Origin: Patescibacteria group bacterium | GTDB lineage: Bacteria; Patescibacteriota; Gracilibacteria; Peribacterales; Peribacteraceae | DNA length: 64,000 nucleotides | Assembly (NCBI GenBank): GCA_018814875.1 | Contig: JAHIYH010000045.1 | Coordinates: 13,316-77,315 of the forward strand | Reading direction: 5' to 3' | Shown here: piece after piece, positions 1-64,000 of the stretch | Layout: the number at the start of each line of letters is the position of its first letter | Numbering within the stretch: position 1 is the stretch's first letter | Made by a program: the position numbers and the translations under genes | The notes under the pieces: model-generated | What the model was told of the DNA's origin: nothing | Database searches by the model: none | Seen by the model: only the letters and a program-made list of their open reading frames with translations

Positions 1-1
1 G

Positions 2-2947
2 TTGGATGGAGGGCGTTTTGCAGCATCCGATTTGAATGATCTATATCGTCGTGTTATTAACAGAAATAATCGTTTGAAGAAATTGATGAGTATTGGTGCT
101 CCGGAGGTTATCTGTCGTAACGAAAAACGCATGTTACAGGAAGCGGTTGATACGCTACTTAATAACTCTGCAAGAGCTGGTAAGACGCTATTTACAGCAG
201 GGGACAGACGAAAACTGCGAAGCCTTTCCGATATGTTAAAAGGAAAACAAGGACGCTTCCGTCAGAATCTACTCGGAAAACGTGTGGACTATTCCGGACG
301 TAGTGTGATTGTTGTTGGTCCTGATTTGGGTCTACATCAGTGTGGACTTCCTAAGGGTATGGCAATGAAACTATTCAAGCCATTCGTGATTGGTCACATT
401 ATTCGCGATGAGTTAGCTCATAATGTAAAAGGAGCGGAACGACTTGTTCAGGAAGGTGGAAAAGAAGTCTGGGATATTTTGGAAAATGTAATCAAGGACA
501 AGTACGTGCTCCTTAACCGCGCACCGACTCTTCACCGTCTTGGTATTCAGGCGTTTATGCCCAAGCTAATCGAAGGTCTAGCTATCCAGATTCATCCACT
601 TGTGTGTGCAGCCTTTAATGCTGACTTTGATGGTGACCAAATGGCGGTTCACGTTCCGTTGTCAAAAAAAGCACAGCTTGAAGCTAAGGAACTGATGGCA
701 GCTAATACTAACGTACTCAAGCCTTCTGCGGGTGAACCAGTAATCAATCCATCGCAGGACATGGTGTTGGGATGTTATTTCCTTACTCAAGTGCATGATG
801 GAAAGAAGGGAGAGGGCATGATCTTCTCAAGTCCAGAAGAAGCATTTCTTGCACACGAGCAAGGCTATGTAGATCTACAGGCGCATGTGAAGATTCGCTT
901 CACAGATGAAGAAGGAAATCATGAAACGCACGAAACTTCCGTTGGGCGACTCTACTTTGATGAAATTGTTCCTGATGAATTGGGGTTTGTGAATGAGAAG
1001 CAAACAAAGAAGTCACTTTCCAATTTGGTGCGCAGGGCTCTGGATTTGGTTGGTAGCGAAGAGACAGTTGCATTTGCCGATCGAATCAAAGATATTGGAT
1101 TTAAGTATGCAACACTCTCCGGTGTTTCTATCGCAATTAGCGATATGGTCGTACCAGAAGAGAGAGAAAAAATGTTGGCAGCAGCAAACGAGAAAGTCCG
1201 ACTTATCAACAACTATTATTGGAAAGGTCTTATCACTTCTGATGAGCGTTACAGTCATGCTATTCAGACTTGGTCTCAGACTAAGAACGAAATTTCTAAT
1301 GTAATGATCGAGAACTTCCGAAAGCATGAAGAGAATGACATTACATATGTTATTGATTCCGGTGCTCGTGGTAACTGGGGACAGGTAACACAGCTGACGG
1401 GTATGAAAGGACTTGTAGCAAATCCGTCTGGTCGCACGATTGAGTTGCCTATTCAATCCAACCTCAAAACTGGATTCTCGGTGTTGGAATACTTCATTGC
1501 AACACATGGAGGACGTAAAGGAAAATCAGATACAGCTCTTAAAACAGCTGAGGCAGGATACCTCACACGTCGTCTAGTAGATGCGGTGCAGGATATTATC
1601 ATTCGCGAGGAAGATTGTGGTACAGATGAAGTTAACGTGGTGACACGCAAAGAATCAGAGGAGATTGGAGAAAAATTTGAAAGTAGAATCTTCGGTCGTA
1701 CTCTTGCGAGCGATCTAAATGTTGGAAAAGAAATGCTCGCGAAGCGCGATGACGAAATTAACGATGCTCTCATAGAGAAGATCCAAGAACATAATATTAA
1801 TGAAGTACCTGTGCGATCTGTCATGACGTGTCACACGCGTAAGGGTGTTTGTATTAAGTGCTACGGTCGTGATTTGGGAGACAACGAAACTGTTCGTATT
1901 GGAACACCTGTTGGTATCATTGCAGCACAATCTATTGGAGAGCCTGGAACACAGCTAACTATGCGCACGTTCCACATGGGAGGAGTTGCAGAAGGTGCGG
2001 ACATCACACAAGGTCTCACTCGTGTGGAAGAGCTCGTTGAAGCTCGATCACCTCGAACTCCAGCTATCCTTTCGGATATTGCTGGAAAGGTGAAGATAAG
2101 CCACCCAAGTGGAGGAACTACTGCCCATATTTTGGCAACGGAAAAAGGTCAAGATGAGTATCGCATTCCCGCCGGATACGAAGTGCAAGTGAAAAAAGGA
2201 CAGGCAGTAAAAGAACGCACAGTCATCGCCAAATCTTCTATGGATAAGTCTACAATCAAGGCAACAGTGTCTGGAAAGGTGATCGAGATAGAATATGGTG
2301 TGGTAAAGGTCAGGCATTCTGAGATTCAGGATCGTACATACGAATTCGGTGCACGTGAGTCACTACTAGTCAAAACCGGTGACGATGTAGAAGTTGGACA
2401 GCCGCTGAATATGGGGCACTTCAATCTTCAGGAACTTCTGGAGAAGAAAGGTATCATTGCGGTGCAGTGTTACATCATTAAAGAGGTGCAGAATATCTAC
2501 GCATCGCAGGGGCAAACCATTAACGACAAACACCTAGAGATAATCGTTCGAAAGATGTTCTCCAAGGTTCGCATTTTTGATGCAGGAGATACAGCATTCC
2601 TACCCGGAGAAACAGTTGATGTTGGCGAAGTTGATTACGAGAACCGACGATTAAGTGCTAAGAAGAAAAATGCAACTTATGAACATCTTCTCTTGGGTAT
2701 CACGCGTGCTGCGCTTGCTACGGATTCATGGCTTGCGGGTGCTTCTTTCCAAGAAACGATTCGTGTTCTTGTGGAAGCCGCCACCACACGTCGTGTGGAT
2801 ACATTGCAGGGACTTAAGGAGAACGTAATCATTGGACGCCTAATTCCAACAGGAGAAGTATATCGCAAGCGGTTTGTAGGAGAAGGTGAAGAGAATGAGG
2901 CTGAAGAGGAAATAGGACCAAGGGAAGTGAAGTCTGCAACTGAATAA
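2..2947 (+). CDS. rpoC: DNA-directed RNA polymerase subunit beta-prime, C-terminal ~980 aa (5' end outside window)
   Basis: ORF open to window edge; NADFDGDQM catalytic motif; typical beta-prime C-terminal domains; hairpin terminator follows. Confidence 0.97.
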
Positions 2948-2967
2948 GAGAATCGATGAAATCAATA

Positions 2968-3000
2968 AGCCAAGGGTTAAATACTCTTGGCTTTTTGGTT
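2968..3000 (+). terminator. rho-independent terminator after rpoC
   Basis: agccaag-N11-cttggct stem followed by TTTTGGTTT. Confidence 0.7.
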
Positions 3001-3053
3001 TAATTATCTTTCATTCTTTTTTGAACGATCAAAAAAGAACCAAAAAAATCGTT

Positions 3054-3191
3054 GGCAAACGCAAACTCGCTCGTCGCATAATACTCCTCTTGCGGTGTAG
3101 CTCGACAGAGACCCCGCTCCCTGCGGGGCCATCTGCTCGCGTTTGCATTCGCACAGAGCGTAAGCTCCTCTCTCAAACAGATGCGTTTGCC
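3054..3191. other. GC-rich structured intergenic element with alternative pairings
   Basis: ggcaaacgca (3054) can pair with tgcgtttgcc (3182) or with gcgtttgc (~3140); internal ccccgc-tccct-gcgggg and gagc-gtaa-gctc hairpins; visibly GC-richer than flanks. Confidence 0.35.
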
Positions 3192-3331
3192 ATGTCGTTT
3201 CTCTAGTATTTATGCCCTATAACCTAAACTAGCCCCTAGCTGCCTAGTTCCTAGCGCCTATTTAATCAGGATATTCAGGGCTTTTACAGTGGTTTCGTTA
3301 AATAGCAAAACATGCTATAATAAGAGAAAGA

Positions 3332-3670
3332 ATGGCTAAACAAACACAACAGCAAATACCTAGGCAAGAAATAATGAAACAGCTCTTTGATGGGTTGATG
3401 ATACAAATCGAGCCTGATCTTACGCATGAGAATCGTAAGGCAACTGCCAAGAAATTGGCAGCAATGTCCGAAGAAGAAAGACAGGAGGTTTTTAATGGCT
3501 ATCAAAAAGCATATGTGGCGTTTCGTGAATCTTGGCCAGAGTACTTAAAGATAGTTATGAAAAATATGAATGGCATTCAACAGTCAATAGAAGATGGTAT
3601 TGAGCAAAGTGAAGAAAAAGAAATGCAGTCGTTGGAAGATCAAATTAGTTCATCTCCTGAAGCATCATGA
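3332..3670 (+). CDS. hypothetical protein (112 aa, acidic C-terminus)
   Basis: clean ORF, 4-nt ATGA overlap with next ORF suggests translational coupling; no recognisable domain. Confidence 0.55.
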   Translation: MAKQTQQQIPRQEIMKQLFDGLMIQIEPDLTHENRKATAKKLAAMSEEERQEVFNGYQKAYVAFRESWPEYLKIVMKNMNGIQQSIEDGIEQSEEKEMQSLEDQISSSPEAS

Positions 3671-5292
3671 ATTTAGAGTCACGTCATAATTGGCATGAAT
3701 ACGATGCTATAAGAGAGAGCCGTCTTCTTAATAAAAATTTTGAACCCAAGATGACTTTTAATCTTGATCCGTATGAACCGGAGAAAAAGTATGATACGAG
3801 AGGAAATGAGGTTGATAATGAAGCAAGAGAACAAAGAAGCTGGACACGAAAGGAGTTTTCAGAGCATATGAAGAGTATTTTTGAGCATCATTATAATCAG
3901 CATAAGCAGTCTTCAGAGGATCTGGATGAAGCGGCTGAAGGGATGGGAATAGTACTCGATAAAATAGAAGAGGAAATATTCGAAAATAATGAAGAATTTC
4001 AGCGTGGATCTGCTGATTATTACAAGGCATATCAAAAAAGCTGGAAATTATATATGGATAATGCGAAATTTGATGCAAATAATTCAATTCTTAAATCAGG
4101 TGTATTTACACATAAAAAAGCTCCTGGTATTTACAAGAAAGGAAAACTTGTTGCCATCCCTGGTAATCTACCTTCCGGTGTAGGAACGAATTTTAATGCA
4201 CGTAGTGAGGTTGCGAGCGCGAATGTTAGAGAAATAGACGGAAAACCACGAGATTTAGATAGGGGATGGTTACTAAAAGAGTATGCGAATACAAAAGCAA
4301 CTCTTACAGGAATATGGAATAAGGAGAAATACCTCGAGAGTCATCCCGAAGCAACTGAGGAAGATTACAATCGTCTCTTAGAAAAGAGAGTATTCGAGAA
4401 AGCGAAATTTAGTGCAGATGATATTGCACTTTATAATCTTGAAAAGGAGCGTTATGTGGCACCACCTGAGCCGATTCTTGAACTGGGGAAATTGGAGGAT
4501 GCTGTAGATTTCCGTGATCGGGATGAGGTAGCAGAAGTTATGAGAAAAGCACTGGGTTTAAGCATTGACGATGAGAGCGATTTTAATAGTCAAATACATA
4601 TTGAAGAGCTAGAAGCAGAAAATAAACCGGAAGGTTATGCACAAGTGTTGACGTTCCGTACAAAGGGACCAAAACGTGAAGGTGAAGAAGTTAAAAGGCC
4701 GATTGATGGCTTGACATTAGTTGGACGTAAATTGGATAACACCAAAGAGGCAGAAGTGACTGTTCTAGATTTTAGGCAGATTGATGATCTTGCCAGTGAA
4801 GTAATTGGAGGAGATAAGGAAAAATTCTATTCTCATAGGGAACTCAAATTTCTGCATGATTGGTCAGATCAGTTGCAAAACAATGTTTTGAATCCACAAA
4901 TTTCTATAATTAGTGATGATGGTATAAATAACATTGCCTTAGTTCGTGGCATTATTGAACGCGGGAAAAGGCATAAGAAGATAGATAATTTTCTAGTAAG
5001 TAATAATAATAATTGGAAAGATAATGATTTTAGTACTAATGAAAATAAAATGAATACTTTTGTTGATAACATTAAGAAATTTGTTGAAGAGCAAGGTAAC
5101 CAAGAAGCTATGTGGGGAGATATTATAAAAGTATTACCTTCAAAGTTTGAAGGCAGAGTTGCAGAAGTAAAGACTGTGGCATTAATTAATGAGCTGGAAG
5201 CCTTAAGGATGTCTAATCCTTTGTATGCACAAGCACCAAAGGAAGAGAAAGAAGATGAAGAACCTGATGTGATAGCAATTGATACTGTTTAA
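3667..5292 (+). CDS. hypothetical protein (541 aa, charged, no recognisable domain)
   Basis: long uninterrupted ORF in AT-rich DNA; coupled to upstream ORF; ORFan to my eye. Confidence 0.7.
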   Translation: MNLESRHNWHEYDAIRESRLLNKNFEPKMTFNLDPYEPEKKYDTRGNEVDNEAREQRSWTRKEFSEHMKSIFEHHYNQHKQSSEDLDEAAEGMGIVLDKIEEEIFENNEEFQRGSADYYKAYQKSWKLYMDNAKFDANNSILKSGVFTHKKAPGIYKKGKLVAIPGNLPSGVGTNFNARSEVASANVREIDGKPRDLDRGWLLKEYANTKATLTGIWNKEKYLESHPEATEEDYNRLLEKRVFEKAKFSADDIALYNLEKERYVAPPEPILELGKLEDAVDFRDRDEVAEVMRKALGLSIDDESDFNSQIHIEELEAENKPEGYAQVLTFRTKGPKREGEEVKRPIDGLTLVGRKLDNTKEAEVTVLDFRQIDDLASEVIGGDKEKFYSHRELKFLHDWSDQLQNNVLNPQISIISDDGINNIALVRGIIERGKRHKKIDNFLVSNNNNWKDNDFSTNENKMNTFVDNIKKFVEEQGNQEAMWGDIIKVLPSKFEGRVAEVKTVALINELEALRMSNPLYAQAPKEEKEDEEPDVIAIDTV

Positions 5293-5360
5293 AAAACATA
5301 GTAAAACCCCCACCACCGACTAGCGATGGTGAGGATTTTGAGTGGGGGACAGTAACGTGA

Positions 5361-6356
5361 TTACATAGTGACGTACAGCTTCTTGCCGTCTTCGCCGGGA
5401 GTGTAGTACCTTGTTGGCTGGTTCGTTTCGTCGCAGTAAACCTTTACCCCGAGTCCTTTTTGATGCCATGCCGTAAAGATGGCGGCAAGTGCCAAGAAGT
5501 TGGGATTGGGTTTATTGACCCTCGTAAGGAGATTGTCCAGATCGTCGCCGAGTCCCTCGGGTATCGTTGTTTGATGCGATACCTTTTGCTTTAGGGTTTC
5601 AGCGAGATCGGCAATCTCTGTCTGATCTCTGCTGATCAACACTTTGCTGATGGCATCGAATTGTTCGCAGAGGACCGCCGTTTCTTCAACGGCAGCCGCC
5701 GGCTCGGCCGTATAGTCGTCCGGGCATACCATCGAAAGTACACGCACTGCTTCGAAGAACTCGACTCGTGCAGTTTTGCGCGCATTGGTCGCCGCTTCCA
5801 AGTCGGAGGTTATCTTTCCAAGATCGCCCCGATGACTCTCAATCCAAGGCTTCACTTCATCTAGCTTGCTGAAGTTGTACTTTTTCCTGACGGAAGCCTC
5901 GTATTCATCCAAGGCTTTTTGAGCGGCGGCTTGAGCTGAGCGTAGTTGCTCCACCTTTCCTAAGGCTTCTTGAGCAGTAGCTTGAGCTGAGCGTAGTTGC
6001 TCTAATTGAGCCTTCAGTTCTACGGCAGGGTCCGCGGCCGGAGCTTTGGGCTGTTCAGCAGCCGGAATTGGCTTTTGGTTGAACAGTTTGTCCGCTTGCT
6101 TTTTCCACGTCGCCGTAGTCTGGTTGAGATTATCAACCAACTTACTGTGTCTCGCTAGAGCTGACGATATCTCCTTGTACCGCTCTTGCGCCTCTTCCGC
6201 CTTTTTGTAGTCAGCTTTTGCCGACTCCAATTCCTCAAGCGCGGCCAACACTTCTTCTTGCACAGCAACCACTACTAGCTCTGGTACCTGTGCTGCTTGG
6301 ACTGCAGTGGCCAACATGGCGGCCAACAACGCGACGCTGCTAACGAAAGTCCTCAT
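5361..6356 (-). CDS. secreted coiled-coil protein, ORFan, compositionally atypical (GC-rich)
   Basis: N-terminal signal-like MRTFVSSVALLAAMLATAVQA; Ala/Glu/Gln-rich heptad-like repeats incl. duplicated QLRSAQA(T/A)AQ(E/K)AL; GC visibly above genome background. Confidence 0.7.
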   Translation of the reverse strand: MRTFVSSVALLAAMLATAVQAAQVPELVVVAVQEEVLAALEELESAKADYKKAEEAQERYKEISSALARHSKLVDNLNQTTATWKKQADKLFNQKPIPAAEQPKAPAADPAVELKAQLEQLRSAQATAQEALGKVEQLRSAQAAAQKALDEYEASVRKKYNFSKLDEVKPWIESHRGDLGKITSDLEAATNARKTARVEFFEAVRVLSMVCPDDYTAEPAAAVEETAVLCEQFDAISKVLISRDQTEIADLAETLKQKVSHQTTIPEGLGDDLDNLLTRVNKPNPNFLALAAIFTAWHQKGLGVKVYCDETNQPTRYYTPGEDGKKLYVTM

Positions 6357-6576
6357 CGATCTTCCTCCAAAAGGGGTGTAACGAAAGGGTGTAACGAAAA
6401 AAGTTTGTACTGTCTGCCCACACTGAATATCAATAGACCACTATAGCTACAAGCTGGGATCTACTGAAGGCAGCGTGGGTTTCTCCTCCAATTAAAGAGG
6501 AGACCCATGATGTGAATGGACAAAGGATGCGAAATATAGTATATAACAGCCTGTTTGTCAATACAGCTGCAAAAAA

Positions 6577-6747
6577 CCGGTCACTGACTCTGTAGCCGAC
6601 TGGTTCTATAAAGGGCTAAAGCCCAAAATACAAGTCGTTAACCCCGCGCTTACCTGTCGGCCATAGCCCATAGGCGAAGGCTGAAGCGCGGGGTTAACGC
6701 TAAAAAACTTGGGCTTTAGCCCATTTTCATGCAAACCCAGTGATCGG
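6577..6747. mobile_element. MITE-like palindromic element, copy 1
   Basis: terminal inverted repeats ccggtcactg / cagtgatcgg; long internal stem gggctaaagccc...gttaaccccgcgctt / aagcgcggggttaac...gggctttagccc; second inverted copy at 56671..56813. Confidence 0.6.
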
Positions 6748-6964
6748 TTTCATCTGCAATAAAGAGATGCAAAAAGAGATCAGGAGAAATTCAGTGTAGA
6801 CCTTACGACCTTACGACCCCTTACCTTTCTTGATATCTACTGAATTATCCTCTGATTCTCAAAAAGTATATGATTATTCCTTCGAATTCCTTTTGACTCT
6901 GCGCAATTCTCCGTATAGGATTTCTGAGTTGTTTTGGCTTGTAATGGTCGGAACAGAAATTTAT

Positions 6965-7006
6965 ATGCCCCTTCGTCCCGCTGCGGGACTCAGGGCAAGC
7001 CTCTAA
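6965..7006 (+). promoter_or_regulatory. 13-codon uORF (MPLRPAAGLRASL) created by a GC-rich CCTTCG element just upstream of rpsL
   Basis: atgcc start duplicated (tttatATGCC at 6962-6969 vs tttATGCC at 7019-7026); element ccttcgtcccgctgcgggactcagggcaagcc 6970..7001 lies between. Confidence 0.4.
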
Positions 7007-7021
7007 TCGTCAGTAATATTT

Positions 7022-7441
7022 ATGCCAACTGTTAACCAATTAATCCGTCGGCCACGCAAGAAAAAGCGCCAGAAGAGCAAAGCTCCTGCGCTACAGTACA
7101 CGTGGAATGCGCTCAAGATGCGTCAGGTACCTCTAAGAAAGGGTACTCCATTTAAGCGTGGGGTGTGTATAAAGGTAACAACCATGACCCCAAAGAAGCC
7201 AAACTCCGCTCTGCGAAAGATTGCTCGTGTGCGTCTTACCAATGGGCATGAAGTAAAGGCCTACATCATGGGAGAAGGACACAACCTCCAAGAGCACAGC
7301 GTTGTAATGGTTCGTGGAGGACGCGTAAAAGACCTTCCAGGTGTACGTTACCACATCGTTCGTGGAGTCCTAGATACCGAAGGTGTCCAGAATCGCAAAC
7401 AAGGAAGAAGTCGATACGGTGCTAAGAAGCCTAAATCTTAA
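7022..7441 (+). CDS. rpsL: 30S ribosomal protein S12
   Basis: MPTVNQLIR...[10 protein letters not shown] motif, length 139 aa, str-operon context. Confidence 0.98.
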
Positions 7442-7443
7442 CT

Positions 7444-7538
7444 ATTGCTCAATTGCTCCATTTTTCCATTGCTCGCAGGCGATTCTCAAAGCTGATTCAT
7501 CTGATTCCAACAATGGAACAATGAAACAATGGAACCAT
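7444..7538. repeat. hairpin with tandem-repeat arms (CAATGGAA-type 8-nt units)
   Basis: left arm attgctcaattgctccatttttccattgctc is complementary to right arm caacaatggaacaatgaaacaatggaacca; rpsL-rpsG spacer. Confidence 0.65.
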
Positions 7539-7562
7539 CAATTCTTACGATAATTTTCTCTC

Positions 7563-8015
7563 ATGGCCAAGCCTATCAAACAATACATCCCAAAAGATTC
7601 CGATCCTCTGATCGAGAAGTTCATTTGCTGCATGATGATGGGAGGCAAGAAGAGTATTGCGCGTAAGGTGTTTCAGGATTCTCTGGGAGTGATAAAAACG
7701 CGTACGAATGATGATCCAAAAGATATCTTCAATAAAGCTATCTTAAATGTCACTCCGCTTGTGGAAGTGCGTCCAAAGCGTGTAGGAGGTTCGGTGTATC
7801 AGGTTCCTACAGAAGTACCGCCAAAGCGACAGCAGGCACTCTCCATTCGCTGGATTATAAAAGCGGCCCGCGAACGTAAAGGTATGCCCATGTCGCAGAA
7901 GTTAGCTATGGAATTCCTAGATGCATCTGCAGACCAAGGAGCTGCAGTAAAAAAGAAACAGGATGTGTTGAGGATGGCACAGGCGAATAAGGCGTTTGCG
8001 CATCTTGCCAAGTAA
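7563..8015 (+). CDS. rpsG: 30S ribosomal protein S7
   Basis: S7 family sequence (VEVRPKRVGGSVYQVP), 150 aa, follows rpsL. Confidence 0.97.
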   Translation: MAKPIKQYIPKDSDPLIEKFICCMMMGGKKSIARKVFQDSLGVIKTRTNDDPKDIFNKAILNVTPLVEVRPKRVGGSVYQVPTEVPPKRQQALSIRWIIKAARERKGMPMSQKLAMEFLDASADQGAAVKKKQDVLRMAQANKAFAHLAK

Positions 8016-8040
8016 GGAAGGTAAAGAAGGTCAGGAAGGT
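8016..8040. repeat. left arm (GGTMARGAA)n flanking four-helix-bundle gene
   Basis: ggaaggtaaagaaggtcaggaaggt, reverse complement of the array at 8476..8535. Confidence 0.7.
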
Positions 8041-8429
8041 ATTGTTGTTACTGGAGTTTTTGAGCTGCACGACTTTATTAGTTTGAAAAGTAGAAATGAA
8101 ACACAGTTAAGTTGATCTAAGAGTTGTTTGTATATTTCTTCATTCAAATATCCTAAATCGCTCGCGAGTTCCAAAAAATTATCAACTTCTGCTGCAGATG
8201 CATATGCTCTTTCGTAATAGATCTTTCTGTGTGGGGCAGTGCTCATGCGTGATCCTTCAACAATTTGTGCCCCAATAGAACTTGCTGCACGTCGCAATTG
8301 GCTTGTGATACCGAATTTCTCTTCTTTAGGAAATGTAAGAGTTGCACGATAAATCATTAATGTGAATTTGTGTGATTCCTGCCATACGATCAGTTTTCTA
8401 AAGCCGTTCTTAAATTTCATATTTGACAT
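8031..8429 (-). CDS. four-helix-bundle protein (23S rRNA intervening-sequence protein family)
   Basis: LIVWQESHKF...QLRRAASSIGAQIVEG motif typical of this family; antisense to the rpsG-fusA transcription direction. Confidence 0.85.
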   Translation of the reverse strand: MSNMKFKNGFRKLIVWQESHKFTLMIYRATLTFPKEEKFGITSQLRRAASSIGAQIVEGSRMSTAPHRKIYYERAYASAAEVDNFLELASDLGYLNEEIYKQLLDQLNCVSFLLFKLIKSCSSKTPVTTIPS

Positions 8430-8475
8430 GTGTACAAACGTACACCCTATTCAGTTGTTGTGCAATAGAAAAATA

Positions 8476-8535
8476 CCTACTTTACCTTCCTTACCTTCTT
8501 TACCTTCTTTACCTTCTTTACTTTCCTTACCTTCT
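8476..8535. repeat. right arm (CCTTCTTTA/CCTTCCTTA)n flanking four-helix-bundle gene
   Basis: cctactttaccttccttaccttctttaccttctttaccttctttactttccttaccttc; 9-nt period. Confidence 0.7.
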
Positions 8536-8623
8536 CACGCAAATCCATTGCGTCAGACCCCCCTTTTCCGTATAGTTTCTCGGAATTCCCTTTGGGATTT
8601 CGCTTTCTTTTCCTGACTTCACA

Positions 8624-10720
8624 ATGGATCTAAAAAACGTACGAAATATTGGAATCATCGCTCATATCGATGCCGGAAAGACAACTACTACCGAGCGTGT
8701 TCTTTTTTATACAGGTATCAACTACAAAATTGGAGAGGTTCACGAAGGTGAAGCAACAATGGACTGGATGGAGCAGGAGCGTGAGCGTGGAATTACTATC
8801 ACGTCTGCAGCTACGCAGTGTCACTGGAAAGCAAAGAATGTAGAAGGGGAAGAAACAGAATGCATAATCAATATTATCGATACCCCAGGCCACGTAGACT
8901 TTACCGCAGAGGTAGAAAGGTCTCTTAGGGTTCTAGATGGAGGAATCGTCTTATTCGATGGTTCACAGGGCGTGGAGCCGCAGAGTGAAACCGTGTGGCG
9001 TCAGGCAGATAAGTACGATGTTCCACGTATGGCTTTTATCAACAAGATGGATAAAACAGGCGGGGATTTCTTTATGTCTATGGCCAGTATTCATGATCGC
9101 CTTAGTAAGGATGCTGTGGCAGTTCAGCTACCTATTGGTTCAGAGTCTGACTATAAAGGTGTGATAGATATCGTTGGCATGAAGGCTTACACATTTAGTG
9201 GAAAGATGGGAGAGCAGGTGGATGAAGTAGAGATTCCAAGTGATATGGCGGATCAAGTAACTGAATACAGATCACAACTTATGGAGAAGGTCGCTGAATG
9301 TGATGATGATTTGCTTGATGCCTACCTAGAGAATGGAGCACTTACAGATGAGCAACTCATTAAAGGTATTCGCATTGGTACGATATCTAGCAAGATATAT
9401 CCAGTATTCTGTGGTTCATCTCTTAAGAACGTTGGTGTACAGCCACTTCTAGATGCCGTTGTAGCGTATTTGCCTTCACCATTGGATATTCCTCCGGCTA
9501 AGGGGATCAATCCTGATACGGATGCAGAAGAAGAGCGAAAGCCTGATAATTCAGAGCATCTTTCTGCTCTTGCCTTTAAAATTGCAACCGATCCGTTTGT
9601 AGGCAAACTTACTTTCATCCGTGTTTATTCGGGAGTACTTAAGACAGGAGGATCTATTATGAATACTCGAACTTCAAGGAAGGAGCGCATTGGTAGGCTA
9701 GTAAAGATGCATGCCAATTCACGCAGCGAAGTTGATCAAGTGGAAGCAGGAGACATTGCAGCTGTTATTGGTCTGAAGGATTGTAGAACAGGCGATACGC
9801 TTTGTGATGGTGATCATCCAATTAGGCTCGAGTCCATCACATTTGCAGAGCCGGTTATTTCTGTTGCGGTTGAACCAAAGACCAAGCCAGATCAAGAGAA
9901 GATGGGTATAGCTTTGCAGAAACTTGCTGAAGAAGATCCAACATTCCGTGTGGAGTCGAATGAAGAGACGGGACAAGTAATTATCTCAGGAATGGGAGAG
10001 CTTCACTTAGACATTCTTGTTGATCGTATGAAGCGCGAATTCAAAGTGGAAACAAATGTTGGTAAGCCTCAAGTCGCTTATCGTGAGACTATTCAGAAAG
10101 AAGTGGATCATGATGAGAAGTACATTAAGCAGACTGGTGGTAAAGGACAATATGGACACGTTATCTTCAAGCTCATTCCTCAGGAGCCAGGTAAGGGATA
10201 TGAGTTCGTTAATCACGTTGTTGGAGGTAGGATTCCTAAGGAATACATCAAACCTTGTGATAAGGGATTCCAGGAAGGTATGAGTCGTGGAGTTTTGGCT
10301 GGCTATCCTTTGGTGGATATCATGGTCGATCTTTACGATGGTTCGTATCATGATGTGGACTCATCCGAAATGGCGTTTAAAACATGTTCCAGTATGGGTC
10401 TTCAGAATGCTGCTCGTAAGGCAGATCCAACTATTCTAGAACCTATTATGAAGATTGAGGTGGTTACACCAGAGGAATTCCTTGGAGATGTGATGGGTGA
10501 CCTAAACTCACGTCGTGGAATGATTCAGGATACAGGTGAGAGAGGTAATGCTAAAACGATTCTGGCAAATGTGCCTCTTGCTACGATGTTTGGATATGTA
10601 ACAGACCTTCGTTCTATGTCTCAGGGAAGAGCAAGTTCCACAATGGAATTTGGACACTACGACAAGGTTCCAAGGAATGTTGCCGATGAGATTGTTGCTA
10701 AGAGGGTGGGAAGAAAATAG
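8624..10720 (+). CDS. fusA: translation elongation factor G
   Basis: [10 protein letters not shown]1 motif, DTPGHVDF, full five-domain length (698 aa), str-operon position. Confidence 0.98.
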
Positions 10721-10777
10721 GGCTGGGGCTGGGGGAAGCTAAAATTCTATATTTGCTTGTTTTATTGTGATAAAACA

Positions 10778-10806
10778 TTGACACGCCTAAGTGCGTCATG
10801 TAAATT
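10778..10806 (+). promoter_or_regulatory. candidate sigma70-type promoter for the yerC/hisR-like gene
   Basis: TTGACA - 17 nt - TAAATT; inverted gtgcgtc/gacgcac motifs nearby (about 10791 and 10851). Confidence 0.35.
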
Positions 10807-10884
10807 GTTCGCGTCTTCATGTCGCGTCTGTTTTTATTTCGATCATAGGACGCACTACGGCGTGCAGGCACACCTTCTACTATT

Positions 10885-11265
10885 ATGGTTAAGCAACGTA
10901 TCACCGAAGGCAATTGGCGCAGAGATCCGCGATTCCGAGGCTTATGCTCAGCTATAAGATCCTGCAAGAATGAAGAGGAAATAGCTGATCTCCTCAGGGA
11001 TGTTGGCACATTAAGCGAATTGCAGGCATGGAGTGAAAGATTAGAAGTTGCCAAGCAATTAGCGCGAGGCTTTAGTTATAGGCAGGTAGCGGAGAATACA
11101 GGCGCAAGTACTACAACTGTCACCAGAGTTGCAAAATTTATAGAGAATGGCCCTGGAGGGTATCGCCGCTTCTTAAAGAGTAAGCATCATAATCACGATT
11201 CTTCCCCACGTGTGGAGAAGACGGGATCGGTGCTGCAAGGGTATTTGGATAGAGCCCAGAAGTAA
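10885..11265 (+). CDS. TrpR/YerC-YecD family transcriptional regulator (HisR-like by context)
   Basis: LSELQAWSERLEVAKQLARGFSYRQVAENTGASTTTVTRVAKFIENGPGGY matches the YerC/YecD HTH core; sits directly upstream of hisG. Confidence 0.7.
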   Translation: MVKQRITEGNWRRDPRFRGLCSAIRSCKNEEEIADLLRDVGTLSELQAWSERLEVAKQLARGFSYRQVAENTGASTTTVTRVAKFIENGPGGYRRFLKSKHHNHDSSPRVEKTGSVLQGYLDRAQK

Positions 11266-11285
11266 GCCAAAAAGTCCGATTTCGT

Positions 11286-11310
11286 CTCCTCCTCGCCGGA
11301 GGAGTTTTTT
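11286..11310 (+). terminator. rho-independent terminator / possible attenuator between regulator and hisG
   Basis: ctcctcc-tcgcc-ggaggag followed by TTTTTT, 22 nt before the hisG ATG. Confidence 0.6.
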
Positions 11311-11331
11311 ATACGTTACCTTTTTATAATC

Positions 11332-12198
11332 ATGCAATCGAATGGAACAATTCGCATAGCGGTACAGAGGTCGGGAAGACTATCTGAGGGATCACTTGAT
11401 CTTCTGAAGAATATGGGGCTTCAATTTGAGACTTATCAGAATCGTCTTTTTACGCGATGTCGGAATGAGTCTCTTGATATACTGTTTCTTCGTGATGACG
11501 ACATTCCAGAGTATGTTCAGAATGGCACCGCGGATCTGGGGATTGTTGGTAGCAATCTTCTTGATGAGAGTGGTGCAAAAGTGGAGCGTATGCTTTCACT
11601 TGATTTCGGATTTTGTACGTTAGCTATTGCTGTTCCGGAACAGAGCAATTACAAATCTATTGCCGATCTTTCGGGAAAGAAAATTGCCACATCCTATCCT
11701 CAAACACTTAAGCGGTATTTGGCAGACAACAAAGTGGATGCTGAGGTGATCGTTCTAAAGGGATGTGTAGAAATTGCACCTGCATTACAAGTTGCGGATG
11801 CAATTTGTGATTTGGTTTCCACTGGCAGCACACTCAGAACAAATAGACTGAAAGTTCTGGAAGTGGTTTCGAAAAGCCAAGCAACACTTATTTGTACGCC
11901 AAATCGCTCAGGTGGGAAGAAAGAGCTCATTGATCGGCTATTACTTCGCGCCAATGGTGTTCTTGAGGCCGGTGCGTTCAAATACATAATGTTCAATTTG
12001 CCAGAGAAGAGACTTAAGGATGCGAAAGTTCTTGTACCCGGTTGCGATAGTCCAACAGTGATTCCACTTGCGGATCCACAGATGGTTGCTGTCCACTCTG
12101 TAGTAGAAGAAGAGCGATTCTGGGAAGTTGTAGAGAAGATCAAAGGATGTGGTGGATCCGGGATTCTAGTTTCTCCTATTGAAAAATTCATAAGATGA
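11332..12198 (+). CDS. hisG: ATP phosphoribosyltransferase, long form
   Basis: 288 aa with C-terminal regulatory domain; first gene of his operon. Confidence 0.92.
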   Translation: MQSNGTIRIAVQRSGRLSEGSLDLLKNMGLQFETYQNRLFTRCRNESLDILFLRDDDIPEYVQNGTADLGIVGSNLLDESGAKVERMLSLDFGFCTLAIAVPEQSNYKSIADLSGKKIATSYPQTLKRYLADNKVDAEVIVLKGCVEIAPALQVADAICDLVSTGSTLRTNRLKVLEVVSKSQATLICTPNRSGGKKELIDRLLLRANGVLEAGAFKYIMFNLPEKRLKDAKVLVPGCDSPTVIPLADPQMVAVHSVVEEERFWEVVEKIKGCGGSGILVSPIEKFIR

Positions 12199-13493
12199 TG
12201 CAGGTAATCTCACTCTCATCGGCTGGAATGAAAACAGTGCTTAAGGCATTGCAGCGTCCTGTGTTGAATCTTTCTGCATACCAAGGGAAGGTGCAATCTA
12301 TCATTACAGATGTTCGTGAGAATGGCGATGCTGCACTCATGCGTTTCACTAAACAATTTGATGGTGTGGATCTTGATAAGATTCAAGTTCAAAAAAATAC
12401 CATCGTACAAGCTAAAACTGATATTCCCTCTAACCTACTAACAAGTATCCAATTCGCAATCGAAAATATTAAGAAGTTCCAAAGCGAGAATTTAGATGTT
12501 TCCAGAAAAGTACAGGTACTAAAAGGAGTTGAATGCTGGAGTCGGGTGCGACCGATAGAAAGTGTAGGTTTATATGTTCCTGGCGGAACAGCACCACTTG
12601 TATCTACAGTGCTGATGCTCGCTATCCCAGCGAAGCTTGCAGGTGTAAATCGTATTGCTCTCTGCACCCCACCTCAGAAGGATGGAAGCATTGATGCGGG
12701 TATCCTTGCAGCCTGTGCATTAACAGGGATTGATGAAGTGTATGCGGTTGGTGGTTCTCAGGCGATTGCGGCACTGGCGTACGGAACTGAGAGTATTCCA
12801 AAAGTGGCAAAAATTGCGGGGCCAGGCAATGCCTATGTGACGGCTGCCAAAGCACTTGTGAGCATCGATCCGGAAGGTGCTGCCATTGATATGCTAGCGG
12901 GTCCCTCTGAATTACTGGTCATTGCTGATGAAACAGCCAATCCACGATTTGTTGCAGCCGATCTACTTTCGCAAGCTGAACACGATACATTGTCACAAGT
13001 TGTGTTGCTCACTACATCGGAAACAATTGCAGAAGCTGTGAAGGTAGAACTCCGCAGACAGCTTGCTACACTTCCACGTAAAGATATTGCAGAGAAGGCA
13101 CTCGAAGGAAGTTGCTGCGTGATCACAGAGACTCTCGAAGAAGCAGTGGAACTTAGCAATCGTTATGCGCCAGAGCACTTAAGTATTCAGGTACTCAGTC
13201 CACGGAAACTAGTGGAAAGGATTCAGAATGCGGGTTCCATCTTCCTTGGGCCAAATGCAACGGAATCTGTAGGAGATTACTGTTCCGGTACGAATCACGT
13301 TTTGCCTACATCGGGATTTGCTCGAACGCAGAGCGGCGTATCTGTACGTACATTTCAAAAAACTATGAGTGTACAGAGTCTGACTCGGAAAGGTTTGTGC
13401 TCATTAAGAGAAAATACAACTCTGCTCGCGCGAACAGAAGGGTTGGAAGCACACGCTCGTGCAGTGGATATCCGTTTCCAAGAAATGCAATGA
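12195..13493 (+). CDS. hisD: histidinol dehydrogenase
   Basis: 432 aa, SQAEHD and GDY..G.NHVLPT motifs; 4-nt overlaps on both sides. Confidence 0.95.
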   Translation: MMQVISLSSAGMKTVLKALQRPVLNLSAYQGKVQSIITDVRENGDAALMRFTKQFDGVDLDKIQVQKNTIVQAKTDIPSNLLTSIQFAIENIKKFQSENLDVSRKVQVLKGVECWSRVRPIESVGLYVPGGTAPLVSTVLMLAIPAKLAGVNRIALCTPPQKDGSIDAGILAACALTGIDEVYAVGGSQAIAALAYGTESIPKVAKIAGPGNAYVTAAKALVSIDPEGAAIDMLAGPSELLVIADETANPRFVAADLLSQAEHDTLSQVVLLTTSETIAEAVKVELRRQLATLPRKDIAEKALEGSCCVITETLEEAVELSNRYAPEHLSIQVLSPRKLVERIQNAGSIFLGPNATESVGDYCSGTNHVLPTSGFARTQSGVSVRTFQKTMSVQSLTRKGLCSLRENTTLLARTEGLEAHARAVDIRFQEMQ

Positions 13494-14560
13494 GTACTAC
13501 TTCTCCACCAGTACCGGCTCGCATTGAGCAATTGGATCCTTATTCCTGTGCTCGTAATATTATTAAGGGAAAGCGTTGGACATTTCTCGATGCAAACGAG
13601 TCCCCAATGTCACTGATCACTTCTCAGACGTCCATGGATGATATCAACAGATATCCTGATCCAACAGCAGATGAACTTCGAAAGAAAATTGGTGATTTCT
13701 ATGGAGTGCCAATGGATCAGATCATTATTAGCAATGGCTGTGATGAATTGATTTCTCTTTGTGTACAGGCATTTGTCAGGCCATCGTACGGTGTTCTAAG
13801 TGTGGAACCAACGTACGGTATGTACCGTGTTTGCGCTGAGACCTATGGAGCTTCTTATAAAGCAGTGCAAATGGAAGAAGAGTTCTCTCTCGATATTCAG
13901 AAGCTCAGAACTCGTTTTGAGCGAACAGATGTTCTTTTTCTTTGTACTCCTAACAATCCTACTGGAAACATTCTTCCACAGTCTGTACTGGAATTGGTTA
14001 TTGATGAATTCTCAGGACTAATTGTGATTGACGAGGCATACGGTGAGTTTGCAGATGAGGAAGGAATATCGTCATGTATCGAGTATGTGAAGAAAGAAGC
14101 AAAAAATGTCATTGTATTGCGCACCTTCAGTAAAGCATTTGGTGCAGCTGGTATTCGTTTGGGATATGGGATTGCTGATCGTCAAATCATTGAACAGCTC
14201 CTGAAAGTAAAAATGCCATATAACGTGAATATGCTGACTCAGAATCTAGGTCTGGCACTATGGGAAAAGCGTGAATGCATGAAAGCAAATGTTCGATTTC
14301 TCAAAGAGGAACGCCAATATCTAGAAAAACAATTCATGGATTTAGGATTCACAGTTTCTCAAAGTATTACCAATTTCTTCCTTTTAAAATCTCCTGATGA
14401 GATCGATAGCAATGAACTCTGTCGTGCTCTCAAGGATTCTTTTGGTATTGTTGTAAGGAACTTCGGAGACAAGCCTCTTCTAAAAAATACACTTCGCATA
14501 ACAGTTGGAACACGCCAAGAGAATGATCGACTTCTATCCGCTATTTCCTCTCTCGTATGA
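13490..14560 (+). CDS. hisC: histidinol-phosphate aminotransferase
   Basis: class II aminotransferase with LRTFSKAFG lysine motif; start set at the ATGA overlap with hisD stop rather than the upstream 13397 ORF start. Confidence 0.9.
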   Translation: MSTTSPPVPARIEQLDPYSCARNIIKGKRWTFLDANESPMSLITSQTSMDDINRYPDPTADELRKKIGDFYGVPMDQIIISNGCDELISLCVQAFVRPSYGVLSVEPTYGMYRVCAETYGASYKAVQMEEEFSLDIQKLRTRFERTDVLFLCTPNNPTGNILPQSVLELVIDEFSGLIVIDEAYGEFADEEGISSCIEYVKKEAKNVIVLRTFSKAFGAAGIRLGYGIADRQIIEQLLKVKMPYNVNMLTQNLGLALWEKRECMKANVRFLKEERQYLEKQFMDLGFTVSQSITNFFLLKSPDEIDSNELCRALKDSFGIVVRNFGDKPLLKNTLRITVGTRQENDRLLSAISSLV

Positions 14561-15594
14561 AAGTTGCATTTATCGATCGTGATGGCACATTGATCTGGGA
14601 ACCACCGGAATCGAAACAGGTGGACTCCATCGCAAAATTACGTGTTCTTCCGGGAGTAACTGAAGGTTTGCTGACTCTGTTAGACGAAGGATACAACCTT
14701 GTTTTGATTTCTAATCAAGATGGACTTGGTACCACATCTTTTCCGCAAGAAACGTTTAAAGTGGTACAACAGGAATTTTTGATGCAATTGGGGGAGGAAG
14801 GAATTTGCTTTAAAGAAATATTTATCTGTCCTCACACAGAAGAAATCAACTGTGATTGTCGTAAGCCTCGTACAGGACTTGTTGATAAGTTTATTCAAGA
14901 GAATCAAGTTAACCTCGATGATTCGTTGGTTATCGGTGATCGTGAAACAGATCGTGAATTTGCAGAAAATATCGGTGTACGATTTGTGGTTACTGAGACA
15001 AATGGTAGGTTTCCACGTTTCGCGGGTGAGAAGCGAGCGACAAAGGAAACAAGCATTGAGGCATTTGTGAATATAGACGGAAGTGGACGTGTGAACATTG
15101 AAACAGGAATAGGCTTTTTCGATCACATGTTGGAGAATCTCGCAAAGAATGCACTTGTTGATCTTGACCTTAAAGCCAATGGTGATCTAAGAGTTGATGA
15201 ACACCACACTGTTGAAGATATTGGTCTCGTTCTTGGATCAATCTTTTCCAAAGCACTTGGTGATAAGCGTGGTATTGAGAGATATGGCTTCTGGGTGCCA
15301 ATGGATGAAGCACTTGCATATGTCGTTTTAGATCTCTCTGGTCGTCCGTACTTCATATTCGAAGGAGAATGGAACCGTGAATATGTTGGAGATTTACCTA
15401 CAGAGCTTGTGTCGCACTTCTTCGGATCCCTTGCACAGACATTGAAGTGCAACCTGCACATGAAAATTGAACGTGGTGAAAACGAACACCACAAGATTGA
15501 AGCTCTCTTTAAAGGACTCGGTCGCACTCTCAGGCAAGCGTTCCGTCAAAGCCAATACGAGAGTGGTATTCCTTCTACCAAAGGTTCCTTATGA
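14557..15594 (+). CDS. hisB: bifunctional histidinol-phosphatase / imidazoleglycerol-phosphate dehydratase
   Basis: N-terminal HAD-type FIDRDGTLI motif plus C-terminal IGPD domain (DEHHTVEDIG, ENEHHKIEA). Confidence 0.92.
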   Translation: MKVAFIDRDGTLIWEPPESKQVDSIAKLRVLPGVTEGLLTLLDEGYNLVLISNQDGLGTTSFPQETFKVVQQEFLMQLGEEGICFKEIFICPHTEEINCDCRKPRTGLVDKFIQENQVNLDDSLVIGDRETDREFAENIGVRFVVTETNGRFPRFAGEKRATKETSIEAFVNIDGSGRVNIETGIGFFDHMLENLAKNALVDLDLKANGDLRVDEHHTVEDIGLVLGSIFSKALGDKRGIERYGFWVPMDEALAYVVLDLSGRPYFIFEGEWNREYVGDLPTELVSHFFGSLAQTLKCNLHMKIERGENEHHKIEALFKGLGRTLRQAFRQSQYESGIPSTKGSL

Positions 15595-16172
15595 TGATTC
15601 GACTTCACTCACCACAGATTGGCATACTACGTTACTCTGCAGGTAATACGGGAAGCGTTCAGCGCGCGCTTACGCGTCTTGGCATCCCTTCTCGGATTAT
15701 TGAGAAGCCGACGGAGCTTAAGGATGTAGATGGCATTATTTTCCCCGGAGCAGGTGCTGCTGGAACTGCAATGAAATGTTTGCGAGAGACGGGATGGGCA
15801 GAAGCCATTCAGTCCTACAGGAAGCCATTTCTTGGACTTTGTCTTGGTATGCAGCTCCTCTTTGATTTTTCCGAAGAGGATTCGACGCAGTGTCTTGGAA
15901 TTATAAATGGTAGAGTTACAGAACTCTCAGATAAGCTAATTAAACCACACATGGGTTGGAATAAATTAAGTACAGGTGACTATGCCTACTTTGTGCACAG
16001 TTACGTGTGTGAACCGACTGATCCTTCGGTTATAACTATAAAAACAGCATACGGAGATGATCTGTGTGCAGGTGTACAACAAGATAACTTCTTTGGTGTG
16101 CAGTGGCACCCAGAAAAATCGGGTTATGTTGGTGATCAGTATCTTCTTTCCTTCTATGAACTATGCAGGTGA
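15591..16172 (+). CDS. hisH: imidazole glycerol phosphate synthase, glutamine amidotransferase subunit
   Basis: class I GATase with GLCLGMQLL catalytic Cys and VQWHPEKS. Confidence 0.92.
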   Translation: MMIRLHSPQIGILRYSAGNTGSVQRALTRLGIPSRIIEKPTELKDVDGIIFPGAGAAGTAMKCLRETGWAEAIQSYRKPFLGLCLGMQLLFDFSEEDSTQCLGIINGRVTELSDKLIKPHMGWNKLSTGDYAYFVHSYVCEPTDPSVITIKTAYGDDLCAGVQQDNFFGVQWHPEKSGYVGDQYLLSFYELCR

Positions 16173-17644
16173 TTCCCGCCATTGACGTGCTTGATGGGCG
16201 TATCGTGCGTCTTAAACAGGGCGACTTCGCGCGTACCACAGACTATGGAGACGATTCTGTATCTCTTGCAACAAAGTATGCTTCTCAGGGAGCTGCGATG
16301 TTGCATGTGGTCAATTTAACAGGAACAAAAGATGGCGCGCTACAACAAGACTTCGTTGAACTTGTTCGGCGTATCACATATCAGACGAATCTTGCGTTAC
16401 AAGTTGGCGGTGGCATCCGCAGTATTGCTGACATATATGCGCTTTTTGAAGCCGGTGTGAATCGAGTTGTCTTAGGTACAATAATTTTCTCCGATCCAGA
16501 GCTTGTACGACGTGCTCTTCTCCTCTTCGGGCCATCGCGCATAATCGCTGCGCTTGATAGTCGCGATGGCGAAGTATGCATAAAAGGATGGCAGGAATGT
16601 TCGGGAACAAAACTGGATGATGCTATTGCGCGGATACAAGAGCTCGGCTTTAGCGAAGTCCTCATTACTGATATCAAACGTGATGGCATGGAACGAGGAG
16701 CAAATACCAATCTTTATGCACAAATTCGCCGCAAATATCCTTCACTTAGTATTACAGGCAGCGGAGGGGTGCGGGATATCGGAGACATCCGCTCATTGCG
16801 GGATGCTGGTTGTAGTGCCGTGGTTGTTGGTAAGGCACTTTTAAACGGCCAGGTGCAATTGCCTCAACTTATCCGAGCTTCGCAGTCCGATCTTGCCATA
16901 CGAATTATTCCCTGCCTTGATGTTGCGGGTGGACGTACTGTTAAGGGGACGAAGTTCCAAAACTTACGTGATGCGGGTGATCCTGTTGAACTTGCAAGGC
17001 GGTATTGCGAAGAAGGTGCAGATGAACTGGTGTTCCTAGATATCAGTGCTACTCGCGAGGAGCGTGATACGATGTTTGACTTGGCTGCAAAGGTTGCAGA
17101 AGCAGTGAACATTCCATTCACCATAGGTGGAGGTGTACGATCAGTAGAAGACGCACTCAAGCTACTTGATGCGGGTGCAGATAAAGTTGCTGTGAACTCT
17201 GCAGCAGTGTTGCGTCCGGCACTTCTTTCTGAAATGGCAGAGCAGTTTGGAAGAGCAAACACAGTCTGTGCAATTGATGCACGACGAAAGGGTAAGAAAT
17301 GGGTTGTCCTTGTTAAGGGGGGGACTGAGGAAACTAGAATGGATGTGATTAAATGGGCTCAAGAAGCTCAAAAACTAGGTGCCGGTGAAATTTTGCTCAC
17401 ATCATTTGATAGAGATGGAACAAAAGAAGGTTTCGATACCGAACTACTTTCAAGCGTAAAAGAATGTGTAACAGTTCCCGTTATCGCTTCTGGTGGAGCA
17501 GGAAGTTTGCAGTCTTTTGTGGAGGCTGTGGAAAAGGGTAAAGCTGATGCGGTACTTGCAGCCAGTGTATTTCACTACAAGACATTACAAATAAGGGATG
17601 TAAAAAAAGCTTTCAAGTCAGCTTCCTACCCTGTTCGTTTATGA
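16163..17644 (+). CDS. hisA-hisF: fused HisA (ProFAR isomerase) - HisF (IGP synthase cyclase) protein, 493 aa
   Basis: residues 1-~240 start VIPAIDVLDGRIVRL (HisA); residues ~245-493 start IRIIPCLDVAGGRTVKGTKF (HisF); single uninterrupted frame. Confidence 0.85.
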   Translation: MQVIPAIDVLDGRIVRLKQGDFARTTDYGDDSVSLATKYASQGAAMLHVVNLTGTKDGALQQDFVELVRRITYQTNLALQVGGGIRSIADIYALFEAGVNRVVLGTIIFSDPELVRRALLLFGPSRIIAALDSRDGEVCIKGWQECSGTKLDDAIARIQELGFSEVLITDIKRDGMERGANTNLYAQIRRKYPSLSITGSGGVRDIGDIRSLRDAGCSAVVVGKALLNGQVQLPQLIRASQSDLAIRIIPCLDVAGGRTVKGTKFQNLRDAGDPVELARRYCEEGADELVFLDISATREERDTMFDLAAKVAEAVNIPFTIGGGVRSVEDALKLLDAGADKVAVNSAAVLRPALLSEMAEQFGRANTVCAIDARRKGKKWVVLVKGGTEETRMDVIKWAQEAQKLGAGEILLTSFDRDGTKEGFDTELLSSVKECVTVPVIASGGAGSLQSFVEAVEKGKADAVLAASVFHYKTLQIRDVKKAFKSASYPVRL

Positions 17645-18249
17645 TTACTCCATCTTCCCTCGATTGGCAGAAAAATCCTGATGGATTGCTTCCTGCTATT
17701 GTACAGGACAGCGATACAGCACAAGTGCTTATGCTGGGGTACATGAATCAGGAGGCGCTTGAAAAAACACTTAAAACAAAGATGGTGACTTTCTACAGCC
17801 GATCCAAAAAACGTCTTTGGATGAAGGGTGAAACTTCTGGGAATATTCTTGAGGTTGCAACTGTTTGTCCAGATTGTGATAAAGATTCAATTCTCATTCA
17901 GGCACGACCAAAAGGCCCAACCTGTCACAATGGAACTAGATCATGTTTTGAAGATGGAGAAGAATTACCTTTAGAGACATTGGGGCTTCTCATCAGAACA
18001 ATTGATGAGCGTGCATTGGCAGGGTCCGAGGCTTCGTATACGAAAAAGTTACTGATTGGTGGCTTGGAAGCATACGGAGCAAAGGTGCTCGAAGAATCCA
18101 TAGAGGTTGTAAAAGCTGCCGAAGAAGAAGGCAGGCAAAGAACTGTTGAAGAGGTATCAGATTTACTTTATCACTTATTTGTTCTGTTAAGAGGCGAGGG
18201 AATTGAGATAGGAGAAATTTCAGAAGAGCTGAGAAAAAGGAGAAAGTAA
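17641..18249 (+). CDS. hisIE: bifunctional phosphoribosyl-AMP cyclohydrolase / phosphoribosyl-ATP pyrophosphatase
   Basis: N-terminal HisI (LLPAIVQD...CPDCD) plus C-terminal HisE (SYTKKLL...LLYHLFVLL). Confidence 0.92.
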   Translation: MITPSSLDWQKNPDGLLPAIVQDSDTAQVLMLGYMNQEALEKTLKTKMVTFYSRSKKRLWMKGETSGNILEVATVCPDCDKDSILIQARPKGPTCHNGTRSCFEDGEELPLETLGLLIRTIDERALAGSEASYTKKLLIGGLEAYGAKVLEESIEVVKAAEEEGRQRTVEEVSDLLYHLFVLLRGEGIEIGEISEELRKRRK

Positions 18250-18274
18250 GAGGTTTTTGTGGGAAACTGGATGT

Positions 18275-19273
18275 ATGAACCACGCCACCTTCATCCACCG
18301 CTGCCTATTACTTGCCCAACAAGGCCGTGGCAAAGTTGGCATAAATCCAATGGTTGGTTCTGTCCTCGTTAGAAATGACGAGATAATTGCGCAGGCTCAC
18401 CACGAAGGCTTTGGACTTCCACATGCAGAACGATCACTTCTGGAAAGCATAGAAGGTTCCATCAAGCCAGATGATGTTTTGTATGTGAATTTGGAACCCT
18501 GCTGTCATCAGGGCAAGACACCACCATGCACAGACATTATTATCAAAAAAGGAATCAAACATGTTGTGTATGGGATGAAAGATCCAAACTTGGAAGTTTT
18601 GGGGAAGGGGATTGAAGCTTTGAGGAAGGCAGGCATAGATGTCGTGGGTCCAGTTCTTCCTGAGCTTTGCCAGCGATTAAACAGAGGATTCATATCACTT
18701 CAGAAGAATGGAAGACCTTACATCACACTTAAACATGCACAGACTCGTTCAGGTGAGATTTCTAAGCCCGATGGTTCACCTCTTAAGATCACTTCTCAGG
18801 AACAAGATGAATGGTCACATTCTTATTTGAGAGCGAGACATGATGCAATTCTTGTAGGTGCAGGAACTGTTATTACCGATGATCCACAGTTAACAGTACG
18901 ATTAAAGAACAAAAATTTAGAACAGAGTTTAACCCTACGCATAGTGCTAGATCCAAATTCAAGTATTCCAAAAGACGCTCAGATTATGGGGGAGGGGACG
19001 CTCTTGATAAATAAAGAAAAAAAGGATTGCGATCAGCCGAGAGAGCACCCCTTCGTGGGTGCGGATGTTATACAAGAAAAAGGAGTGATGGCGGAGGAGG
19101 TTCCTGTGAAGAACGGGGTGTTTGATTGGGAATCTCTTTGGAAAGTACTCACAACTCCAAAAGATAATTTCAACGGGATTACTAGCATTCTGGTTGAAGG
19201 GGGAGCTAAGACTTGGGATGTCTTCAAAAAGGCTGGAATGATTGATGAGGAGGTGTGGTTGGTGGGGAAGTAA
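18275..19273 (+). CDS. ribD: riboflavin biosynthesis deaminase/reductase
   Basis: HAE and PCCHQGKTPPC zinc-deaminase motifs plus C-terminal reductase domain; ATG at 18275 preferred over TTG at 18257. Confidence 0.85.
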   Translation: MNHATFIHRCLLLAQQGRGKVGINPMVGSVLVRNDEIIAQAHHEGFGLPHAERSLLESIEGSIKPDDVLYVNLEPCCHQGKTPPCTDIIIKKGIKHVVYGMKDPNLEVLGKGIEALRKAGIDVVGPVLPELCQRLNRGFISLQKNGRPYITLKHAQTRSGEISKPDGSPLKITSQEQDEWSHSYLRARHDAILVGAGTVITDDPQLTVRLKNKNLEQSLTLRIVLDPNSSIPKDAQIMGEGTLLINKEKKDCDQPREHPFVGADVIQEKGVMAEEVPVKNGVFDWESLWKVLTTPKDNFNGITSILVEGGAKTWDVFKKAGMIDEEVWLVGK

Positions 19274-19276
19274 GAT

Positions 19277-19960
19277 TTACTTCATCTTCTTCATCACACT
19301 CTGCCCCAAGTCATAGATATGTTTTACTGCACTTTGCTTTACAGGTAACTTCCCAGACTTTGCGAATTCTTCAACGACCTGAGCGTACTTAAGTCCTTCT
19401 TCGCGCATATGTGCCAAGCTCTTTGGTCGTTCATCCACAACAAGTCCAAACTTACCCTTGCCCTTTGTACATCTTCCTTCGAAGTGAGTACCAATTATAC
19501 TTCCTCCAAAGAATTTGATAGCTTCGGGAACAGCGCTGGTTGTCTTCTTCATGAGCCCTGTCCACGCTGCTGCCGGAGCTCCGCCTGTGAAGATTAAGAA
19601 GAATGGCTTTCCGCCTAATGTTCCTTTTGATCGTGTTTCATCCAAAGCAAAGCTACCAAAGCGGTCTATTAGGTTCTTTAAATGTGCAGGAACTCCAAAG
19701 TTCCAGATCGGAGAAGCAATTACGATGCCATCCGCATTTTGGACGAGTTCTTGAATTTTGCAGAAATCTTCTTCCTGTGGGCACTGTGTTTCGTAAAAAT
19801 CGAGGTTAAAGTGTTCAATTGTTAAATCTTTTAGTCTTTTGTTATCTACATGCACATTACCAAGCTGATGAATTCCTTGTGTAAAAGCTGAAGCAAGAGC
19901 GTGAGAATTGCTTGGTTCGTTTGTTCCTGCGATTAGTACGAGGATGTTCATGATAGCCAT
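19277..19960 (-). CDS. NAD(P)H-dependent FMN reductase / flavodoxin-like-fold oxidoreductase
   Basis: MNILVLIAGTNEPSNS...IVIASPIWNFGVPAHLKNLIDR pattern typical of the family. Confidence 0.75.
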   Translation of the reverse strand: MAIMNILVLIAGTNEPSNSHALASAFTQGIHQLGNVHVDNKRLKDLTIEHFNLDFYETQCPQEEDFCKIQELVQNADGIVIASPIWNFGVPAHLKNLIDRFGSFALDETRSKGTLGGKPFFLIFTGGAPAAAWTGLMKKTTSAVPEAIKFFGGSIIGTHFEGRCTKGKGKFGLVVDERPKSLAHMREEGLKYAQVVEEFAKSGKLPVKQSAVKHIYDLGQSVMKKMK

Positions 19961-20014
19961 GATAGCATGATCTTCAGATTATTTTGTGTTGAATGTTACA
20001 TTTGAGGGCTTGCG

Positions 20015-20052
20015 GCAATTAGCTTATTGGCTAGAAGCTAGCAGCTAATTGC
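20015..20052. repeat. hairpin gcaattagc-N20-gctaattgc
   Basis: 9-bp perfect stem in the divergent spacer upstream of nrdJ; loop contains ctagaagctagc (same AGCTTCT/CTAG theme as 28089..28156). Confidence 0.5.
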
Positions 20053-20126
20053 TTGAATTATCTGTCAACATCATATGATTGCAGTAGTGCGAACAACTAT
20101 ATATCGTGCCATGTTGCTGCACCAAG

Positions 20127-20142
20127 ACACAGTATGTAGTGT
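20127..20142 (+). promoter_or_regulatory. candidate NrdR box
   Basis: acacagtatgtagtgt matches 14/16 positions of the acaCwAtATaTwGtgt consensus as I remember it; 16 nt before the nrdJ ATG; weaker partner acaactatatatcgtg at 20093. Confidence 0.3.
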
Positions 20143-20157
20143 TTTCTTTCCTTTTCT

Positions 20158-23100
20158 ATGGAACCTTCTTCTGCCACAAAATCACACTCTACCCCAAGTT
20201 CTAAAGCAGGAAATCCATCTGCTGATATGCCCAAGACAGAAGGAAAAGGGCTTACGATCGAGAGGCGATTTACAACTCCGGGAAGTGATCCTCTGGAAGA
20301 AGTAACATACGAGAAGCGTCGCAGTTGTATTAGTAATTCTGATGGATCTGTAGTATTCGAGATGGATGGAGCAGAGATTCCTGTGGATTGGAGTCAGATG
20401 GCTACGGATATCATGGTCAGCAAATATTTTCGTAAGGCAGAAGTACCTCAAGTTGATGAACAGGGGAATGTTCTCAAAGATGATAAAGGTAATGTTGTTA
20501 CGGGCCCAGAACGCAGCGTAAAGCAAGTAGTGCGTCGTCTTTCGGGATGTTGGAGACATTGGGGTCAGCAGTATAATTACTTCGAGACAGCACAGGATGC
20601 GCAGGCCTTCGAGGATGAACTCAGTTACATGTTGGTTCATCAGATGGCAGCCCCAAACAGTCCTCAGTGGTTTAACACTGGATTAAATTATTCTTATGGC
20701 ATCACGGGTCCTGCGCAAGGACATCACTATTGTGACCCCAAAACAGGTGAGGTACAGCAGAGCATGGATGCGTACACTCATCCGCAGCCACATGCATGCT
20801 TCATTCAATCCGTTAGTGATGACATGGTAAATCCAGGAGGACTCATGGACTTGTGGGTTCGCGAAGCACGCTTGTTCAAATATGGATCAGGTACCGGCAC
20901 CAACTTTTCCGAGATTCGCGGATTTGGAGAGGCACTCTCCGGTGGAGGGGTAAGTAGTGGGCTGATGAGCTTCCTAAAGATTGGTGATCGCGCTGCTGGT
21001 GCTATCAAATCCGGTGGAACCACACGACGTGCCGCCAAAATGGTTACACTCAATCTGGATCATCCGGATATCGAGGAATTTATCGATTGGAAAGTAAAAG
21101 AAGAAAAGAAAGTAGCTGCAATGGCAGCTGCAGGATATTCGACAGACTTCAATAGCGAAGCGTATCAAACTGTTTCTGGTCAGAATTCCAATAACTCCGT
21201 TCGTGTTCCGCATTCGTTCTTCGAACAAGTGGAGAAAGATGGAGATTGGGATTTGTATTGGCGTACAGAGCTCAAGTGTGCTGCAAAAGAAGGGCGGACT
21301 CCACAGTCATGTAAGACACTAAAAGCGCGCGATCTATGGGAGAAAATTGGTTATGCGGCATGGGCGTGTGCAGATCCTGGAGTGCAATACGATACAACCA
21401 TTAATGATTGGCACACGTGTCCCAAAGACGGGCGCATCAATGCAAGTAATCCATGTAGCGAGTATATGTTCTTAGATAACACTGCGTGCAATCTAGCCTC
21501 GATCAACCTAATGAAATTCTACGACGAAGAGCATGGAACATTCGAGTTGGAAAAGTTCAAGCATGCTGTGCGCATTTGGACAATCGTTCTAGAGATTTCT
21601 GTTTTAATGGCGCAATTCCCAAGTGAAGAGATTGCAAAACTAAGTTATCAATTCCGAACACTTGGTTTGGGTTATGCAAATCTAGGTGCATTACTTATGC
21701 GTATGGGCATTCCATATGATTCCGATAACGGACGTGCACTTTGTGCAGCTATCACATCAATTCTTACTGGAGAGTCTTATGCAACATCCGCAGAAATGGC
21801 GAAGCACTTGGGTCCGTTCCCGCGCTTTGAACACAATCGTGAAGATATGTTGCGTGTGATCCGTAATCACAGGCGTGCTGCTTACAATGCGCCAGCTGCA
21901 GAATACGAAGAACTAAATGCACTCCCTGTAGGTATCGATCAGAAAATATGCCCTGCAGATCTTCTGGAGTCGGCCAAAGAATGTTGGGACAGAGCACTCG
22001 CTCAAGGAGAGAAGAACGGTTTTCGCAATGCACAGGTCAGCGTGATTGCACCTACTGGCACGATTGGGTTACTTATGGATTGTGATACCACAGGAGTTGA
22101 GCCGGATTTTGCACTCGTTAAATTCAAGAAACTTTCTGGTGGTGGATCTATGAAGATTATCAATCAGTCAGTTGCATCTTCTTTGAAAAAATTAGGACAC
22201 AGCGAACAAGAAATCTATGACATCATACGTTATGTCTCTGGTAGTTTGTCACTCGAAGGTGCACCGCACATAAATAGTCAATCGCTCAAAGACAAAGGAT
22301 GCACCGACGAGGACATTGCACAAATTGAAAAGACATTGCCCGGAGTCTTTGAACTTTCGTTCGCCTTCACGCGATTCATACTGGGTGATGAGGCCATGGA
22401 ACGTCTTGGCATTACTTCGGAGCAACTGGATGATCCGGCTTTCAATCTATTAAAGGAGCTCGGGTTCTCTAAAAAAGAGATCGAAGAAGCTAATATTTAC
22501 ATCTGTGGTCATATGACACTGGAAGGTGCTCCTTATATAAAGGATGAGAATCTCGCGGTCTTCGATTGTGCCAGCAAGTGTGGCAAGGATGGCAGGCGTT
22601 ACATATCTGCAGAAGGCCACATTCGCATGATGGCAGCAGTTCAGCCATTTATTACCGGATCCATTTCCAAGACCATCAATCTTCCACACGAAGCAACTGT
22701 GGAAGACATCAAACAGGCATATTTCCTCAGTTGGAAACTAGGGCTAAAATCGAACGCCCTATATAGGGATGGATGCAAACTAAGTCAGCCACTCTCTGTT
22801 TCTTCCGATAAAGAGAAAAAGGAGTTAAAGGAGAAAAAGGAAACAAAGGAGGTTGTTGAAAGGATTGTCATCAAAGAAGTACCGCGAAGGCGCAAACTTC
22901 CTGATGAGCGCATGTCTATTACTCACAAGTTCTCGGTTGCTGGGCACGAAGGATATTTGCATGTAGGGCTTTACGAAGATGGCACACCGGGCGAGATCTT
23001 TATCAAGATGAGTAAAGAAGGATCCACACTCTCTGGCGTTATGGATACTTTGGCTCTTAGTTTGTCCATGAACCTACAATATGGAGTACCTTTGGATGTT

Positions 23101-23565
23101 CTATGTCAGAAGCTTGTTCGTACACGCTTCGAACCGATGGGTATGACTATTAACAAAGAAATCCCAATGGTAAAAAGCCTGATGGACTATCTCGGTAGAT
23201 GGCTTGCGCTCAAGTTTCTTCCACGTGAACAGGCAGAACAATTCCACAATAAGGATTTGGTAAATCTTGCTTATACTGAGGGGACCAAGAGTAAAGATGC
23301 ATTTGCGATGCGGCTTCCTGTTGTAGATGAGGGGGCACAAGCTCAGACTCCAAAGCTGGATTTCGAAACAGCAGTGGAAAAGAAGACACGCGAAGAGGTA
23401 GTAGAGGCTTCCGAAGAAGTTGGAATTGTAGAAACAAAACTTACTATGGCGCGCCAACAGGGATTCACAGGTTCTATGTGTGGGAACTGTGGTTCTCTTA
23501 GGGTTAAAGCAAATGGTTCTTGCGAAGTTTGTTTGGATTGTGGGGGGACCTCTGGTTGTAGTTAG
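20158..23565 (+). CDS. nrdJ: adenosylcobalamin-dependent (class II) ribonucleotide reductase
   Basis: 1135 aa; NPCSEY active-site region, long-type NrdJ layout, C-terminal CxxC...CxxC tail (CGNCGS...CEVCLDCGG). Confidence 0.9.
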   Translation: MEPSSATKSHSTPSSKAGNPSADMPKTEGKGLTIERRFTTPGSDPLEEVTYEKRRSCISNSDGSVVFEMDGAEIPVDWSQMATDIMVSKYFRKAEVPQVDEQGNVLKDDKGNVVTGPERSVKQVVRRLSGCWRHWGQQYNYFETAQDAQAFEDELSYMLVHQMAAPNSPQWFNTGLNYSYGITGPAQGHHYCDPKTGEVQQSMDAYTHPQPHACFIQSVSDDMVNPGGLMDLWVREARLFKYGSGTGTNFSEIRGFGEALSGGGVSSGLMSFLKIGDRAAGAIKSGGTTRRAAKMVTLNLDHPDIEEFIDWKVKEEKKVAAMAAAGYSTDFNSEAYQTVSGQNSNNSVRVPHSFFEQVEKDGDWDLYWRTELKCAAKEGRTPQSCKTLKARDLWEKIGYAAWACADPGVQYDTTINDWHTCPKDGRINASNPCSEYMFLDNTACNLASINLMKFYDEEHGTFELEKFKHAVRIWTIVLEISVLMAQFPSEEIAKLSYQFRTLGLGYANLGALLMRMGIPYDSDNGRALCAAITSILTGESYATSAEMAKHLGPFPRFEHNREDMLRVIRNHRRAAYNAPAAEYEELNALPVGIDQKICPADLLESAKECWDRALAQGEKNGFRNAQVSVIAPTGTIGLLMDCDTTGVEPDFALVKFKKLSGGGSMKIINQSVASSLKKLGHSEQEIYDIIRYVSGSLSLEGAPHINSQSLKDKGCTDEDIAQIEKTLPGVFELSFAFTRFILGDEAMERLGITSEQLDDPAFNLLKELGFSKKEIEEANIYICGHMTLEGAPYIKDENLAVFDCASKCGKDGRRYISAEGHIRMMAAVQPFITGSISKTINLPHEATVEDIKQAYFLSWKLGLKSNALYRDGCKLSQPLSVSSDKEKKELKEKKETKEVVERIVIKEVPRRRKLPDERMSITHKFSVAGHEGYLHVGLYEDGTPGEIFIKMSKEGSTLSGVMDTLALSLSMNLQYGVPLDVLCQKLVRTRFEPMGMTINKEIPMVKSLMDYLGRWLALKFLPREQAEQFHNKDLVNLAYTEGTKSKDAFAMRLPVVDEGAQAQTPKLDFETAVEKKTREEVVEASEEVGIVETKLTMARQQGFTGSMCGNCGSLRVKANGSCEVCLDCGGTSGCS

Positions 23566-23620
23566 TTGATTACTTGATACTCTGCGCTTAGCCCGCAGGC
23601 GTAGCGCAGACACCTTTAAA

Positions 23621-23968
23621 ATGGAAGAACTTGATATCCCCATTCTTCGCAAATGTTATGATCTTTATAAGACCTTTCACGGACTGCGCGGTCTTGTATC
23701 CAAAGCAGACCGTTATACTCTTTGGCAAAGGTCGGAAAATCTGATCTTGGATGTTATCGAAGGTATTCTGTTTGCAAGTCAGCTTCCTAAGGCTAAAAAG
23801 CTGCCACACTTGGAACAAGTGAGTATGAAACTCAATATGCTTCGTATTTTTCTGCGTCTCACAAAAGAAACAAAGATACTCGATCTTAAGAAGTGTCTCC
23901 TCTTACAAGAGATAGTCGACGAAATTGGTAGAATGCTTGGAGGATGGATGAAATCAGTGAAGGACTAA
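23621..23968 (+). CDS. avd: Avd-like accessory variability determinant (small basic four-helix-bundle protein)
   Basis: 115 aa, helical and Lys/Arg-rich, distant relative of the IVS-protein family; TR starts 47 nt after its stop codon. Confidence 0.7.
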   Translation: MEELDIPILRKCYDLYKTFHGLRGLVSKADRYTLWQRSENLILDVIEGILFASQLPKAKKLPHLEQVSMKLNMLRIFLRLTKETKILDLKKCLLLQEIVDEIGRMLGGWMKSVKD

Positions 23969-23996
23969 AAAACTCCCTCTGTCAGATTGGAGGGAG
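23966..23996 (-). terminator. rho-independent terminator of the TR-sense (minus strand) transcript
   Basis: minus strand reads ctccct-N12-agggag followed by TTTTTT; no T-run on the plus strand. Confidence 0.6.
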
Positions 23997-24014
23997 TAGT
24001 AGAGATGGGGAGAA

Positions 24015-24131
24015 GGACTGCCGAGCGGCCGACAACCACAAGTTGTCATTGCGATTGTCATCCAAGTTTCAGTTGACGTTCACGCGACCCTCGTTGATAT
24101 CGAGTTCGACGTAGTTGTCATCAGGGAGCGC
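24015..24131 (-). other. DGR template repeat (TR), 117 nt
   Basis: aligns gap-free to VR1 and VR2; the minus-sense TR has 29 A; in-frame reading gives ALPDDNYVELDINEGRVNVN*NLDDNRNDNLWLSAARQS (AAC-rich, contains a stop, so non-coding). Confidence 0.9.
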
Positions 24132-24291
24132 TATTTGCCCATTCCCTTCTAGGAGCACTGGAAGTCGAGGTTTACTGTCTTACGACCTATATCCTCTTCT
24201 CCCTGTATTTCATTTGGGAGCAATCCCGCGCATGCGGGATACCTCCACTAGAAATGAGCAAGAAGTTCTTCTCGATCTCAGCTCACTCGCT

Positions 24292-24538
24292 ATCGTGCTC
24301 CATAGAGACACGTTACTCTGGTGAGTTTCCACAATCGCTATCCGCTTAGTGGTAGCAGAGATGAGGTGCACTGCGAGACGAAATCGTAATCTCGGCTACA
24401 AAAGCATTGCACATATTGAGTATATCAAAAAAAGAACCCCCGCGAAAAAAATGTCGCGGAGGTTCCAGCCTTCGCCTATCGGCTACGGCCGGCAGGCAAG
24501 GTGTCAAAAGGGTCAAGCCCTCAAGACTTCAAGGTTCA
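24292..24538. repeat. conserved 3' flank of target gene 1 (copy a of ~247-bp repeat)
   Basis: about 6 mismatches in 247 nt versus 25437..25683 by hand alignment; contains terminator and GC-rich element 24466..24500. Confidence 0.85.
24427..24465 (-). terminator. rho-independent terminator of target gene 1
   Basis: minus strand gaacctccgcga-N8-tcgcgggggttc followed by TTTTTTT. Confidence 0.7.
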
Positions 24539-25225
24539 GGACTTCCGAGCGGCCGACAGCCACAAGTGGCCATAGCGACCGCCACCCAAGCCGCAGACGA
24601 CGACCACGCGACCCCCGTCGATATCGAGCGCGACGTAGTCGCCATCAGGGAGCGCTTCTTCGCAACGACACCAGTCGTTTCTCAGGAGATCGTCGCCAAC
24701 CTCCGTCAGATGGACAAGTAGGGCTGTCGCGGCGACACAAACAGGTGCCGGTTGCCATTCAGCGTCAATACCGGACAGATGTTCAGTCTGCTCACTCCAT
24801 TTTTTGCGGTTCGAGTTCGGAACAGGTAGTAGTAGACGGTAATAGCCCGACTCTGCTTTCCATTCGTGCTGCTCGTACCAGTCCTGATCTTGCATCATGC
24901 GCTCTTGTCCAGCTTTGCTTTCGCGCAGCTCTTTTAGACTCCAACCACCGTAATAGATGACGACTTCGCCATCTTCGGGCTTCGGAGTTGGGACGTTGCA
25001 CTCTGCAGGCAGACCGAGGATACGGCTTACCGCAGTAGCATCGTAGACGATGCCATGCTGGGGACATCCTGCTTGCATGTGACGGACGAGACGTTGCATT
25101 TGAGACGGATCATCAATGCTCGGCTGAAGATCAGTCGAGAGATCGAGACCCTGCTTAGCAGCGCGTTCTGCCCATGCCAGCAGCTTCTTGGTAACAGCAA
25201 ATTCGTCGACAATAGGGTTAGCCAT
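24536..25225 (-). CDS. DGR variable protein 1 (229 aa from the ATG with RBS)
   Basis: aaggag RBS before ATG 25225 (ORF-track start 25282 unlikely); C-terminal 39 codons are VR1; paralog of 25681..26355; no N-terminal hydrophobic segment. Confidence 0.85.
   Translation of the reverse strand: MANPIVDEFAVTKKLLAWAERAAKQGLDLSTDLQPSIDDPSQMQRLVRHMQAGCPQHGIVYDATAVSRILGLPAECNVPTPKPEDGEVVIYYGGWSLKELRESKAGQERMMQDQDWYEQHEWKAESGYYRLLLPVPNSNRKKWSEQTEHLSGIDAEWQPAPVCVAATALLVHLTEVGDDLLRNDWCRCEEALPDGDYVALDIDGGRVVVVCGLGGGRYGHLWLSAARKS
24539..24655 (-). other. DGR variable region VR1
   Basis: 20 substitutions versus TR, all at TR adenines, plus 1 non-A difference and 1 in the terminal GC-rich IMH-like segment (hand count); encodes ALPDGDYVALDIDGGRVVVVCGLGGGRYGHLWLSAARKS*. 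Confidence 0.9.
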
Positions 25226-25329
25226 TATCGTTCTCCTTTTGTCCTCAAACCGTGAGGAACGGGCTTGCTCGGAATGAGACAAGCATGCTACGCCCTTTCA
25301 AAGGCACAGGACGCTTGTCTCAGTGAGAC

Positions 25330-25437
25330 CTTGACGATGCTCTGAAAGACCATCATTATATAGTTTATAACTAAATTCATATCTGTCAATGTTCGATTTT
25401 GTCCTATACTGCCAAATCTGTTTGTAAATATGGTTAA
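25330..25437. repeat. 108-bp repeat, copy a (5' region of target 1)
   Basis: identical by eye to 26488..26595; carries TTGACG-N17-CATTAT on the plus strand. Confidence 0.85.
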
Positions 25438-25683
25438 TCGTGCTCCATAGAGACACGTTACTCTGGTGAGTTTCCACAATCGCTATCCGCTTAGTGGTAG
25501 CAGAGATGAGGTGCACTGCGAGACGAAATTGTAATCTCGGCTTCAATAGCATTACACATATCAAGTATATCAAAAAAAGAACCCCCGCGAAAAAAATGTC
25601 GCGGAGGTTCCAGCCTTCGCCTATCGGCTACGGCCGGCAGGCAAGGTGTCAAAAGGGTCAAGCCCTCAAGACTTCAAGGTTCA
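25437..25683. repeat. conserved 3' flank of target gene 2 (copy b)
   Basis: see 24292..24538. Confidence 0.85.
25572..25610 (-). terminator. rho-independent terminator of target gene 2
   Basis: same hairpin plus T-run as 24427..24465. Confidence 0.7.
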
Positions 25684-26355
25684 GGACTTCCGAGCGGCCG
25701 ACAACCACAAGTTGCCACGGCGATTGCCATCCAAGAAGCAGTAGACGTACACGCGACCCTCGTGGATATCGAGTACGACGTAGAGGCCATCAGGGAGCGC
25801 CTCTTCGCAACGACACCAGTCGTTTTTGAGAAGATCGTTTCTGGTCTCCTTCAAATGAACGAGCAGGGTGGAAGCGCAGAGTGCAACTGGAGCAACTTCT
25901 TCACCAGGCAGAAGGAGATCCTTCTGTTCGGTTAAGTTTTTCCTGTTGCTGTCCGGCACTGGCAAACGGACACGGTAGATGCCCGCCGTCAGCTTCGCAC
26001 TTGCGCAGTCGTACTTGTCGTACCAATCCTGCTGGTGCATCAGCTCCTTGCCGACCTCACAGTCACGCAGATCTTGCAAAGACCAGTCTCCGACGCGGAT
26101 AATGATCTCGTCAGGTGCGGGTTCTGGGAGCGGTTCCGTACTCGCTTCTCCGAAGCCGAGGATTGCAATGGCATCGTAGGTGAAGGACGGAAGTCGCACC
26201 GGCCACACGTCTGCAAGACGTTGCATAGAAGCAGCGTCAGCGTCGAGCATGGCAAGCCATCGCTCTGGCGTGATACCCGCCTCTTGGAGTCGCTTTAGGC
26301 CTGTCGTAATCTTCTTCTGTGGCAGACCAGTCAAGCTTGTTGCGGCGGTCTTCAT
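25681..26355 (-). CDS. DGR variable protein 2 (224 aa)
   Basis: aaggag RBS; C-terminal VR2; roughly half of residues shared with protein 1 over the C-terminal ~150 aa (GDWSL..L, QDWY, LPVP.SNRK, NDWCRCEEALPDG). Confidence 0.85.
   Translation of the reverse strand: MKTAATSLTGLPQKKITTGLKRLQEAGITPERWLAMLDADAASMQRLADVWPVRLPSFTYDAIAILGFGEASTEPLPEPAPDEIIIRVGDWSLQDLRDCEVGKELMHQQDWYDKYDCASAKLTAGIYRVRLPVPDSNRKNLTEQKDLLLPGEEVAPVALCASTLLVHLKETRNDLLKNDWCRCEEALPDGLYVVLDIHEGRVYVYCFLDGNRRGNLWLSAARKS
25684..25800 (-). other. DGR variable region VR2
   Basis: 14 substitutions versus TR, all at TR adenines, plus the shared IMH-like difference; encodes ALPDGLYVVLDIHEGRVYVYCFLDGNRRGNLWLSAARKS*. Confidence 0.9.
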
Positions 26356-26487
26356 GAGATTCTCCTTTACCCCTTAGGGGCATACAAGTATTACCGATTG
26401 TACCGTCGGCTCGGACTTACTCGGAAACGAGACAAGCACCCTATGCACTGCAAAAAATACACAGAGCGCTTGTCTCTTTACATGAAT

Positions 26488-26595
26488 CTTGACGATGCTC
26501 TGAAAGACCATCATTATATAGTTTATAACTAAATTCATATCTGTCAATGTTCGATTTTGTCCTATACTGCCAAATCTGTTTGTAAATATGGTTAA
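26488..26595. repeat. 108-bp repeat, copy b (divergent region between target 2 and RT)
   Basis: identical by eye to 25330..25437. Confidence 0.85.
26489..26517 (+). promoter_or_regulatory. candidate promoter for the RT gene
   Basis: TTGACG - 17 nt - CATTAT, about 85 nt upstream of RT ATG; the same motif is duplicated at 25331..25359. Confidence 0.4.
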
Positions 26596-26603
26596 ATGAA
26601 CAA

Positions 26604-27653
26604 ATGAAAGTATATAGAAACATCTTTGAACGGATCATTTCGATGGAGAACATTTTTACTGCGTGGGAGGAGTTTCGTAAAGGAAAGCAAGCACGAATGG
26701 ATGTGCAGCAGTTTGAGCGCCACCTTGAACAAAATCTTTTTCAATTACACAGGGAACTTTCGGGCGGCACCTATAAACATCAACCCTATAGTGCCTTTAC
26801 AATCTGTGATCCAAAACAACGTCATATTCACAAAGCATCTGTTCGTGATCGTATCGTTCACCATGCCGTATTCTCTGTTCTCAATCCGATTTTCGAGCCG
26901 ACGTTTATTGCTCATTCTTTCTCGTGTAGAAAGGACAAAGGTACACACAAAGCAGTAGATGCGCTGGAACGAATGTTGCGTAAGGAAAGCAGAAATAATA
27001 GCCGTACCTGTTTTGCCCTTCAGTGTGATATCAGCAAATTTTTCGATTCTGTGTCGCACCCAATTCTAAAATCCCAGATCACAAAGCGCATCCGTGATAG
27101 AGATGTCCTCTTACTGATGGATGAAATAATCGGTAGCTTCACTGCTCCGCAATTCGATACCGTTTCGCAGTCTGGCATTCCCATTGGGAATCTCACGTCA
27201 CAGCTCTTTGCCAACGTGTACCTCAATGCCTTGGATCAATTTATGAAGCATGAATTGAAGGTATGTCACTATGCACGCTACACTGACGATTTTGTGATCG
27301 TATCTACAGATCGTGTGTATCTACAATCTCTCATTAAGACTATTGGATCATTCCTCCAACAGGAACTTTCTCTTGATCTGCATCCACGCAAGGTCACAAT
27401 CCGAAAGTTCACACAGGGTATAGATTTTCTTGGATATGTACTTCTTCCTCATCATCGGGTTCTGCGCACACGCACAAAACATCGCATGTTTCGCAAGCTT
27501 CATAAGAGGGCATCGATACATAAAACAGGATCGGAAACCGCTGAAAGTGTTGAGCAATCTCTGTATTCGTATCTTGGTGTTCTCTCTCATGCCAACACCT
27601 ACAGGCTTCGCTCCAAACTTCTCAATCATTATTGGTTCTGGATGACGGAGTAG
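26604..27653 (+). CDS. DGR-type reverse transcriptase
   Basis: RT motifs 1-7 with IGNLTSQ (the I/LGxxxSQ DGR signature in place of the group II QGxxxSP) and YTDDF (YxDD); 349 aa, no maturase or endonuclease domain. Confidence 0.9.
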   Translation: MKVYRNIFERIISMENIFTAWEEFRKGKQARMDVQQFERHLEQNLFQLHRELSGGTYKHQPYSAFTICDPKQRHIHKASVRDRIVHHAVFSVLNPIFEPTFIAHSFSCRKDKGTHKAVDALERMLRKESRNNSRTCFALQCDISKFFDSVSHPILKSQITKRIRDRDVLLLMDEIIGSFTAPQFDTVSQSGIPIGNLTSQLFANVYLNALDQFMKHELKVCHYARYTDDFVIVSTDRVYLQSLIKTIGSFLQQELSLDLHPRKVTIRKFTQGIDFLGYVLLPHHRVLRTRTKHRMFRKLHKRASIHKTGSETAESVEQSLYSYLGVLSHANTYRLRSKLLNHYWFWMTE

Positions 27654-27678
27654 CACTATTTGGTGGTAAACTAAAAAC

Positions 27679-28086
27679 ATGTCACACTGGTTAGATCTCC
27701 TTCCCTCAAATGAAAAGGCAAAAATTCGTTCCAAGCTTAGGAGCCCCGAAGCATACGAAAGGTTACGCGAAAGTGTGAAGGGTCCTGAGGATCTGGAACG
27801 TGAAATGAAAGTAAACGAGTCTTTTGCTTCTATCAGTTTCCAGTTAGAGACACAGCCTAAATTAAAAGAAGAACTTAAAGATCAAGTACTTAAAGATATT
27901 GATGCACATGGTATAGAAGAAGTTTTGGAATCATCAATCGAAGTAGGAGGGGAGTTTGAAGTTTTGATTGAAGAGAACCCAGATACACACGAGGATCAGT
28001 TGGTAGTTTCGCCGGAGGGGAATGTTTCTGAATCTATTCCTATAAAATCCTCTTATAGTGAGAAATATTTATCTATGTTTGGTTGA
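27679..28086 (+). CDS. hypothetical acidic protein (135 aa)
   Basis: clean ORF 25 nt after RT stop, same strand; no recognisable domain. Confidence 0.5.
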   Translation: MSHWLDLLPSNEKAKIRSKLRSPEAYERLRESVKGPEDLEREMKVNESFASISFQLETQPKLKEELKDQVLKDIDAHGIEEVLESSIEVGGEFEVLIEENPDTHEDQLVVSPEGNVSESIPIKSSYSEKYLSMFG

Positions 28087-28088
28087 TT

Positions 28089-28156
28089 TTAGCTTCTAGC
28101 TTCTAGCTTATAGGCATCGTACTTCTCGTACCCTAACAGCTAAAAACTAGAAGCTG
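28089..28156. repeat. hairpin with (AGCTTCT)n arms
   Basis: ttagcttctagcttctagct ... agctaaaaactagaagctga. Confidence 0.6.
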
Positions 28157-28309
28157 ATTAAGAGAACTCCGAACATTGCAACAAGAAGGAAAGCCTTCAT
28201 AAGTTGTGGGGGAAGGGACGCCAAGATTACATTCTCACAGATTAGTTGCGCAACCCTAACTAAAGAAAGTCGGCTTGTCAGAGGGCAGAAAACTGTACAC
28301 AAATTTACT

Positions 28310-28600
28310 TCACCAAGAGGCCAAATCATCATCAGGAGCTGCTTTATTTTGAATCCGTTTTCCGCACAGAGCGCATTCATGAAGGATGACCCACCCTTTT
28401 TTGGCGTTTTGATTGAGTTCAATAGGATGCATCAATCCGCCACATTTTGATTCTCTGTCTCCGGGGCCTTCTTCATCAACATGTTTTGAGCATAGGCAGT
28501 ACGAACAGTGGTTTCTGTAGCTACCATTTTCGAGTGGTTGCACTTCTTTATTGCAATTATCACAGACGAACGGTTCTTGGCGGGGGATGAAAGTGGACAA
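28310..28600 (-). CDS. RNHCP domain-containing zinc-ribbon protein
   Basis: CDNC...YRNHCSYCLCSKHVD...CGG...CALCG pattern; TTG start. Confidence 0.6.
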   Translation of the reverse strand: MSTFIPRQEPFVCDNCNKEVQPLENGSYRNHCSYCLCSKHVDEEGPGDRESKCGGLMHPIELNQNAKKGWVILHECALCGKRIQNKAAPDDDLASW

Positions 28601-28640
28601 GGGGGAAAAAGAGGAAAAGGAATTAAAGGAGAAAAAAGAG
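28601..28640. repeat. purine-rich arm (plus strand) flanking four-helix-bundle gene
   Basis: gggggaaaaagaggaaaaggaattaaaggagaaaaaagag, complementary to 29027..29070. Confidence 0.65.
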
Positions 28641-28641
28641 A

Positions 28642-29019
28642 TTACTTATTAAGTATGCCAGATCGAAATTTATTGAGTAGATAACTAACTTTTCCAACTT
28701 GATTGTTGAGTTCCTCGTATTGTTCTGCGGTGATGTAATCTAATCTTGAGCTAAGCGAGAGTTGGTAGTCCAATTCTTCCAATGAACCTTCGGCATGCTC
28801 AAGATAGTGAAGTCGCTCCTTATTTGAGCGTTTCGTATTGCCTTCAACAATGTTGGTCGGGACACTTGTGGCAGATCGTCTTATCTGCGCACAGAGAGCA
28901 TATCGTTCTTCAGGAGGAAATTTAGGAAGTAATTTATAAACTTCGAGACAGAGTGCATCTGCCTCTTTCCAAACAATCAAATTCTGATAAGGGCGTTTTC
29001 TCATAGAAAAGTTATTCAC
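28642..29019 (-). CDS. four-helix-bundle protein (23S rRNA IVS protein family)
   Basis: LIVWKEADALCLEVY...QIRRSATSVPTNIVEG motif; GTG start. Confidence 0.85.
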   Translation of the reverse strand: MNNFSMRKRPYQNLIVWKEADALCLEVYKLLPKFPPEERYALCAQIRRSATSVPTNIVEGNTKRSNKERLHYLEHAEGSLEELDYQLSLSSRLDYITAEQYEELNNQVGKVSYLLNKFRSGILNK

Positions 29020-29026
29020 GATAACA

Positions 29027-29070
29027 CCCTTTTTCTCCTTTGTCTCATTTTTCTCCTTTATCTCCTTTAT
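29027..29070. repeat. pyrimidine-rich arm (plus strand) flanking four-helix-bundle gene
   Basis: ccctttttctcctttgtctcatttttctcctttatctcctttat. Confidence 0.65.
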
Positions 29071-30164
29071 TAGACATTAAACTTAAACAGCATCACATCC
29101 CCATCCTTTACTAAGTATCCCTTCCCTTCGCTTCGCATCTTCCCCCTTTCCTTTGCGCCAGCTTCCCCGCCAAATTCTACAAAGTCATCGTAAGCAATTG
29201 TTTCTGCACGAATGAACCCTTTCTCGAAGTCTGTGTGGATCACCCCTGCAGCCTGTGGTGCTTTGGAGCCTTCGCGAACAGTCCACGCGCGTGCTTCCTT
29301 GGGGCCTGCTGTAAAGAAGGTGATGTAACCTAGTGCAGAGTATGCGGCTCGTGCAAGTGAATCGAGTCCTGACGAATTTACTTTGAATTCACTTAAAAAC
29401 TCTTTGGTTTCTTCTGCAGAGAGATCTTGCAAATCTTCTTCTATCTTTGCAGAAATCGTCACCACTTCACTTTCTTCCGGAAGCCCAAGTTGTTCACGTG
29501 CTTCGTGCACACTAAGAGTGTGAAGTTGATTTTCGGAAACATTTGCTGCGTAAATAATCGGTTTATTGGTCATAAGATTAAATGTGCTCATGATCTTTGC
29601 TTCATCTTCGTTAAGCTGAGTAGTAGATGCGAAGAGCGTTTGTTCTAGTTGAGCTTTTACTTTCTCCAGAACTTGGGCTTCCTTTTGTTTTTCTGTACCC
29701 CCAATCTTGGCAGCATTACCGATCTTATCGAATCGATTCTCTATTGTCTGAAGATCAGAAAGGCAAAGTTCTGTTTCTATTGTCTCTCTGTCACGTTTGG
29801 GATCTACTGCTCCTTCCACATGTGTTACGTTTTGATCATCAAAGAATCGTACTATGTGGCAGAGAGCATTAACTTCTCGTATTGCTCCCAGAAATTTGTT
29901 CCCCAGTCCTTCTCCTTTGTGGGCTCCTTTAACTAGTCCTGCAATGTCCAGAAATTCAACTGTTGCTGGTACAACCTTTTCTGGTTTCACTATCTCAGTA
30001 ATTTTGTCTAATCGTTCATCAGGAACTTTTACAATTCCAACGTTAGGATCAATAGTACAGAAAGGGAAGTTTCCTGCTTCTGCTCCACGTGTTCTAGTGA
30101 GCGCATTAAAGAGCGTGGATTTGCCTACGTTAGGAAGACCGATGATGCCGATTTGCATAGCCAT
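29070..30164 (-). CDS. ychF: ribosome-binding ATPase YchF
   Basis: IGIIGLPNVGKSTLFNALT G1 motif, C-terminal TGS-like domain (GFIRAE...); start trimmed to MAMQIGIIG. Confidence 0.93.
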   Translation of the reverse strand: MAMQIGIIGLPNVGKSTLFNALTRTRGAEAGNFPFCTIDPNVGIVKVPDERLDKITEIVKPEKVVPATVEFLDIAGLVKGAHKGEGLGNKFLGAIREVNALCHIVRFFDDQNVTHVEGAVDPKRDRETIETELCLSDLQTIENRFDKIGNAAKIGGTEKQKEAQVLEKVKAQLEQTLFASTTQLNEDEAKIMSTFNLMTNKPIIYAANVSENQLHTLSVHEAREQLGLPEESEVVTISAKIEEDLQDLSAEETKEFLSEFKVNSSGLDSLARAAYSALGYITFFTAGPKEARAWTVREGSKAPQAAGVIHTDFEKGFIRAETIAYDDFVEFGGEAGAKERGKMRSEGKGYLVKDGDVMLFKFNV

Positions 30165-30217
30165 TGATGGGCATAGTACTTTGTTCGATTGATGTAGCAA
30201 AATATTCTCTTGTGATA

Positions 30218-30383
30218 GGAAACCAAGGAATCCTAAGAAACCTAAGAATCCAAAGAATGGTTATGTTTTTATCGACATAAATCTTGATAGATGTTTCACA
30301 ACAGCCCCTTGGATTCCTTGGTTTCCTTGGTTTCTTAGGATTCCTTGGTTTCTTCGGATTCCTTGGTTTCCTTAATTTCTTAG
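30218..30383. repeat. long hairpin with (CCAARGAAW)n 9-nt-unit arms
   Basis: ggaaaccaaggaatcctaagaaacctaagaatccaaagaatgg ... cccttggattccttggtttccttggtttcttaggattccttggtttcttcggattccttggtttcc; lies in a divergent promoter region. Confidence 0.7.
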
Positions 30384-30482
30384 ATTACCAATAAATTGCC
30401 TCCAAAACGGTAATTCAAAGCCAAATACGACCATCTCAGAGCATTGACAATTATGCATAACTCTTTACAATAAGACCCTTAC

Positions 30483-31739
30483 ATGCGCAAACGTCTAGTA
30501 TCATTTTTGGCTTACCACGCGTCGCTCGCGAGCGCCGTGGCTTATATAGCGCTTCTGAGCGTCACAGTGGCAGCGAATGCCGCTTCGTTTGCGGATGTCT
30601 CTGGAACGCCATACGAGACAGCATTTGTATATCTTTCTCAAAAAGGGATCATTAATGGGTACATAACAGGAGAAGGAAGACCCAACGGACCTCTTAATAG
30701 AGCGGAAGCTTTAAAAGTTATTATGGGACTTAGATATAAAGATCGTGTTGAGTGGTTCGAGCAAAACATGGTTCCAATGCCGCTTTTTGTAGATATCGAT
30801 CAGAATGCATGGTATGCGCCATACATCGAAGCGGCTTTTGAAGCGAATCTTATAACTGGTTATTCCGATCGTACCTTTCGTCCATCACATTATCTGACGG
30901 TGGAAGAGGCTGTGACGATGGCGTTACGTGCGTATGGAGTGTTAGGTTCCGACAATGGGGCAGAGCTTTCCCCATATATTCAGAATCGTGATAGTGAATG
31001 GTTTACACCATATATAAATGCGGCAATCACAAAGAACCTGATTATGCATCAGGGCAGATTGGAACTTGGTCAGGTGATGACGCGCGGGCGCTTCTTCGAT
31101 TTAGTTTACCGTTTGGATAAAGTGCAGAAAGATGGGTCACTGGCATATCGTGGTCTAGAGCCGCAATCTCCTGTGTCAGCGCAACAGAGAGTACAGATTG
31201 TGCAGGCCGTGCAGTCACGAACGACTAGTCAGATATCACAAGGAACGATCAATGTGCCACAGACAGTTGCAGTTGCACAGAATTCCCATGCATCCGAGAA
31301 ATATTTCTCCCTTTCTATGCCAACACTTGGGGTAGATGATTTGACCGTGACGCATCCCTCCGATCCTTTTACTTCTGATGGAGTACTTAATCCGTTGCAG
31401 CAAGGTGTTGGGCACCTATTTAGTTATCCTGGTGCAGGAGGAAAGATTATGATTTACGGGCACTCTTCCGGCTATCCATGGGATGTTTCGCAGTACACGA
31501 AGATCTTCCGTAAGGTGAATCAGCTAACTGTTGGTGATCGTATATATGTAACTTATGAAAATAAGCTATTCGCGTACGAGGTAAATTATAAGCAGACGAT
31601 TGCTGCAAGTGATACTAGTCCGTTCAATGATTCAGGTAGTGGAGAAGAGCTCATTCTCTATACTTGCTGGCCACCGGATTCAATCAGTCAACGTTATCTG
31701 GTGCATTCGGTGCCGGTGAGTGCGGTAGCATTGAGATAG
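30483..31739 (+). CDS. SLH-domain protein fused to a sortase-like transpeptidase domain
   Basis: signal/TM, SLH-like repeats (FADVSGTPYE...GIINGY, WYAPYIEAA...ITGYSDRTFRP), C-terminal IYGHSS...LILYTCWP...QRYLV matches the sortase His/Cys/Arg triad pattern. Confidence 0.6.
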   Translation: MRKRLVSFLAYHASLASAVAYIALLSVTVAANAASFADVSGTPYETAFVYLSQKGIINGYITGEGRPNGPLNRAEALKVIMGLRYKDRVEWFEQNMVPMPLFVDIDQNAWYAPYIEAAFEANLITGYSDRTFRPSHYLTVEEAVTMALRAYGVLGSDNGAELSPYIQNRDSEWFTPYINAAITKNLIMHQGRLELGQVMTRGRFFDLVYRLDKVQKDGSLAYRGLEPQSPVSAQQRVQIVQAVQSRTTSQISQGTINVPQTVAVAQNSHASEKYFSLSMPTLGVDDLTVTHPSDPFTSDGVLNPLQQGVGHLFSYPGAGGKIMIYGHSSGYPWDVSQYTKIFRKVNQLTVGDRIYVTYENKLFAYEVNYKQTIAASDTSPFNDSGSGEELILYTCWPPDSISQRYLVHSVPVSAVALR

Positions 31740-31945
31740 TGTGTGGGATTATTGGGAAGGATATGCATGTGCATTCGAATAATAGATTAATCGAATAATC
31801 GATTATTCTAGTATTCAATTATTCGAATCAATATGCTTCGTGTTGTCAATAGCCTTGCAACTATTCAATATAAAAAAGAGAGCGAATTGCATACATTCCA
31901 CTCTCCTTTTAATTACTCAGGAAATATTAGGATTGTTTATCACTG

Positions 31946-32317
31946 TTACTGTTGTGGCTGGTAGATAATGTCGTTGTCACGGAATTCAACGATACACTTT
32001 ACTAAGCGTGATCCGGAGTAGCCTTCACAGTGTTTAGGCATATCGTAACTAGGAGCTGCAGATCGGGTTGTTTCGCTGCCGAGAACCAAAGGAATCTCGA
32101 TGCGACGAGGAAAGCGCAGCATATAGGATCCGATGTCACTTCGTTCACGAATGACACCTATGGAATAGTGATCTACACCATCCAGTTCCATAGCTGCGGA
32201 AGGAGGCGTGCCTTGGAAGGCCAGTACCTGAGCATACTGTGCCGCTCCAGCGCTTAATAGGGCTCCTGCAACGATCCCGACGAGTGCTGCAATTGCAACA
32301 TTGTTATTGCACTTCAT
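31946..32317 (-). CDS. small membrane-anchored protein, paralog family member 1
   Basis: N-terminal TM VAIAALVGIVAGALLSAGAAQ; C-terminal HC..YSGSRLVKCIVEFRDNDIIYQPQQ shared with 33078..33413. Confidence 0.65.
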   Translation of the reverse strand: MKCNNNVAIAALVGIVAGALLSAGAAQYAQVLAFQGTPPSAAMELDGVDHYSIGVIRERSDIGSYMLRFPRRIEIPLVLGSETTRSAAPSYDMPKHCEGYSGSRLVKCIVEFRDNDIIYQPQQ

Positions 32318-32416
32318 GTGGGAAAAGGGAAAGAAATAAATATGTGTTTATATATATTATAACATATATCTGCATAATTAGGAAGTATTAAATAGGAAGT
32401 ATTAGATATTTGTTGA

Positions 32417-32532
32417 TTAGGCACTAGGTTCTAGGCTCTAGGGACTAGATTAGGGACTAGGCAGCTAGGCACTAGGGGCTAGTATTATTGAACTAATTGC
32501 TTGTTGTATCTAGTCCCTAGAGCCTAGTGCCC
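32417..32532. repeat. hairpin with (NNNTAGG)n CTAG-rich arms
   Basis: ttaggcactaggttctaggctctagggactag...ggcactaggggctag versus tctagtccctagagcctagtgccc. Confidence 0.65.
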
Positions 32533-32641
32533 AAACACAGTTGGGTATAAAAAAGAAGAGAAGAATGACTAAAGCGTTCTTCTCTTCCAATGTGTCTTCT
32601 TGAATTGATCTTAAGAAGACTTCGCGAAATCTTCGAGAATA

Positions 32642-33031
32642 TTATTCAAGAGAACCACCAATGCGCTGTACGCATCGGCCGAGTGATCCACCAATAAGAC
32701 CTCTACATTGGTTTGGGACTCTCATGTTTACGTACGAGGATGTAGCTCCGTTCTGAGATTGCCTTTGAAGTATATCACTAGGATCGACTACTTCTGCAGC
32801 CGAACGAAGCATCTCGTCAGAGGTTCCTTGTTCAGCAGAAAGGCGAACACTGCGTGTGTTGCGGTACACTCTGGCAAAATGTGGAGCTGCGTAATGCATA
32901 CTTACATTTGATGTGGAAATACCCTGTCTACGAGCAACCAATTGTGCAAGTTGATTAGCTCCTGAGCTAAGAAGTGTTCCTACCATTACACCTGAGAGTA
33001 TTGCTACGGCCATGTTTTGTTTGCAGTTCAT
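32642..33031 (-). CDS. small membrane-anchored protein, paralog family member 2 (divergent)
   Basis: same N-terminal TM (MAVAILSGVMVGTLLSSGANQ) and a C-terminal Cys pair (QCRGLIGGSLGRC). Confidence 0.6.
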   Translation of the reverse strand: MNCKQNMAVAILSGVMVGTLLSSGANQLAQLVARRQGISTSNVSMHYAAPHFARVYRNTRSVRLSAEQGTSDEMLRSAAEVVDPSDILQRQSQNGATSSYVNMRVPNQCRGLIGGSLGRCVQRIGGSLE

Positions 33032-33077
33032 GAATGTATGGGTGAAAGAAATAAAAACGGTACATTTAGTGTTTAAC

Positions 33078-33413
33078 TTATTGCTGAGGCTGATAAATCA
33101 CCTCATTATCGCGGAATTCAACAAAACATTTTGCTAGTCTTGCTCCACTTAATTTCATGCAATGCGATGGCACTCTATTGTTAGGAGCAGCCATGCGCAT
33201 ACTTCCCTGATCTTCGATGCGGTTTTGGATACGTGGCAGACTAAATACTTGATTGATACTTCCGTAGTCACGAATGTTGTCGAGTGATTTGATGTATGTT
33301 GGATTAATCCCCTGTGCGAGTATTTTGCTGAATTGCATAGTACCAGCGCCCATAAGCATACCGGCGACTACTCCAACTAGCGCAGCAACTACAACATTTC
33401 TATTTGTTTTCAT
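33078..33413 (-). CDS. small membrane-anchored protein, paralog family member 3
   Basis: start trimmed to MKTNRNVVVAALVGVVAG; C-terminal HCMKLSGARLAKCFVEFRDNEVIYQPQQ. Confidence 0.65.
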   Translation of the reverse strand: MKTNRNVVVAALVGVVAGMLMGAGTMQFSKILAQGINPTYIKSLDNIRDYGSINQVFSLPRIQNRIEDQGSMRMAAPNNRVPSHCMKLSGARLAKCFVEFRDNEVIYQPQQ

Positions 33414-33733
33414 ATGTTTGTTTGGAAGTTTGTATTCAGTTATATTATAGCGAAAATGGCGAGAATTAGCAATATTGTGAATTTGTGACCAATATGCCAT
33501 TGTAAGATTAATGACAGATGCAAAAGGTGATCACAGGCCTGAATGGATGGAAGTAGCTGATAAAGCTTTAAGTGCTGCTGCCAAGTATATTGAGGAAAGG
33601 AAGAATGATCCTGAGGTAATTAAGCTTGCTAGGCAAGATTCGTACGCAATCATCTGCTACTCTTGAGAAGCTTCAGCTAGGTGTCCGAATCGGGCGATAG
33701 TAAGATCGAAGCACATGAGTCAATAGGAGTGGA

Positions 33734-36214
33734 TTACCCAATCCTTCTCAATATTTCCCTATCCACGAACTCCTTCTGTCTTCCATACGTCAAACGGCTT
33801 AATTGTTTAAATGCTTCTGCTGCCTGTGGGTCTTTTGGATATGTTGTATCCAGCCATGGGCGTGGTACTTCTATCGAGAATGGGCGTGAAGGCTTGCCAT
33901 CAATACTCAGTTTCATCGCTCCCTTGAATGCATCCATATTCACCAGATCTTGTTCCGAGAAGACTGGTGCCATTTCTTTAGCTCCAACTTCAGCATCTTG
34001 CGGTCCAATTTTGTAGAACATCATCGTACCGACGTTTCCAAATATTGCTCCTTTGAGGCTGGTCTTACCGGAGAGTCTGTCATCTTTTTCTAGCTGATCT
34101 ATGTATTGATGAGCTAGAACCAAGCCAAGGCGATACTTTCTGGCTTCAGAAAGAATCGATTCAATCGAATCGGTTACAAAGTTTTGGAATTCATCAATGT
34201 ATAGGAAGAAGTCACGTCGCTCCTCACTTGATTGCTGTTGCCTTCGCATTGCAGCAACTTGGATTTTATTTACAAAGATCATACCAAGAAGTTGTGAGTT
34301 GATATCTCCTATCAGTCCCTTGGATAGATTCACCAGTAGAATCTTCCCATTATTCATGACTTCCGAAATATCAAAAGAGCTCTTGGTTTGTCCTACTATA
34401 TTGCGGATGAGTGTGTTGGTGTAGAACTGTCCGAATTTAGCCGCAAAATAGGGGATCATCTCTTGTTTCTCGCGTTGACCGGTTTGTGCCATTTGCTTCT
34501 CCCAGAAGGATCTTACGATAGGGTTCTTTACTTTGGATACTTTGTATTTCTGCCAATCATCATCTGTGAATAGTTTGACGAGGTCGGTAATTGCTCCACC
34601 TTCTTCTTCATCTTCCATCAAAGTAAGACATCCATTTCGGAAGTAATCCTGAAGACGAGGTCCAAAGACTTCGTTTCCAAACATCTTCACCATCATGTTC
34701 ATGGCATCAAGTGCGATCAGGTCTCTCTCTTCTGCTGTTTTCCCTTCCAGTAAGTTAAGACCCATAGGACGCTGAGTATCTGCTGGATTAAAGTAGATCA
34801 CATCATCGGCACGTTCACGTGGGATGTATGGGAGCAGATCTTCGACCAATGATCCGTGCGGGTCCACTATGCACAACCCCTTTCCATCATGAAAATCCTG
34901 CCGTGCCATTAGTTGCATGATCGAAGACTTACCAGTACCAGTTTGTCCGATTATGTATAAATGACGGAAACGATCTTCGTTTTTCATGAAAACATCACGT
35001 TTTTCTCCGCGGTGTGTATTGGTTCCAAGTCTTAATCCTTCTTCCGGAAGATCCTTTGGAGCAGGGGCAATTTTAAAGTTCTGCCATTTAATTGTTTCTA
35101 CTTTGTTATATTTGATATTGGGCAAATGGAAGAAGCTGGTGAGCTCAGTTGTACCAAGGAGCATCTTGGGTGACAGGAGTGTTTGCTTTAGTGTGCGATG
35201 TGGAGAACGTCTAATAAAATTCGTAATGGTTTTCTTCAGTTGGACTATTCGTGGCTTCTTAAAGCCATTGCCACGGACGGCTGTGAATTGTCCAAAGGAT
35301 GCTGCTAGTGAGTTTAGAAGTGTCTGAGTACGCGCTTGATTATCTGCAGAGGTAACTAGTCGTATCACACAATTGAATCCTGGTTGTCCGGCCTTCTCGT
35401 CTATTGCTTTGCTATATTCCTCTACCATTTGCGAAACACGTTCACCTGTTGCTTGCGCTTCGCCTTGTATATTAATCAGCTCATTGCCATGTGTGATTAT
35501 GCTGAAAGCTGCTGATAACCATCCGATAGGATTCCACCATTTTATACTTTTCTTTTTTGGATTAATGATTTGTGCGGCTGCTTTTTGCAGATGTTTCTGC
35601 CATCCCGATTTTACAGGTTGAAGAACTAATTGCACCGCTGCACCCTCGCCTACTTCCAGTTTGGAAAATGCATTCGTAATGTTATTAAATGGATCACTCT
35701 TGAGTTGTTGATACGTACGGAATACTGACGTGAATGGTTTGGCGGGAGAGAGTGGTTGTACTGCGACTACTGATTTTTCTGTGAAGATGTTGTAGTCTTC
35801 CACTTCGTCGATGATCGTATCAGGGTAGAAGGATGTAATTTGTTTTTCTATTAAAGAAGCGTACTTTCGTGGGCAGACTACGAAGAAAAGAATCTCTCCT
35901 GCAAGTGCTGCGTATTCCAAAGAAAAGAACGGCTGCCCGCGCCAGAGTCGTTCGATGCGGGATTCATAGATTCCGTGCAATGCTTCAAAAAGATGTTCCA
36001 TTACACCAAGAACTTCACGGAAGTCCTGACCTGTGGAGAAGCGCTCCGATTCAACCTCTTTGTCTTCTTTGCTTTCCTTCTTTGGTATTAAAAGTTGCAG
36101 AAAAACTAAGTCTCTCTCATATCTACGTTCAGCCGCACGGCGGCAGAGCCAGAGTAGGCCCATAGTGCCTCCAGCTAGAGAAATAAGTGCAATGATAATG
36201 AAAAGGATGTTCAT
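33734..36214 (-). CDS. membrane-anchored VirD4/TraD-TraG-like (FtsK/HerA superfamily) P-loop ATPase, paralog 1
   Basis: N-terminal TM; Walker A IIGQTGTGKSS; CIVDPHGSL; Walker B FLYIDEFQNF; paralog of 58432..61044. Confidence 0.65.
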   Translation of the reverse strand: MNILFIIIALISLAGGTMGLLWLCRRAAERRYERDLVFLQLLIPKKESKEDKEVESERFSTGQDFREVLGVMEHLFEALHGIYESRIERLWRGQPFFSLEYAALAGEILFFVVCPRKYASLIEKQITSFYPDTIIDEVEDYNIFTEKSVVAVQPLSPAKPFTSVFRTYQQLKSDPFNNITNAFSKLEVGEGAAVQLVLQPVKSGWQKHLQKAAAQIINPKKKSIKWWNPIGWLSAAFSIITHGNELINIQGEAQATGERVSQMVEEYSKAIDEKAGQPGFNCVIRLVTSADNQARTQTLLNSLAASFGQFTAVRGNGFKKPRIVQLKKTITNFIRRSPHRTLKQTLLSPKMLLGTTELTSFFHLPNIKYNKVETIKWQNFKIAPAPKDLPEEGLRLGTNTHRGEKRDVFMKNEDRFRHLYIIGQTGTGKSSIMQLMARQDFHDGKGLCIVDPHGSLVEDLLPYIPRERADDVIYFNPADTQRPMGLNLLEGKTAEERDLIALDAMNMMVKMFGNEVFGPRLQDYFRNGCLTLMEDEEEGGAITDLVKLFTDDDWQKYKVSKVKNPIVRSFWEKQMAQTGQREKQEMIPYFAAKFGQFYTNTLIRNIVGQTKSSFDISEVMNNGKILLVNLSKGLIGDINSQLLGMIFVNKIQVAAMRRQQQSSEERRDFFLYIDEFQNFVTDSIESILSEARKYRLGLVLAHQYIDQLEKDDRLSGKTSLKGAIFGNVGTMMFYKIGPQDAEVGAKEMAPVFSEQDLVNMDAFKGAMKLSIDGKPSRPFSIEVPRPWLDTTYPKDPQAAEAFKQLSRLTYGRQKEFVDREILRRIG

Positions 36215-36267
36215 AATGGATATCGTACCATTTTACCATTTATTTTGCCTATTTGATAGACCTGCTC

Positions 36268-36384
36268 CCTAGGAGCTAGGGGCTAGGGACTAGGCGTCTA
36301 GGGACTAGTAGAAACGAACTATAGGCTTGTTTAATCTAGCCCCTAGTTCCTAATGCTTAGTCCCTAAACTAGCCCCTAGCTGCC
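36268..36384. repeat. hairpin with CTAG-rich arms
   Basis: cctaggagctaggggctagggactaggcgtctagggactag versus tctagcccctagttcctaatgcttagtccctaaactagcccctagctgcc; the last 23 nt recur at 3223..3245. Confidence 0.65.
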
Positions 36385-36770
36385 TATTTTTTCCACATTT
36401 TTTTTGTCTTCAACAAATTCTCAACCATCTCTAGAAGAGATTTGATTGTCATCTCGTTCTTTACAAAGTAGTCATCAGCACCCAATTTGGTAGCTCTGGC
36501 TCGGTTTTCTTCATTTCCGAAGTTCGTTAGGACTAGAATTGGGAAGGTACGTTTTCCTTTTGGAAATTTCTCCATAACAGCAAAGCCATCCAGAACAGGC
36601 ATGTTCAAATCAAGTATTAGGATATCTGGCGATTTGGCTGAGAGCGAAGCAATAGCTTCTTCTCCGTTTTTCACTGTCTCAATTTCGAATCCATTTAGTT
36701 TGAATTTCTTCGAGTAGACTTCTCGTAAAACGGGGTCGTCTTCAGCGATAAGGATGTATACATTATTCAT
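36384..36770 (-). CDS. stand-alone response-regulator receiver (CheY-like)
   Basis: ILIAEDD...ILILDLNMPVLDG...LTNF...K pattern; start trimmed to MNNVYILIAEDD. Confidence 0.85.
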   Translation of the reverse strand: MNNVYILIAEDDPVLREVYSKKFKLNGFEIETVKNGEEAIASLSAKSPDILILDLNMPVLDGFAVMEKFPKGKRTFPILVLTNFGNEENRARATKLGADDYFVKNEMTIKSLLEMVENLLKTKKMWKK

Positions 36771-36857
36771 TACTGGTAACTTTAGCGCATTAGGAGTGAT
36801 AATCAATAGGTTCTTTGCTTTACAGATAGTGGTAATTGTCTCGTTTATATAATAGGT

Positions 36858-36937
36858 TGGAAAGAAACCAAAGAATCCGAGGAAACCAAAGAATCCAAAG
36901 GGTAAGACTGTTAGTCCTTTGGTTTCCTAGGTTTCTT
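36858..36937. repeat. hairpin with (CCAARGAAW)n arms
   Basis: tggaaagaaaccaaagaatccgaggaaaccaaagaatccaaaggg versus cctttggtttcctaggtttctt. Confidence 0.65.
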
Positions 36938-37712
36938 AAGAAATTGCAAATCTTACATACTCAACAACAGTTGCGCCCTCAAGATAATCAGAGATTTTCT
37001 TAGATGGATCTTTAACAAACTCCTGAGTGGTTAGTGAATTTTCCTCACGGAATTTCTTCTCTTTGCCAATCATAATTTTTTCCATGATTTCTGCAGGCTT
37101 TCCTTCGTTAGCGAGCTGTTCCTTCCAAATAGTTTTTTCACTTTCGACAGCTTCTGTGGTTACATCATCAGGAGTGGTGTAGATAGGATTCATCGCCGCT
37201 GCATGCATAGCAACATCTTTTGCCTTTTCTTCCTCGCCTTCGTTTATTCCAACAATAACTCCTATTTTGTTATTAGAGTGAACATAACTTCCTACGACTG
37301 GGGCTTCTATTACGACTACTTCCCCGACAGAAATATTTTCTCCGAGTTTTTGTACCACATCCGAGAGAATTCCTTCTACATGCTTTTTTAGTTCCTCCTC
37401 GCCTTTTTCCAGTAGGAGATTAGATAGTTCCTGACCAAACTTTTGGAAGTCGTCATTACGTGCGACGAAATCTGTCTCGCAGTGAATCATAAGCATCGCT
37501 GCCTTATTCCCTTCTTGTGTACAGAAGATGGCGCCTTCCTTTTGATCACGTTCTGCCTTTTTTACAGCTTGTGCTGCACCACTTTTACGAAGTAGTTCAA
37601 TAGCTTTTTCTTCATCGCCATTGGCTTCATCGAGCGCCTTTTTGCATTGTAAGATAGAAACGCCGGTACGGGTGCGAAGTGAGTAAATAGCTGATGCGGA
37701 AGTGTCTGCCAT
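36936..37712 (-). CDS. tsf: translation elongation factor Ts
   Basis: N-terminal UBA-like LRTRTGVSILQCKKALDEANGD; follows rpsB. Confidence 0.93.
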   Translation of the reverse strand: MADTSASAIYSLRTRTGVSILQCKKALDEANGDEEKAIELLRKSGAAQAVKKAERDQKEGAIFCTQEGNKAAMLMIHCETDFVARNDDFQKFGQELSNLLLEKGEEELKKHVEGILSDVVQKLGENISVGEVVVIEAPVVGSYVHSNNKIGVIVGINEGEEEKAKDVAMHAAAMNPIYTTPDDVTTEAVESEKTIWKEQLANEGKPAEIMEKIMIGKEKKFREENSLTTQEFVKDPSKKISDYLEGATVVEYVRFAIS

Positions 37713-37716
37713 GATT

Positions 37717-37752
37717 AGAAAAGTGAAAAGTGTAAAGTGTAAAGTGAAAAGT
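37717..37752. repeat. tandem (AAGTGWAA)n tract, no obvious partner arm
   Basis: aaaagtgaaaagtgtaaagtgtaaagtgaaaag in the rpsB-tsf spacer. Confidence 0.5.
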
Positions 37753-37762
37753 TCTAAACGTC

Positions 37763-38455
37763 TTATGTTTTCTTTTTTGCAGGAGCTCCTTTGAGTTCAG
37801 TTTCGATAACATCTAGAATCGCACTGAGTGATTTTACAGCATCATCATTCGCAGGAATAAATTCAGTGAAGCTGTCGGGATTTGAATTGCTATCACAAAT
37901 TCCAAATAGAGGAATGCCTTTTTTGTTCGCTTCGCGAACTGCTACATTGTCACATACTGCATCTACTACAAAGATTGCATCAGGAAGTTCTGTCATATTA
38001 GAAACACCAGAGAGCGCATTATCTAGCTTTGCGAGTTTTTTTCTGAGCATTTGCTGTTCCTTCTTTTTGTACTTCTCTATTTCTCCTGTCTGAAATGATT
38101 GCTGTAGATCTAGATAATACTTAATACGCCTTTTGATGGTTTGCCAGTTCGTCAGTAGTCCTGGGATCCACTTTTTGGTTACCACTGGTTGATTAAGTGA
38201 GTTGCCAAGTCTTTCGATTGGAACAATACTTTGCTGCTTGGTGGAGATAAAGAGGATAGTCTTTCCCTCAACGTAGAGCTTCTTGAGTTCTCTGCAAACG
38301 CGTTCCAAGTGCTCTTTGGTTTGCACCAGATCGAATATGTGAATACCTTTTTGTGTGCCATATAGGTATGGTGCCATCTTTGGATTCCACTTCTGTTTGC
38401 GGTGCCCAACGTGACATGTGGCTTCGAAGAGGTCTTTCTCAGTGATTGTAGACAT
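37763..38455 (-). CDS. rpsB: 30S ribosomal protein S2
   Basis: LFEATCHVGHRKQKWNPKM...IHIFDL; start trimmed to MSTITEKDL. Confidence 0.95.
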   Translation of the reverse strand: MSTITEKDLFEATCHVGHRKQKWNPKMAPYLYGTQKGIHIFDLVQTKEHLERVCRELKKLYVEGKTILFISTKQQSIVPIERLGNSLNQPVVTKKWIPGLLTNWQTIKRRIKYYLDLQQSFQTGEIEKYKKKEQQMLRKKLAKLDNALSGVSNMTELPDAIFVVDAVCDNVAVREANKKGIPLFGICDSNSNPDSFTEFIPANDDAVKSLSAILDVIETELKGAPAKKKT

Positions 38456-38490
38456 ATGGGAATGGGGTGAAGTTACGAGAGAATCGGATT

Positions 38491-38597
38491 GTTTCATTGT
38501 TCCATTGTTGGTGACTACTTCGAGAATCGCTTGCTTGCCCTGAGTGAGTGTAGTGATATCGAAGGGCGAACAATGGAGCAATGAAGCAATGGAACAG
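38491..38597. repeat. hairpin with CAATGGAA-type arms
   Basis: gtttcattgttccattgttg versus gaacaatggagcaatgaagcaatggaacag. Confidence 0.6.
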
Positions 38598-38693
38598 TAT
38601 CTTATTGAAGAGCAGACTTCAGCAATCTATGTAGAATCCTTATTCTTCCTCTCTCCGTCTTTTCGCCACTTTGCGGAGGACCCGCTAGGTCAC

Positions 38694-38735
38694 CCTTCGA
38701 TTCACCCGCTAAGGCGGGTTCACTCAGGGTAACGC
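38694..38735 (+). repeat. GC-rich CCTTCG-hairpin element
   Basis: ccttcgattcacccgctaaggcgggttcactcagggtaacgc, inside a larger GC-rich block about 38650..38770 bounded by ctctctccg / cgggagggag. Confidence 0.5.
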
Positions 38736-38823
38736 TTCGCGTTAGGACCGCGGCGATCGGGAGGGAGTGATGGATCTATTTTTACTTATTGAGATGGTAT
38801 AAGGCAAGAATTTACCGAAGAAA

Positions 38824-38890
38824 GTTTCTAGTTTCTGGTTATTAGTTTCTAGTTGGGATCGTTAACTAGAAACCAGAAACTAGAAACCAG
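38824..38890. repeat. hairpin with (GTTTCTA)n arms
   Basis: gtttctagtttctggttattagtttctagtt versus aactagaaaccagaaactagaaaccag; right arm overlaps the glyQS stop codon. Confidence 0.65.
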
Positions 38891-40472
38891 CCAACTTCTC
38901 AATCAGTTCCCCAACTGCAATTCGTTCTTGTTTCAGGCTATCACGATCACGAATCGTCACAGTATCTTTCTTACCTTGTTTCTTATCTTCACCAAGAGTT
39001 CCAAAATCGACCGTAACTGCTTTAGGAGTTCCGATTTCGTCCTGTCTGCGGTAGCGCTTTCCAATTGAACCTGTGATGTCGAAGTCGGTGACTAGGTCAG
39101 TTTTATCCAAAATCATCTTATGAATCTCCTGTGCTTTTTCGATCAAGTGATCTTTTTTGCTGAGAGGAAGAATTGCTATGTCAACAGGGGATAGGCGCGG
39201 ATCAAATTTCATAAGAGTTCGCACGTCACCATTTTCTAATTCTTCTTCTGTGTATGCATCCAGCAAGAAAGTGAGGACAGTACGGTCACATCCAAAGCTT
39301 GGTTCTATCACATGTGGAATAAACTTATTCTTAGGATCATTTGGATCGGTGTACTTAAGCTCCTCTCCGGAGAACTTTTCATGTTGAACTAGATCGAAGT
39401 CACCACGATTTGCGAGACCAAACAGTTCACCCCATCCCCATGGGAACTTGTATTCAATGTCTATTGTGCGGGAGCTGTAGTGGCTAAGTTCATCTTTATC
39501 ATGTTCGCGAATGCGCATCGTATCTTTATCAATCCCCAAATCCATGTACCAATCCCATACTTGCGCTTTCCATTCTTCAAATGCATCTGCATCTTTTCCG
39601 GGTTCCACAAAATATTCAATTTCCATCTGTTCAAATTCACGTGTTCGGAATGTGAAGTTGCCAGGCGTGATTTCGTTCCTGAATGCCTTTCCGATCTGTG
39701 CGACTCCAAAGGGGAGGCGAGGGCGCTCAGTATCAATAATATTCTTAAAGTTTGCGAAGATTCCTTGAGCAGTTTCGGGACGTAAGTAAATAGGAGTTCC
39801 TTCGCCTTCTATTACCCCTTGATGAGTTTTAAATAGAAGATTAAATGACTTGCCCTCTGTTAATTCTCCACCACAGTAAGGACAAGGAGTTTGCAATCCG
39901 TCGCGTGTTAGTTGTTCTGTAGCTAAGTAGCGAATTAGTTCTCTTATGGAGCTTAGAATTTCTGTTTCAGACCAACTTAGTGATTCGAGCTTTTCTGAGA
40001 CCCACGAAATAGTGATGGAAGGATTCCTAACAAGGGCAAGATTTGGTGCAAGTTTTGTCGCTGTTTTTTCTCCCCATGTTTTAAGATCGGATAATGTCAC
40101 TTCTTTTTGTTTGTATAATTCTGTAAGTGATTGGAACCATGAGCTTTGTTCAATCAACATGTCCCAATGATCCATGCGGATGTGTTTTTTGCAAAACTTG
40201 CATGTGCTCATTAGATCTGTGAATAAATCGAGGTGCCCGCTTGCTTCCCAAACTTTTGGGTTCATCAAGATTGCACTGTCTAACCCAACAATCTCTGGAC
40301 GCTTGTGTACAAATGTCCGCCACCACTGTTTCTTCACATTGTTTTTCAGCTCTGCTCCAAGTGGGCCGTAGTCCCATGTGTTTGCCAGTCCTCCGTAGAT
40401 TTCTGATCCAGGGAAGATAAAGCCCCTGCGTTTGCAGAGGGAGACGATTTGGTCGAGAGATTCAGCTGGCAT
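38880..40472 (-). CDS. glyQS: glycine--tRNA ligase (dimeric class II type)
   Basis: RRGFIFPGSEIYGGLANTWDYGPLG N-terminus, class II motifs, anticodon-binding C-terminus. Confidence 0.93.
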   Translation of the reverse strand: MPAESLDQIVSLCKRRGFIFPGSEIYGGLANTWDYGPLGAELKNNVKKQWWRTFVHKRPEIVGLDSAILMNPKVWEASGHLDLFTDLMSTCKFCKKHIRMDHWDMLIEQSSWFQSLTELYKQKEVTLSDLKTWGEKTATKLAPNLALVRNPSITISWVSEKLESLSWSETEILSSIRELIRYLATEQLTRDGLQTPCPYCGGELTEGKSFNLLFKTHQGVIEGEGTPIYLRPETAQGIFANFKNIIDTERPRLPFGVAQIGKAFRNEITPGNFTFRTREFEQMEIEYFVEPGKDADAFEEWKAQVWDWYMDLGIDKDTMRIREHDKDELSHYSSRTIDIEYKFPWGWGELFGLANRGDFDLVQHEKFSGEELKYTDPNDPKNKFIPHVIEPSFGCDRTVLTFLLDAYTEEELENGDVRTLMKFDPRLSPVDIAILPLSKKDHLIEKAQEIHKMILDKTDLVTDFDITGSIGKRYRRQDEIGTPKAVTVDFGTLGEDKKQGKKDTVTIRDRDSLKQERIAVGELIEKLAGF

Positions 40473-40522
40473 ATCGAAGCATACGGTACAGTAATGGTGT
40501 GGGGGTCACAATAATATCAGAT

Positions 40523-40616
40523 GCATTGTTCAATTGTTCCATGGTTCCATTGTTCTAAAGAGGCACAAGCCTGTTTATCGCTTGCGAACAATGGAGCAAT
40601 GAAACCATGGAGCAAT
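40523..40616. repeat. hairpin with CAATGGAA-type arms
   Basis: gcattgttcaattgttccatggttccattgttc versus gaacaatggagcaatgaaaccatggagcaat; divergent spacer. Confidence 0.65.
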
Positions 40617-40706
40617 ATACAGAAAAACACCACTACCTAATATCGTCAATTTATGTTATAATTAACCCAAATACCCACATTCACTATACGCGTACTTTCT
40701 AGATGT

Positions 40707-42359
40707 TTGGCAATCCTAACAGGACTAACTATTCCGTTGAGTGTATTAGCAGTAGAAGTGGAAGGAGAAGTCGCCGGTTTGAGTAATGGCAATCTGACGT
40801 TAATTGGATGTATTGCAGTTGGAGCAATTATCGGATGCTTACTCGCACGATTTTGGATGGGCATTTGCAATAATGTTTTGCTGGATCATGAACCGATTTC
40901 TTCTATTCAAAAACGCAAACCTTACTTCCCACGATCGCGCATGGTTTTTGGCACTGTGTTAGTGACCGGTGCGGTTTTCATTTTTTCTATGCGTGTGCTG
41001 GGTGGAGTGGCTCCATTTGATACGATGCAAAACTCTACGTTGCTTCTGGGATTCCTCGTAGCAGGAACAGCTTGTGTATTACTACAAATAAAATTCAAGT
41101 GGTCACGCGATTATATCTTCGCAGCGCTGATGGGAACCGTGCTTGCATTTGGGTTGCTTGGTCTTACACAAGTACTTCTGTACACGGATGCTCATCAAGA
41201 TCCTTTCATTATGGCATTGGGAATTGTATGCGCGATAGTGCTTTGGAGATTTCTGTTTGGACCTTGGACACCACGCATTAAAGCTGTTGTTCTTGGATCA
41301 TTTATTTTGTGGGTTGGTGTAAATGTGCTCTTCAAAGAAAATTCAGATGAGCGATTTGCACATTTGATTGCAGCTGGAGTTGCACTCATTCCGGCGTTTA
41401 TCTGGTGTTGGTTCTTTTTGGAATATCACAAACAACGATGGAGCATGGTATTACTCATGTTCTTTGCTGGAATGTTATCTACGGCGCCGATTCTCTTTTA
41501 CGATTCACTGGTACGGCGTGGCGTAGAATTGCAGTTCTTCCTATTTAAGATTGTTCCACAAAACTTCAGCAGCGTATCCAATGCATTTGTGTCTGGTGAT
41601 ATAATCAGATCGTCTGGTGTTAAGTCGACGATTCTGTCGATGTTCATATCATTCCTAATCGTGGGACTTATAGAAGAAGCATCCAAATTGTGGGTGCTCA
41701 AAAAGAGCGGAAGACAGTTCTTTTCCAGTATTGATGATGTCATTCAGATGGCAGTGATTGTTGCAATTGGATTTGCATTTGCAGAGAATGTGCTCAATCC
41801 CACGTACTTCTTGGGATTTGTGCGCGAGTTTCTTACTCAGTCTTCTGAGCCGCAGTGGTTGGCATTTATTGGAAACGTTTCGGGGCGAGCGATCCTTACA
41901 ACTATGGTGCATATTGTTGCATCGGGTGTGATGGGATACTTCTTGGGGCTTGCGATCTTTGCAAAACCATATTTGGATGATGTACATAAAAAAGGACGTG
42001 TTCCCATTGTTGCAGGCTTGCTGCACTTCATATTCCGTTTCCCGGAAAAAAGAGTGTTTCGTGTACAGATGATTCTTATGGGACTCACGCTCTCAACGGT
42101 TTTACATGGGCTCTTCAACTTCATGGTTACGTTGCCTGATATGCTTCCCGGACGACCAGAAACCTTTGGAGCTCTTCTTGGACTTTCGGAAAGCAATTTC
42201 TTAGGTGGGATTCCAATCTTGCTATTGCCGTCTTTCCTTTACATCGTTGGAGGGTTCTGGCTATTTACAGTTCTGTTCTATCGTCAGGAAAGTGTGAAGG
42301 AACGTGGCAGACTGGTTACGACTGATACGTTTGTTAGGGGGGAAATGGCTGGGGCTTGA
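40707..42359 (+). CDS. polytopic membrane protein, PrsW-family intramembrane protease-like
   Basis: >=10 predicted TM helices; GLIEEASKLW (EE motif) and HGLFNF (HxxxN) resemble PrsW signatures; TTG start. Confidence 0.55.
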   Translation: MAILTGLTIPLSVLAVEVEGEVAGLSNGNLTLIGCIAVGAIIGCLLARFWMGICNNVLLDHEPISSIQKRKPYFPRSRMVFGTVLVTGAVFIFSMRVLGGVAPFDTMQNSTLLLGFLVAGTACVLLQIKFKWSRDYIFAALMGTVLAFGLLGLTQVLLYTDAHQDPFIMALGIVCAIVLWRFLFGPWTPRIKAVVLGSFILWVGVNVLFKENSDERFAHLIAAGVALIPAFIWCWFFLEYHKQRWSMVLLMFFAGMLSTAPILFYDSLVRRGVELQFFLFKIVPQNFSSVSNAFVSGDIIRSSGVKSTILSMFISFLIVGLIEEASKLWVLKKSGRQFFSSIDDVIQMAVIVAIGFAFAENVLNPTYFLGFVREFLTQSSEPQWLAFIGNVSGRAILTTMVHIVASGVMGYFLGLAIFAKPYLDDVHKKGRVPIVAGLLHFIFRFPEKRVFRVQMILMGLTLSTVLHGLFNFMVTLPDMLPGRPETFGALLGLSESNFLGGIPILLLPSFLYIVGGFWLFTVLFYRQESVKERGRLVTTDTFVRGEMAGA

Positions 42360-42376
42360 GGGGATAAAAGTAATAG

Positions 42377-42565
42377 AGGAATGTAGAGGAATCCAAAGAA
42401 ACCAAAGAAACCAAGGAATCCGAAGGGCGATTTTAGTCTTTGTGTAGCGAATCTATATTATTCTTTGGATTCCTTGGATTCTTAGGTTTCCTTGGATTCT
42501 TAGGTTTCCTTGGATTCTTAGGTTTCTTTGGATTCTTTGGATTCTTTGGATTCCTTCCTCTACAA
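42377..42565. repeat. long hairpin with (CCAARGAAW)n arms
   Basis: aggaatgtagaggaatccaaagaaaccaaagaaaccaaggaatccgaaggg versus about 100 nt of ttctttggattccttggattcttaggtttcc repeats. Confidence 0.7.
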
Positions 42566-42641
42566 TGATCTGAGGAATTTTTACTTCTCAACACACATTT
42601 TTTCGTCCATACTTTCCACCCTACGTCCTCCATATTCTTCT

Positions 42642-44303
42642 ATGAATTTCACTTCCCGTTTAGCAAAGATTTTAGTTCTCAGCGTGTTCTGTATCACGGT
42701 AACAGTTCCGCAGAATGTTGGAGCAGCCAGTGTTGCAGACACTTTGCGTGTCCCCGATGCACTTCCGATTTCCCGTGGTGACTTTGTGCGTGCAGCCGTG
42801 AAAGTATTACGCATGAACGTTGGGAATGGAAAATCAGCACTGCCATATGTGCGTGTTCCAGATGCACTAAGGCCGTATATCGAGACAGCACATATCAAAG
42901 GAGCACTTGAAGTATTTACAGATGATCTTCAACTTGCACGTTCCATTACACGTGGGCAAGCACTTTTTGTTTTAATGAAATTACAGGGATTGAGTGGGAA
43001 TGAGACTGGATTGACGTATGAAGATGTACATAGTGGCACACCCGAAGCAAAAGCAGTATTAACGGCTGTGAGACTTGGGTGGATGGCTCCGGTAAGTTCT
43101 AAGTATTTTGGTGTTCGTCGTGTTCTCAAGGGTACAGACGCGAAGAGTCTGCTGCGTAAAGTGGTAGGAGAAGCAGAGCCCACGCGTACTGCTCCAACTA
43201 GATTTCAAACAACAGCTCCTACTCCTAATATTTCTGTTACAGTAAAGAGTGTTGGCACTTCGTCATCATCTAAGTTGCCCAAGGCGCAGATCCTAGAAGC
43301 GATTTGGTCATATATTGGAGATAATTTCCTTTACACCGAAGATATTGATTCGGAGGAAGCGGCTTATAGTGCTGCCGAAGCAATTGTAAAATCTCTTGGT
43401 GAGCCATATACCACATTCCTACGACCTGCAGGCATCAATAATTTGGAGACTCAGATTCAAGGTGTTGTTACTGGAATTGGGGCACAGGTGGAGCAGCGTC
43501 ACGGAATTTTGACGATTGTATCTCCTTTGCGTTCATCTCCTGCAGAATCTGCAGGTCTAAAACCAAATGATGAGATTTTAAAGGCAGACGGAGTTGATTT
43601 GACAAGTCTTCCGTTTATGGAGGCTGTAGACAAAGTGCGAGGTCCAAAAGGAACGAAAGTGAAGCTCCTGATTCGTCGAGATGGGGAAGAGTTTGAGGTG
43701 AATGTAACTCGGGATACGGTGCGTGTACCGGAGATTGAAGTGACATGGCAGGATGGAATTGCAATTGTGCTCCTCATGCAATTTGGCAAAGCGACTGAGA
43801 ATGATTTGCGTTCTACAATGGAAGGGATTCAAAGAGAGAACCCAAGAGGGATTGTTCTAGATTTGCGCAGTAATCCAGGTGGACTTTTACATGCAGCGAA
43901 CATTGTTGTGAGTAATTTTACTCCATCCGGAACTTTGGTTGCACGAATCGTGTCACGTGATGGTGTGAGAACTGACGAGACTACTCAACCGCCAACTATC
44001 CGTTCAGATATTCCTATGGTGGTTCTTGTAAACGAAGGTTCTGCCAGTGCATCAGAGATTGTTGCAGGTGCTCTCCAAGATCATGGTCGCGCAACTGTGG
44101 TTGGTACTAAAACGTTTGGAAAGGGAACAGTTCAGCAGGTTATTCGTTTTAATGATGAATCGGGGCTTAAGATAACTGTTGCAGAATGGCGTACTCCAAA
44201 TGGTCGTCAAATTGATGGCACAGGTCTCCAGCCGGATGTCACGGTTCAGTATGATTCTGAGCGTGACGAGCAAATGGTGAAGGCTATGGAGATATTGAGA
44301 TAG
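42642..44303 (+). CDS. S41 family C-terminal processing peptidase
   Basis: signal peptide, PDZ region, LDLRSNPGGLL and VLVNEGSASASEIVAGALQD motifs; start trimmed to MNFTSRL. Confidence 0.85.
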   Translation: MNFTSRLAKILVLSVFCITVTVPQNVGAASVADTLRVPDALPISRGDFVRAAVKVLRMNVGNGKSALPYVRVPDALRPYIETAHIKGALEVFTDDLQLARSITRGQALFVLMKLQGLSGNETGLTYEDVHSGTPEAKAVLTAVRLGWMAPVSSKYFGVRRVLKGTDAKSLLRKVVGEAEPTRTAPTRFQTTAPTPNISVTVKSVGTSSSSKLPKAQILEAIWSYIGDNFLYTEDIDSEEAAYSAAEAIVKSLGEPYTTFLRPAGINNLETQIQGVVTGIGAQVEQRHGILTIVSPLRSSPAESAGLKPNDEILKADGVDLTSLPFMEAVDKVRGPKGTKVKLLIRRDGEEFEVNVTRDTVRVPEIEVTWQDGIAIVLLMQFGKATENDLRSTMEGIQRENPRGIVLDLRSNPGGLLHAANIVVSNFTPSGTLVARIVSRDGVRTDETTQPPTIRSDIPMVVLVNEGSASASEIVAGALQDHGRATVVGTKTFGKGTVQQVIRFNDESGLKITVAEWRTPNGRQIDGTGLQPDVTVQYDSERDEQMVKAMEILR

Positions 44304-44335
44304 TTTCAGGTCTTTTGTTTAGGATTCTTTTTCTT

Positions 44336-44396
44336 GATGAGGTGTCGGGTGTCGGGTTTTAGGTTTCAAAAACTGGTATTCAGGTTTGTTTCTGCC
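44336..44396 (+). repeat. 61-bp direct repeat, copy 1
   Basis: gatgaggtgtcgggtgtcgggttttaggtttcaaaaactggtattcagg(t/c)ttgtttctg, one mismatch versus 44718..44778. Confidence 0.8.
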
Positions 44397-44465
44397 ATTT
44401 AACACATGATACATATAAATGCAGTAATCTCTTGTTCATGTTACATGAGGTGCTATTGTCGATTT

Positions 44466-44657
44466 ATGATTGACGAAATGATGCGAGAAACATTAGAAAA
44501 TCTTTCAGAACTTTCTCCTGAACAGCGTAAGAAAGTATTGAGTGGTTTAGGTTTATCTTTAACCGCACGAAAAAATATTGAGTCTTTGCTGAAGCTATTG
44601 CCACTGGATGATGATCCTGAAATGGGAACCGGTTGTGGCGTACTGCGTCCGTCTTAG
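44466..44657 (+). CDS. small hypothetical protein (63 aa) bracketed by the 61-bp direct repeats
   Basis: MIDEMMRETLENLSELSPEQRKK...; gaggtg about 15 nt upstream; no known domain. Confidence 0.4.
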   Translation: MIDEMMRETLENLSELSPEQRKKVLSGLGLSLTARKNIESLLKLLPLDDDPEMGTGCGVLRPS

Positions 44658-44717
44658 TATCCAGAACTTCCGGGCAAAGCAGCGAAAGATCTGCCACGAA
44701 ATATTAAATAACTTTCT

Positions 44718-44796
44718 GATGAGGTGTCGGGTGTCGGGTTTTAGGTTTCAAAAACTGGTATTCAGGCTTGTTTCTGTAACCTGACACTTGACACCT
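44718..44796 (+). repeat. 61-bp direct repeat copy 2 plus complementary right arm (complete hairpin)
   Basis: aggtgtcgggtgtcgggtt pairs with aacctgacacttgacacct; both mismatches are G:U-compatible only in a plus-strand RNA. Confidence 0.7.
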
Positions 44797-44807
44797 GTAA
44801 CCTAGTC

Positions 44808-45023
44808 CTACATATTTGAATAAAACTGCTTCTTCCTATTAACAGCCCTGTACTCCTCGCGTTTGAGAGCAGATCGACGACCTGCACGCCTAGTGAGCTT
44901 CTTTTTGAATGTGGCTCGTGTTCGCATCATCTTCATTAGCCCGGTTTTTTGTACCTGCTTCTTGAAGCGCTGCATGAGAGCATCATTACTTTCGTTGCCT
45001 TTTCTGTTAGCGTAGATTGCCAT
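44808..45023 (-). CDS. rpsU: 30S ribosomal protein S21
   Basis: 71 aa, basic; ALMQRFKKQVQKTGL...REEY pattern. Confidence 0.9.
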   Translation of the reverse strand: MAIYANRKGNESNDALMQRFKKQVQKTGLMKMMRTRATFKKKLTRRAGRRSALKREEYRAVNRKKQFYSNM

Positions 45024-45088
45024 TTCTGGTAGAGGTTAAGGGAGAGGCGTGTATTTATCAAGAAAAATAGAGAAAAAAGAAAGTAACA

Positions 45089-45181
45089 AGTTCCAAGTAC
45101 CAAGTACCAAAAAGGTCCAAGTTCCAAGTACCAAGTACCAAAAAGGTAGTCTTGGGCCTTGGAACTTGGTACTTGGAACTT
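45089..45181. repeat. hairpin with (CCAAGTA)n arms
   Basis: agttccaagtaccaagtaccaaaaaggtccaagttccaagtaccaagtaccaaaaagg versus ccttggaacttggtacttggaactt; divergent spacer rpsU/gyrB. Confidence 0.7.
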
Positions 45182-45197
45182 CCTATAAGGAAGATAA

Positions 45198-47282
<2,085 letters not shown>

Positions 47283-47286
47283 CACA

Positions 47287-47425
47287 AGGGGTAAGGGGAA
47301 AAGGGAAAAGGGAAAAGGGTAAGGGGAAAAGGGAAAAGGGTAAGGGGAAAAGGGAAAAGGGTAAGGGGAAAAGGTAAAGGGAAAAGGGTAAGGGGAAAAG
47401 GTAAAGGGAAAAGGGTAAGGGGAAA
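47287..47425. repeat. purine-rich arm: about 140 nt of GGGTAAGGGGAAAAGGGAAAAG-type tandem repeats
   Basis: higher-order repeat of GGGAAAAG / GGTAAGG units; complementary to 47840..47907. Confidence 0.75.
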
Positions 47426-47479
47426 ATGAATGCATGGAATGTTTGACATGCATAAATGATTGAATGAAGATGAGAAGCT

Positions 47480-47839
47480 ATGGCTGGTAATCCTATTCTT
47501 CGGCAAAAGGCATTCACGTTTGCATTGAGCACTGTCACTTTTTGCAAAAAATTGAATGAAAATAGAGAGTATGTACTTAGTAATCAGTTGCTCAAATCAG
47601 GTACTTCTATTGGTGCTAATATTGAAGAGGCTCAACAAGCAGAAAGCAGAAAGGATTTCATTTCGAAATATTCCATTTCTCTAAAGGAGGCTTACGAAAC
47701 ACGCTATTGGCTAAGACTAATTGGTAAAGGTGTAGAAGGGACTGAAGAAGTTACTGCAAAGCTATTGAGCGATGTTGATGAAATCATTCGCATTCTTGTT
47801 GTAAGCATCAAAAGCTTGAAAGCAGGTCTAAAAAAATAG
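47480..47839 (+). CDS. four-helix-bundle protein (23S rRNA IVS protein family)
   Basis: QLLKSGTSIGANIEEA...ETRYWLRL motifs of the family. Confidence 0.85.
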   Translation: MAGNPILRQKAFTFALSTVTFCKKLNENREYVLSNQLLKSGTSIGANIEEAQQAESRKDFISKYSISLKEAYETRYWLRLIGKGVEGTEEVTAKLLSDVDEIIRILVVSIKSLKAGLKK

Positions 47840-47907
47840 TTTCCCCCTTTCCCTTTACCCCTTACACCTTTTACATTCCCCCTTACCCTTTCCCCCCTTT
47901 CCCTTTC
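47840..47907. repeat. pyrimidine-rich arm complementary to 47287..47425
   Basis: tttccccctttccctttaccccttacaccttttacattcccccttaccctttccccccttt... Confidence 0.7.
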
Positions 47908-47908
47908 G

Positions 47909-49255
47909 TCAGTCTTCATCCACATCCACAAACTGATCTCGCATCGTGTATGTGTCGAGTTTGTCTTTTCCGCCGAGAAGTTCGATTACTTTTGGAATAG
48001 CTTCTTCGAACGGTATCTCTTTTTGTTTTCCTGCCGCCATATCTTTCAAAATAATCGTGCCACCTTTTACTTCCATCTTACCAAGCAAGAGCGTGTAGCG
48101 TGCATCAAATTTATCTGCCAAGCGCATCTGACTCTTCAGACTTGCTTCGCCGAGTGCTCCCAATGTGTGTACACCCTTGTCACGAAGTTCTGAGATGAGT
48201 TTTAGGCATGTCTTCTTTGCCTCCGGTCCTAATTGTGCCACAAAGACATCAACTTGGTCTTTGTGTGGAACTTTTATACCAGCTTGTTTCATGTGCCAGA
48301 CTATGCGCTCGAGCCCACCAGCGAAGCCAATGCCAGGCGTAGGTTGTCCTCCAAAGAGTTCTATTAGACCGTCATAGCGTCCACCTCCGCCAACCGCATT
48401 CTGGGAGCCTGTTTCGTTGTCTAGGAATTCAAACACGGTTTGTGTGTAGTAATCTAGTCCTCGTACGAGTGTTGGATTTTCAACGTACTTAATATCCAAT
48501 TCATCCAGATATTCCAGAACTGTTTTGTGATATTCCTTACTCTCATCGTCCAAGAACTGATCCATAGCTGGTGCGTTCTTAAGAAGAATTTGAGTATCCT
48601 CTTCCTTGGAATCCAAAAGTCGAAGAGGATTAGTTTGAAGTCTTGCCTGATCAAGTTCGGGCAGATTACGTTCTTTTCCAATGAAGAAGTCTTTTAGAGC
48701 TTCGGTGTATGCTGCGCGATTCTCCGCGGTCCCAATGTTATTAATATTTAGTTCTAAGCGGTCTAGAATCTTGATGTCACCAAAGATCTTGGCTAGCACA
48801 AGAATTAGCTGCGCATCAATACTTGGATCCTTGAGCCCGATCACTTCCATATTGAATTGATGGAACTGACGGTAGCGTCCTTTCTGTGGGCGATCATGCC
48901 TAAAGCACTGACCAATGGCATATAGTTCCACTGGTTGTGGGAGTTGTTGCATCCCGTGTTCTATGAAGGATCGGCAAATACCGGCAGTAAATTCCGGGCG
49001 TAATGCAAATTTAGCTTCCTCATCTTCCTTTTGCTTGGAGGTAACCAGAAATAGCTCCTTTTCCACGATATCCGTGTGTTCGCCAATTCCACGTTCAAAG
49101 ATTGCTTTGTTCTCGAACATTGGTGTATCAATCCGCTTGTAACCAGCTTGCCTAGCTCTATGACGCACAGCTTTCTTTATATACGTCATGTATTGATGAT
49201 CCTCTGGGAGGACATCGTGTGTGCCTTTCGGTGTTCGGAATAATGGTTGTGACAT
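47909..49255 (-). CDS. hisS: histidine--tRNA ligase
   Basis: class II motifs (FRHDRPQKGRYRQF, GGGGRYDGL), 448 aa. Confidence 0.95.
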   Translation of the reverse strand: MSQPLFRTPKGTHDVLPEDHQYMTYIKKAVRHRARQAGYKRIDTPMFENKAIFERGIGEHTDIVEKELFLVTSKQKEDEEAKFALRPEFTAGICRSFIEHGMQQLPQPVELYAIGQCFRHDRPQKGRYRQFHQFNMEVIGLKDPSIDAQLILVLAKIFGDIKILDRLELNINNIGTAENRAAYTEALKDFFIGKERNLPELDQARLQTNPLRLLDSKEEDTQILLKNAPAMDQFLDDESKEYHKTVLEYLDELDIKYVENPTLVRGLDYYTQTVFEFLDNETGSQNAVGGGGRYDGLIELFGGQPTPGIGFAGGLERIVWHMKQAGIKVPHKDQVDVFVAQLGPEAKKTCLKLISELRDKGVHTLGALGEASLKSQMRLADKFDARYTLLLGKMEVKGGTIILKDMAAGKQKEIPFEEAIPKVIELLGGKDKLDTYTMRDQFVDVDED

Positions 49256-49356
49256 ATGCGGTATCTAGAAGTATAGCAGCTTAGGAGATCCCTCCGTAGC
49301 CTACGCGATAGCGGAGCGAAGGGGGATCGGTGTTCGGAATAAAGGTTGTGACATAT
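49229..49356 (-). repeat. 29-nt direct duplication of the hisS start region bracketing a 70-nt GC-rich insert
   Basis: cggtgttcggaataa(t/a)ggttgtgacatat at 49229..49257 and 49328..49356; insert contains gatccctccgtagcctacgcgatagcggagcgaagggggatc; upstream copy opens the uORF MSQPLFRTPIPLRSAIA* (49301..49354). Confidence 0.75.
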
Positions 49357-49465
49357 AAAGAGGTATTCGATTGTTGAGTGTACCGAAGTTTGGCTATCTA
49401 GCCAAGGGGTATTAAAAAGAGGAATAGTTCGCTGGCTTAGGCCTTTTCCTTTATTATTGGTATTA

Positions 49466-49522
49466 CATGGCGAGAGTAGCTTCAGCCTTCGTCCCGCTGA
49501 GGCGGGACTACGGCCGACAAGC
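49466..49522 (+). repeat. duplicated tRNA-His 5' fragment followed by GC-rich CCTTCG element
   Basis: catggcgagagtagct identical to 49561..49576; followed by cagccttcgtcccgctgaggcgggactacggccgacaagc. Confidence 0.75.
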
Positions 49523-49563
49523 AGTTGGTTCATGTTCATTCTTCAATCATCGTTGCCTATCAT

Positions 49564-49641
49564 GGCGAGAGTAGCTCAGTTGGTTAGAGCGTCCGGTTGT
49601 GGTCCGGAAGGTCGAGGGTTCAAAACCCTTCTCTCGCCCCA
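49564..49641 (+). tRNA. tRNA-His (GUG) with genome-encoded G-1 and CCA
   Basis: hand-folded cloverleaf: acceptor gcgagag/ctctcgc, extra 5' G opposite C73, D arm gctc/gagc, anticodon stem tccgg/ccgga with loop ttGTGgt, T arm gaggg-ttcaaaa-ccctt, 3' CCA. Confidence 0.9.
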
Positions 49642-49697
49642 GATTAAATATAAACACCCCCAAATGACTTTAATCACTTGGGGGCGTCTTTGAATAT

Positions 49698-50549
49698 TTA
49701 TTGATGGCTTGATACTAATCGAGTCCCTTCATCTCCAGATTCAAGAAGTAATAGAATTTTTTCTTTGGTGCCATTGCCAATGTATGCAATTCCATCTGGT
49801 ACTGCTTCAAGATAAGAATGAACTGCTCTAAGTTTTGTATCAAAGCCGCCTGTCCCATCCTTAGATTTATATTGATCGATATATGCAAATTCTCTCGAGT
49901 TTTCAATAGCTATACAAGTATCAATATCTACCTCTGTGACAAGCCGAGAATCGGAGTGCTTTGGATTTCCTGTGAACAAACCATCAACATTTGATAAAAG
50001 AAATAATGCCTTGGCAGAAATTGCACTAGCAAAATCACTCGCAAGACGGTCATTATCATTTAAAATAGGATCTTTTGCTATGAGATCATTACCATTTTCA
50101 ACAAAGAAAATAAGATCATGACCTGTTGATTCTAAGTGTATTGCTTCACGCATTACTGCTTGCAAGTTGGCAATTGCGTCATCCTCTTTGAAGTCACGTC
50201 GAGTTAATATTCCTTCAGAGGTGTGTATACGTTTATCAGTGCCTAAGTCTTTACCGGCATGAATAAAGGCATCTTCCCAACTGCGCATGAGCTTCTTTTG
50301 CCCAATAGTTGAGTAAAGTCGCTTTGCAGCATTCTTATCAAGAAAGCCGCGCTCATTGAATTCTGCTTTACCCAGCACAACTGCGCCTGAAGAGAAAAGT
50401 GCAGTCCATTTGCCTTGCAATCTTCGTTCAATTATTTCTCGTGCAATATTGTATTGTACCTGCTCGTTAATGTGCATGCCATCAACAATGCTGTTAGAAC
50501 CAGCTTTTGCTACGTAGTATTGTACCGATGATGATTCAAAATTATCCAT
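49698..50549 (-). CDS. amino-acid kinase family protein, glutamate 5-kinase-like (no PUA domain)
   Basis: KAGSNSI N-terminus, SSGAVVLG, NDNDRLASDFASAISAKALFLLSNVDGLFTGNPK resembles the ProB core. Confidence 0.55.
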   Translation of the reverse strand: MDNFESSSVQYYVAKAGSNSIVDGMHINEQVQYNIAREIIERRLQGKWTALFSSGAVVLGKAEFNERGFLDKNAAKRLYSTIGQKKLMRSWEDAFIHAGKDLGTDKRIHTSEGILTRRDFKEDDAIANLQAVMREAIHLESTGHDLIFFVENGNDLIAKDPILNDNDRLASDFASAISAKALFLLSNVDGLFTGNPKHSDSRLVTEVDIDTCIAIENSREFAYIDQYKSKDGTGGFDTKLRAVHSYLEAVPDGIAYIGNGTKEKILLLLESGDEGTRLVSSHQ

Positions 50550-50732
50550 AGTAATAAAAAAAGAACATAATAAAAAATTACTACGTGAGACTGAGTACTA
50601 GATTGAATATTGAATTTCTACGAACGCAGTCTCGCTCCAGGAGTTACTGGGCGGGTATTTGTAACCTGCGGCAAGAAATTACCTAATTTCATCAAGTTCA
50701 TATTAAATTACTTTGTTGTTAGTTGTCAATAG

Positions 50733-52568
50733 CTAGTTTTTAGGATGTTCCTGAGTACCTTGATCATGTCCTTCTTTTTTCTGCTCTTCCTCCACACTTT
50801 CAGCTCTCAAGAACGCTACAGGCTCATCATCCGATTTAGGAGGTTCTTGAGCCAGAGGTTCATTTGGTGCAGATTCCTGATCGTTACCGGTTTGTAACCA
50901 TTCTGGTACGGGGCCTTCGGGATTGGATTCGGGTGTAGGGCGTTGGGTGTTGGGTGTTGGTTCGGGCGTGGGTTCGGGTTTGGGCGTGGGTTTGGGCGTA
51001 GGGCGTTGGGCGTTGGGCGTGGGCTTGGGTTCGGGCTTCGCGGGGCGAGCGGGTTCGGATTCGGGTTCGGGTTCGGGTTCGATTGGAGCTGGTGTTGGTT
51101 CAGGAGCTGCAGGTGGCTTAGGTTCTTCTTGAGCTTTAGTAGCTTCTACTTTTTCTGCTGTTGGTTGTAGCCATGGGGGGAGGTTTGGTTCGGGCTGAGG
51201 CTGAGGCTGGGGCTTGGGCGTAGGGCGTGGGGTGTCCGTCTCGGCGCGGCCGATCCGCGACGGATTGGGCGTGGGCTGAACGGGTTCGGGCTTGGGCTTG
51301 GGCTTGGGCTGGGGCTTGGGTTCGGGTTCGGGTGTTGGTTCTTCAATCACTTCTGCTTCTTCTATAATTTCCATTGGAGGAAGAGTTTCTTCTTCATCAT
51401 TTTCTTTACCAACTATCTTTTGTTCAGCTGCTTCCAATTTTTCTTGCAAGGAAGATCCTCTCTTCAATTTGGAAATCAGGAAGACCACTACTATACCAAG
51501 AAGGACAGCGATTCCTCCCACTAGCGCAACCTTAAGAAGAAGCCCTAGGAGTGAGCCTTTGTCTGTATTATCTTCTGGTTTATCATCTGGTGTAATTGGA
51601 GATGCTGGGACAGTTGTTACTATTATAGTTTCCGATACTTCATTGGACGATTCGCCATTTTCCAAGTTGCGAACAATCAAACGTACTGTGTATGTGCCAT
51701 TGCGTGTATATTTGTGCACAGGTGCATCGAGTAAACTCTGTTTGCCATCTCCAAAGTCCCACTGAAAAAGAGCAGGATAGGAAATATTTTCTCTAAGTTT
51801 GGTTGCGAATGAATACACTCCTCCTTGTAGATCGGATGATTCGATAGCGGTTGTTTTTTGTTCAACTGCATCTTCCTGATTAGCTGTACGACTATCTACC
51901 AAGCGAATCTGTTGCGTTTGAGTAGTGTCGTCTTTGAATATTGCTCTTAGTGTGAGTGTGTGATCGGACTTTGGTGTAGTGAACCATACAAAGAGTGGAG
52001 TGGCTTTGTTTGCAAAGTAGGTGCCGGCAACATCGTTGTTGTTGGTTGGATCTCCATGATTATCACTATCTACCTTTGCATCAAGATCCAATGTGAATTT
52101 GGTTATATCCTCATCAGCGGATTCCATTTGGAGAACCATTTGATCAGCAGAAGAAATGATTCTGTTATTCTTATCAAGGCTTGGATGTGTGGTGACGAGC
52201 GTATCATTTTTATCTTGTGGTTGAGTTGTATCTCTATTTTCTGCAGGAACAGATATAAGAATCACATTCTGTATTCGTTGCGTTCCATCGGGACTTGAAA
52301 TTTCTGCATTGAGAGAATAATTCCCTGCCTCTATGAGTCTGTATCGAAATAGAGAATCACGTTTTGCTTCTACAAATGTACCATCGCGCGATAGGATCCA
52401 ACTGTATTGTGGGGATGCGATGGAATGCTGTGCGACTATCTCGAAGATCGATCCGCGTTGGAGTGTAAATGGTGCTTGTGATTGTGCTGCAAGTGTCGCA
52501 CATGTTAGAACTACCATTCCGCCAAGAGTCGTAAGGATCGCAAGCCGTTGGAGTAGAGGGTGACGCAT
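50733..52568 (-). CDS. single-pass membrane protein with PKD-like domain and Pro-rich repetitive C-terminal tail
   Basis: signal peptide; FQWDFGDGKQS...HKYTRNGTYTVRL (PKD); TM LLGLLLKVALVGGIAVLLGIVVVFLI; PEPKPQPKPKPKPEP / PTPKPTPKPEPTPEP repeats. Confidence 0.75.
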   Translation of the reverse strand: MRHPLLQRLAILTTLGGMVVLTCATLAAQSQAPFTLQRGSIFEIVAQHSIASPQYSWILSRDGTFVEAKRDSLFRYRLIEAGNYSLNAEISSPDGTQRIQNVILISVPAENRDTTQPQDKNDTLVTTHPSLDKNNRIISSADQMVLQMESADEDITKFTLDLDAKVDSDNHGDPTNNNDVAGTYFANKATPLFVWFTTPKSDHTLTLRAIFKDDTTQTQQIRLVDSRTANQEDAVEQKTTAIESSDLQGGVYSFATKLRENISYPALFQWDFGDGKQSLLDAPVHKYTRNGTYTVRLIVRNLENGESSNEVSETIIVTTVPASPITPDDKPEDNTDKGSLLGLLLKVALVGGIAVLLGIVVVFLISKLKRGSSLQEKLEAAEQKIVGKENDEEETLPPMEIIEEAEVIEEPTPEPEPKPQPKPKPKPEPVQPTPNPSRIGRAETDTPRPTPKPQPQPQPEPNLPPWLQPTAEKVEATKAQEEPKPPAAPEPTPAPIEPEPEPESEPARPAKPEPKPTPNAQRPTPKPTPKPEPTPEPTPNTQRPTPESNPEGPVPEWLQTGNDQESAPNEPLAQEPPKSDDEPVAFLRAESVEEEQKKEGHDQGTQEHPKN

Positions 52569-52571
52569 GGT

Positions 52572-53003
52572 TTAACTAGGGTCAGGAGGAAGAGTCTCGC
52601 CTCCTTCTCCGGTATTAATGACGAATTGCACAATAGCTCCAGCGAGGATAATCACCAGAAGTCCGACAATTGTGTAAATAATTATTTTCTTTGCTTTTTC
52701 TATTGAGGTATCAGAACCTGCGCCGGCGATAAGATATATGCCACCAATGATGATAACGATTGTGGCAAGGAGTGCTACATACGTTAGTAAATCCGTAATA
52801 ACATCTACGATAAAATCTTTTATGGATGAATCTTCACCTACACCTTCTATGCCTGTGATTAGGTCAGCATCACCCAGACCGCTTCTAACTGTATCCGTGG
52901 CCGAATTTGCTAATGGAATAAATAAAGTAGTACTTAATGCAATCATTGCAGCTATGCATGTGCATTTTAACTGTTGCCGATGTAAGAGTAGATATGTGTT
53001 CAT
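52572..53003 (-). CDS. TrbC/VirB2-like T4SS pilin family protein
   Basis: signal peptide plus two C-terminal TM helices flanking GAGSDTSIEKAKKIIIYTIVGLLVIILAGAIVQFV. Confidence 0.7.
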   Translation of the reverse strand: MNTYLLLHRQQLKCTCIAAMIALSTTLFIPLANSATDTVRSGLGDADLITGIEGVGEDSSIKDFIVDVITDLLTYVALLATIVIIIGGIYLIAGAGSDTSIEKAKKIIIYTIVGLLVIILAGAIVQFVINTGEGGETLPPDPS

Positions 53004-53419
53004 ATTTCACCAGTGGATTGACCCATTCCAAGGGACTTAATAAGTTCAACGAATACTTTGGAGAGAATAATTACCAAGAGGCCAACGATTGTGTAAATAA
53101 TTATTTTTTTTGCAGTCTCTTTAGAGGTGTCGCTTCCCATTCCCAAGATGAGATAGAAGCCTGCAATAATAATTACAGTAACGGCAAGAAGAGAAACAAA
53201 GGTTAGTGCTTCGTTTACAATATTGCTGATGGCTACTTTTAAGCTAATTGCGTTACCAACACCAAGGTCTTCACCTGCTTGATTGATACCTCCTTGGATT
53301 CCTTCTCCTGAATATACCGAAGCTAAAGCATTACTTGCTGAGGCAATCCAGACAGCACCTGAGAGTGCTAGGTTTATCAGTAATTGTTTCGGATGCATGG
53401 CGAGAGATGTAATAGTCAT
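53000..53419 (-). CDS. TrbC/VirB2-like T4SS pilin family protein
   Basis: same layout: LLAVTVIIIAGFYLILGMGSDTSKETAKKIIIYTIVGLLVIIL. Confidence 0.7.
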   Translation of the reverse strand: MTITSLAMHPKQLLINLALSGAVWIASASNALASVYSGEGIQGGINQAGEDLGVGNAISLKVAISNIVNEALTFVSLLAVTVIIIAGFYLILGMGSDTSKETAKKIIIYTIVGLLVIILSKVFVELIKSLGMGQSTGEI

Positions 53420-53468
53420 AATTCCTACTATGATAGCAGAAAATGGCTTTTGACGCTACTCTAGGGAC

Positions 53469-54464
53469 GTGTTACCTCAGTCACCATCAAGGTTTCTTTC
53501 TCAGGCTAAGACACAGGCGTTTCTCGTCTCAGATCTTGTAAATATTCGATATTTGACAGGATTAGATTTAAGTTATGGTTTCGTGCTTGTGACTTCTCGT
53601 GCATTCCGTTTATTTGTAGATGATCGTTACAAGGAGGAGGCAGCCGAGAGCATACAGAATTCTGTACATGTGTTGGATATAGATGATCTGGAGAAATATT
53701 TGAACAAATGTAGCCAATGTGGCTTTGAATCTAATAAGGTAACAGTCGAACAATTACGCAAGTGGAAGAGCAAATATAAGAACACAAAATTTGTTCGAAG
53801 GAAGGGTGTTATTGAAGAATTTCGTAGGCAGAAAAGTGATAGTGAACTCAGGCGATTTAGTCGTGCTCAACGTATTACTAAAGAGATGCTAAGGCGTGTT
53901 CCAGCTGCTCTTCGTTTGTATCCAACAGAAAAAAAGCTAGCGTGGAATTTGGAGAGTTGGGCAAGGGAACTTGGAGCGGACTCACTTTCTTTTGAACCTA
54001 TTGTTGCATTTGGCACTAACACCAGTCGTCCGCATCATCATGCAACTAACAGGAAACTTAAGAAGGGGCACATAGTTCAGATTGATGTAGGTGCAAGGTA
54101 CAAAGGATACTGTGCAGATCGTAGCGAAGTGTTTTTCACTGCTCAGCCTACAAGTTTGCAGAAAAAAGTTTATCGTGCAGTAGAAGAAGCAAAAGAAGCT
54201 GCGCTCGAAAAAGTTCGAGCAGGTGTTACTACGCATATACTTGATAGAGCTGCTCGAAAAGTTTTGGAAGAGTATGACTTGGAAAAATATTTCACGCATG
54301 CACTTGGGCATGGTGTTGGATTGGAAGTACACGAAGGTGTATTGCTTACGCAGAATGCACCGCGCAAAAAATTGCTCGAACATGAAATCGTCACAATAGA
54401 ACCAGGAGTCTATCTGCCAGGAAAATTTGGCATCAGGCTAGAGGAAGAAGTTGTAGTGATCTGA
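53469..54464 (+). CDS. M24 family Xaa-Pro aminopeptidase/dipeptidase
   Basis: creatinase-like N domain plus pita-bread domain with HALGHGVGLEVHE and IEPGVY motifs; GTG start. Confidence 0.8.
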   Translation: MLPQSPSRFLSQAKTQAFLVSDLVNIRYLTGLDLSYGFVLVTSRAFRLFVDDRYKEEAAESIQNSVHVLDIDDLEKYLNKCSQCGFESNKVTVEQLRKWKSKYKNTKFVRRKGVIEEFRRQKSDSELRRFSRAQRITKEMLRRVPAALRLYPTEKKLAWNLESWARELGADSLSFEPIVAFGTNTSRPHHHATNRKLKKGHIVQIDVGARYKGYCADRSEVFFTAQPTSLQKKVYRAVEEAKEAALEKVRAGVTTHILDRAARKVLEEYDLEKYFTHALGHGVGLEVHEGVLLTQNAPRKKLLEHEIVTIEPGVYLPGKFGIRLEEEVVVI

Positions 54465-54469
54465 TACGA

Positions 54470-54832
54470 TCAAGTAGTAGTACCTTGTACGGCTGTACCG
54501 ACGAATTGGACAATGGCTCCTGCAATAATGATCAGAATAAGACCTACAATTGCCCAGAGGATTGTCTTCTTCGCTTTTTCTAACGCAGTATCATCTCCTT
54601 GCGAGACAACCATTCGGACACCTGCAATAATGATAACGATCGTGGCAACCAATGCCATCAATTTCAGAAGTCCTACTACAACATTTGTTACTGTGTCTTC
54701 AATAGTTCCGGTTCCACTAGATAGACCTTCTGGGACTTCACCCAAGTCGATTGCAAAGGCATACGCTGTTGTTGAGAACCAGAGATAAAGTGCTGTTGAT
54801 GATCGCAAGAAATTATTCTTCAAAGATGTCAT
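54470..54832 (-). CDS. TrbC/VirB2-like T4SS pilin family protein
   Basis: LMALVATIVIIIAGVRMVVSQGDDTALEKAKKTILWAIVGLILIIIAGAIVQFV. Confidence 0.7.
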   Translation of the reverse strand: MTSLKNNFLRSSTALYLWFSTTAYAFAIDLGEVPEGLSSGTGTIEDTVTNVVVGLLKLMALVATIVIIIAGVRMVVSQGDDTALEKAKKTILWAIVGLILIIIAGAIVQFVGTAVQGTTT

Positions 54833-54999
54833 AGTCGATAGGGGGAAGACTTTTTTCTATTCTCTTTCAAAAGAGTACTGCTTGGCAAGGTGCTCTTTTA
54901 TGTAGAGGCGTACTATAACTTGACGATACGTATGTAATATTTGCTGATGGGCTTATAAGTGGCTTATTTGCTTAATTTTAGCTTAAGTATGCTGAATGG

Positions 55000-55073
55000 C
55001 TATCAACAATCAACAATCAACAGTCAACAATCCACCTTCAACGAAGTTGTTGATAGTTGATAGTGGAAGGTGG
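55000..55073. repeat. hairpin with (CAACAAT)n arms
   Basis: ctatcaacaatcaacaatcaacagtcaacaatccaccttcaac versus gttgttgatagttgatagtggaaggtgg. Confidence 0.65.
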
Positions 55074-55249
55074 TTTACTGTCTTTTAGATGTATCGAAAG
55101 TTTAATATCCCATTTGCAATGTGGTACTAATAGGTGTGTGAAGAAATATATACATTCTATTTCTATTAATAAGTTATCAAGGTTTGTCACTTGTACACGG
55201 AAGCCAAAAAAGTGTTCTTGTGCTAGAATAGTGAGATTCTTACTTGTCT

Positions 55250-56650
55250 ATGAACCAAAAAAGATTTTCTTTACCGCGCATTCCACGTCACGTAATTGCA
55301 ATCTTCGTGGCAGTGATCGTAGTAGCTCCGGTTAAAACCTTGAGTGACGAAGATCCGTTCAATGGAATAGAACCTTTTGAGCAAGAGTTTTTGATCACGG
55401 CGTACTATTCACCAATCCCAGGACAATGTTGCTATGTAAAAGGGGGACTTAAAGCTGATAAGATTCTAAATGGTGAAGGATTAATTGCAGCCGATGGAAC
55501 AGGAGTGTATCCGGGAATGATTGCAGCACCTCCTAGTTATAAATTTGGTACACATATTGCGCTTCCTGGGTTGGGTATGTTTGAAGTTCACGATCGTGGT
55601 GGAGCTATTCTGGAACGTGAAGATGGCGTGCATCGTTTGGACATTTGGGTGGGACATGGCGAAGAAGGATTAGCGCGTGCACTTACTTTTGGATTGCAGA
55701 GTTTTACAGGAACCGTCTATCCAACAGGTGGACCGCAACCGCAGACAAGTTTTCTTTTCGATTCACTTCCGCTCTTCTTCGCGCGTTTGAATCCTTACAA
55801 ACCGTCTGATGGGAATTTCTTATCAGTTCGTCCAAAACTTGGTGATCGTGGTCTTTCTGTGATGATGTTACAAGAACACTTAAAAGCGGCAGGGTACTTT
55901 GATCATTCGGAGACAGATTTATTTGGACCAGAGACTCAGCGTAGTCTTGCAGGATTTATTCGAGATTATCAACTTGATGAGCCCGAAGATGAGTTAACAG
56001 AAAAGACTGCTGCATATCTACTTGCTGCATCTTACAGAAGTGATGCACGCGATCCTGTTGGTGGATATGTGGACAAGTCATCTGCACCAAGTGTTGTTAC
56101 CGAAGCACAACGTATTTTGCGTTTCCTTGGATACTACAAAGGGAGAACAGATGGTGAATATTCAGATGAACTTGCGAGCACCATTCTCAAATTTCAACAG
56201 GATAACAAGTTAGTTGGAACCATAAATGATCCGGGTGCAGGACGCATTGGTCCGATTACTACTAAGGCACTTGAACTTGCATGGAACAGAAAGCTTGTTG
56301 CAAAAAGAGCCGAGAGACTTTTTGATCTCAAGCGCATAGAAGATATGTTGGTGGATCGCGGAGAAATTATTGAACGTTATCTGGGAGAAGGTGAAGGTTG
56401 GTCAGAAGTACGTCAATTGCAGCAGATTTTAGCGGATAAAGGATATTTCCCGTCAGATCTCATTTCAGGATACTTTGGAGGGCAAACTCGTGAAGCTGTT
56501 TTGAGTTATCAAATGTCGCATGGGCTTATTTCGGGTCCCGATGATGTAGCGGCTGGATTTGTAGGTCCAATGACGCTTGAACAAATGAATAAGGAACGTG
56601 TGCGTGAATATTACAGTTTGATGCGAGCTGAGGGGTGGGGAGCGCTATAG
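55250..56650 (+). CDS. 3D-domain (MltA/YocH-like) protein with three peptidoglycan-binding repeats
   Basis: ITAYYSP...ADGTGV...GTHIALPGLG.FEVHDRGGAI (3D domain) followed by three LQ..L...GYF...G.FG..T..A...FQ repeats; ATG 55250 preferred over TTG 55244. Confidence 0.75.
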   Translation: MNQKRFSLPRIPRHVIAIFVAVIVVAPVKTLSDEDPFNGIEPFEQEFLITAYYSPIPGQCCYVKGGLKADKILNGEGLIAADGTGVYPGMIAAPPSYKFGTHIALPGLGMFEVHDRGGAILEREDGVHRLDIWVGHGEEGLARALTFGLQSFTGTVYPTGGPQPQTSFLFDSLPLFFARLNPYKPSDGNFLSVRPKLGDRGLSVMMLQEHLKAAGYFDHSETDLFGPETQRSLAGFIRDYQLDEPEDELTEKTAAYLLAASYRSDARDPVGGYVDKSSAPSVVTEAQRILRFLGYYKGRTDGEYSDELASTILKFQQDNKLVGTINDPGAGRIGPITTKALELAWNRKLVAKRAERLFDLKRIEDMLVDRGEIIERYLGEGEGWSEVRQLQQILADKGYFPSDLISGYFGGQTREAVLSYQMSHGLISGPDDVAAGFVGPMTLEQMNKERVREYYSLMRAEGWGAL

Positions 56651-56670
56651 TGCGAAGAGAAAGTAACTAC

Positions 56671-56813
56671 TCACTGTGTTTGCATAAAATGAGCTAAAGC
56701 TCATATTTCCTGCACGTTAACCCCGCATTTAAATGCGGGGTTAACGACTTATAGTTTGGGCTTTAGCCATTTATAAAAACCAATCAGTTGTGAGGTCATA
56801 CAGTCAGTTGACA
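56671..56813. mobile_element. MITE-like palindromic element, copy 2 (inverted relative to copy 1, central loop deleted)
   Basis: tcactgtgtttgcataaaatgagctaaagc...gttaaccccgcatttaaatgcggggttaacg...gggctttagcc...cagtcagttgac aligns with the reverse complement of 6577..6747. Confidence 0.6.
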
Positions 56814-56842
56814 CTACACTTTGTCAATGGAACAATCCTACT

Positions 56843-57091
56843 ATGCATAGAGAAGATTTTTGTAATCAGCCCGATGTGCAGTGTAGTTACCATTCATATG
56901 GAAATTGTCGTAATACGATTGTTCTTAATAATGGTGGCCAGGTACAAAGATTGTTTGAAGGGGAGTGTAGTCATGCAATGGTTGGTGGTGAATCGGGGAC
57001 ACTGACAAGTGAGGGTTTTGAAGTAGATTCTAAAGATCCAAAAGGCTTAGAGAGGTTTTTGAGTGTTGCCTGTGCACAAAGTAAACGTTAA
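56843..57091 (+). CDS. possible small Cys-rich protein (82 aa)
   Basis: ORF only; 6 Cys; no RBS or homology that I can see. Confidence 0.25.
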   Translation: MHREDFCNQPDVQCSYHSYGNCRNTIVLNNGGQVQRLFEGECSHAMVGGESGTLTSEGFEVDSKDPKGLERFLSVACAQSKR

Positions 57092-57163
57092 TTGTCGGGT
57101 TTAGTTTCTAGATAGTGAATTACGTCAATTGATATTTGAAAAAGTTTTCTGCAAGCTACCGTC

Positions 57164-58210
57164 GTGCGTAGAGTAATACTTCTGCTAATTGTTTTGGTGC
57201 TTCCGTTTCCTCTTTCGGCAGAGGAAGACTACCTCACACGTCGTGATGGATTCCTTTTGATTTGGGAGAGTATTCGTCGTCCTTCCGAAGAAATAGCATC
57301 TCCTAAGTTTACTGATGTACAAGAAGTAGATGAAGGTTTTCAGGAAATCAATTACGCAGCAATTCGTGGAATACTTGATAGTGAAGAGTACTTTGTTCCC
57401 GATGGAAGATTGATGATGAGCGATGCATTGTTGTGGATTATGCGTTCACGCAATGTGGCAGAACTAAGTCACATGCAGATGAATAATTTGTCCGGGCTTC
57501 TTAAGATGTATCCAATTATTGATTTTGAAGGTGATTTGGGATCAATTGAGGTCACACGTGATTCATTAGTCAATCTTTTACGTACTTTGGATACTATGAT
57601 GATGGAAGAAGTGCACACCGTTAGTTATTATGCAGATGATTTTCATGGAAATGGAACTGCTTTTGGTGAGACATTTGATATGAATGACATCACTGCTGCG
57701 CATCGTACTATGCCGGTAGACACTCTTGTGGAAGTGACGAACATAGAAAATGGAAATCAAGTAACAGTTCGCATCAATGATCGAGGTCCTTATGTGGATG
57801 GACGAGATATGGATTTGAGTTTGGCTGCGTTCGAAAAAATTGCAGATCTATCTCGGGGTGTATTACGTGCAAGATTCAAGCGTCTAGGTGATGAGCAACT
57901 GATAGATACTTGTACTCACACTGTACGTCGGTATCAGAAGCGCATCACACGTGATATTCGTTTTCATCGAGGGGTTCCACATTCATGGAACATAGGTGAA
58001 AAGATTTCCCTAGGTGCTAATCGTTGGTTTGTAATTCGCGGTATTACCTATCCAGATGGTACATTTGTAAAGATGCAGGATTTTGTTGGAGCAAAAGAGC
58101 GCTTCCACTTTACGCCTTCAAAAGAAGGGGAGTATGTGTTCAAAATAGGGACTGCCGATGGGAGATTACGGGATATGAGGATGGAGGTGCATGGGTGTAC
58201 TGCGCTCTAA
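57164..58210 (+). CDS. rlpA: RlpA-like (double-psi beta-barrel) lytic transglycosylase family protein
   Basis: signal peptide; VSYYADDFHGNGTAFGETFD...VTVRINDRGPYVDGRDMDLSLAAF; GTG start. Confidence 0.8.
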   Translation: MRRVILLLIVLVLPFPLSAEEDYLTRRDGFLLIWESIRRPSEEIASPKFTDVQEVDEGFQEINYAAIRGILDSEEYFVPDGRLMMSDALLWIMRSRNVAELSHMQMNNLSGLLKMYPIIDFEGDLGSIEVTRDSLVNLLRTLDTMMMEEVHTVSYYADDFHGNGTAFGETFDMNDITAAHRTMPVDTLVEVTNIENGNQVTVRINDRGPYVDGRDMDLSLAAFEKIADLSRGVLRARFKRLGDEQLIDTCTHTVRRYQKRITRDIRFHRGVPHSWNIGEKISLGANRWFVIRGITYPDGTFVKMQDFVGAKERFHFTPSKEGEYVFKIGTADGRLRDMRMEVHGCTAL

Positions 58211-58243
58211 GTCGGTGGGGGGGGTATTTCTGCGTTTGGTGAG

Positions 58244-58355
58244 TCAAGAAGGTAAAGAAGGTCAAGAAGGTAAGGAAAGTAGGGGTTGTTATTCAGAATA
58301 CCGTCTTTACCTTCAATACCTTCCTTACCTTCCTTACCTACCTTACCTTCCTTAC
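58244..58355. repeat. hairpin with (GGTMARGAA)n arms, no cargo gene
   Basis: tcaagaaggtaaagaaggtcaagaaggtaaggaaagtagg versus ctttaccttcaataccttccttaccttccttacctaccttaccttccttac. Confidence 0.7.
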
Positions 58356-58431
58356 ACTTCGTTTTTCTGCTATAATCAAGTGATTCTATGAACCCAAATA
58401 TCACTCTCTCTATTACACTAATCCTAAACCC

Positions 58432-61044
58432 TTGATCAAGTTCCTGCGATATCTCTTCTGGCCAACTCTCTGGTTGCTCCTAGCGATCAGTGTCACAGTT
58501 GTCTATCCGGCATTCTGGGGGAATTTTGGATCGGCGTTTATGGATGCACCATTTGAAAGCATCATTCTCCTTGTAGGTATATATGTGGGCTGGCGTCTAT
58601 TTAAGTACTGGGGTCGATATTTTTATGCTGTAAAGCAAGCAAAGAATCTAGTGTCTCTTAAAGTGATTCTCCCACGTGATGACAGTAAAATTGATCAGGA
58701 GAAGCGTACCGAAAAAGACTTCAAAGAAAAGATAGCTGTAATGGAACAATTGTATCGTGCAATTTGGGAAGTGAAGAGTCTCAACCTTAAGCAGATGGTA
58801 CATTTTTGGTTCTTCCGTTATTTAACGCTCAGTTTTGAGTTTTTTCTGGAAAAAGGACAACTTACATTTTATGTAGTCACTCAGCCAAAACTTCTTTCCA
58901 TTGTGGAAAAACAAATCACAGCTTTCTATCCCAATTCAGAAGTGATTCCACAAAAAACGCCGGAAATCTGGCAGAAGGGATACAAACTTATGGGATACAA
59001 CATGGTCTTAGAAAGATCCTTTCCATATCCACTTAGGTTCTATAATGACATGCAAGACGATCCACTTAATTCTCTTGCTAATGTTCTTAGTAAATTAAAA
59101 GAAGATGAAACTGCAACAATTCAGGTGGCGCTAACTCCATCGTTTTCTAATAAGTGGACCAAGAAAGCCAGGGCACTTGCTACTGAACGATTTAAAGGAA
59201 AGAGCGATAGCTGGACGGGTCATATCCCCATCCTTAGTTCTTTTCTGAAAGTATTTGACGGTGTTTTAAGTGGGACAGATGGCAAAACGATGGCACCGGG
59301 AGCATCGGAAGGAGATCGCTACGTGCGCATGATTCAGCCAGAGGAAGAGCTCTATAAGCGTATGGGGGAGAAGGCGGGAATGAATTTCTTCCATGCTTCC
59401 ATTCGAATTCTGGCTTCTGCTAAGACATACGAACGTTCGATGGATATTACAAATAACTTACAAGTTGCGTTTAATTCGTTTAAAGATCTTTACGGAAACT
59501 TCCTAGTAAACAGGCGAATGTTTGTGGACTTCTTCCCGCTTGGTTGGAATGCAAAGTTGATTCATAAACTCTGGAAGAACCGCATTACCGGAGGATACCT
59601 ACAGAAGGATACTCTCCTTGGTGAGCGCGAACTTGCAGGTATATATCACTTCCCAGACAGCCGATACAACAAGATTCCTATTATAGAATGGAGCACATAC
59701 AAAGCACTGCCACCTCCGCCAAATGCTCCGCGAGAAGGAATTATATTGGGGCTCAATAAACATCGTGGTGAAGAGACGCCTATCAGGTTCCTAGACAAAG
59801 ATCGCACTCGTCATCACTACATCATAGGAAAATCTGGATCAGGTAAGTCAACGCTTCTTTCGTACATGTCACGACAAGACATTGCGAATGGTCAGGGTGT
59901 TTGTATTGTAGATCCGCATGGTGACTTGATTGAAGATGCTTTGGCGCATGTACCAAAAGAACGCGCAAAGGATATTGTTGTGTTCGATCCGTCTGATATG
60001 CAACGTCCTATGGGACTTAATTTGCTTGAAGCTAAGTCTGATGAACAAAAAGATCGTGCGTCACTCGATGCTATGGAGATCTTTATCAAGCTTTTTGGGA
60101 ACGAGATCTTTGGACCGCGTATTCAACACTACTTCCGCAATGGTTGTCTTACTCTGATGGATGACGAAGAAGAGGGTGCAACACTAATCGATGTTCCTCG
60201 TTTGTTCGTTGATGAAGAGTTCCAACGGTACAAAGTTTCCAAGTGTCGCAATCCTGTGGTCTTAAGTTTCTGGAATCACGAAATGGCAAAGACGGGAGCA
60301 CGCGAAAAAGAAGAGATGATTCCGTATTTTAGTTCTAAATTTGGTCCGTTCATAACGAACACAACGATGCGTAATATCATTGGGCAACCAAAGAGTGCGT
60401 TCGACATTCGTCAGATTATGGACGACGGAAAAGTTCTTCTTGTGAACTTGAGCAAAGGAAAGATTGGAGATGTGAATGCACAACTCCTAGGGCTTATATT
60501 CGTCAACAAGATAAATATGGCTGCTCTATCGCGTGCAGACACTCCGCGTCCTGATCGTCGTAGATTCTATTTGTACGTTGATGAGTTCCAAAACTTTGTA
60601 ACTGATGCATTCGTAACAATCCTTTCCGAAGCACGAAAGTACGAACTGGCACTCATCATGGCGCACCAATATATCGGACAGCTGGTTGGAAAAACTGCAG
60701 CGTATGGGGATGCTAGTACACAGATGCGCGATGCAATCTTTGGTAACGTTGGTACAATCATGAGTTTTAAAGTCGGTGCAGAAGATGCAGAATATATGGC
60801 CAAAGAATATGCACCAGTTATTTCGGAACAAGATGTTATTGGTATTCCAAACTTTAGTTGCTATTGCAAACTCAATATCAATAATGTCCCTTCACGTCCA
60901 TTTTCCATGACTACGATTTATGATGAATCGGATAGAAATGAGAAGTTGGGAGGGTTGATTAAGGAATACAGCAGGATGAAGTATGGTCGTAAGAAGGTAT
61001 TTGTGGACCAAGAGATCGAGGATAGGATTGGGATAATTCGATAA
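58432..61044 (+). CDS. membrane-anchored VirD4/TraD-TraG-like P-loop ATPase, paralog 2
   Basis: two N-terminal TM helices; Walker A IIGKSGSGKST; CIVDPHGDL; Walker B FYLYVDEFQNF; collinear with 33734..36214; TTG start. Confidence 0.65.
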   Translation: MIKFLRYLFWPTLWLLLAISVTVVYPAFWGNFGSAFMDAPFESIILLVGIYVGWRLFKYWGRYFYAVKQAKNLVSLKVILPRDDSKIDQEKRTEKDFKEKIAVMEQLYRAIWEVKSLNLKQMVHFWFFRYLTLSFEFFLEKGQLTFYVVTQPKLLSIVEKQITAFYPNSEVIPQKTPEIWQKGYKLMGYNMVLERSFPYPLRFYNDMQDDPLNSLANVLSKLKEDETATIQVALTPSFSNKWTKKARALATERFKGKSDSWTGHIPILSSFLKVFDGVLSGTDGKTMAPGASEGDRYVRMIQPEEELYKRMGEKAGMNFFHASIRILASAKTYERSMDITNNLQVAFNSFKDLYGNFLVNRRMFVDFFPLGWNAKLIHKLWKNRITGGYLQKDTLLGERELAGIYHFPDSRYNKIPIIEWSTYKALPPPPNAPREGIILGLNKHRGEETPIRFLDKDRTRHHYIIGKSGSGKSTLLSYMSRQDIANGQGVCIVDPHGDLIEDALAHVPKERAKDIVVFDPSDMQRPMGLNLLEAKSDEQKDRASLDAMEIFIKLFGNEIFGPRIQHYFRNGCLTLMDDEEEGATLIDVPRLFVDEEFQRYKVSKCRNPVVLSFWNHEMAKTGAREKEEMIPYFSSKFGPFITNTTMRNIIGQPKSAFDIRQIMDDGKVLLVNLSKGKIGDVNAQLLGLIFVNKINMAALSRADTPRPDRRRFYLYVDEFQNFVTDAFVTILSEARKYELALIMAHQYIGQLVGKTAAYGDASTQMRDAIFGNVGTIMSFKVGAEDAEYMAKEYAPVISEQDVIGIPNFSCYCKLNINNVPSRPFSMTTIYDESDRNEKLGGLIKEYSRMKYGRKKVFVDQEIEDRIGIIR

Positions 61045-61054
61045 GGGATTTTTA

Positions 61055-61131
61055 TTCGTATCTAGTATTTCGTATCTAGTATTTCGTATGAGATTCATGA
61101 GTTATACGAAATACTAGATACTAAATACGAT
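61055..61131. repeat. hairpin with (CGTATCTAGTATTT)n arms
   Basis: attcgtatctagtatttcgtatctagtatttcgtat versus atacgaaatactagatactaaatacgat; 10 nt after the ATPase stop. Confidence 0.7.
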
Positions 61132-61168
61132 TTCACAAAGTTAGAATCGTGTGTATGATCGCACCACT

Positions 61169-61480
61169 ATGGTATCTTTCTCTCAAGCAAAAGACATGTT
61201 CCGCCTCCAAAAGGAGGCAAAGAAGGTTAAAAAAGAACTGAAGAAGATTCAGGTCGAAGCTGAAGCACATGGTGTAAGTGTGGTTATTAGTGCAGAGCAA
61301 GAAATCCTTTCGATCAATATTGCTGCTGATGTTCCTCGTGAGAAGATTCCTGAATTACTTAAAGATGCTCTTAATCGTGCAATGAAGAAAGCTCAGGTTG
61401 TTTCTGCAGAAAAAATGCAGAGTGTAATGGGAGAGATGGGAATGCCAACAGAACAAGGTATGCGCGGTATGTCTGAATAA
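61169..61480 (+). CDS. ybaB: YbaB/EbfC family nucleoid-associated protein
   Basis: MFRLQKEAKKVKKELKKIQVEAEAHGVSVVISAEQEILSINI pattern; ATG 61169 preferred. Confidence 0.8.
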   Translation: MVSFSQAKDMFRLQKEAKKVKKELKKIQVEAEAHGVSVVISAEQEILSINIAADVPREKIPELLKDALNRAMKKAQVVSAEKMQSVMGEMGMPTEQGMRGMSE

Positions 61481-61644
61481 TGATTCCTAACGAGTAATTG
61501 ATAATTGACAATCGATAATTGACAATTTTTTTTCATAAAAATGCTTGTTCTAGGAAAGTCCCACGACCGTCTCGGTCGTGTAAACAAGTATGTTGATCCT
61601 AAGATCGTCTCGATTGCGGATCATGATTCTAGTACTATTACCTC

Positions 61645-62649
61645 ATGAAAAAACTCCTCTTCATCACTCTCATCGTTCTTACTAGTATTTCACTTTGGTA
61701 CAAGGCGTCTCTACGTCCTGTGGATATATCCAGTGATACACGACTGGCACTAAAGATTGATCCCGGAATGGCTGTACAAGATATAGCTCAGGTTCTTTAT
61801 GATCGTCAGATAATTCGTTCGCGCAAAGCTTTTATGATTTTTGCAAAATTGCATGGCAAAGAGACTGCATTACAGGCAGGTAAGTTTGTGTTACGTCCTT
61901 CTATGAATGTTTCTGAGTTGATAGAAGTTTTGCAAGATGGCAAAGCAGAAGAGATGATAATTACTATTCCAGAAGGATTTACGGTTAAGCAGATAGATGA
62001 GCTTTTGGCAAAGAAGGGGATTATAGAAGAAGGTGAAATTATGAATTGCTTAGTTGAATGTGATTTTTCCTATTTTGATTTCCTGCCATCTGGAGAGGGT
62101 CAAGCTGATCGTGGCGGAAGGCTGGAAGGGTATTTATTCCCGGAAACGTATTACATAAACGTAGATGAGTTTGTTCCTAAGTTCTTTTTAGAAAGAATGA
62201 TGACAACGTTTAGAAGGCGAGTTATAGAAACGTTCCCAGATCAGTTTGTAGATCCCAAACGTTCTTTGCACGAAATAATTACAATGGCTTCGCTAATCGA
62301 GGAAGAGGCAATAAGAGATGACGAACGAGCAGTTATAGCTGGTATTCTTTGGAAGAGATTTGATGATGGTAGGGGATTGGGTGTAGATGCAACTGTTCGT
62401 TATATTATTAATAAGCCGACAGCTGCAATCACAACCGCAGACCTGAATACAAATTCAGATTACAACACACGTAAATTCAAGGGGTTGCCGCCAGGGCCAA
62501 TTGCAAGTCCGGGTGAAGCAAGTATTCGTGCGGCAATCTTCCCAGAAGAAAGTGAATATTGGTACTACTTACATGGTGATGACGGGCAGATTAGATATGC
62601 CAAAACTAATGAGGGGCATAATACGAATAGATTTATGTATATTAAGTAG
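61645..62649 (+). CDS. mltG: endolytic murein transglycosylase (YceG-like)
   Basis: N-terminal TM, ITIPEGFTVKQI, ASLIEEEA, GLPPGPIASPG motifs. Confidence 0.9.
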   Translation: MKKLLFITLIVLTSISLWYKASLRPVDISSDTRLALKIDPGMAVQDIAQVLYDRQIIRSRKAFMIFAKLHGKETALQAGKFVLRPSMNVSELIEVLQDGKAEEMIITIPEGFTVKQIDELLAKKGIIEEGEIMNCLVECDFSYFDFLPSGEGQADRGGRLEGYLFPETYYINVDEFVPKFFLERMMTTFRRRVIETFPDQFVDPKRSLHEIITMASLIEEEAIRDDERAVIAGILWKRFDDGRGLGVDATVRYIINKPTAAITTADLNTNSDYNTRKFKGLPPGPIASPGEASIRAAIFPEESEYWYYLHGDDGQIRYAKTNEGHNTNRFMYIK

Positions 62650-62834
62650 GGGTTAGGCACTAGGGGCTATATTAAGGGATGGATTTAATAGATGCACATT
62701 GTCTGAACTAAGATTTACAGGATTAATTGATTAACATGATTAATACCTCAGAGATATGTTTCAATTTAGAATCCTGTAAATCCTAAAATCATGTGAATCA
62801 TGGTCCCGACTTTTCTCTGTAATAACTTCTTCCC

Positions 62835-62966
62835 TTGTCTGAATCACGGATTAAATGGATTAAGAGGATTACACGAATTATTTCGATTAGATTTGGTGCT
62901 TCATAAAATAAGAATCCGTGTAATCCGTTCGATAAGCGTAATCCGTGATTCAGACAATTATCCGTG
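62835..62966. repeat. long hairpin with GGATTA-rich arms plus partial tandem duplication of the right end
   Basis: ttgtctgaatcacggattaaatggattaagaggattacacgaatt versus aagaatccgtgtaatccgttcgataagcgtaatccgtgattcagacaa; a second hairpin lies at about 62701..62810. Confidence 0.6.
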
Positions 62967-62976
62967 ATTCAGACAA

Positions 62977-63813
62977 TTATCTGATATTAAGCAATACCAC
63001 TCCTACAATAACTATGCAGCTGGAAATTATAAGTCGTGATAATGACTGATCTTTTTCTTTAAACAAGAAGTACCCTCCAAGTGATGCCAAGAGGATGCTT
63101 GTTCTCTTAATTGCAACAACGTAAGGAGCAGGTGCCATAGTGAGGGCGATGAGTGTTACTATATCTTGCGAAAATACTGCAATGGCAAAAGCACCAAGGA
63201 GTAAAAGAAGTGATCTAGTGAAGTGTGTTTGTGACCATGCACGCTTTGCGAACAAGCTATTCCAAATCAAGGTACTTGTCATCCCCAGTCCGATTATTGC
63301 AAATGGATGCGGGAAGAATGTGAGAACTTTTGAAAGTATTGAAACATTGATTCCAAGGAGTAGAACACATATGAGTATTATCCACGGCCATATATTTTTC
63401 CATTTACTCCACTGTCCGTGATACAGGATCAAAAGTCCTGCGGTGATAACAGATAGTCCTAATATTCCTTTTAGTGAGAACTGCTCAGAGAATACAAATA
63501 CTGAAAAGAGAAACGTAGTAATGGTTGATAGTGCAGAGAGCGGCTTGATGATAGTTACATCACTACGTTGACTACTTGCCGTCATAAGCCACATCATGAT
63601 CGGTAATATAACAGTGGGGATTGGGAGGTACCAATACCACCAAGATTCATCCCATGGGAAATCAATGTTGCGCAGAGAGATGATCAGAACTACAGGACCA
63701 AGAATATTGGCAGATGCAGCAACGACGCTGGTTGGCGTCCCTCTACTAGCACGGGCAAAGAGCCATAAGGAGGCGTAGAGAACTGCCGATGTAAGGGCAT
63801 AGGCAAACCACAT
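62977..63813 (-). CDS. EamA/DMT-superfamily transporter
   Basis: about 10 TM helices in two repeated halves; start trimmed to MWFAYALTSAV (the upstream extension translates a repeat arm). Confidence 0.6.
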   Translation of the reverse strand: MWFAYALTSAVLYASLWLFARASRGTPTSVVAASANILGPVVLIISLRNIDFPWDESWWYWYLPIPTVILPIMMWLMTASSQRSDVTIIKPLSALSTITTFLFSVFVFSEQFSLKGILGLSVITAGLLILYHGQWSKWKNIWPWIILICVLLLGINVSILSKVLTFFPHPFAIIGLGMTSTLIWNSLFAKRAWSQTHFTRSLLLLLGAFAIAVFSQDIVTLIALTMAPAPYVVAIKRTSILLASLGGYFLFKEKDQSLSRLIISSCIVIVGVVLLNIR

Positions 63814-63816
63814 ATG

Positions 63817-63931
63817 GGGGTAAGGAAGGTATTGAAGGTAAGGAAGGTCAGGAAGGTCAGGAAAGGAGGGCAAGGTTATACCTTCCTTACATTCTTTACT
63901 TTCTTTACTTTCTTTACATTCAATACCTTCC
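63817..63931. repeat. hairpin with (GGTMARGAA)n arms, no cargo gene
   Basis: ggggtaaggaaggtattgaaggtaaggaaggtcaggaaggtcaggaaagg versus ccttccttacattctttactttctttactttctttacattcaataccttcc. Confidence 0.7.
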
Positions 63932-64000
63932 TATTGTACACAAAATCGAGGGATTGCAGAATACATCAAAATATTGTATAATATAAGTATATGAAATTTC

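Follow-up and report, generated by a model that had tools for sequence, protein, structure and literature searches.

The diversity-generating retroelement (DGR) of Bordetella phage BPP-1 has the order mtd-avd-TR-Sp-brt, with its genes and template repeat (TR) co-oriented and a 140-nt spacer (Sp) 3′ of the TR. Cryo-EM structures of its reverse transcriptase (RT), bRT, with Avd and RNA are available as the 8ub7 series (Handa et al., bioRxiv 10.1101/2023.10.23.563531). [quoted passage not shown] DGRs are abundant in CPR bacteria, where avd is convergent with the TR in about 90% of elements, a layout catalogued as architecture B3, TR-(avd)-RT (Wu et al. 2018, PMC5758913). Some DGRs have several targets, as in the three-target example in Figure 4B of that work (Wu et al. 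2018, PMC5758913).

In multi-target elements, one TR serves several variable repeats (VRs) with a common 3′ IMH-like end. Retrons place the priming nucleotide and the RT-binding structure of their ncRNA (msr-msd) 5′ of the template; the RNA 3′ end pairs back to the 5′ region, and copying starts at the template 3′ end. CPR and DPANN DGRs were reportedly surveyed by Paul et al. in 2017. In the papers on CPR DGRs that we read, we found no upstream spacer, conserved upstream RNA domain or TR-tail pairing.

The locus described here lies in a 64-kb stretch (the window) of a Peregrinibacteria/Peribacteria-like CPR chromosome. We assign a probability of roughly 0.85 to its being a complete, evolutionarily active DGR, including an RNA mechanism in which the scaffold lies upstream of the TR. 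The original prediction had recognized the hallmarks of adenine-directed mutagenic retrohoming, and an RT, an Avd, a TR with VRs and two targets are all found. They are arranged as avd(+), TR(-), a 300-nt leader(-), target1-VR1(-), target2-VR2(-) and RT(+), so that the strand opposite avd and the RT carries the TR plus both targets (Table 1).

The best solved-structure match of the RT is bRT (8ub7_A; E 1.6e-50, 175 bits), aligned at full length over residues 2-338, whereas group II intron and retron RTs reach at most 98 bits. The predicted 349-aa frame with IGNLTSQ and YTDDF holds at its coordinates, and the NCBIfam group II, retron and Drt models all score below their own cut-offs; judged by these matches, the protein is a DGR-clade RT. 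The 115-aa product that had been called Avd-like passes Pfam PF22296 bAvd (E 1.7e-15, 57.9 bits, cut-off 40) and matches NCBIfam NF033474 DivGenRetAVD at E 8.9e-20 and 70.9 bits, under the cut-off of 80.

The window thus shares with BPP-1 the RT family, with its full-length match and the motifs IG(N/S)LTSQ and Y(T/M)DD, an Avd, a TR of ∼120 nt with AAC-rich codons, a VR that ends a lectin-fold gene at its 3′ side (a probable fold here) and a GC-rich IMH-like segment followed by TR/VR differences. It differs in that avd is antisense to the TR, the RT sits past the targets on the other strand, the structured domain is 5′ of the TR, and a pair of chromosomal genes takes the place of the single phage tail-fibre gene as targets. 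With the CPR/DPANN B3 elements it shares a CPR host, an avd that adjoins the TR 3′ end on the opposite strand, and small targets lacking a Pfam domain. Five class II relatives (L006, L008, L009, L011 and L019) have exactly the full B3 order, target-VR / leader / TR / (avd) / RT. In the window, by contrast, TR and RT are on opposite strands, with the RT beyond both targets, and avd does not lie between the TR and a co-oriented RT. The window shares with L001, L003, L004, L012, L014, L016 and L064 an inversion of the whole avd-TR-leader-target module with respect to the RT. As judged from gene order, the locus derives from B3 by inversion and has a tandemly duplicated target unit. Neither the convergence of avd with the TR, nor this inversion, nor the shortage of space for a canonical spacer 3′ of the TR was part of the original prediction. 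Two VRs also occur in L021 and L029; unlike other multi-target DGRs, the targets of the window are adjacent tandem units with near-identical noncoding flanks and divergent coding bodies.

Table 1. Features of the DGR locus, in window coordinates.
Feature	Position (strand)	Size	Description
avd	23621..23968 (+)	115 aa	Accessory variability determinant; convergent with TR; Pfam, NCBIfam
Hairpin CTCCCTC-N10-GAGGGAG + U6	23967..23996 (-)		18 nt past end of TR/VR homology
TR 3′ tail AGUCCUUCUC	24010..24019 (-)		Predicted template strand of template:primer-like duplex with segment P
TR	24015..24131 (-)	117 nt	29 A in minus-sense; in-frame stop
RNA domain	24132-24279 (-)	∼150 nt	Adjoins TR 5′ end; covariation
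Strand a GGGAAUGGGCAA	24135..24146 (-)		3′ half of 12-bp closing helix; ends 3 nt ahead of TR
RNA domain interior	24147..24249 (-)		Between strands b and a; covariation
Second single strand	24147-24159 (-)	13 nt	RNA domain interior
Stem-loop H6/H7	24160-24203 (-)		RNA domain interior
Single strand CAAAUGAAAUACA	24204-24216 (-)	13 nt	RNA domain interior; conserved
Stem-loop H5	24217-24246 (-)		RNA domain interior
Strand b UUGCUCAUUUCU	24250..24261 (-)		5′ half of closing helix
Segment P GAUCGAGAAGAACUUC	24262..24277 (-)		Directly 5′ of strand b; complementary to TR tail; candidate primer strand
Leader 5′ part (D1el)	24292..24432 (-)		97.6% identical copy at 25437-25577, after VR2
Hairpin H1	24366-24412 (-)	17 bp	Within D1el
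Extended -10-like TGnTAnnnT	24419-24428 (-)		Within D1el; conserved
Intrinsic terminator, target gene 1	24433..24466 (-)		Terminator scan
Target gene 1	24536..25228 (-)	230 aa	VR1 at 3′ end
VR1	24539-24655 (-)	117 nt	Last 39 residues of target gene 1
5′-UTR hairpin GAGACAAGC...GCUUGUCUC	25275..25322 (-)		Target 1; conserved; target 2 copy at 26426-26479
D3 promoter block	25330..25437		108/108 identical to 26488-26595
Second D1 copy	25437..25683 (-)		3′ of VR2; terminator 25578-25611 plus leader 5′ part
Target gene 2	25681..26355 (-)	224 aa	49% identical to target 1; VR2 at 3′ end
VR2	25684-25800 (-)	117 nt	Last 39 codons of target gene 2
D3 copy	26488..26595		Divergent promoters: target 2 (-) and RT (+)
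RT	26604..27653 (+)	349 aa	DGR reverse transcriptase; structure match and motifs

Unexpectedly, the leader contains a covarying RNA domain that abuts the TR. In its closing helix (helix 1), 9 of 12 pairs show changes in both partners, and pairing holds in 98.6% of cells. The whole domain has 51 consensus pairs, 31 of them compensatory, and a pairing of 96.6%, against 86% in shuffles and 39-49% when slid; its strand is fixed by the many G-U pairs. A covariance model, R1, finds the domain at full length in 30 loci, with 30 of 34 pairs changing on both sides (observed values reached by 0/500 shuffles), and its end falls 0-8 nt ahead of the independently mapped TR in 19/19 loci. Rfam searches of 23500-26700 (gathering and E ≤ 1) returned nothing beyond one chance-level sRNA match.

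The element order strand b / stem-loop / 13-nt single strand / long stem-loop matches that of the phage RNA at Sp59-139, where the single strand is also ∼13 nt. In this topology the closing helix looks like the “cPRT stop” duplex of the phage, and strand a would be the analogue of its avd-side strand. No sequence or covariance-model similarity to Sp was detected; the best match of R1 to phage BPP-1 with filters off has E = 0.48 on the wrong strand, and homology to Sp is therefore undetected and the topology analogous only. RNAalifold, given an input from the 3′ part of the leader through the TR to 120 nt beyond it, pairs strand a alternatively with UUGCUCCC because strand b is cut off from this input; the alternative pairing might represent a conformational switch. 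Two other pairings were considered and dropped: that of H1 with the GC-rich end of the TR (GCCGAG/CTCGGC), as H1 covaries internally in L008 and L009, which lack the complementarity, and that of the TR tail with the purine-rich leader segment GGGAGAAGAGG, which is part of helix H6, itself strongly covarying internally.

Directly 5′ of the closing helix, segment P is complementary to the TR 3′ tail, which is conserved past the end of VR homology. This complementarity is kept in eight unrelated sequence versions, from 8 clades. Of three representative sets, two have the cognate pairing as the best among 40,320 permutations; in the third, 3/40,320 reach it. Within the window itself, the P:tail duplex is only average, at -11.2 kcal/mol and with one A.C mismatch, and the tail pairs at least as well with 97 of the 284 upstream windows of 16 nt. 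Support for the predicted pairing comes from comparison across loci. With P paired to the tail and helix b:a at the TR 5′ end, the TR would be looped out between adjacent duplexes (cf. the Bordetella phage RNP), much as BPP-1 RNA has a duplex at the TR 5′ end beside one on the TR 3′ tail. This arrangement would place the RT and priming scaffold upstream of the TR, and we infer from the covariation a circular permutation of the DGR RNA, in which the counterpart of Sp comes before rather than after the template. By analogy with the phage, the primer strand, the “cPRT stop” partner, a “thumb-ring”-like single strand and the RT-binding stem-loop may all lie 5′ of the TR.

The alternative that best withstands these data is a canonical DGR RNA, in which the functional spacer lies downstream (hairpin plus antisense avd) and the upstream domain is merely a leader, with a role for instance in stability or the control of TR transcription, or else a small RNA in its own right. 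The phage spacer does lie downstream of the TR, most loci have a hairpin right after the TR, in the way reported for Avd-binding stem-loops, and the P:tail duplex of the window is unremarkable. The space available is nevertheless small. In the window, TR/VR homology ends about 46 nt from the avd stop codon, with a single hairpin in between, and across loci the distance from TR to avd stop is merely 18-90 nt, with antisense avd beginning ≤∼10 nt from the tail in L023, L024 and L030. The window's hairpin belongs to the MFE fold, and its stem covaries in relatives (CTCTCTC/GAGAGAG in L004 and L012); a simple terminator scan missed it because its loop is 10 nt. Its U-run overlaps the avd stop codon. 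It is likely the terminator of the TR RNA, as class I loci have a hairpin followed by a U-run, and possibly an Avd-binding stem-loop. The antisense-avd stretch beyond it shows codon periodicity alone (identity 0.93/0.83/0.58), its third positions being free to vary, and RNAalifold on the input above gave no consensus pairs 3′ of the TR. A canonical structured spacer was not found downstream of the TR; the equivalent helices are upstream, in a domain that always adjoins the TR and whose 5′ neighbour covaries with the TR tail. We consider the canonical arrangement unlikely.

Alignment of the repeats was recomputed. The TR, VR1 and VR2 align three-way over 117 nt each without gaps, at the coordinates originally proposed, and each VR stops at the last sense codon of its minus-strand ORF. 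The computed differences reproduce the earlier hand counts exactly: 22 between VR1 and TR (20 at TR adenines, T>C at position 97 and C>A at position 112) and 15 between VR2 and TR (14 at adenines and the same C>A), with 29 adenines in the TR. The adenine enrichment on which the original prediction depended is clear in both VRs (binomial against 29/117 A, p = 1.0e-10 for VR1 and 3.8e-8 for VR2). Of the TR adenines, 27/29 are at codon positions 1 or 2. Read in the VR frame, the TR gives ALPDDNYVELDINEGRVNVN and NLDDNRNDNLWLSAARQS on either side of an in-frame TGA, in keeping with its proposed non-coding nature. The last 39 codons of both targets have been overwritten from this one noncoding TR and randomized at its adenines. 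At the 3′ end, the GC-rich GTCGGCCGCTCGG is followed by C in the TR and by A in both VRs here and both in L064, with full divergence 5 nt further on. As the earlier reading had it, a GC-rich segment followed by a difference common to both VRs looks like an IMH/IMH* pair; the nearest inverted repeat downstream of it is the gene terminator, 72 nt off. No third TR-like copy or further target paralogue occurs within the 64-kb window.

The 4,041-bp cassette recurs at 89% identity in a sister contig, L064, whose TR differs at 10 sites. At the TR differences the non-A base of each TR is present in both of its own VRs (e.g., positions 9, 19, 42 and 68), while where the TR has A the VRs retain A or vary; 19/21 and 24/25 mismatches of the L064 VRs to their cognate TR fall on A. 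Because the VRs track their own TR at non-A differences, retrohoming into both targets postdates the split between the window and L064, which shows, at the level of sequence, transfer of information from TR to VR on an evolutionary timescale. The comparison serves as a stand-in for the read mapping that the original prediction had proposed. These data bear on whether the locus is a decayed or domesticated remnant, its repeats recording past activity with no diversification now. Decay does happen in this clade, since in L007, a related locus, neither TR nor avd is detectable beside the RT and targets. In the window, however, every ORF is intact, the RT retains YTDDF and IGNLTSQ, the TR retains its adenines at codon positions 1-2, and the VRs, whose substitutions differ from each other, have both followed the TR since the L064 split; a remnant is thus highly improbable. 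Ordinary paralogous duplication (a pseudogene fragment and two paralogues, with adenine bias by chance) would account for the plainly tandem target unit but is practically refuted by the binomial values, by gene parts outside the VRs that are 60% identical (DNA) against 81-87% between VRs and TR, by the adjoining RT and Avd, and by the recurrence of the A-specific TR/VR pattern in 19 related loci.

The two genes that the DGR has diversified lie in tandem units, whose noncoding flanks are 97.6-100% identical while their coding bodies agree at just 60% outside the VRs. Within the D3 block, TTGACA-16-TAAACT on the minus strand is the predicted target promoter, and CTGTCA-16-TATACT is predicted on the plus strand. 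Sequence searches of Pfam, NCBIfam and the PDB gave no usable match for either target. An AlphaFold model (pLDDT 88) has Foldseek top matches that are all C-type-lectin-like (rhodocetin and the C-terminal domains of Bd2740 and Lcl), at a weak E of 0.03-0.3 and target-normalized TM of 0.47-0.65; a BFVD fold search gave weak DUF1566 and C-type-lectin matches and nothing else. Among 67 target homologues the variable columns lie in the C-terminal VR. The models suggest that the diversified proteins are small binders with a probable lectin fold.

We propose the following mechanism, with the transcript start, 3′ end and priming nucleotide as predicted from sequence. A minus-strand RNA would begin at ∼24412, from the conserved extended -10 just past the target-1 terminator, pass through hairpin H1, segment P and the ∼130-nt domain closed by helix b:a into the TR, and terminate at the 23967-23996 hairpin and its U-run. 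Segment P would pair with the TR 3′ tail, with helix b:a at the TR 5′ end. RT-Avd would then cis-prime close to the 3′ end of P, miscopy the TR at A and halt at helix b:a, and the cDNA would replace VR1 or VR2 by crossover within the GC-rich GUCGGCCGCUCGG segment. The likeness of this RNA to a retron ncRNA is one of topology only: the RT belongs to another clade with much weaker retron RT matches, there is no msr/msd sequence or Rfam match, and the retron product is msDNA, whereas the DGR product is for retrohoming into VRs.

As a DGR, the locus adds little, being one further CPR element of an ordinary kind; its RNA layout, with the scaffold ahead of the TR, is the candidate new variant. It also allows an unannotated family of 67 targets to be labeled as DGR targets with a probable lectin fold. 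Cryo-EM work of 2024 found the DGR RNA scaffold to be essential, and the covarying domain together with the P/tail covariation suggests that this scaffold can be permuted around the template. We lean slightly toward the view that convergent-avd CPR DGRs in general use a circularly permuted, retron-like RNA primed internally upstream of the template. If true, this would explain how convergent-avd elements function without a downstream spacer. If confirmed, it would provide a second, compact natural design of template RNA useful for engineered DGR mutagenesis, show DGR-finding software where the noncoding part sits in CPR genomes and supply a covariance model that locates TRs independently of VRs.

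The variable repeats of both target genes (VR1 and VR2) differ from the template repeat (TR) almost exclusively at its adenines. The minus-strand TR (117 nt) contains 29 adenines, 27 of them at codon positions 1 and 2. VR1 differs at 20 and VR2 at 14; the only other differences are a T>C at position 97 of VR1 and a C>A at position 112 that both VRs carry. Our recomputed alignment reproduces these counts exactly as they stood in the original prediction, and, given 29 adenines in 117 positions, the binomial tail for adenine bias is 1.0e-10 for VR1 and 3.8e-8 for VR2. VR1 and VR2 constitute the last 39 codons of minus-strand ORFs of 230 and 224 aa, respectively, and in the VR frame the TR translates as ALPDDNYVELDINEGRVNVN*NLDDNRNDNLWLSAARQS. 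No additional TR-like copy or target paralogue was found within the 64-kb window.

Features of the locus, with solitary copies of the leader 5' part in this and related loci
Feature	Coordinates	Strand	Remarks
avd, 115 aa	23621-23968	+	Pfam bAvd 57.9 bits (cut-off of 40 passed)
Hairpin with U-run		-	18 nt 3' of TR
TR	24015-24131	-	117 nt, ungapped three-way alignment
Strand a	24146-24135	-	Followed by 3 nt, then TR
Stem-loop H6/7, then second 13-nt single strand		-	Before strand a
Conserved 13-nt single strand CAAAUGAAAUACA		-	Between H5 and H6/7
Strand b	24261-24250	-	Second in order, followed by stem-loop H5
P (candidate primer strand)	24277-24262	-	First in minus-strand order, directly 5' of strand b
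Intrinsic terminator after VR1	24466-24433	-	
VR1	24539-24655	-	117 nt, ungapped three-way alignment
Intrinsic terminator after VR2	25611-25578	-	
VR2	25684-25800	-	117 nt, ungapped three-way alignment
DGR RT, 349 aa	26604-27653	+	RVT_1 match; PDB match 8ub7
Solitary leader 5' part, window	25437-25577		
Solitary leader 5' part, L007	4889-5044		
Solitary leader 5' part, L049	4719-4797		
Solitary leader 5' parts, L050	1679-1783; 3613-3680		

Among solved structures, the reverse transcriptase (RT) is matched best, and over its full length, by the RT of the Bordetella phage diversity-generating retroelement (DGR; E 1.6e-50, 175 bits); no group II intron RT exceeds 98 bits, and those of the retron, Drt and Abi types are much weaker matches. 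In NCBIfam, which holds no DGR RT model, all RT models present fall below cut-off. Avd scores 70.9 bits against NCBIfam DivGenRetAVD, under that model's cut-off of 80. In four related loci (L001, L008, L011, L016) the avd ORF extends 10–17 codons beyond the conserved GGWMKS end, and the extension crosses the antisense of the hairpin 3' of the TR. Another four-helix-bundle protein is encoded 1 kb beyond the RT (28642-29019, minus strand) and belongs to the 23S rRNA-intervening-sequence family (PF05635, E 1.4e-35); it matches bAvd weakly (38 bits) and is probably unrelated to the DGR.

A sister contig, L064, located via a protein 88% identical to target 1, carries a cassette that is 89% identical to exactly 23617-27652 of the window, from avd start to RT stop, between unrelated flanking genes. 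The two TRs differ at 10 positions. Where one TR has a base other than A at such a position (e.g., 9, 19, 42, and 68), that base is present in both of its VRs; where it has A, its VRs retain A or vary. The L064 VRs mismatch their own TR at adenines in 19 of 21 and 24 of 25 cases. Since both VRs match their own TR at the non-A differences, this comparison indicates that each of them acquired TR information after the lineages had diverged, and it is the closest stand-in for the read mapping proposed in the original prediction. Together with the adenine-specific repeats and the RT and Avd matches, this transfer supports the original interpretation of the locus as a DGR, which we regard as almost certain. 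The homology limits of the 4,041-bp cassette are sharp. Its neighbors (L064 1639-2607 and 6572-9490 compared with window 20158-23565) are a class II ribonucleotide reductase in the window, and in L064 a serine recombinase on one side and an MmeI-type restriction-modification gene on the other. These limits and differing neighborhoods hint that the cassette may move as a unit.

The TR and both targets lie on the minus strand, and avd and the RT on the plus strand. An RT-based scan of one genome per species yielded 36 loci, 19 of them with A-specific TR/VR pairs, which fall into two layouts. Class II, in the order target-VR, leader, TR, (avd), RT, corresponds to the B3 architecture found in 90% of CPR DGRs (Wu et al., 2018, PMC5758913). 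Class I (the window, L001, L003, L004, L012, L014, L016, and L064) has the avd-TR-leader-target module inverted relative to the RT, and avd is convergent with the TR in both classes. As a DGR, the locus is an unexceptional representative of a CPR class with many members, its module being inverted and its target duplicated.

The target unit is tandemly duplicated (24292-25437 and 25437-26595). Its non-coding ends are 97.6–100% identical (241/247; 108/108), the latter being a 108-nt block in two identical copies that contains the target promoters (TTGACA-16-TAAACT) together with a divergent RT promoter, whereas the UTRs are ∼75% and the non-VR coding DNA just 60% identical. Each of the two types of target gene is also found alone in other genomes, and UTR2, for example, is 92% identical to the UTR of L012. 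These conserved flanks, divergent coding bodies and single occurrences suggest that the units are mosaics produced by recombination or gene conversion at the flanks, rather than by simple duplication and divergence. An ∼30-nt GC-rich insertion (GCCTGCCGGCCGTAGCCGATAGGCGAAGGCT on the minus strand) separates each VR from its terminator (24470-24500 and 25615-25645) and, among 12 loci aligned, is restricted to the window. The 5' UTRs of both targets contain an inverted repeat, GAGACAAGC...GCUUGUCUC, followed by UUUCCGAGCAAGYCCG (25275-25322 and 26426-26479, minus strand). Its stem is invariant in 10 sequences despite diverging coding regions (L001–L016 and L064 compared), and so lacks the variation by which covariation could separate an RNA hairpin from a DNA operator. 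L007 (JAQUKV010000003, 3900-7070), from the same MAG as L014, encodes an RT 64% identical to that of the window and has, besides a fragment of the leader 5' part, a convergent pair of target-like genes; a search of this locus for avd and a TR found neither. L007 may be a decayed DGR, or the complete DGR of L014 may serve it in trans, although the L007 VR is just 66% identical to the L014 repeat.

The two targets share 49% identity and matched nothing in Pfam, NCBIfam or PDB sequences. Both fall within a family of 67 unannotated proteins found in Peregrinibacteria, Peribacteria and Patescibacteria, including the exact NCBI protein KKF55_05765, with a conserved body and a variable C-terminal region of ∼40 columns. 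The best Foldseek matches of an AlphaFold model (pLDDT 88, pTM 0.77) are all C-type-lectin-like (rhodocetin, the Bd2740 C-terminal domain, the DEC205 CTLD, and the Legionella Lcl C-terminal domain), with weak statistics (E 0.03–0.3; TM 0.47–0.65 normalized on the target). A viral structure library gave weak DUF1566 and C-type-lectin matches only.

Between the target-1 terminator and the TR lie 300 nt of conserved non-coding sequence. RNAalifold on 15 loci predicts 51 pairs, 31 with compensatory changes; 96.6% of leader alignment cells are paired, compared with 86% in column shuffles and 39–49% when 3' partners are slid, and none of 500 shuffles reaches any observed pairing measure. R1, a covariance model built on the 152 positions nearest the TR, recovers the domain in its entirety in 30 loci, each time on the same strand as the TR; the hosts include Peregrinibacteria, Saccharibacteria, Parcubacteria, Levyibacteriota and Yanofskybacteria, among others. 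In all 19 loci where the TR was mapped independently, the domain ends 0–8 nt 5' of it. Both partners vary in 30 of 34 pairs of the R1 alignment, and pairing holds in 97.5% of its cells; because the model guided the alignment, this count is tilted toward structure. The strand is identified by invariant and frequently occurring G-U pairs. No Rfam family matches the domain, which, judged by its covariation, is a real RNA structure. Strand a (GGGAAUGGGCAA, 24135-24146) has two possible partners within 24217-24261: strand b (UUGCUCAUUUCU) and a similar sequence, UUGCUCCC, in the 3' half of H5. RNAalifold run without strand b pairs it with UUGCUCCC; the two predicted pairings could represent a conformational switch. 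An extended -10-like motif and hairpin H1, which make up the 5' part of the leader, also stand alone 3' of VRs that have no adjacent TR, where they could act as a read-through promoter, be left over from a duplication or form an element associated with VRs.

The order of these elements resembles that in phage BPP-1, which we checked against the phage sequence. The 5' part of the BPP-1 RNA comprises the avd 3' end (strand a), the TR and an Avd-binding stem-loop (Handa et al., bioRxiv 10.1101/2023.10.23.563531). In its spacer (Sp), a primer strand (Sp47-56) pairs with the TR 3' tail and carries the priming A56; after a 2-nt linker, strand b (Sp59-70) pairs with strand a as the "cPRT stop", followed by a short stem-loop and adenosines, a 13-nt "thumb ring" and a long bRT-binding stem-loop (10.1101/2023.10.23.563531). 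The window likewise has a 12-bp b:a helix at the TR 5' end, like the phage stop duplex. In contrast, its candidate scaffold elements lie 5' of the TR, whereas in the phage the stem-loop, primer strand and strand b onward lie 3'. R1 has no significant match to BPP-1, so the two RNAs are linked by topology alone, not homology.

In 23 loci, the TR 3' tail (24010-24019 in the window) finds its complement in the 17 nt directly 5' of strand b. At least eight unrelated sequence versions of this match occur, for example GAAGGAAC with GUUCCUUC, GAAGGGAC with GUCCCUU (L004), GAGAAGGAAGUCC with GGCACUUCCUUCUC, AUCGAGCA-C-UCC with GGA-C-UGCUCGAU, AAUGUAGGCACU with AGUGCCCACAUU, and UUCUUGAGAUAUUCC with GGGAUAAUCUCUCAAGAA. 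We compared the summed duplex energies of all 40,320 assignments of P to tail in an exact permutation test with one locus per clade. The cognate assignment is the lowest in two representative sets, and its energy is reached by 3 of 40,320 in a third. The window's own duplex is unremarkable (-11.2 kcal/mol, one A.C mismatch), and 97 of 284 upstream windows form a duplex with the tail at least as good as that of its P. The predicted duplex starts directly 3' of the GC-rich segment, at the first TR/VR difference (C in the TR, A in both VRs), and conservation of the TR tail extends past the end of VR homology.

On the other side of the TR there is a single hairpin and then antisense avd, a stretch with plain codon periodicity (identity 0.93/0.83/0.58 by phase), and RNAalifold finds no conserved pairs there. 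For DGRs at large, with CPR listed among the taxa, Handa et al. reported downstream stem-loops together with stop duplexes, but the sequence they examined spanned just 40 nt on the 5' side and 100 nt on the 3' side of the TR (10.1101/2023.10.23.563531). Our literature search, whose coverage excluded Paul et al. (2017), found no description of an upstream scaffold. Taken together, the phage-like order of the upstream domain, its P:tail complementarity and the lack of conserved pairs 3' of the TR point to a DGR RNA that would be circularly permuted, with the scaffold for priming and RT binding placed 5' of the template. Such an RNA is predicted to be transcribed from the minus strand over ∼450 nt, from about 24412 to about 23967, and to be joined to its cDNA within 24262-24266. 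That the upstream domain is a relocated spacer is the best-supported reading, with a probability of roughly 0.55–0.6, and it is this putative role that would give the locus its greater-than-routine interest.

Follow-up and report, generated by a model that had tools for sequence, protein, structure and literature searches.

Block-inverted layout of a diversity-generating retroelement from an uncultured CPR bacterium, and a conserved leader RNA predicted to clamp both ends of its template repeat

Two described groups of DGRs resemble the locus analysed here in layout. In architecture B3, TR-(avd)-RT, the template repeat (TR) is convergent with avd, and 90% of CPR DGRs are reported to be of this type (Wu et al. 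2018, PMC5758913). In the 'inverted DGRs' (PMC3521204, 2012; noted again in PMC5758913, 2018) the TR, the variable repeat (VR) and the target gene lie opposite to the reverse transcriptase (RT) gene. The DGR RNA used for comparison here is that of Bordetella phage BPP-1, in which the Sp strand lies in a 140-nt spacer 3' of the TR, before brt (Handa et al. 2018, PMC6182149; preprint 10.1101/2023.10.23.563531).

The DGR analysed here belongs to an uncultured CPR bacterium (Peregrinibacteria/Peribacteria-like), and its template is opposite to both enzyme genes. It lies within a 64-kb stretch of DNA that was analysed as a whole and is called the window below. Its genes and repeats are:

23621-23968, plus strand: avd (accessory variability determinant; Pfam bAvd, 1.7e-15), convergent with the TR RNA
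24014-24131, minus strand: TR (alignment A1), the minus strand being the adenine-bearing one
24433-24466, minus strand: intrinsic terminator of target gene 1 (13-bp stem and T7), conserved in relatives
24496-24532, minus strand: TTGA every 8-9 nt in 4-5 copies, directly 3' of the VR1 stop
24536-25282, minus strand: target gene 1, with VR1 at its C-terminal end
25437-25693, minus strand: partial second copy of the target terminator, the -10 motif (25572-25564) and the first ~135 nt of the leader
25681-26355, minus strand: target gene 2 (VR2 at 25683-25800), 49% identical to target 1
26488-26595, no strand assigned: 108-nt element between target 2 and the RT gene, identical (100%, repeat D3) to 25330-25437
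26604-27653, plus strand: DGR reverse transcriptase (Pfam RVT_1, 5e-22)

The RT translation carries the motifs IGNLTSQ and YTDD, which agree with the DGR-type patterns [I/L/V]GxxxSQ and YxDD, and the bAvd match supplies the Avd protein by which DGR membership is also judged. Homologues of avd adjoin the TR in related loci and homologues of target gene 1 are the targets there; a search of target gene 1 against Pfam found no family. The TR aligns with VR1 (24538-24655) and VR2 (25683-25800), and 20 of the 22 mismatches with the former and 14 of the 15 with the latter fall at TR adenines of the minus strand, so the template strand is the minus strand, which is also the target sense. One non-A difference, a C in the TR and an A in the VR, is found at the 3' end and is of the IMH*/IMH type; there GTCGGCCGCTCGG is common to the TR and the VRs, the TR has GGCAGTCC, and both VRs have GGAAGTCC, which gives the GC-rich IMH at the VR end and the non-identical IMH* at the TR end expected of a DGR. 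Both VRs end at the target stop codons, and AAC, AAT and GAC codons stand in frame, as expected where variable A's occupy codon positions 1-2. The partial leader copy, which is fused to the target-1 promoter region (repeat D1, 95% identity; nhmmer 2.1e-51), is the product of a 1145-nt tandem duplication. The 108-nt element has promoter-like sites on both strands in a sigma-70 scan, TTGACA-16-TAAACT on the minus strand and weaker ones on the plus strand.

The minus strand thus encodes the TR and both target genes, and the plus strand avd and the RT gene; gene calls and the adenine bias of the TR/VR mismatches here bear out the preliminary description, and its statement that the TR-sense RNA heads toward the 3' end of avd follows from the same strands. 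avd and the RT gene are on the same strand at a distance of 2.6 kb, and the stop codon (23968) of the convergent avd gene lies 45 nt from the end of the TR (24014). With the TR on the minus strand, its RNA must be transcribed apart from the avd and RT mRNAs, and a search of the 64-kb window for another TR copy found none. This layout had been taken for a departure from the catalogued architectures, but it is already known from B3 (PMC5758913) and the 'inverted DGRs' (PMC3521204). As in B3, avd is opposite to the TR and directly 3' of it; B3 also has the TR co-oriented with the RT gene and avd head-to-head beside the latter, whereas here the TR is on the minus and the RT gene on the plus strand. 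The layout of the 'inverted' DGRs (Schillinger et al. 2012, Group 4) is likewise found in the window. The target-TR-(avd) block is here inverted relative to the RT gene, and the locus is a block-inverted derivative of B3, not B3 proper; through this inversion the TR is still convergent with avd and is in addition antisense to the RT gene. A site-specific invertible segment was considered and rejected, the inverted repeats that flank the inverted block being only weak (20 nt, 75%).

All relatives that were found are CPR/Patescibacteria MAGs. The order avd(+)/TR(-)/target(-)/RT(+) recurs in at least 10 related metagenomic loci, among them L001, L003, L004, L012, L014, L016, L039 and L043 and, in part, L038 and L007. 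In about 45 related CPR loci the order is target(+)/TR(+)/avd(-)/RT(+), which is architecture B3 of PMC5758913; the RT, the avd gene, the targets and the leader of the window belong to the same families as those of these loci. The gap between TR and avd is 4-78 nt in the B3 and inverted loci; in the co-directional B1-type CPR loci 232-244 nt lie 3' of the TR and about 43 nt separate avd from the TR. Taken alone, the layout does no more than confirm that a DGR can have its TR RNA, RT and Avd provided in trans.

The interval of roughly 400 nt between VR1 and the TR holds the target terminator, an extended -10 motif and a leader of ~280 nt. In the order of the TR-sense RNA, the parts of this interval and of the template that follows it are:

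24419-24427, minus strand: extended -10 promoter-like motif TGATATACT (TGnTAnnnT), directly after the target-1 terminator
24366-24412, minus strand: leader 5' hairpin (helices 1-3; 12 of 16 pairs compensatory)
24277-24365, minus strand: middle part of the leader, conserved within subgroups
24132-24276, minus strand: leader core (covariance model R1; 142.7 bits, E 2.8e-33, matched span 24131-24276)
24250-24271, minus strand: contiguous leader strand that forms helices Pa (24271-24262) and Pb (24261-24250)
24217-24246, minus strand: leader stem-loop, an outer 4 bp and the inner hairpin 24223-24240 (atcccgc-gcat-gcgggat)
24204-24216, minus strand: most conserved single-stranded block AAAUGAAAUACAG, with AAAU.CA invariant in the 20-locus alignment
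24160-24203, minus strand: long leader stem-loop capped by a GNRA-type tetraloop (helices 9 and 10 of the 20-locus set, 4-6 of the 42-sequence set)
24135-24146, minus strand: 3' strand of helix Pb, the 12 nt immediately 5' of the TR, pairing with leader 24261-24250
24013-24022, minus strand: 3' strand of helix Pa, the last ~10 nt of the TR (IMH* end), pairing with leader 24271-24262
23967-23997, minus strand: post-TR stem-loop (8 bp, 5 of them G-C; 10-nt loop) and U5, overlapping the avd stop

The leader is conserved as a structure and on one strand. RNAalifold on alignment A2 (20 loci) predicts 61 pairs, 43 of them compensatory; 95.1% of the cells are paired, against 81.4% in shuffled alignments and 40-49% when the structure is slid, and the covariation score of 0.489 (0.231 when shuffled) is reached by none of 500 shuffles. 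On the TR-sense strand the consensus fold has an energy of -55.1 kcal/mol, on the antisense strand one of -19.8, and strong covariation in the leader is limited to the TR-sense strand. For the 451-nt RNA of the window alone the folding energy is -153.3 kcal/mol (z -3.2), and the MFE fold recovers the helices, including the long-range one. A covariance search with R1 recovers the core from the window itself and from 47 related loci, 48 sources in all. The region 24132-24292, previously called unique, is so only within the window; it is the best-conserved part of the leader. Regardless of how the RT gene is oriented, the R1 matches adjoin the start of the TR on its sense strand (31 loci with a callable TR), and TR/VR homology begins -2 to +8 nt after the leader core in 31 of the 31 loci tested. 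Across 42 distinct sequences 96.2% of the cells are paired (66.5% when shuffled) and 32 of 33 pairs are compensatory, the pair counts from alignment A4 being inflated by its having been fitted to the covariance model. The atcccgc/gcgggat hairpin (24223-24240) noticed in the preliminary description is real and covaries (helix 8); it belongs to the stem-loop that forms helices 7 and 8 of the 20-locus set and helices 2 and 3 of the 42-sequence set, all of whose pairs are compensatory. The middle part (24277-24365) yields no consensus structure across all loci of A2. A plus-strand ORF across the leader (24115-24324) was taken as non-coding because it has no Pfam match and relatives carry frame-breaking indels in it, of lengths that are not multiples of three.

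Rfam covariance models gave nothing relevant in 23600-26700 at E<=1 (only a chance sRNA match elsewhere) and a single tRNA in the whole window at gathering thresholds. In sequence the leader showed no likeness to the 3' spacers found in the B1-type CPR loci, and R1 has no match there. The searchable literature, whose incomplete coverage means that an earlier description may still exist, holds no account of the leader; a conserved folded leader RNA that clamps both template ends is apparently undescribed.

Helix Pa (helix 4 of the RNAalifold structure on A2) has 93.9% of its cells paired and compensatory changes at four pairs, and it is also present in the single-sequence MFE fold; one of its pairs is a C-C mismatch in 6 of the 20 loci. 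In 14 loci outside the prediction set unrelated sequences show the same complementarity to the TR 3' end, with duplex energies that average -13.3 kcal/mol (-9.2 when the leader strand is shuffled), and only 5 of these 14 beat their shuffles at p<0.05 (in L018 the shuffles are not beaten at all). Helix Pb has compensatory changes at 8 of 12 pairs in the 20-locus set (helices 5 and 6) and at 11 of 12 in the 42-sequence set (helix 1), and the motif at the Pa/Pb junction, ACUYC/KUG with the junction at the slash, is highly conserved. Since the single strand 24271-24250 pairs with both flanks of the TR, the TR would be looped out between two adjacent helices. The preliminary description suggested looking for pairing of the TR 3' end with 23960-24014; the predicted partner is leader 24271-24262 instead. 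The last A-to-N change was tried as a marker of the cDNA start and is uninformative because the GC-rich IMH* region is nearly devoid of A's; in some distant loci, too, a difference falls on an A within the Pa strand.

We therefore think it probable, with some reserve, that this block-inverted CPR DGR makes a self-standing minus-strand TR RNA with a structured 5' leader, on which RT and Avd act in trans. The TR would be expressed as its own RNA of about 450 nt, in the order -10 motif (24427-24419), 5' hairpin (24412-24366), leader (to 24132), TR (24131-24014), and hairpin with U-run (23997-23967). The leader strand 24271-24250 would clamp the last ~10 nt of the TR (Pa) and the 12 nt 5' of it (Pb), and this RNA would be acted on in trans by RT and Avd translated from separate mRNAs of the plus strand. 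By analogy with BPP-1, Pa may be a template:primer-type duplex and Pb a stop duplex, the A-rich conserved single strand and the long stem-loop may be elements contacted by the RT, and the post-TR hairpin may be a stem-loop of the Avd-binding type. The outcome would be a circularly permuted DGR RNA with its Sp-like part 5' of the TR.

The preliminary description considered the promoter of such an RNA not obvious and offered read-through from target 1 past its terminator as an alternative. A candidate does exist in TGATATACT, which keeps its T, A and T unchanged in 20 of 20 loci (A2, columns 201-209) and is retained in L029, where no target gene lies upstream; the leader 5' hairpin begins 7 nt past it, where the TR RNA is predicted to start. 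The sigma-70 promoter scan does not call this site, and there is no -35 there; the only features that the sigma-70/terminator scan picks up are the two target terminators and the sites within the 108-nt repeat. The motif at 24427-24419 is thus a candidate TR-RNA promoter that may be used as such, and its conservation just after the target-1 terminator makes read-through less necessary, no more than that. If there were no TR promoter, the TR RNA would be an extension of the target-1 mRNA by terminator read-through and the leader a processed 3' UTR. This we consider unlikely: target 1, leader and TR are indeed contiguous and co-directional, and a canonical -35/-10 pair is not called, but the terminator between target and leader is strong and conserved, the motif has its invariant positions, the first conserved helix begins 7 nt after it, and motif and leader persist in L029 and L056, whose targets lie far away on the opposite strand. 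The TTGA repeat block after VR1 is kept in 19 of the 20 aligned loci.

On the other side of the TR the minus strand reads ACUCCCUC-N10-GAGGGAGU (23997-23972) and then U5 (23971-23967), a T-run that shares bases with the avd TAA (23966-23968); no T-run follows the hairpin on the plus strand. The earlier claim of a minus-strand-only hairpin with a T-run at the avd stop thus stands, while its stem, given as ctccct-N12-agggag, is in truth ctccctc-N10-gagggag, and the distance from TR to terminator, given as 55 nt, is 47 nt as measured from the TR end to the end of the T-run, 16 nt of which, unpaired, lie between TR and hairpin. Folding of the hairpin alone is not significant (-12.4 kcal/mol; z only -1.1 against shuffles), so the argument rests on positional conservation: a hairpin of differing sequence is found at the same place in 14 of the 20 aligned loci. 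A T-run follows it in only some of them, being absent with the hairpin kept in L004, L012, L041, L006 and L029. A simple terminator scan does not call the hairpin because its loop exceeds 8 nt. The 10-nt loop is long for a terminator. We regard the structure, judged on sequence, as a candidate TR-RNA terminator and/or Avd-binding-type stem-loop; a stem-loop just downstream of the TR has been reported in 207 of 278 Avd-containing DGRs.

These observations would also suit a short independent TR transcript whose ~50-nt 3' tail (23960-24013) is the spacer/priming region, a miniature Bordetella Sp, the tail having been named as the only candidate for that role. The hairpin and T-run directly 3' of the TR, the conserved position of the hairpin and the frequency of such stem-loops elsewhere are what one would then expect, but the reading is quite improbable. 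The TR-hairpin gap offers only 16 unpaired nt, the BPP-1 spacer needs about 140 nt, and the TR abuts the avd stop in L023, L024, L027 and L030 (4-15 nt between them), so that not every member of the family has a 3' spacer. The 3' end of the TR moreover pairs, with covariation, with the leader, and with this conserved ~280-nt element 5' of the TR the tail is not the only candidate for the role. Finally, the leader might serve something other than reverse transcription, as a regulator of TR-RNA or target expression or as a small RNA in its own right, and then pair with the TR end for regulation or by coincidence. This would fit its want of sequence homology to the BPP-1 Sp and the uneven support for Pa in distant loci, but is very improbable given that the element ends -2 to +8 nt from the TR start in every locus tested, goes with the TR and not with the RT gene upon block inversion, has Pa and Pb bracket exactly the copied segment, and occurs in loci without room for a 3' spacer, the B1-type loci being the reverse.

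If a self-standing TR RNA with a structured leader is made here, the leader gives CPR-type elements their first concrete candidate for a functional DGR RNA, and it supplies predicted RNA ends, two helices that delimit the copied segment and a conserved junction as a possible priming site. It opens the questions of how cDNA synthesis starts and stops in B3-type DGRs that lack room for a 3' spacer, and of whether the Bordetella RNA architecture is universal or can be permuted. Model R1 also serves to find, in CPR metagenomes, where a TR starts and on which strand it lies, with no need to detect a VR first. The wider proposal, to which we give somewhat less than an even chance, is that B3 and inverted CPR DGRs, which make up the majority type in the phyla with the most abundant DGRs, use a circularly permuted RNA, with the Sp equivalent (primer strand, stop strand and elements contacted by the RT) 5' of the TR, only the Avd-type stem-loop 3', retron-like upstream priming, and a self-contained transcription unit that can stand in either orientation to the RT gene.

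In retron RNA the a1/a2 repeats join the 5' region to the template 3' end by a long-range duplex. If the leader primes, the likeness to the retron msr-msd RNA would be that the priming nucleotide lies 5' of the template on the same RNA and that a comparable long-range duplex is formed; the RT of the window differs in being of DGR type and in working with Avd, its product being destined for A-mutagenic homing into VRs, and the locus has no msr-like sequence and no Rfam match. The CPR B3 loci (PMC5758913) share with the window an avd convergent with the TR, a target directly upstream on the TR strand, and small targets with no known domain. They differ in that the window has the whole target-TR-(avd) block flipped relative to the RT gene, which places avd 2.6 kb from that gene and co-oriented with it, has the RT gene head-to-head with a target gene instead of avd, and has two tandem targets. 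The 'inverted' DGRs of Shewanella baltica, Vibrio sp. RC586 and Photobacterium angustum (PMC3521204) also have the RT gene opposite to TR, VR and target, so in them too TR RNA and RT mRNA need not be one transcript; they are from Proteobacteria, whereas the window is from the CPR, and a leader RNA is not described for them. The inversion in the window is likely independent of that in these three gammaproteobacterial elements, whose RTs form a single clade, since all the relatives found are CPR/Patescibacteria MAGs. The RNA of BPP-1 (PMC6182149; 10.1101/2023.10.23.563531) has no detectable sequence similarity to that of the window, and the structured 3' spacer of ~140 nt is replaced here by 47 nt (4-15 nt in relatives). 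In both, one strand forms adjacent duplexes with the TR 3' end and a segment 5' of the TR (Pa and Pb, both of which covary), the duplex strand is followed first by a stem-loop, then by a conserved A-rich single strand and finally by a long stem-loop, and a further stem-loop lies just 3' of the TR; the partner strand is 3' of the TR in BPP-1 and 5' of it in the window. From this order and topology, rather than from sequence homology, we infer that the leader is the equivalent of the BPP-1 Sp duplexes.

The window carries a complete diversity-generating retroelement (DGR), which adjoins a class II ribonucleotide reductase gene (20158-23565) and has the following genes and repeats:

23621-23968, plus strand: avd, the accessory variability determinant gene (Pfam bAvd, 1.7e-15)
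26604-27653, plus strand: DGR reverse transcriptase (RT) gene (RVT_1, 5e-22; DGR-type motifs IGNLTSQ and YTDD)
24014-24131, 24538-24655 and 25683-25800: three copies of a 118-nt repeat in direct orientation

When read on the minus strand, the copy at 24014-24131 differs from the two others almost only at its own A positions (20 of 22 and 14 of 15 mismatches), so it is the template repeat (TR), with its template on the minus strand. The 3' boundaries of the other two, the variable repeats (VRs), are exactly the stop codons of two minus-strand ORFs, in which AAC and AAT codons lie in frame; these target ORFs are paralogues (49% identical). The 3' ends show an IMH/IMH*-type difference, GGCAGTCC in the TR and GGAAGTCC in the VR. 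The preliminary description had put the TR and targets on the minus strand, avd and the RT on the plus strand and a hairpin with a T-run at the avd stop; this observation is correct, since the strands and coordinates of the genes, repeats and hairpin, the A-biased mismatches and the sequence itself all agree with it. A co-oriented TR copy beside the RT had been named there as a contrary finding, and no further TR copy is present within the 64-kb window. The short CTTTACCTTC-like tandem repeats at 8472-8534 and 58297-58355 (~85% alike) are a false positive of the TR/VR detector. Directly 3' of the RT is an ORF for an acidic 135-aa protein (27679-28086, plus strand), which matches nothing in Pfam, finds no homologue among the related loci and is probably not part of the DGR.

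Relatives of the RT drawn from genome and metagenome collections are all from CPR/Patescibacteria, the closest from Peregrinibacteria/Peribacteria MAGs. Layouts were called with a script for A-biased repeat pairs and with tblastn for avd. About 45 loci have the order target(+) - TR(+) - avd(-) - RT(+), which is architecture B3, the "TR-(avd)-RT" arrangement found in 90% of CPR DGRs by Wu et al. (PMC5758913); convergence of the TR on the avd 3' end is therefore normal for CPR and no anomaly. The window and 10 other loci (L001, L003, L004, L012, L014, L016, L039 and L043, and in part L038 and L007) have avd(+) - TR(-) - target(-) - RT(+), the B3 block turned around relative to the RT, and "inverted DGRs" with the TR opposite the RT were described in 2012 (PMC3521204). 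The departure from catalogued architectures was thus overstated, and the locus is a rearranged, inverted form of an already described CPR DGR type. In an RT tree of loci L001-L090 (neighbour-joining, no support values) the inverted layout turns up in two distinct clades, and each of these neighbours B3 loci. The window avd (80-85% identical) and leader resemble those of the other inverted clade and of B3 locus L045, but for the RT the nearer match is that of B3 locus L041; these split affinities and the two clades suggest, from sequence comparison, recurrent inversion of the block or exchange of an avd-TR-target module. In B3 loci (e.g., L009:5996-6001 and L049:2567-2568) the start codons of avd and RT face each other head to head with a gap of 0-5 nt or an overlap, so each gene's promoter must sit within the other's coding sequence. 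L007 (4742-5236) has an RT, a target/VR-like segment and just the first ~250 nt of the leader, with neither TR nor avd detected, and may be a decayed inverted-type DGR.

More interesting than the layout is a conserved leader that brackets the TR. In related loci where both repeats were detected, VR and TR are ~410-570 nt apart, start to start. The VR-TR regions of 20 loci of both layouts, aligned in the TR-sense orientation (alignment A2), run from the VR stop through TTGA repeats, the target terminator (for target 1, 24466-24433 on the minus strand, from a terminator scan and A2), a TGnTAnnnT motif and a ~280-nt leader to the TR. RNAalifold predicts 61 pairs in A2, 43 of them with compensatory changes. 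Paired cells amount to 95.1%, against 81.4% in column shuffles and 40-49% with the partners slid; pairs with double changes number 43, against 21 and 13-20, respectively; and the covariation score of 0.489 (versus 0.231) was reached by none of 500 shuffles. Folding the consensus yields -55.1 kcal/mol on the TR-sense strand and -19.8 on the complement, which assigns the structure to a minus-strand RNA in the window. There the 451-nt sequence reaches -153.3 kcal/mol (z -3.2), with the consensus helices recovered. R1, a covariance model built on the leader core, matches the window and 47 loci (48 sources in all), reaching down to ~47% RT identity; a TR is defined in 31 loci, and in every one of them TR/VR homology begins -2 to +8 nt past the match. 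Among 42 distinct sequences, in an alignment fitted to the model, 96.2% of cells are paired (66.5% when shuffled) and 32 of 33 pairs show compensatory changes. The leader has no match in Rfam, and no earlier description of such a leader was found in the literature that could be searched; the analysis of Handa et al. took in TR flanks of 40 nt upstream and 100 nt downstream only.

Window positions mapped from the consensus structure give these elements, all on the minus strand:

24412-24366: 5' hairpin of the leader, beginning 7 nt past the -10 motif
24271-24262 with 24022-24013: helix Pa, leader with the last TR nucleotides
24261-24250 with 24146-24135: helix Pb, its first strand directly after that of Pa, its second strand ending 3 nt before the TR
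24246-24217: stem-loop between the Pb strands
24216-24204: single-stranded block AAAUGAAAUACAG, the most conserved, between the Pb strands
24203-24160: long stem-loop between the Pb strands
conserved linker GGUG...AGA, between the Pb strands

The atcccgc/gcgggat hairpin noticed earlier upstream of the TR is the inner part of the stem-loop at 24246-24217. Since Pa and Pb are adjacent and built by one continuous leader strand, the TR is looped out between them, and their junction (ACUYC|KUG) is among the best-conserved positions. The Pa pairing shows covariation from one subgroup to another (GAAGGAAC-U/AGUUCCUUC versus GAAGGAAG-U/ACUUCCUUC), with a C-C mismatch at the covarying pair in six loci. 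In 14 loci outside the prediction set the equivalent leader strand and the TR 3' end are likewise complementary, in unrelated sequences (for example AUCGAGCA/UGCUCGAU, AGCAAGAC/GUCUUGCU and UUCUUGAGA/UCUCAAGAA); their mean duplex energy is -13.3 kcal/mol, against -9.2 with shuffled leader strands, with individual p < 0.05 in only five of the 14 and L018 no better than chance.

The TGnTAnnnT motif directly after the target terminator (TGATATACT, 24427-24419, minus strand; T, A and T invariant in 20 of 20 loci) is, on comparative evidence only, a candidate promoter for the TR RNA, with the first helix 7 nt downstream; motif and leader are kept in L029 (= L056), where no target lies upstream. No -35 element is evident, and the promoter scan made no call at 24427-24419. 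Read-through from target 1 is a possible minor route to the TR RNA. The TR of L029 is at 5460-5585 (+) and its two VRs (1643-1768 and 4246-4370) are on the opposite strand, 1-4 kb away.

The two targets arose by a tandem duplication of 1145 nt (units 24292-25436 and 25437-26595), common to the window, L039 and L038. It duplicated the terminator as well, together with the -10 motif (25572-25564) and ~135 nt from the 5' end of the leader, all within 25693-25437. In the target-1 promoter region the truncated leader copy is now joined to a 108-nt element (25330-25437), and a second copy of this element, 100% identical, occupies 26488-26595, in the interval from target 2 to the RT; elsewhere the two units match at ~95% or less. 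Promoter-like sites occur on both strands of the element. Each target gene carries a hairpin in its 5' UTR, between a promoter-like site and the start codon (25275-25322 and 26426-26479), conserved in its stem (GAGACAAGC/GCTTGTCTC) and divergent in its interior. Each VR stop is followed directly by 4-5 copies of TTGA at 8-9-nt intervals (24496-24532 and 25641-25677, minus strand); these repeats, which 19 of the 20 loci in A2 retain across both layouts (columns 14-60), could be a target-site recognition element for homing. Between them and the target terminator both window copies have a 32-nt GC-rich insertion (24470-24501 and 25615-25646), missing in all 19 aligned related loci.

On the 3' side of the TR, 16 nt are followed by an 8-bp hairpin (23997-23972) and U5 (23971-23967, minus strand), which partly coincides with the avd TAA; no T-run follows the hairpin on the plus strand. 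The preliminary description had this hairpin and T-run right, with small errors in the stem, loop and spacer lengths, and its reading of a TR RNA made separately from the minus strand, with the hairpin and T-run closing it, is supported. A hairpin is at the same place in 9 of 9 inverted loci and in L045, L041, L006, L051 and L029, with differing stems of 8 to 21 bp. The T-run is present in the window, L039, L016, L001, L003 and L051 and missing in L004, L012, L041, L006 and L029, so what is conserved is the stem-loop, in line with the "Avd-binding stem-loop just downstream of TR" that has been reported in 207 of 278 DGRs; judged from its sequence, the window hairpin may plausibly also terminate the TR RNA. 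In some loci the TR abuts avd, and a subgroup of B3 loci (L008, L009, L011, L019, L048 and L049) has 7-10 G's just 3' of the TR and no clean hairpin.

The DGR of Bordetella phage BPP-1 depends on a 140-nt spacer (Sp) on the 3' side of the TR, with priming via the 2'-OH of Sp A56 (PMC6182149). In the cryo-EM structure (preprint 10.1101/2023.10.23.563531), Sp 3-33 is an Avd-binding stem-loop, Sp 47-56 forms the template:primer duplex with TR 117-129, and Sp 59-70, two nucleotides later, forms the "cPRT Stop" duplex with a segment 5' of the TR; next come a small stem-loop, unpaired adenosines, the single-stranded "Thumb Ring" and a long bRT-binding stem-loop. The CPR leader has the same order: a strand pairing with the TR 3' end, one pairing with the pre-TR segment, a stem-loop, an A-rich single strand and a long stem-loop; here, too, a stem-loop sits just 3' of the TR. 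The 3' tail, previously taken as the only candidate for a priming scaffold, is neither the only nor the best one, as the TR 3' end pairs with the 5' leader. In helix Pa the leader strand has its 3' end (~24262) facing the TR interior, a polarity suited to priming, and extension would copy from ~24023 toward 24131 and there meet Pb. The TR lies 4-78 nt from the avd stop in B3 and inverted loci; in co-directional avd-TR-RT (B1-type) CPR loci a structured spacer of 232-244 nt follows the TR, and avd and TR are ~43 nt apart. This spacing agrees with a scaffold on the TR 5' side in the former. The B1-type loci L072, L075, L076 and L079 (RT ~34% identical, from similar marine metagenomes), whose 3' spacer folds strongly, are their mirror image. 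From topology we infer that the CPR leader is the equivalent of the BPP-1 Sp. The two differ in how the scaffold is attached to the TR, at its 5' side in CPR and at its 3' side in BPP-1.

Follow-up and report, generated by a model that had tools for sequence, protein, structure and literature searches.

The window analysed in this study, a stretch of 64,000 nucleotides from a Patescibacteria group bacterium of the family Peribacteraceae, contains a DGR with two small target proteins in which the usual C-type-lectin (CLec) or FGE signatures are not evident. An initial annotation had proposed that these proteins may represent an undescribed, possibly cytoplasmic, scaffold for DGR variation. The locus raises the questions of whether the scaffold is indeed a new one, and where in the cell its variants would act.

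Organization of the DGR

A complete DGR was identified at 23621-27653 of the window. It consists of a bAvd gene (+), a TR (sense strand minus), two tandem targets (-) and an RT gene (+); the features of the cassette are listed in Table 1. The two minus-strand targets of about 224-229 aa described initially were confirmed as ORFs of 224 and 229 aa. The length of target 1 is counted from its ATG; the mechanically assigned start of that ORF is a TTG 19 codons upstream. A ribosome-binding site, AAGGAGAA, precedes the ATG of each target and fixes the starts, so that there is no hidden N-terminal extension.

Table 1. Features of the DGR cassette, in window coordinates
Feature	Position	Strand	Remarks
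avd accessory gene, 115 aa	23621..23968	+	convergent with TR; PF22296 bAvd, E 1.7e-15
Terminator-like hairpin and T6 (CTCCCTC..GAGGGAG TTTTTT)	23967..23996	-	directly 3' of TR
TR, 29 adenines	24014..24131	- (sense strand)	IMH* at 24015-24041
Intrinsic-terminator-like hairpin, target 1	24433..24466	-	
Imperfect inverted repeat/hairpin, GTCTTGAGGG-CTTGA-CCCTTTTGAC	24503..24527	-	8 nt past the target 1 stop codon
Target 1, 229 aa	24536..25225	-	NCBI hypothetical protein KKF55_05765
VR1, 20 A-to-N changes relative to TR	24538..24655	-	IMH at 24539-24565
Sigma-70-like promoter, target 1, TTGACA-16-TAAACT	25362..25389	-	within 108-nt exact repeat 25330-25437
Intrinsic-terminator-like hairpin, target 2	25578..25611	-	
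Post-IMH hairpin, same as at target 1	25648..25672	-	downstream of target 2
Target 2, 224 aa	25681..26355	-	NCBI KKF55_05770 corresponds to residues 44-224 only
VR2, 14 A-to-N changes relative to TR	25683..25800	-	IMH at 25684-25710
Sigma-70-like promoter, target 2	26520..26547	-	within exact repeat 26488-26595
DGR reverse transcriptase, 349 aa	26604..27653	+	divergent from target 2; PF00078, E 5e-22

The Avd protein scored above the cut-off of PF22296 (57.9 bits; cut-off 40) and below that of the NCBIfam model NF033474 DivGenRetAVD (70.9 bits; cut-off 80). In the RT, the sequences IGNLTSQ at residue 194 and YTDD at residue 226 conform to the DGR-type motif 4, [ILV]GxxxSQ, and to YxDD, respectively.

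TR and the targets lie on the strand opposite RT and avd. Inverted repeats flanking an inverted segment could explain such a disposition, and none were found. The arrangement is kept in relatives and is close to B3, the TR-(avd)-RT architecture typically found in CPR (Wu et al. 2018). As in B3, the window and the related loci L005, L008 and L027 have the target followed by TR and carry avd on the other strand. The classical B3 order is seen in L008 alone; in the other three loci, RT is situated upstream of and divergent from the targets and not downstream of avd.

The IMH is a 27-nt A-poor block that is identical between the two VRs, and its copy in TR (IMH*) differs by one base. The hairpin directly 3' of TR was seen in the sequence and in the MFE fold, and would presumably act as a terminator. 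The hairpin beyond each IMH is kept in RT-less loci, and one compensatory pair was found among four sequences, which weakly suggests that this downstream inverted repeat could be a DGR element. In the conserved 140 nt past each target terminator, neither a significant RNA structure (z -0.31) nor an Rfam match was detected.

Adenine-directed variation and evidence of activity

TR, VR1 and VR2 align over 118 nt, and 34 of the 36 mismatches are located at TR adenines (P about 7e-19), and another one sets IMH apart from IMH*. Both ORFs are genuine DGR targets. At one of the variable codons, TR carries an in-frame TGA.

Additional data were obtained from the L005 locus, which is 87% identical. Its TR differs from that of the window at 10 non-mutagenic positions, and at those positions both L005 VRs match their own TR, as the window VRs match the window TR. 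This co-variation of the VRs with their own TR argues for recent homing, and thus recent activity, of the DGR. Paralogue VRs within one genome were observed to differ by indels in an ungapped comparison concerned with remote targeting by a single TR.

Variation was also apparent in the wider family. In cluster P0024, whose gene adjoins RT and Avd genes, 21 of the 23 positions that vary among 13 full-length variants lie within the VR; the family is hypervariable in natural populations at the VR. Family-wide entropy over residues 56-224 was 2.69 bits at TR-adenine codons versus 1.53 elsewhere. For most family members in representative genomes, no RT lies within 8 kb, and diversification need not extend to the whole family; RT-less copies occur, for example, in the MAGs CAIKAD01 and CAZXIV01.

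Sequence characteristics of the target proteins

The two targets are paralogues with 46% identity. All of the motifs of the shared C-terminal module that had been listed in the initial annotation were found in both proteins: GGWSL/GDWSL..LR, QDWY, YRL.LPVP.SNRK, LLVHL, NDWCRCEEALPDG and LWLSAARKS. The N-terminal regions had been described as unrelated over about 70 aa. This is correct for the first ~38 aa, where no similarity was detectable by BLASTP; from residue about 38-40 onwards, the two proteins align (E 2e-16).

No Pfam match was obtained for either target at E<=1, including FGE-sulfatase (PF03781), DUF1566 (PF07603) and Lectin_C, and the VRs lack the GGSW...GFR-type pattern, in agreement with the original observation that FGE/CLec hallmarks are absent. 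NCBIfam and PHROGs contain no family for either target, phmmer and profile searches of PDB sequences gave no match, and hhalign against BPP-1 Mtd returned a probability of 0.04. Pfam models likewise gave nothing at E<=0.01 in 119 diverse members of the family, and among the homologues listed by database searches the only precomputed Pfam assignment was PF00078, on a longer, RT-containing gene call (P0012). Designed Kelch propellers (SAKe6) were matched by a broader family profile with a whole-sequence E value of 4.6e-7, with no single stretch passing. Six identical blades, each fitting the VR hairpin pattern, add up to this score, and the match was dismissed as an artefact of the repeats or, at best, a local similarity between beta-meanders.

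Predicted fold of the C-terminal module

Template-free AlphaFold2 models of both paralogues (pLDDT 91.3/pTM 0.82 and pLDDT 94.6/pTM 0.92) were searched against the PDB with Foldseek. Both models display the element order beta1-alpha1-alpha2-beta2-beta3-beta4-beta5. In the target 2 model, an N-terminal three-helix domain (~residues 1-55) precedes a compact CLec-like domain (~residues 56-224); in that of target 1, the compact domain follows a divergent helical region.

The proposal of an undescribed scaffold is not sustained by these models. With either one, the matches with a Foldseek probability above 0.5 were exclusively CLec proteins, and the set was the same. The top match to both was the CTD (tip domain) of Bd2740 (8oks; probability 0.98-1.00, TM on target 0.63-0.65), which superimposes with an rmsd of 3.8-4.0 A over 106-109 alignment columns, the matched structures having 109-111 residues. 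Rhodocetin, ZK002, convulxin, flavocetin, the DEC205 CTLD and the Lcl CTD were also retrieved, with FGE and EgtB weaker and further down. A high-confidence structural match to the known CLec/FGE target families had been named at the outset as one result that would count against a new scaffold; the match obtained is of moderate confidence and at the level of the fold only, with E values of 7e-3 to 5e-2, none below 1e-3, and query-normalised TM scores of 0.34-0.44. Mtd and TvpA, with which comparison had been suggested, were absent from the top 50 PDB matches for either model, as were TaqVP and AvpA, and a BFVD fold search gave nothing under E 0.18. An Ig-like target, another of the candidates put forward, is not indicated, the models being alpha/beta with long helices and giving no Ig matches in Foldseek.

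In Mtd, TvpA and TaqVP, the CLec core consists of an antiparallel beta1/beta5 pair, alpha1 and alpha2, and a beta2-beta3-beta4 sheet, with the IMH residues on beta5 (PMC6328139). The predicted element order of the targets and the placement of VR and IMH fit this core, with the invariant IMH-encoded residues on the last strand. On the basis of the models, the C-terminal domain of the targets is read here as a compact non-FGE C-type-lectin variant. Variable residues had been noted to alternate with fixed hydrophobic positions, as in beta strands, and the map of variable positions shows this to be real: they follow an i, i+2 alternation on the two strands of a hairpin and occupy a variable loop. 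They may form a single exposed face with a role in ligand binding.

That the module is nevertheless a genuinely new DGR scaffold, which resembles CLec proteins merely in a shared alpha/beta arrangement and a four-stranded meander, is considered quite unlikely. Such a reading could draw on the lack of any sequence or profile link to a CLec family, the weak Foldseek E values, the failure of solved DGR variable proteins to appear in the top 50 and the missing FGE-type VR pattern. Against it stand the return of a single CLec set by two models of only 46%-identical proteins, the extent of the best superposition and the agreement of element order and invariant terminal strand with the CLec core; the solved DGR CLec proteins, moreover, cannot be linked to one another by sequence either (PMC6328139).

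Comparison with known C-type-lectin proteins

The solved CLec-fold DGR proteins (Mtd, TvpA and TaqVP, of the FGE subtype, and AvpA, non-FGE) share with the targets a VR at the extreme C-terminus, invariant IMH residues on the last beta strand, a TR rich in AAC/AAT codons and a core (predicted in the targets) of beta1, two helices and a beta2-beta4 sheet; small, single-domain proteins are also known among CLec DGR variable proteins. The targets differ from these four in the absence of sequence or profile similarity and of a place among the top Foldseek matches, in having no apparent FGE-type inserts, in their extra N-terminal three-helix domain, and in a VR modelled as a regular beta-hairpin, along which the variable positions alternate strictly.

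Bd2740, described as a compact C-type-lectin variant without a Ca site that has Mtd-like trimerisation and is situated at the tip of a surface fibre (PMC10769870), and the snake-venom lectins (rhodocetin, ZK002, convulxin) are the best structural matches, Bd2740 aligning over nearly its whole domain. These proteins, which are extracellular and do not serve as DGR targets, share 5-12% sequence identity with the targets, and the targets have about 60 residues more, including extra helices between beta1 and alpha2.

The CPR clade 2 targets, likewise from CPR hosts, are also small and usually without a recognisable TM or other domain (Paul et al. 2017; Roux et al. 2021), and CPR DGR targets have been expected to hide novel CLec variants (Paul et al. 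2017; Roux et al. 2021, PMC8144416). The present analysis differs from those catalogues in assigning a fold explicitly and in delimiting a family. That family comprises 722 cluster representatives and is almost confined to Peribacteria/Peregrinibacteria.

Genomic context

Neighbourhood clustering revealed a sole recurrent neighbour of the family, an ECF-sigma ORF, at 7 of 23 loci. At those of the seven loci that were checked, the ECF-sigma gene travels with the same release-factor/IF3/L20 neighbourhood, and its recurrence could stem, at least in part, from shared synteny.

The context also bears on whether the cassette is part of a phage or of another mobile element, with the targets as virion receptor-binding proteins, hence their lack of signal peptides. 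Mtd-like receptor-binding proteins are likewise not known to carry signal peptides, and the L005 cassette adjoins a serine recombinase gene and one for MmeI-type restriction-modification. The window cassette, on the other hand, is flanked by housekeeping genes (His biosynthesis, class II RNR, YchF, tRNA synthetase); PHROGs gave no matches and BFVD none that was close, and structural phage genes are missing from all loci. In Candidatus Peribacter, the cassette is placed syntenically in the chromosome, flanked by release-factor and IF3/L20 genes, and the family persists at syntenic chromosomal sites across genera. An origin from a phage or other mobile element is regarded as highly improbable.

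Cellular location

The absence of an export signal was assessed by a Kyte-Doolittle hydropathy heuristic, which bears out the original observation that neither target has an N-terminal hydrophobic signal. The maximum KD19 value in the targets, 1.4, is on the buried alpha2 helix, and neither a lipobox nor a twin-arginine motif is present in their sequences. An N-terminal hydrophobic segment was found in 3 of 215 family representatives, the other 212 being without one. The family has one near-invariant cysteine, C183, and no conserved disulfide is evident. By these data, the chances that the targets are soluble, non-membrane proteins, probably cytosolic, appear about even. The possibility of a cytoplasmic location for CPR DGR targets is not new; it was already raised by Roux et al. 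2021 (PMC8144416), in whose account a transmembrane or other domain can typically not be recognised in CPR clade-2 targets, and their genuine non-membrane-bound status is still to be established.

The targets may alternatively be adhesins, displayed on the surface for host/episymbiont attachment after non-classical export or through docking of the N-terminal helices to a secreted partner; this is possible but seems the less probable location. Most studied cellular DGR targets are surface proteins (PMC8144416), as is the fibre-tip protein Bd2740, the closest structural relative (PMC10769870). Three family members do have an N-terminal hydrophobic segment, and genes for a VirD4/TrwB-like ATPase and an SLH-sortase are found less than 10 kb away, with no evidence of linkage. 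CPR bacteria are, moreover, commonly considered episymbionts. The great majority of representatives, however, are without such a segment, the targets have neither lipobox nor twin-arginine motif, no secretion gene is conserved as a neighbour across loci, and C183 as the only near-invariant cysteine speaks against a conserved disulfide.

Discussion

Taken together, the data identify the two proteins as variable proteins that belong to a recently active, chromosomally located DGR of a Peribacteria/Peregrinibacteria (CPR) bacterium, and make it probable that they are built on a compact CLec fold. In the mechanism proposed, TR would be transcribed from the minus strand, and RT and Avd, encoded on the plus strand, would copy the transcript into adenine-mutagenised cDNA. 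This cDNA would replace the last 118 nt of each target, with the IMH and the downstream hairpin directing the replacement, and up to 19 codons would be recoded, corresponding to about 7e15 protein variants per gene. The protein itself is predicted to consist of an optional N-terminal three-helix domain and a ~170-aa compact non-FGE C-type-lectin-fold domain, in which the VR would encode the beta3-beta4 hairpin, the next loop and the terminal beta5 strand, LWLSAARKS being the invariant, IMH-encoded last strand. Given the alternation of variable and fixed hydrophobic side chains, the loop and one face of the sheet should form the diversified ligand-binding surface.

With this assignment, an apparent exception is removed and another sequence-orphan DGR target is placed on a C-type-lectin scaffold, which strengthens the view of this fold as a near-universal chassis for DGR variation. 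The large, unannotated, CPR-restricted family delimited here could become a Pfam entry; it offers a clean cassette with two targets as well as variants from natural populations, and the compact domain could interest engineers of CLec display scaffolds.

The family also provides a concrete case in which to test whether the DGR targets of CPR bacteria function intracellularly. It may be imagined, though we consider it rather unlikely, that these proteins are lineage-wide, cytosolic, DGR-diversified minimal lectin-fold binders that serve as intracellular recognition modules in Peribacteria, with copies switched ON and OFF. If this were true, they would bind, for example, unpredictable phage or host-derived molecules, and the N-terminal helical domain would possibly dock to an effector. 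Through the in-frame TGA of TR, the DGR would in addition switch each copy ON or OFF, and the targets would be genuinely non-membrane-bound, answering the question posed by Roux et al. 2021.

Organization of the DGR

The features identified in the window are listed in the table. It is apparent that a complete diversity-generating retroelement (DGR) occupies the region from 23.6 to 27.7 kb, with genes for Avd and reverse transcriptase (RT), a template repeat (TR) and two target genes that end in the variable regions VR1 and VR2. The target genes are named KKF55_05765 and KKF55_05770 by NCBI, where both are annotated as encoding hypothetical proteins. In minus-strand sense alignments, 22 positions distinguish the TR from VR1 and 15 distinguish it from VR2. 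TR adenines are the site of 34 of 36 TR/VR differences (chance P about 7e–19), and one further difference is the only one between IMH and IMH*, the 27-nt blocks at the 3′ ends of the VR and TR.

Features of the DGR and its surroundings in the window
Feature	Position	Strand	Remarks
Avd gene	23621–23968	+	PF22296 bAvd, E 1.7e–15; also NF033474
TR	24014–24131	–	118 nt; between Avd and RT genes
Target 1	24536–25225	–	between Avd and RT genes
Target 2	25681–26355	–	between Avd and RT genes
RT gene	26604–27653	+	PF00078, E 5e–22; DGR hallmark IGNLTSQ, plus YTDD
5′ repeat	25330–25437, 26488–26595		108 nt, exact; contains promoter
3′ flank repeat	24292–24535, 25437–25680		245 nt
Imperfect inverted repeat	25275–25322, 26426–26479		GAGACAAGC...GCTTGTCTC
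GC-rich insertion	24467–24498, 25612–25643		32 nt, GCCTGCCGGCCGTAGCCGATAGGCGAAGGCTG
Second four-helix-bundle protein	28642–29019	–	PF05635 23S_rRNA_IVP, E 1.4e–35
SLH-domain sortase	30483–31739	+	
VirD4/TrwB-like coupling ATPase	33734–36214	–	

The DGR lies on a contig of the Patescibacteria group and is flanked by genes for histidine biosynthesis, class II ribonucleotide reductase, YchF and a tRNA synthetase. A phage DGR was rejected because these are housekeeping genes, and the element is therefore considered cellular. The PF05635 protein, encoded 1 kb past the RT gene, shows weak similarity to bAvd and is distinct from the DGR Avd. The coupling ATPase and sortase genes are situated less than 10 kb from the DGR; no evidence in the window links either of them to the targets.

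In the B3 architecture, typical of CPR bacteria, the target is followed by the TR, with avd on the opposite strand (PMC5758913). The window matches that arrangement, but its RT gene has been relocated to the far side, upstream of the targets and divergent from them, as it has in L005 (RT at 4721–5809), a locus from a relative, and in L027; the classical order, with RT (9528–10520) downstream of avd, is kept in the family locus L008. The position of the RT thus varies around a conserved target-TR-(avd) module. A tandem RT-target duplication was observed in L027 and L029 and is missing in L028; the difference stems either from structural variation within the population or from the assembly.

The coding DNA of the two window target cassettes is 50–60 % identical, and the flanks, which hold a strong promoter, the IMH, a post-IMH hairpin and a terminator, are 95–100 % identical. 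Near-identical flanks around diverged coding sequences imply concerted evolution or recombination of the flanks. Approximately 140 nt are conserved past each target terminator, and neither RNA structure nor an Rfam match was detected there. The inverted repeat, of which each target gene has a similar copy in its long 5′ leader, may be a regulatory hairpin or operator. Compared with L005, the 3′ flanks of both window targets contain the 32-nt insertion, and a related palindromic insertion, CCTGCCTGCCGGCAGGCAGG, was found in the terminator loop of the family locus L006; both look like small mobile palindromes.

Recent activity of the element

Sequence comparisons indicate that the window DGR has been recently active. 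L005, whose proteins are 87 % identical to those of the window, carries the same DGR cassette, and between its TR and that of the window there are ten differences outside the adenine-mutagenic sites. At those positions both VRs match the TR of their own genome, in the window and in L005; rewriting of the VRs must therefore postdate the split of the two lineages. In a Candidatus Peribacter population, one family member is represented by 13 full-length variants, which differ at 23 positions, 21 of them inside the 29-residue VR window and two in the remaining 168+ residues; RT and Avd adjoin this hypervariable gene.

The TR contains an in-frame TGA at the codon for residue 206 of target 2 and 211 of target 1, which reads TGC in both window VRs and AAC in L005. 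Judged from the codons, unmutated copying of its adenine would cut the target short before β5, and full-length protein would need TGC, TGT or TGG copies. This codon may act as an intrinsic ON/OFF lottery, or the TR may have acquired a lesion recently.

The target proteins and their predicted fold

As AAGGAGAA precedes the ATG of each target gene, the proteins are 229 and 224 aa long, with no upstream part hidden. The observation made in the initial annotation was, as a whole, confirmed: every motif it listed is found in both proteins, and the reported lack of an export signal is supported, since neither target has an N-terminal hydrophobic segment and a hydropathy heuristic found one in only 3 of 215 family representatives. 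Hydrophobicity over 19 residues peaks (KD about 1.4) in an internal helix rather than at the N-terminus. The claim that the N-termini are unrelated over about 70 aa was overstated, as the BLASTP alignment of the two proteins begins at residue ~38–40.

That annotation had also proposed an undescribed scaffold. Sequence searches with the targets against Pfam (E≤1), NCBIfam, PHROGs and the PDB returned nothing meaningful. Template-free AlphaFold2 models were obtained for full-length target 2 (pLDDT 91.3, pTM 0.82; 44 sequences) and the core of target 1 (pLDDT 94.6, pTM 0.92; 60 sequences). Both comprise, in order, a short strand, a helix, β1, a broken α1, an extra strand and helix, a long α2 and four consecutive predicted antiparallel strands at the C-terminal end. 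With both models, Foldseek hits in the PDB with probability >0.5 were exclusively C-type-lectin (CLec)-fold proteins, which does not support a new scaffold. The tip domain of Bd2740 (8oks) was matched with probability 0.98–1.00 and TM on target of 0.63–0.65 (rmsd 3.8–4.0 Å over 106–109 alignment columns; targets of 109–111 residues); other CLec-fold matches were rhodocetin, ZK002, convulxin, flavocetin, the DEC205 CTLD and the Legionella Lcl C-terminal domain, with FGE and EgtB lower in the list. No PDB hit reached E<1e–3, TM on query was 0.34–0.44, solved DGR variable proteins were absent from the top 50, and a BFVD fold search yielded nothing useful. The CLec core consists of paired N- and C-terminal strands, two helices and a β2-β3-β4 sheet, and in Mtd, TvpA and TaqVP invariant IMH-encoded residues lie on β5 (PMC6328139); in their order of elements and the placement of the IMH-encoded residues, both models fit that core. 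CLec is thus the best-supported fold and, short of proof, a likely one, the models suggesting a compact, non-FGE variant.

Nineteen TR codons, eight of them AAC/AAT, are recodable; their 28 mutagenic adenines allow for about 7e15 protein variants. The recodable positions lie on predicted β3 (residues 191, 194, 196, 198), the turn (199), β4 (203, 205, 206, 207) and the loop before β5 (209–211, 213–215), with fixed V/L/I/V/W/R residues alternating among them and LWLSAARKS as the invariant end. Entropy maxima across the family coincide with these positions. The variable face of a β-sheet suggested earlier thus stands as a pattern of variable and fixed residues on predicted strands; its exposure is inferred, and it would be compatible with a CLec binding surface.

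The family and its RT-less members

A word-seeded search found 71 relatives; with an exhaustive HMM search the number rose to 722 cluster representatives at E≤1e–3, 339 of them at E≤1e–10. Named members are nearly all from Peregrinibacteria/Peribacteria; the exceptions are one Ryanbacteria and two Planctomycetota contigs, the latter probably mis-binned. The conserved core spans ~170 aa, and many members consist of the core alone, so the N-terminal helical domain of ~55 aa is optional. Among the listed homologues, a precomputed Pfam domain is carried by a single gene call, which contains an RT; scanning 119 diverse members against Pfam gave nothing consistent. A match of family profile A7 to a designed six-bladed Kelch protein in the PDB (SAKe6, E 4.6e–7) was judged a repeat artefact, its score being summed from matches to the VR hairpin pattern x-V-x-V..GR..W-D with no single stretch significant.

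RT and Avd were found within 8 kb in only 1 of 20 loci of representative genomes. The loci L006/L001 (JACKFU010000001.1), L009, L011 and L016 have no RT or TR within 8 kb and keep the IMH, post-IMH hairpin and terminator DNA at a protein identity of only 46–79 %; L006 retains a 36-aa Avd remnant and no TR. Such RT-less copies may be fossils or remote targets of a DGR. L003 (6001–8526; Peribacteraceae, 1.38-Mb contig) carries three family members in tandem and, after them, an ECF sigma factor; no RT lies within 6 kb. Of 23 loci, 7 have an ECF-sigma ORF within 8 kb; in those checked, L001 and L027–L029, the sigma gene shares a release-factor/IF3/L20 neighbourhood, and part of the recurrence may reflect shared synteny.

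Location of the targets

The only near-invariant cysteine is C183. Both this lack of a conserved cysteine pair and the lack of export signals in the family argue that the targets may be soluble, non-membrane proteins. According to Roux et al. 2021 (PMC8144416), CPR clade-2 DGR targets typically have no recognizable TM or other domains, their genuinely non-membrane-bound status remains to be established, and the uncharacterized domains that overlap the VR probably represent new variants of C-Lec. The missing export signal in CPR DGR targets is therefore already in the literature (PMC8144416), and the window targets represent a well-resolved example of a known puzzle rather than a new kind of system.
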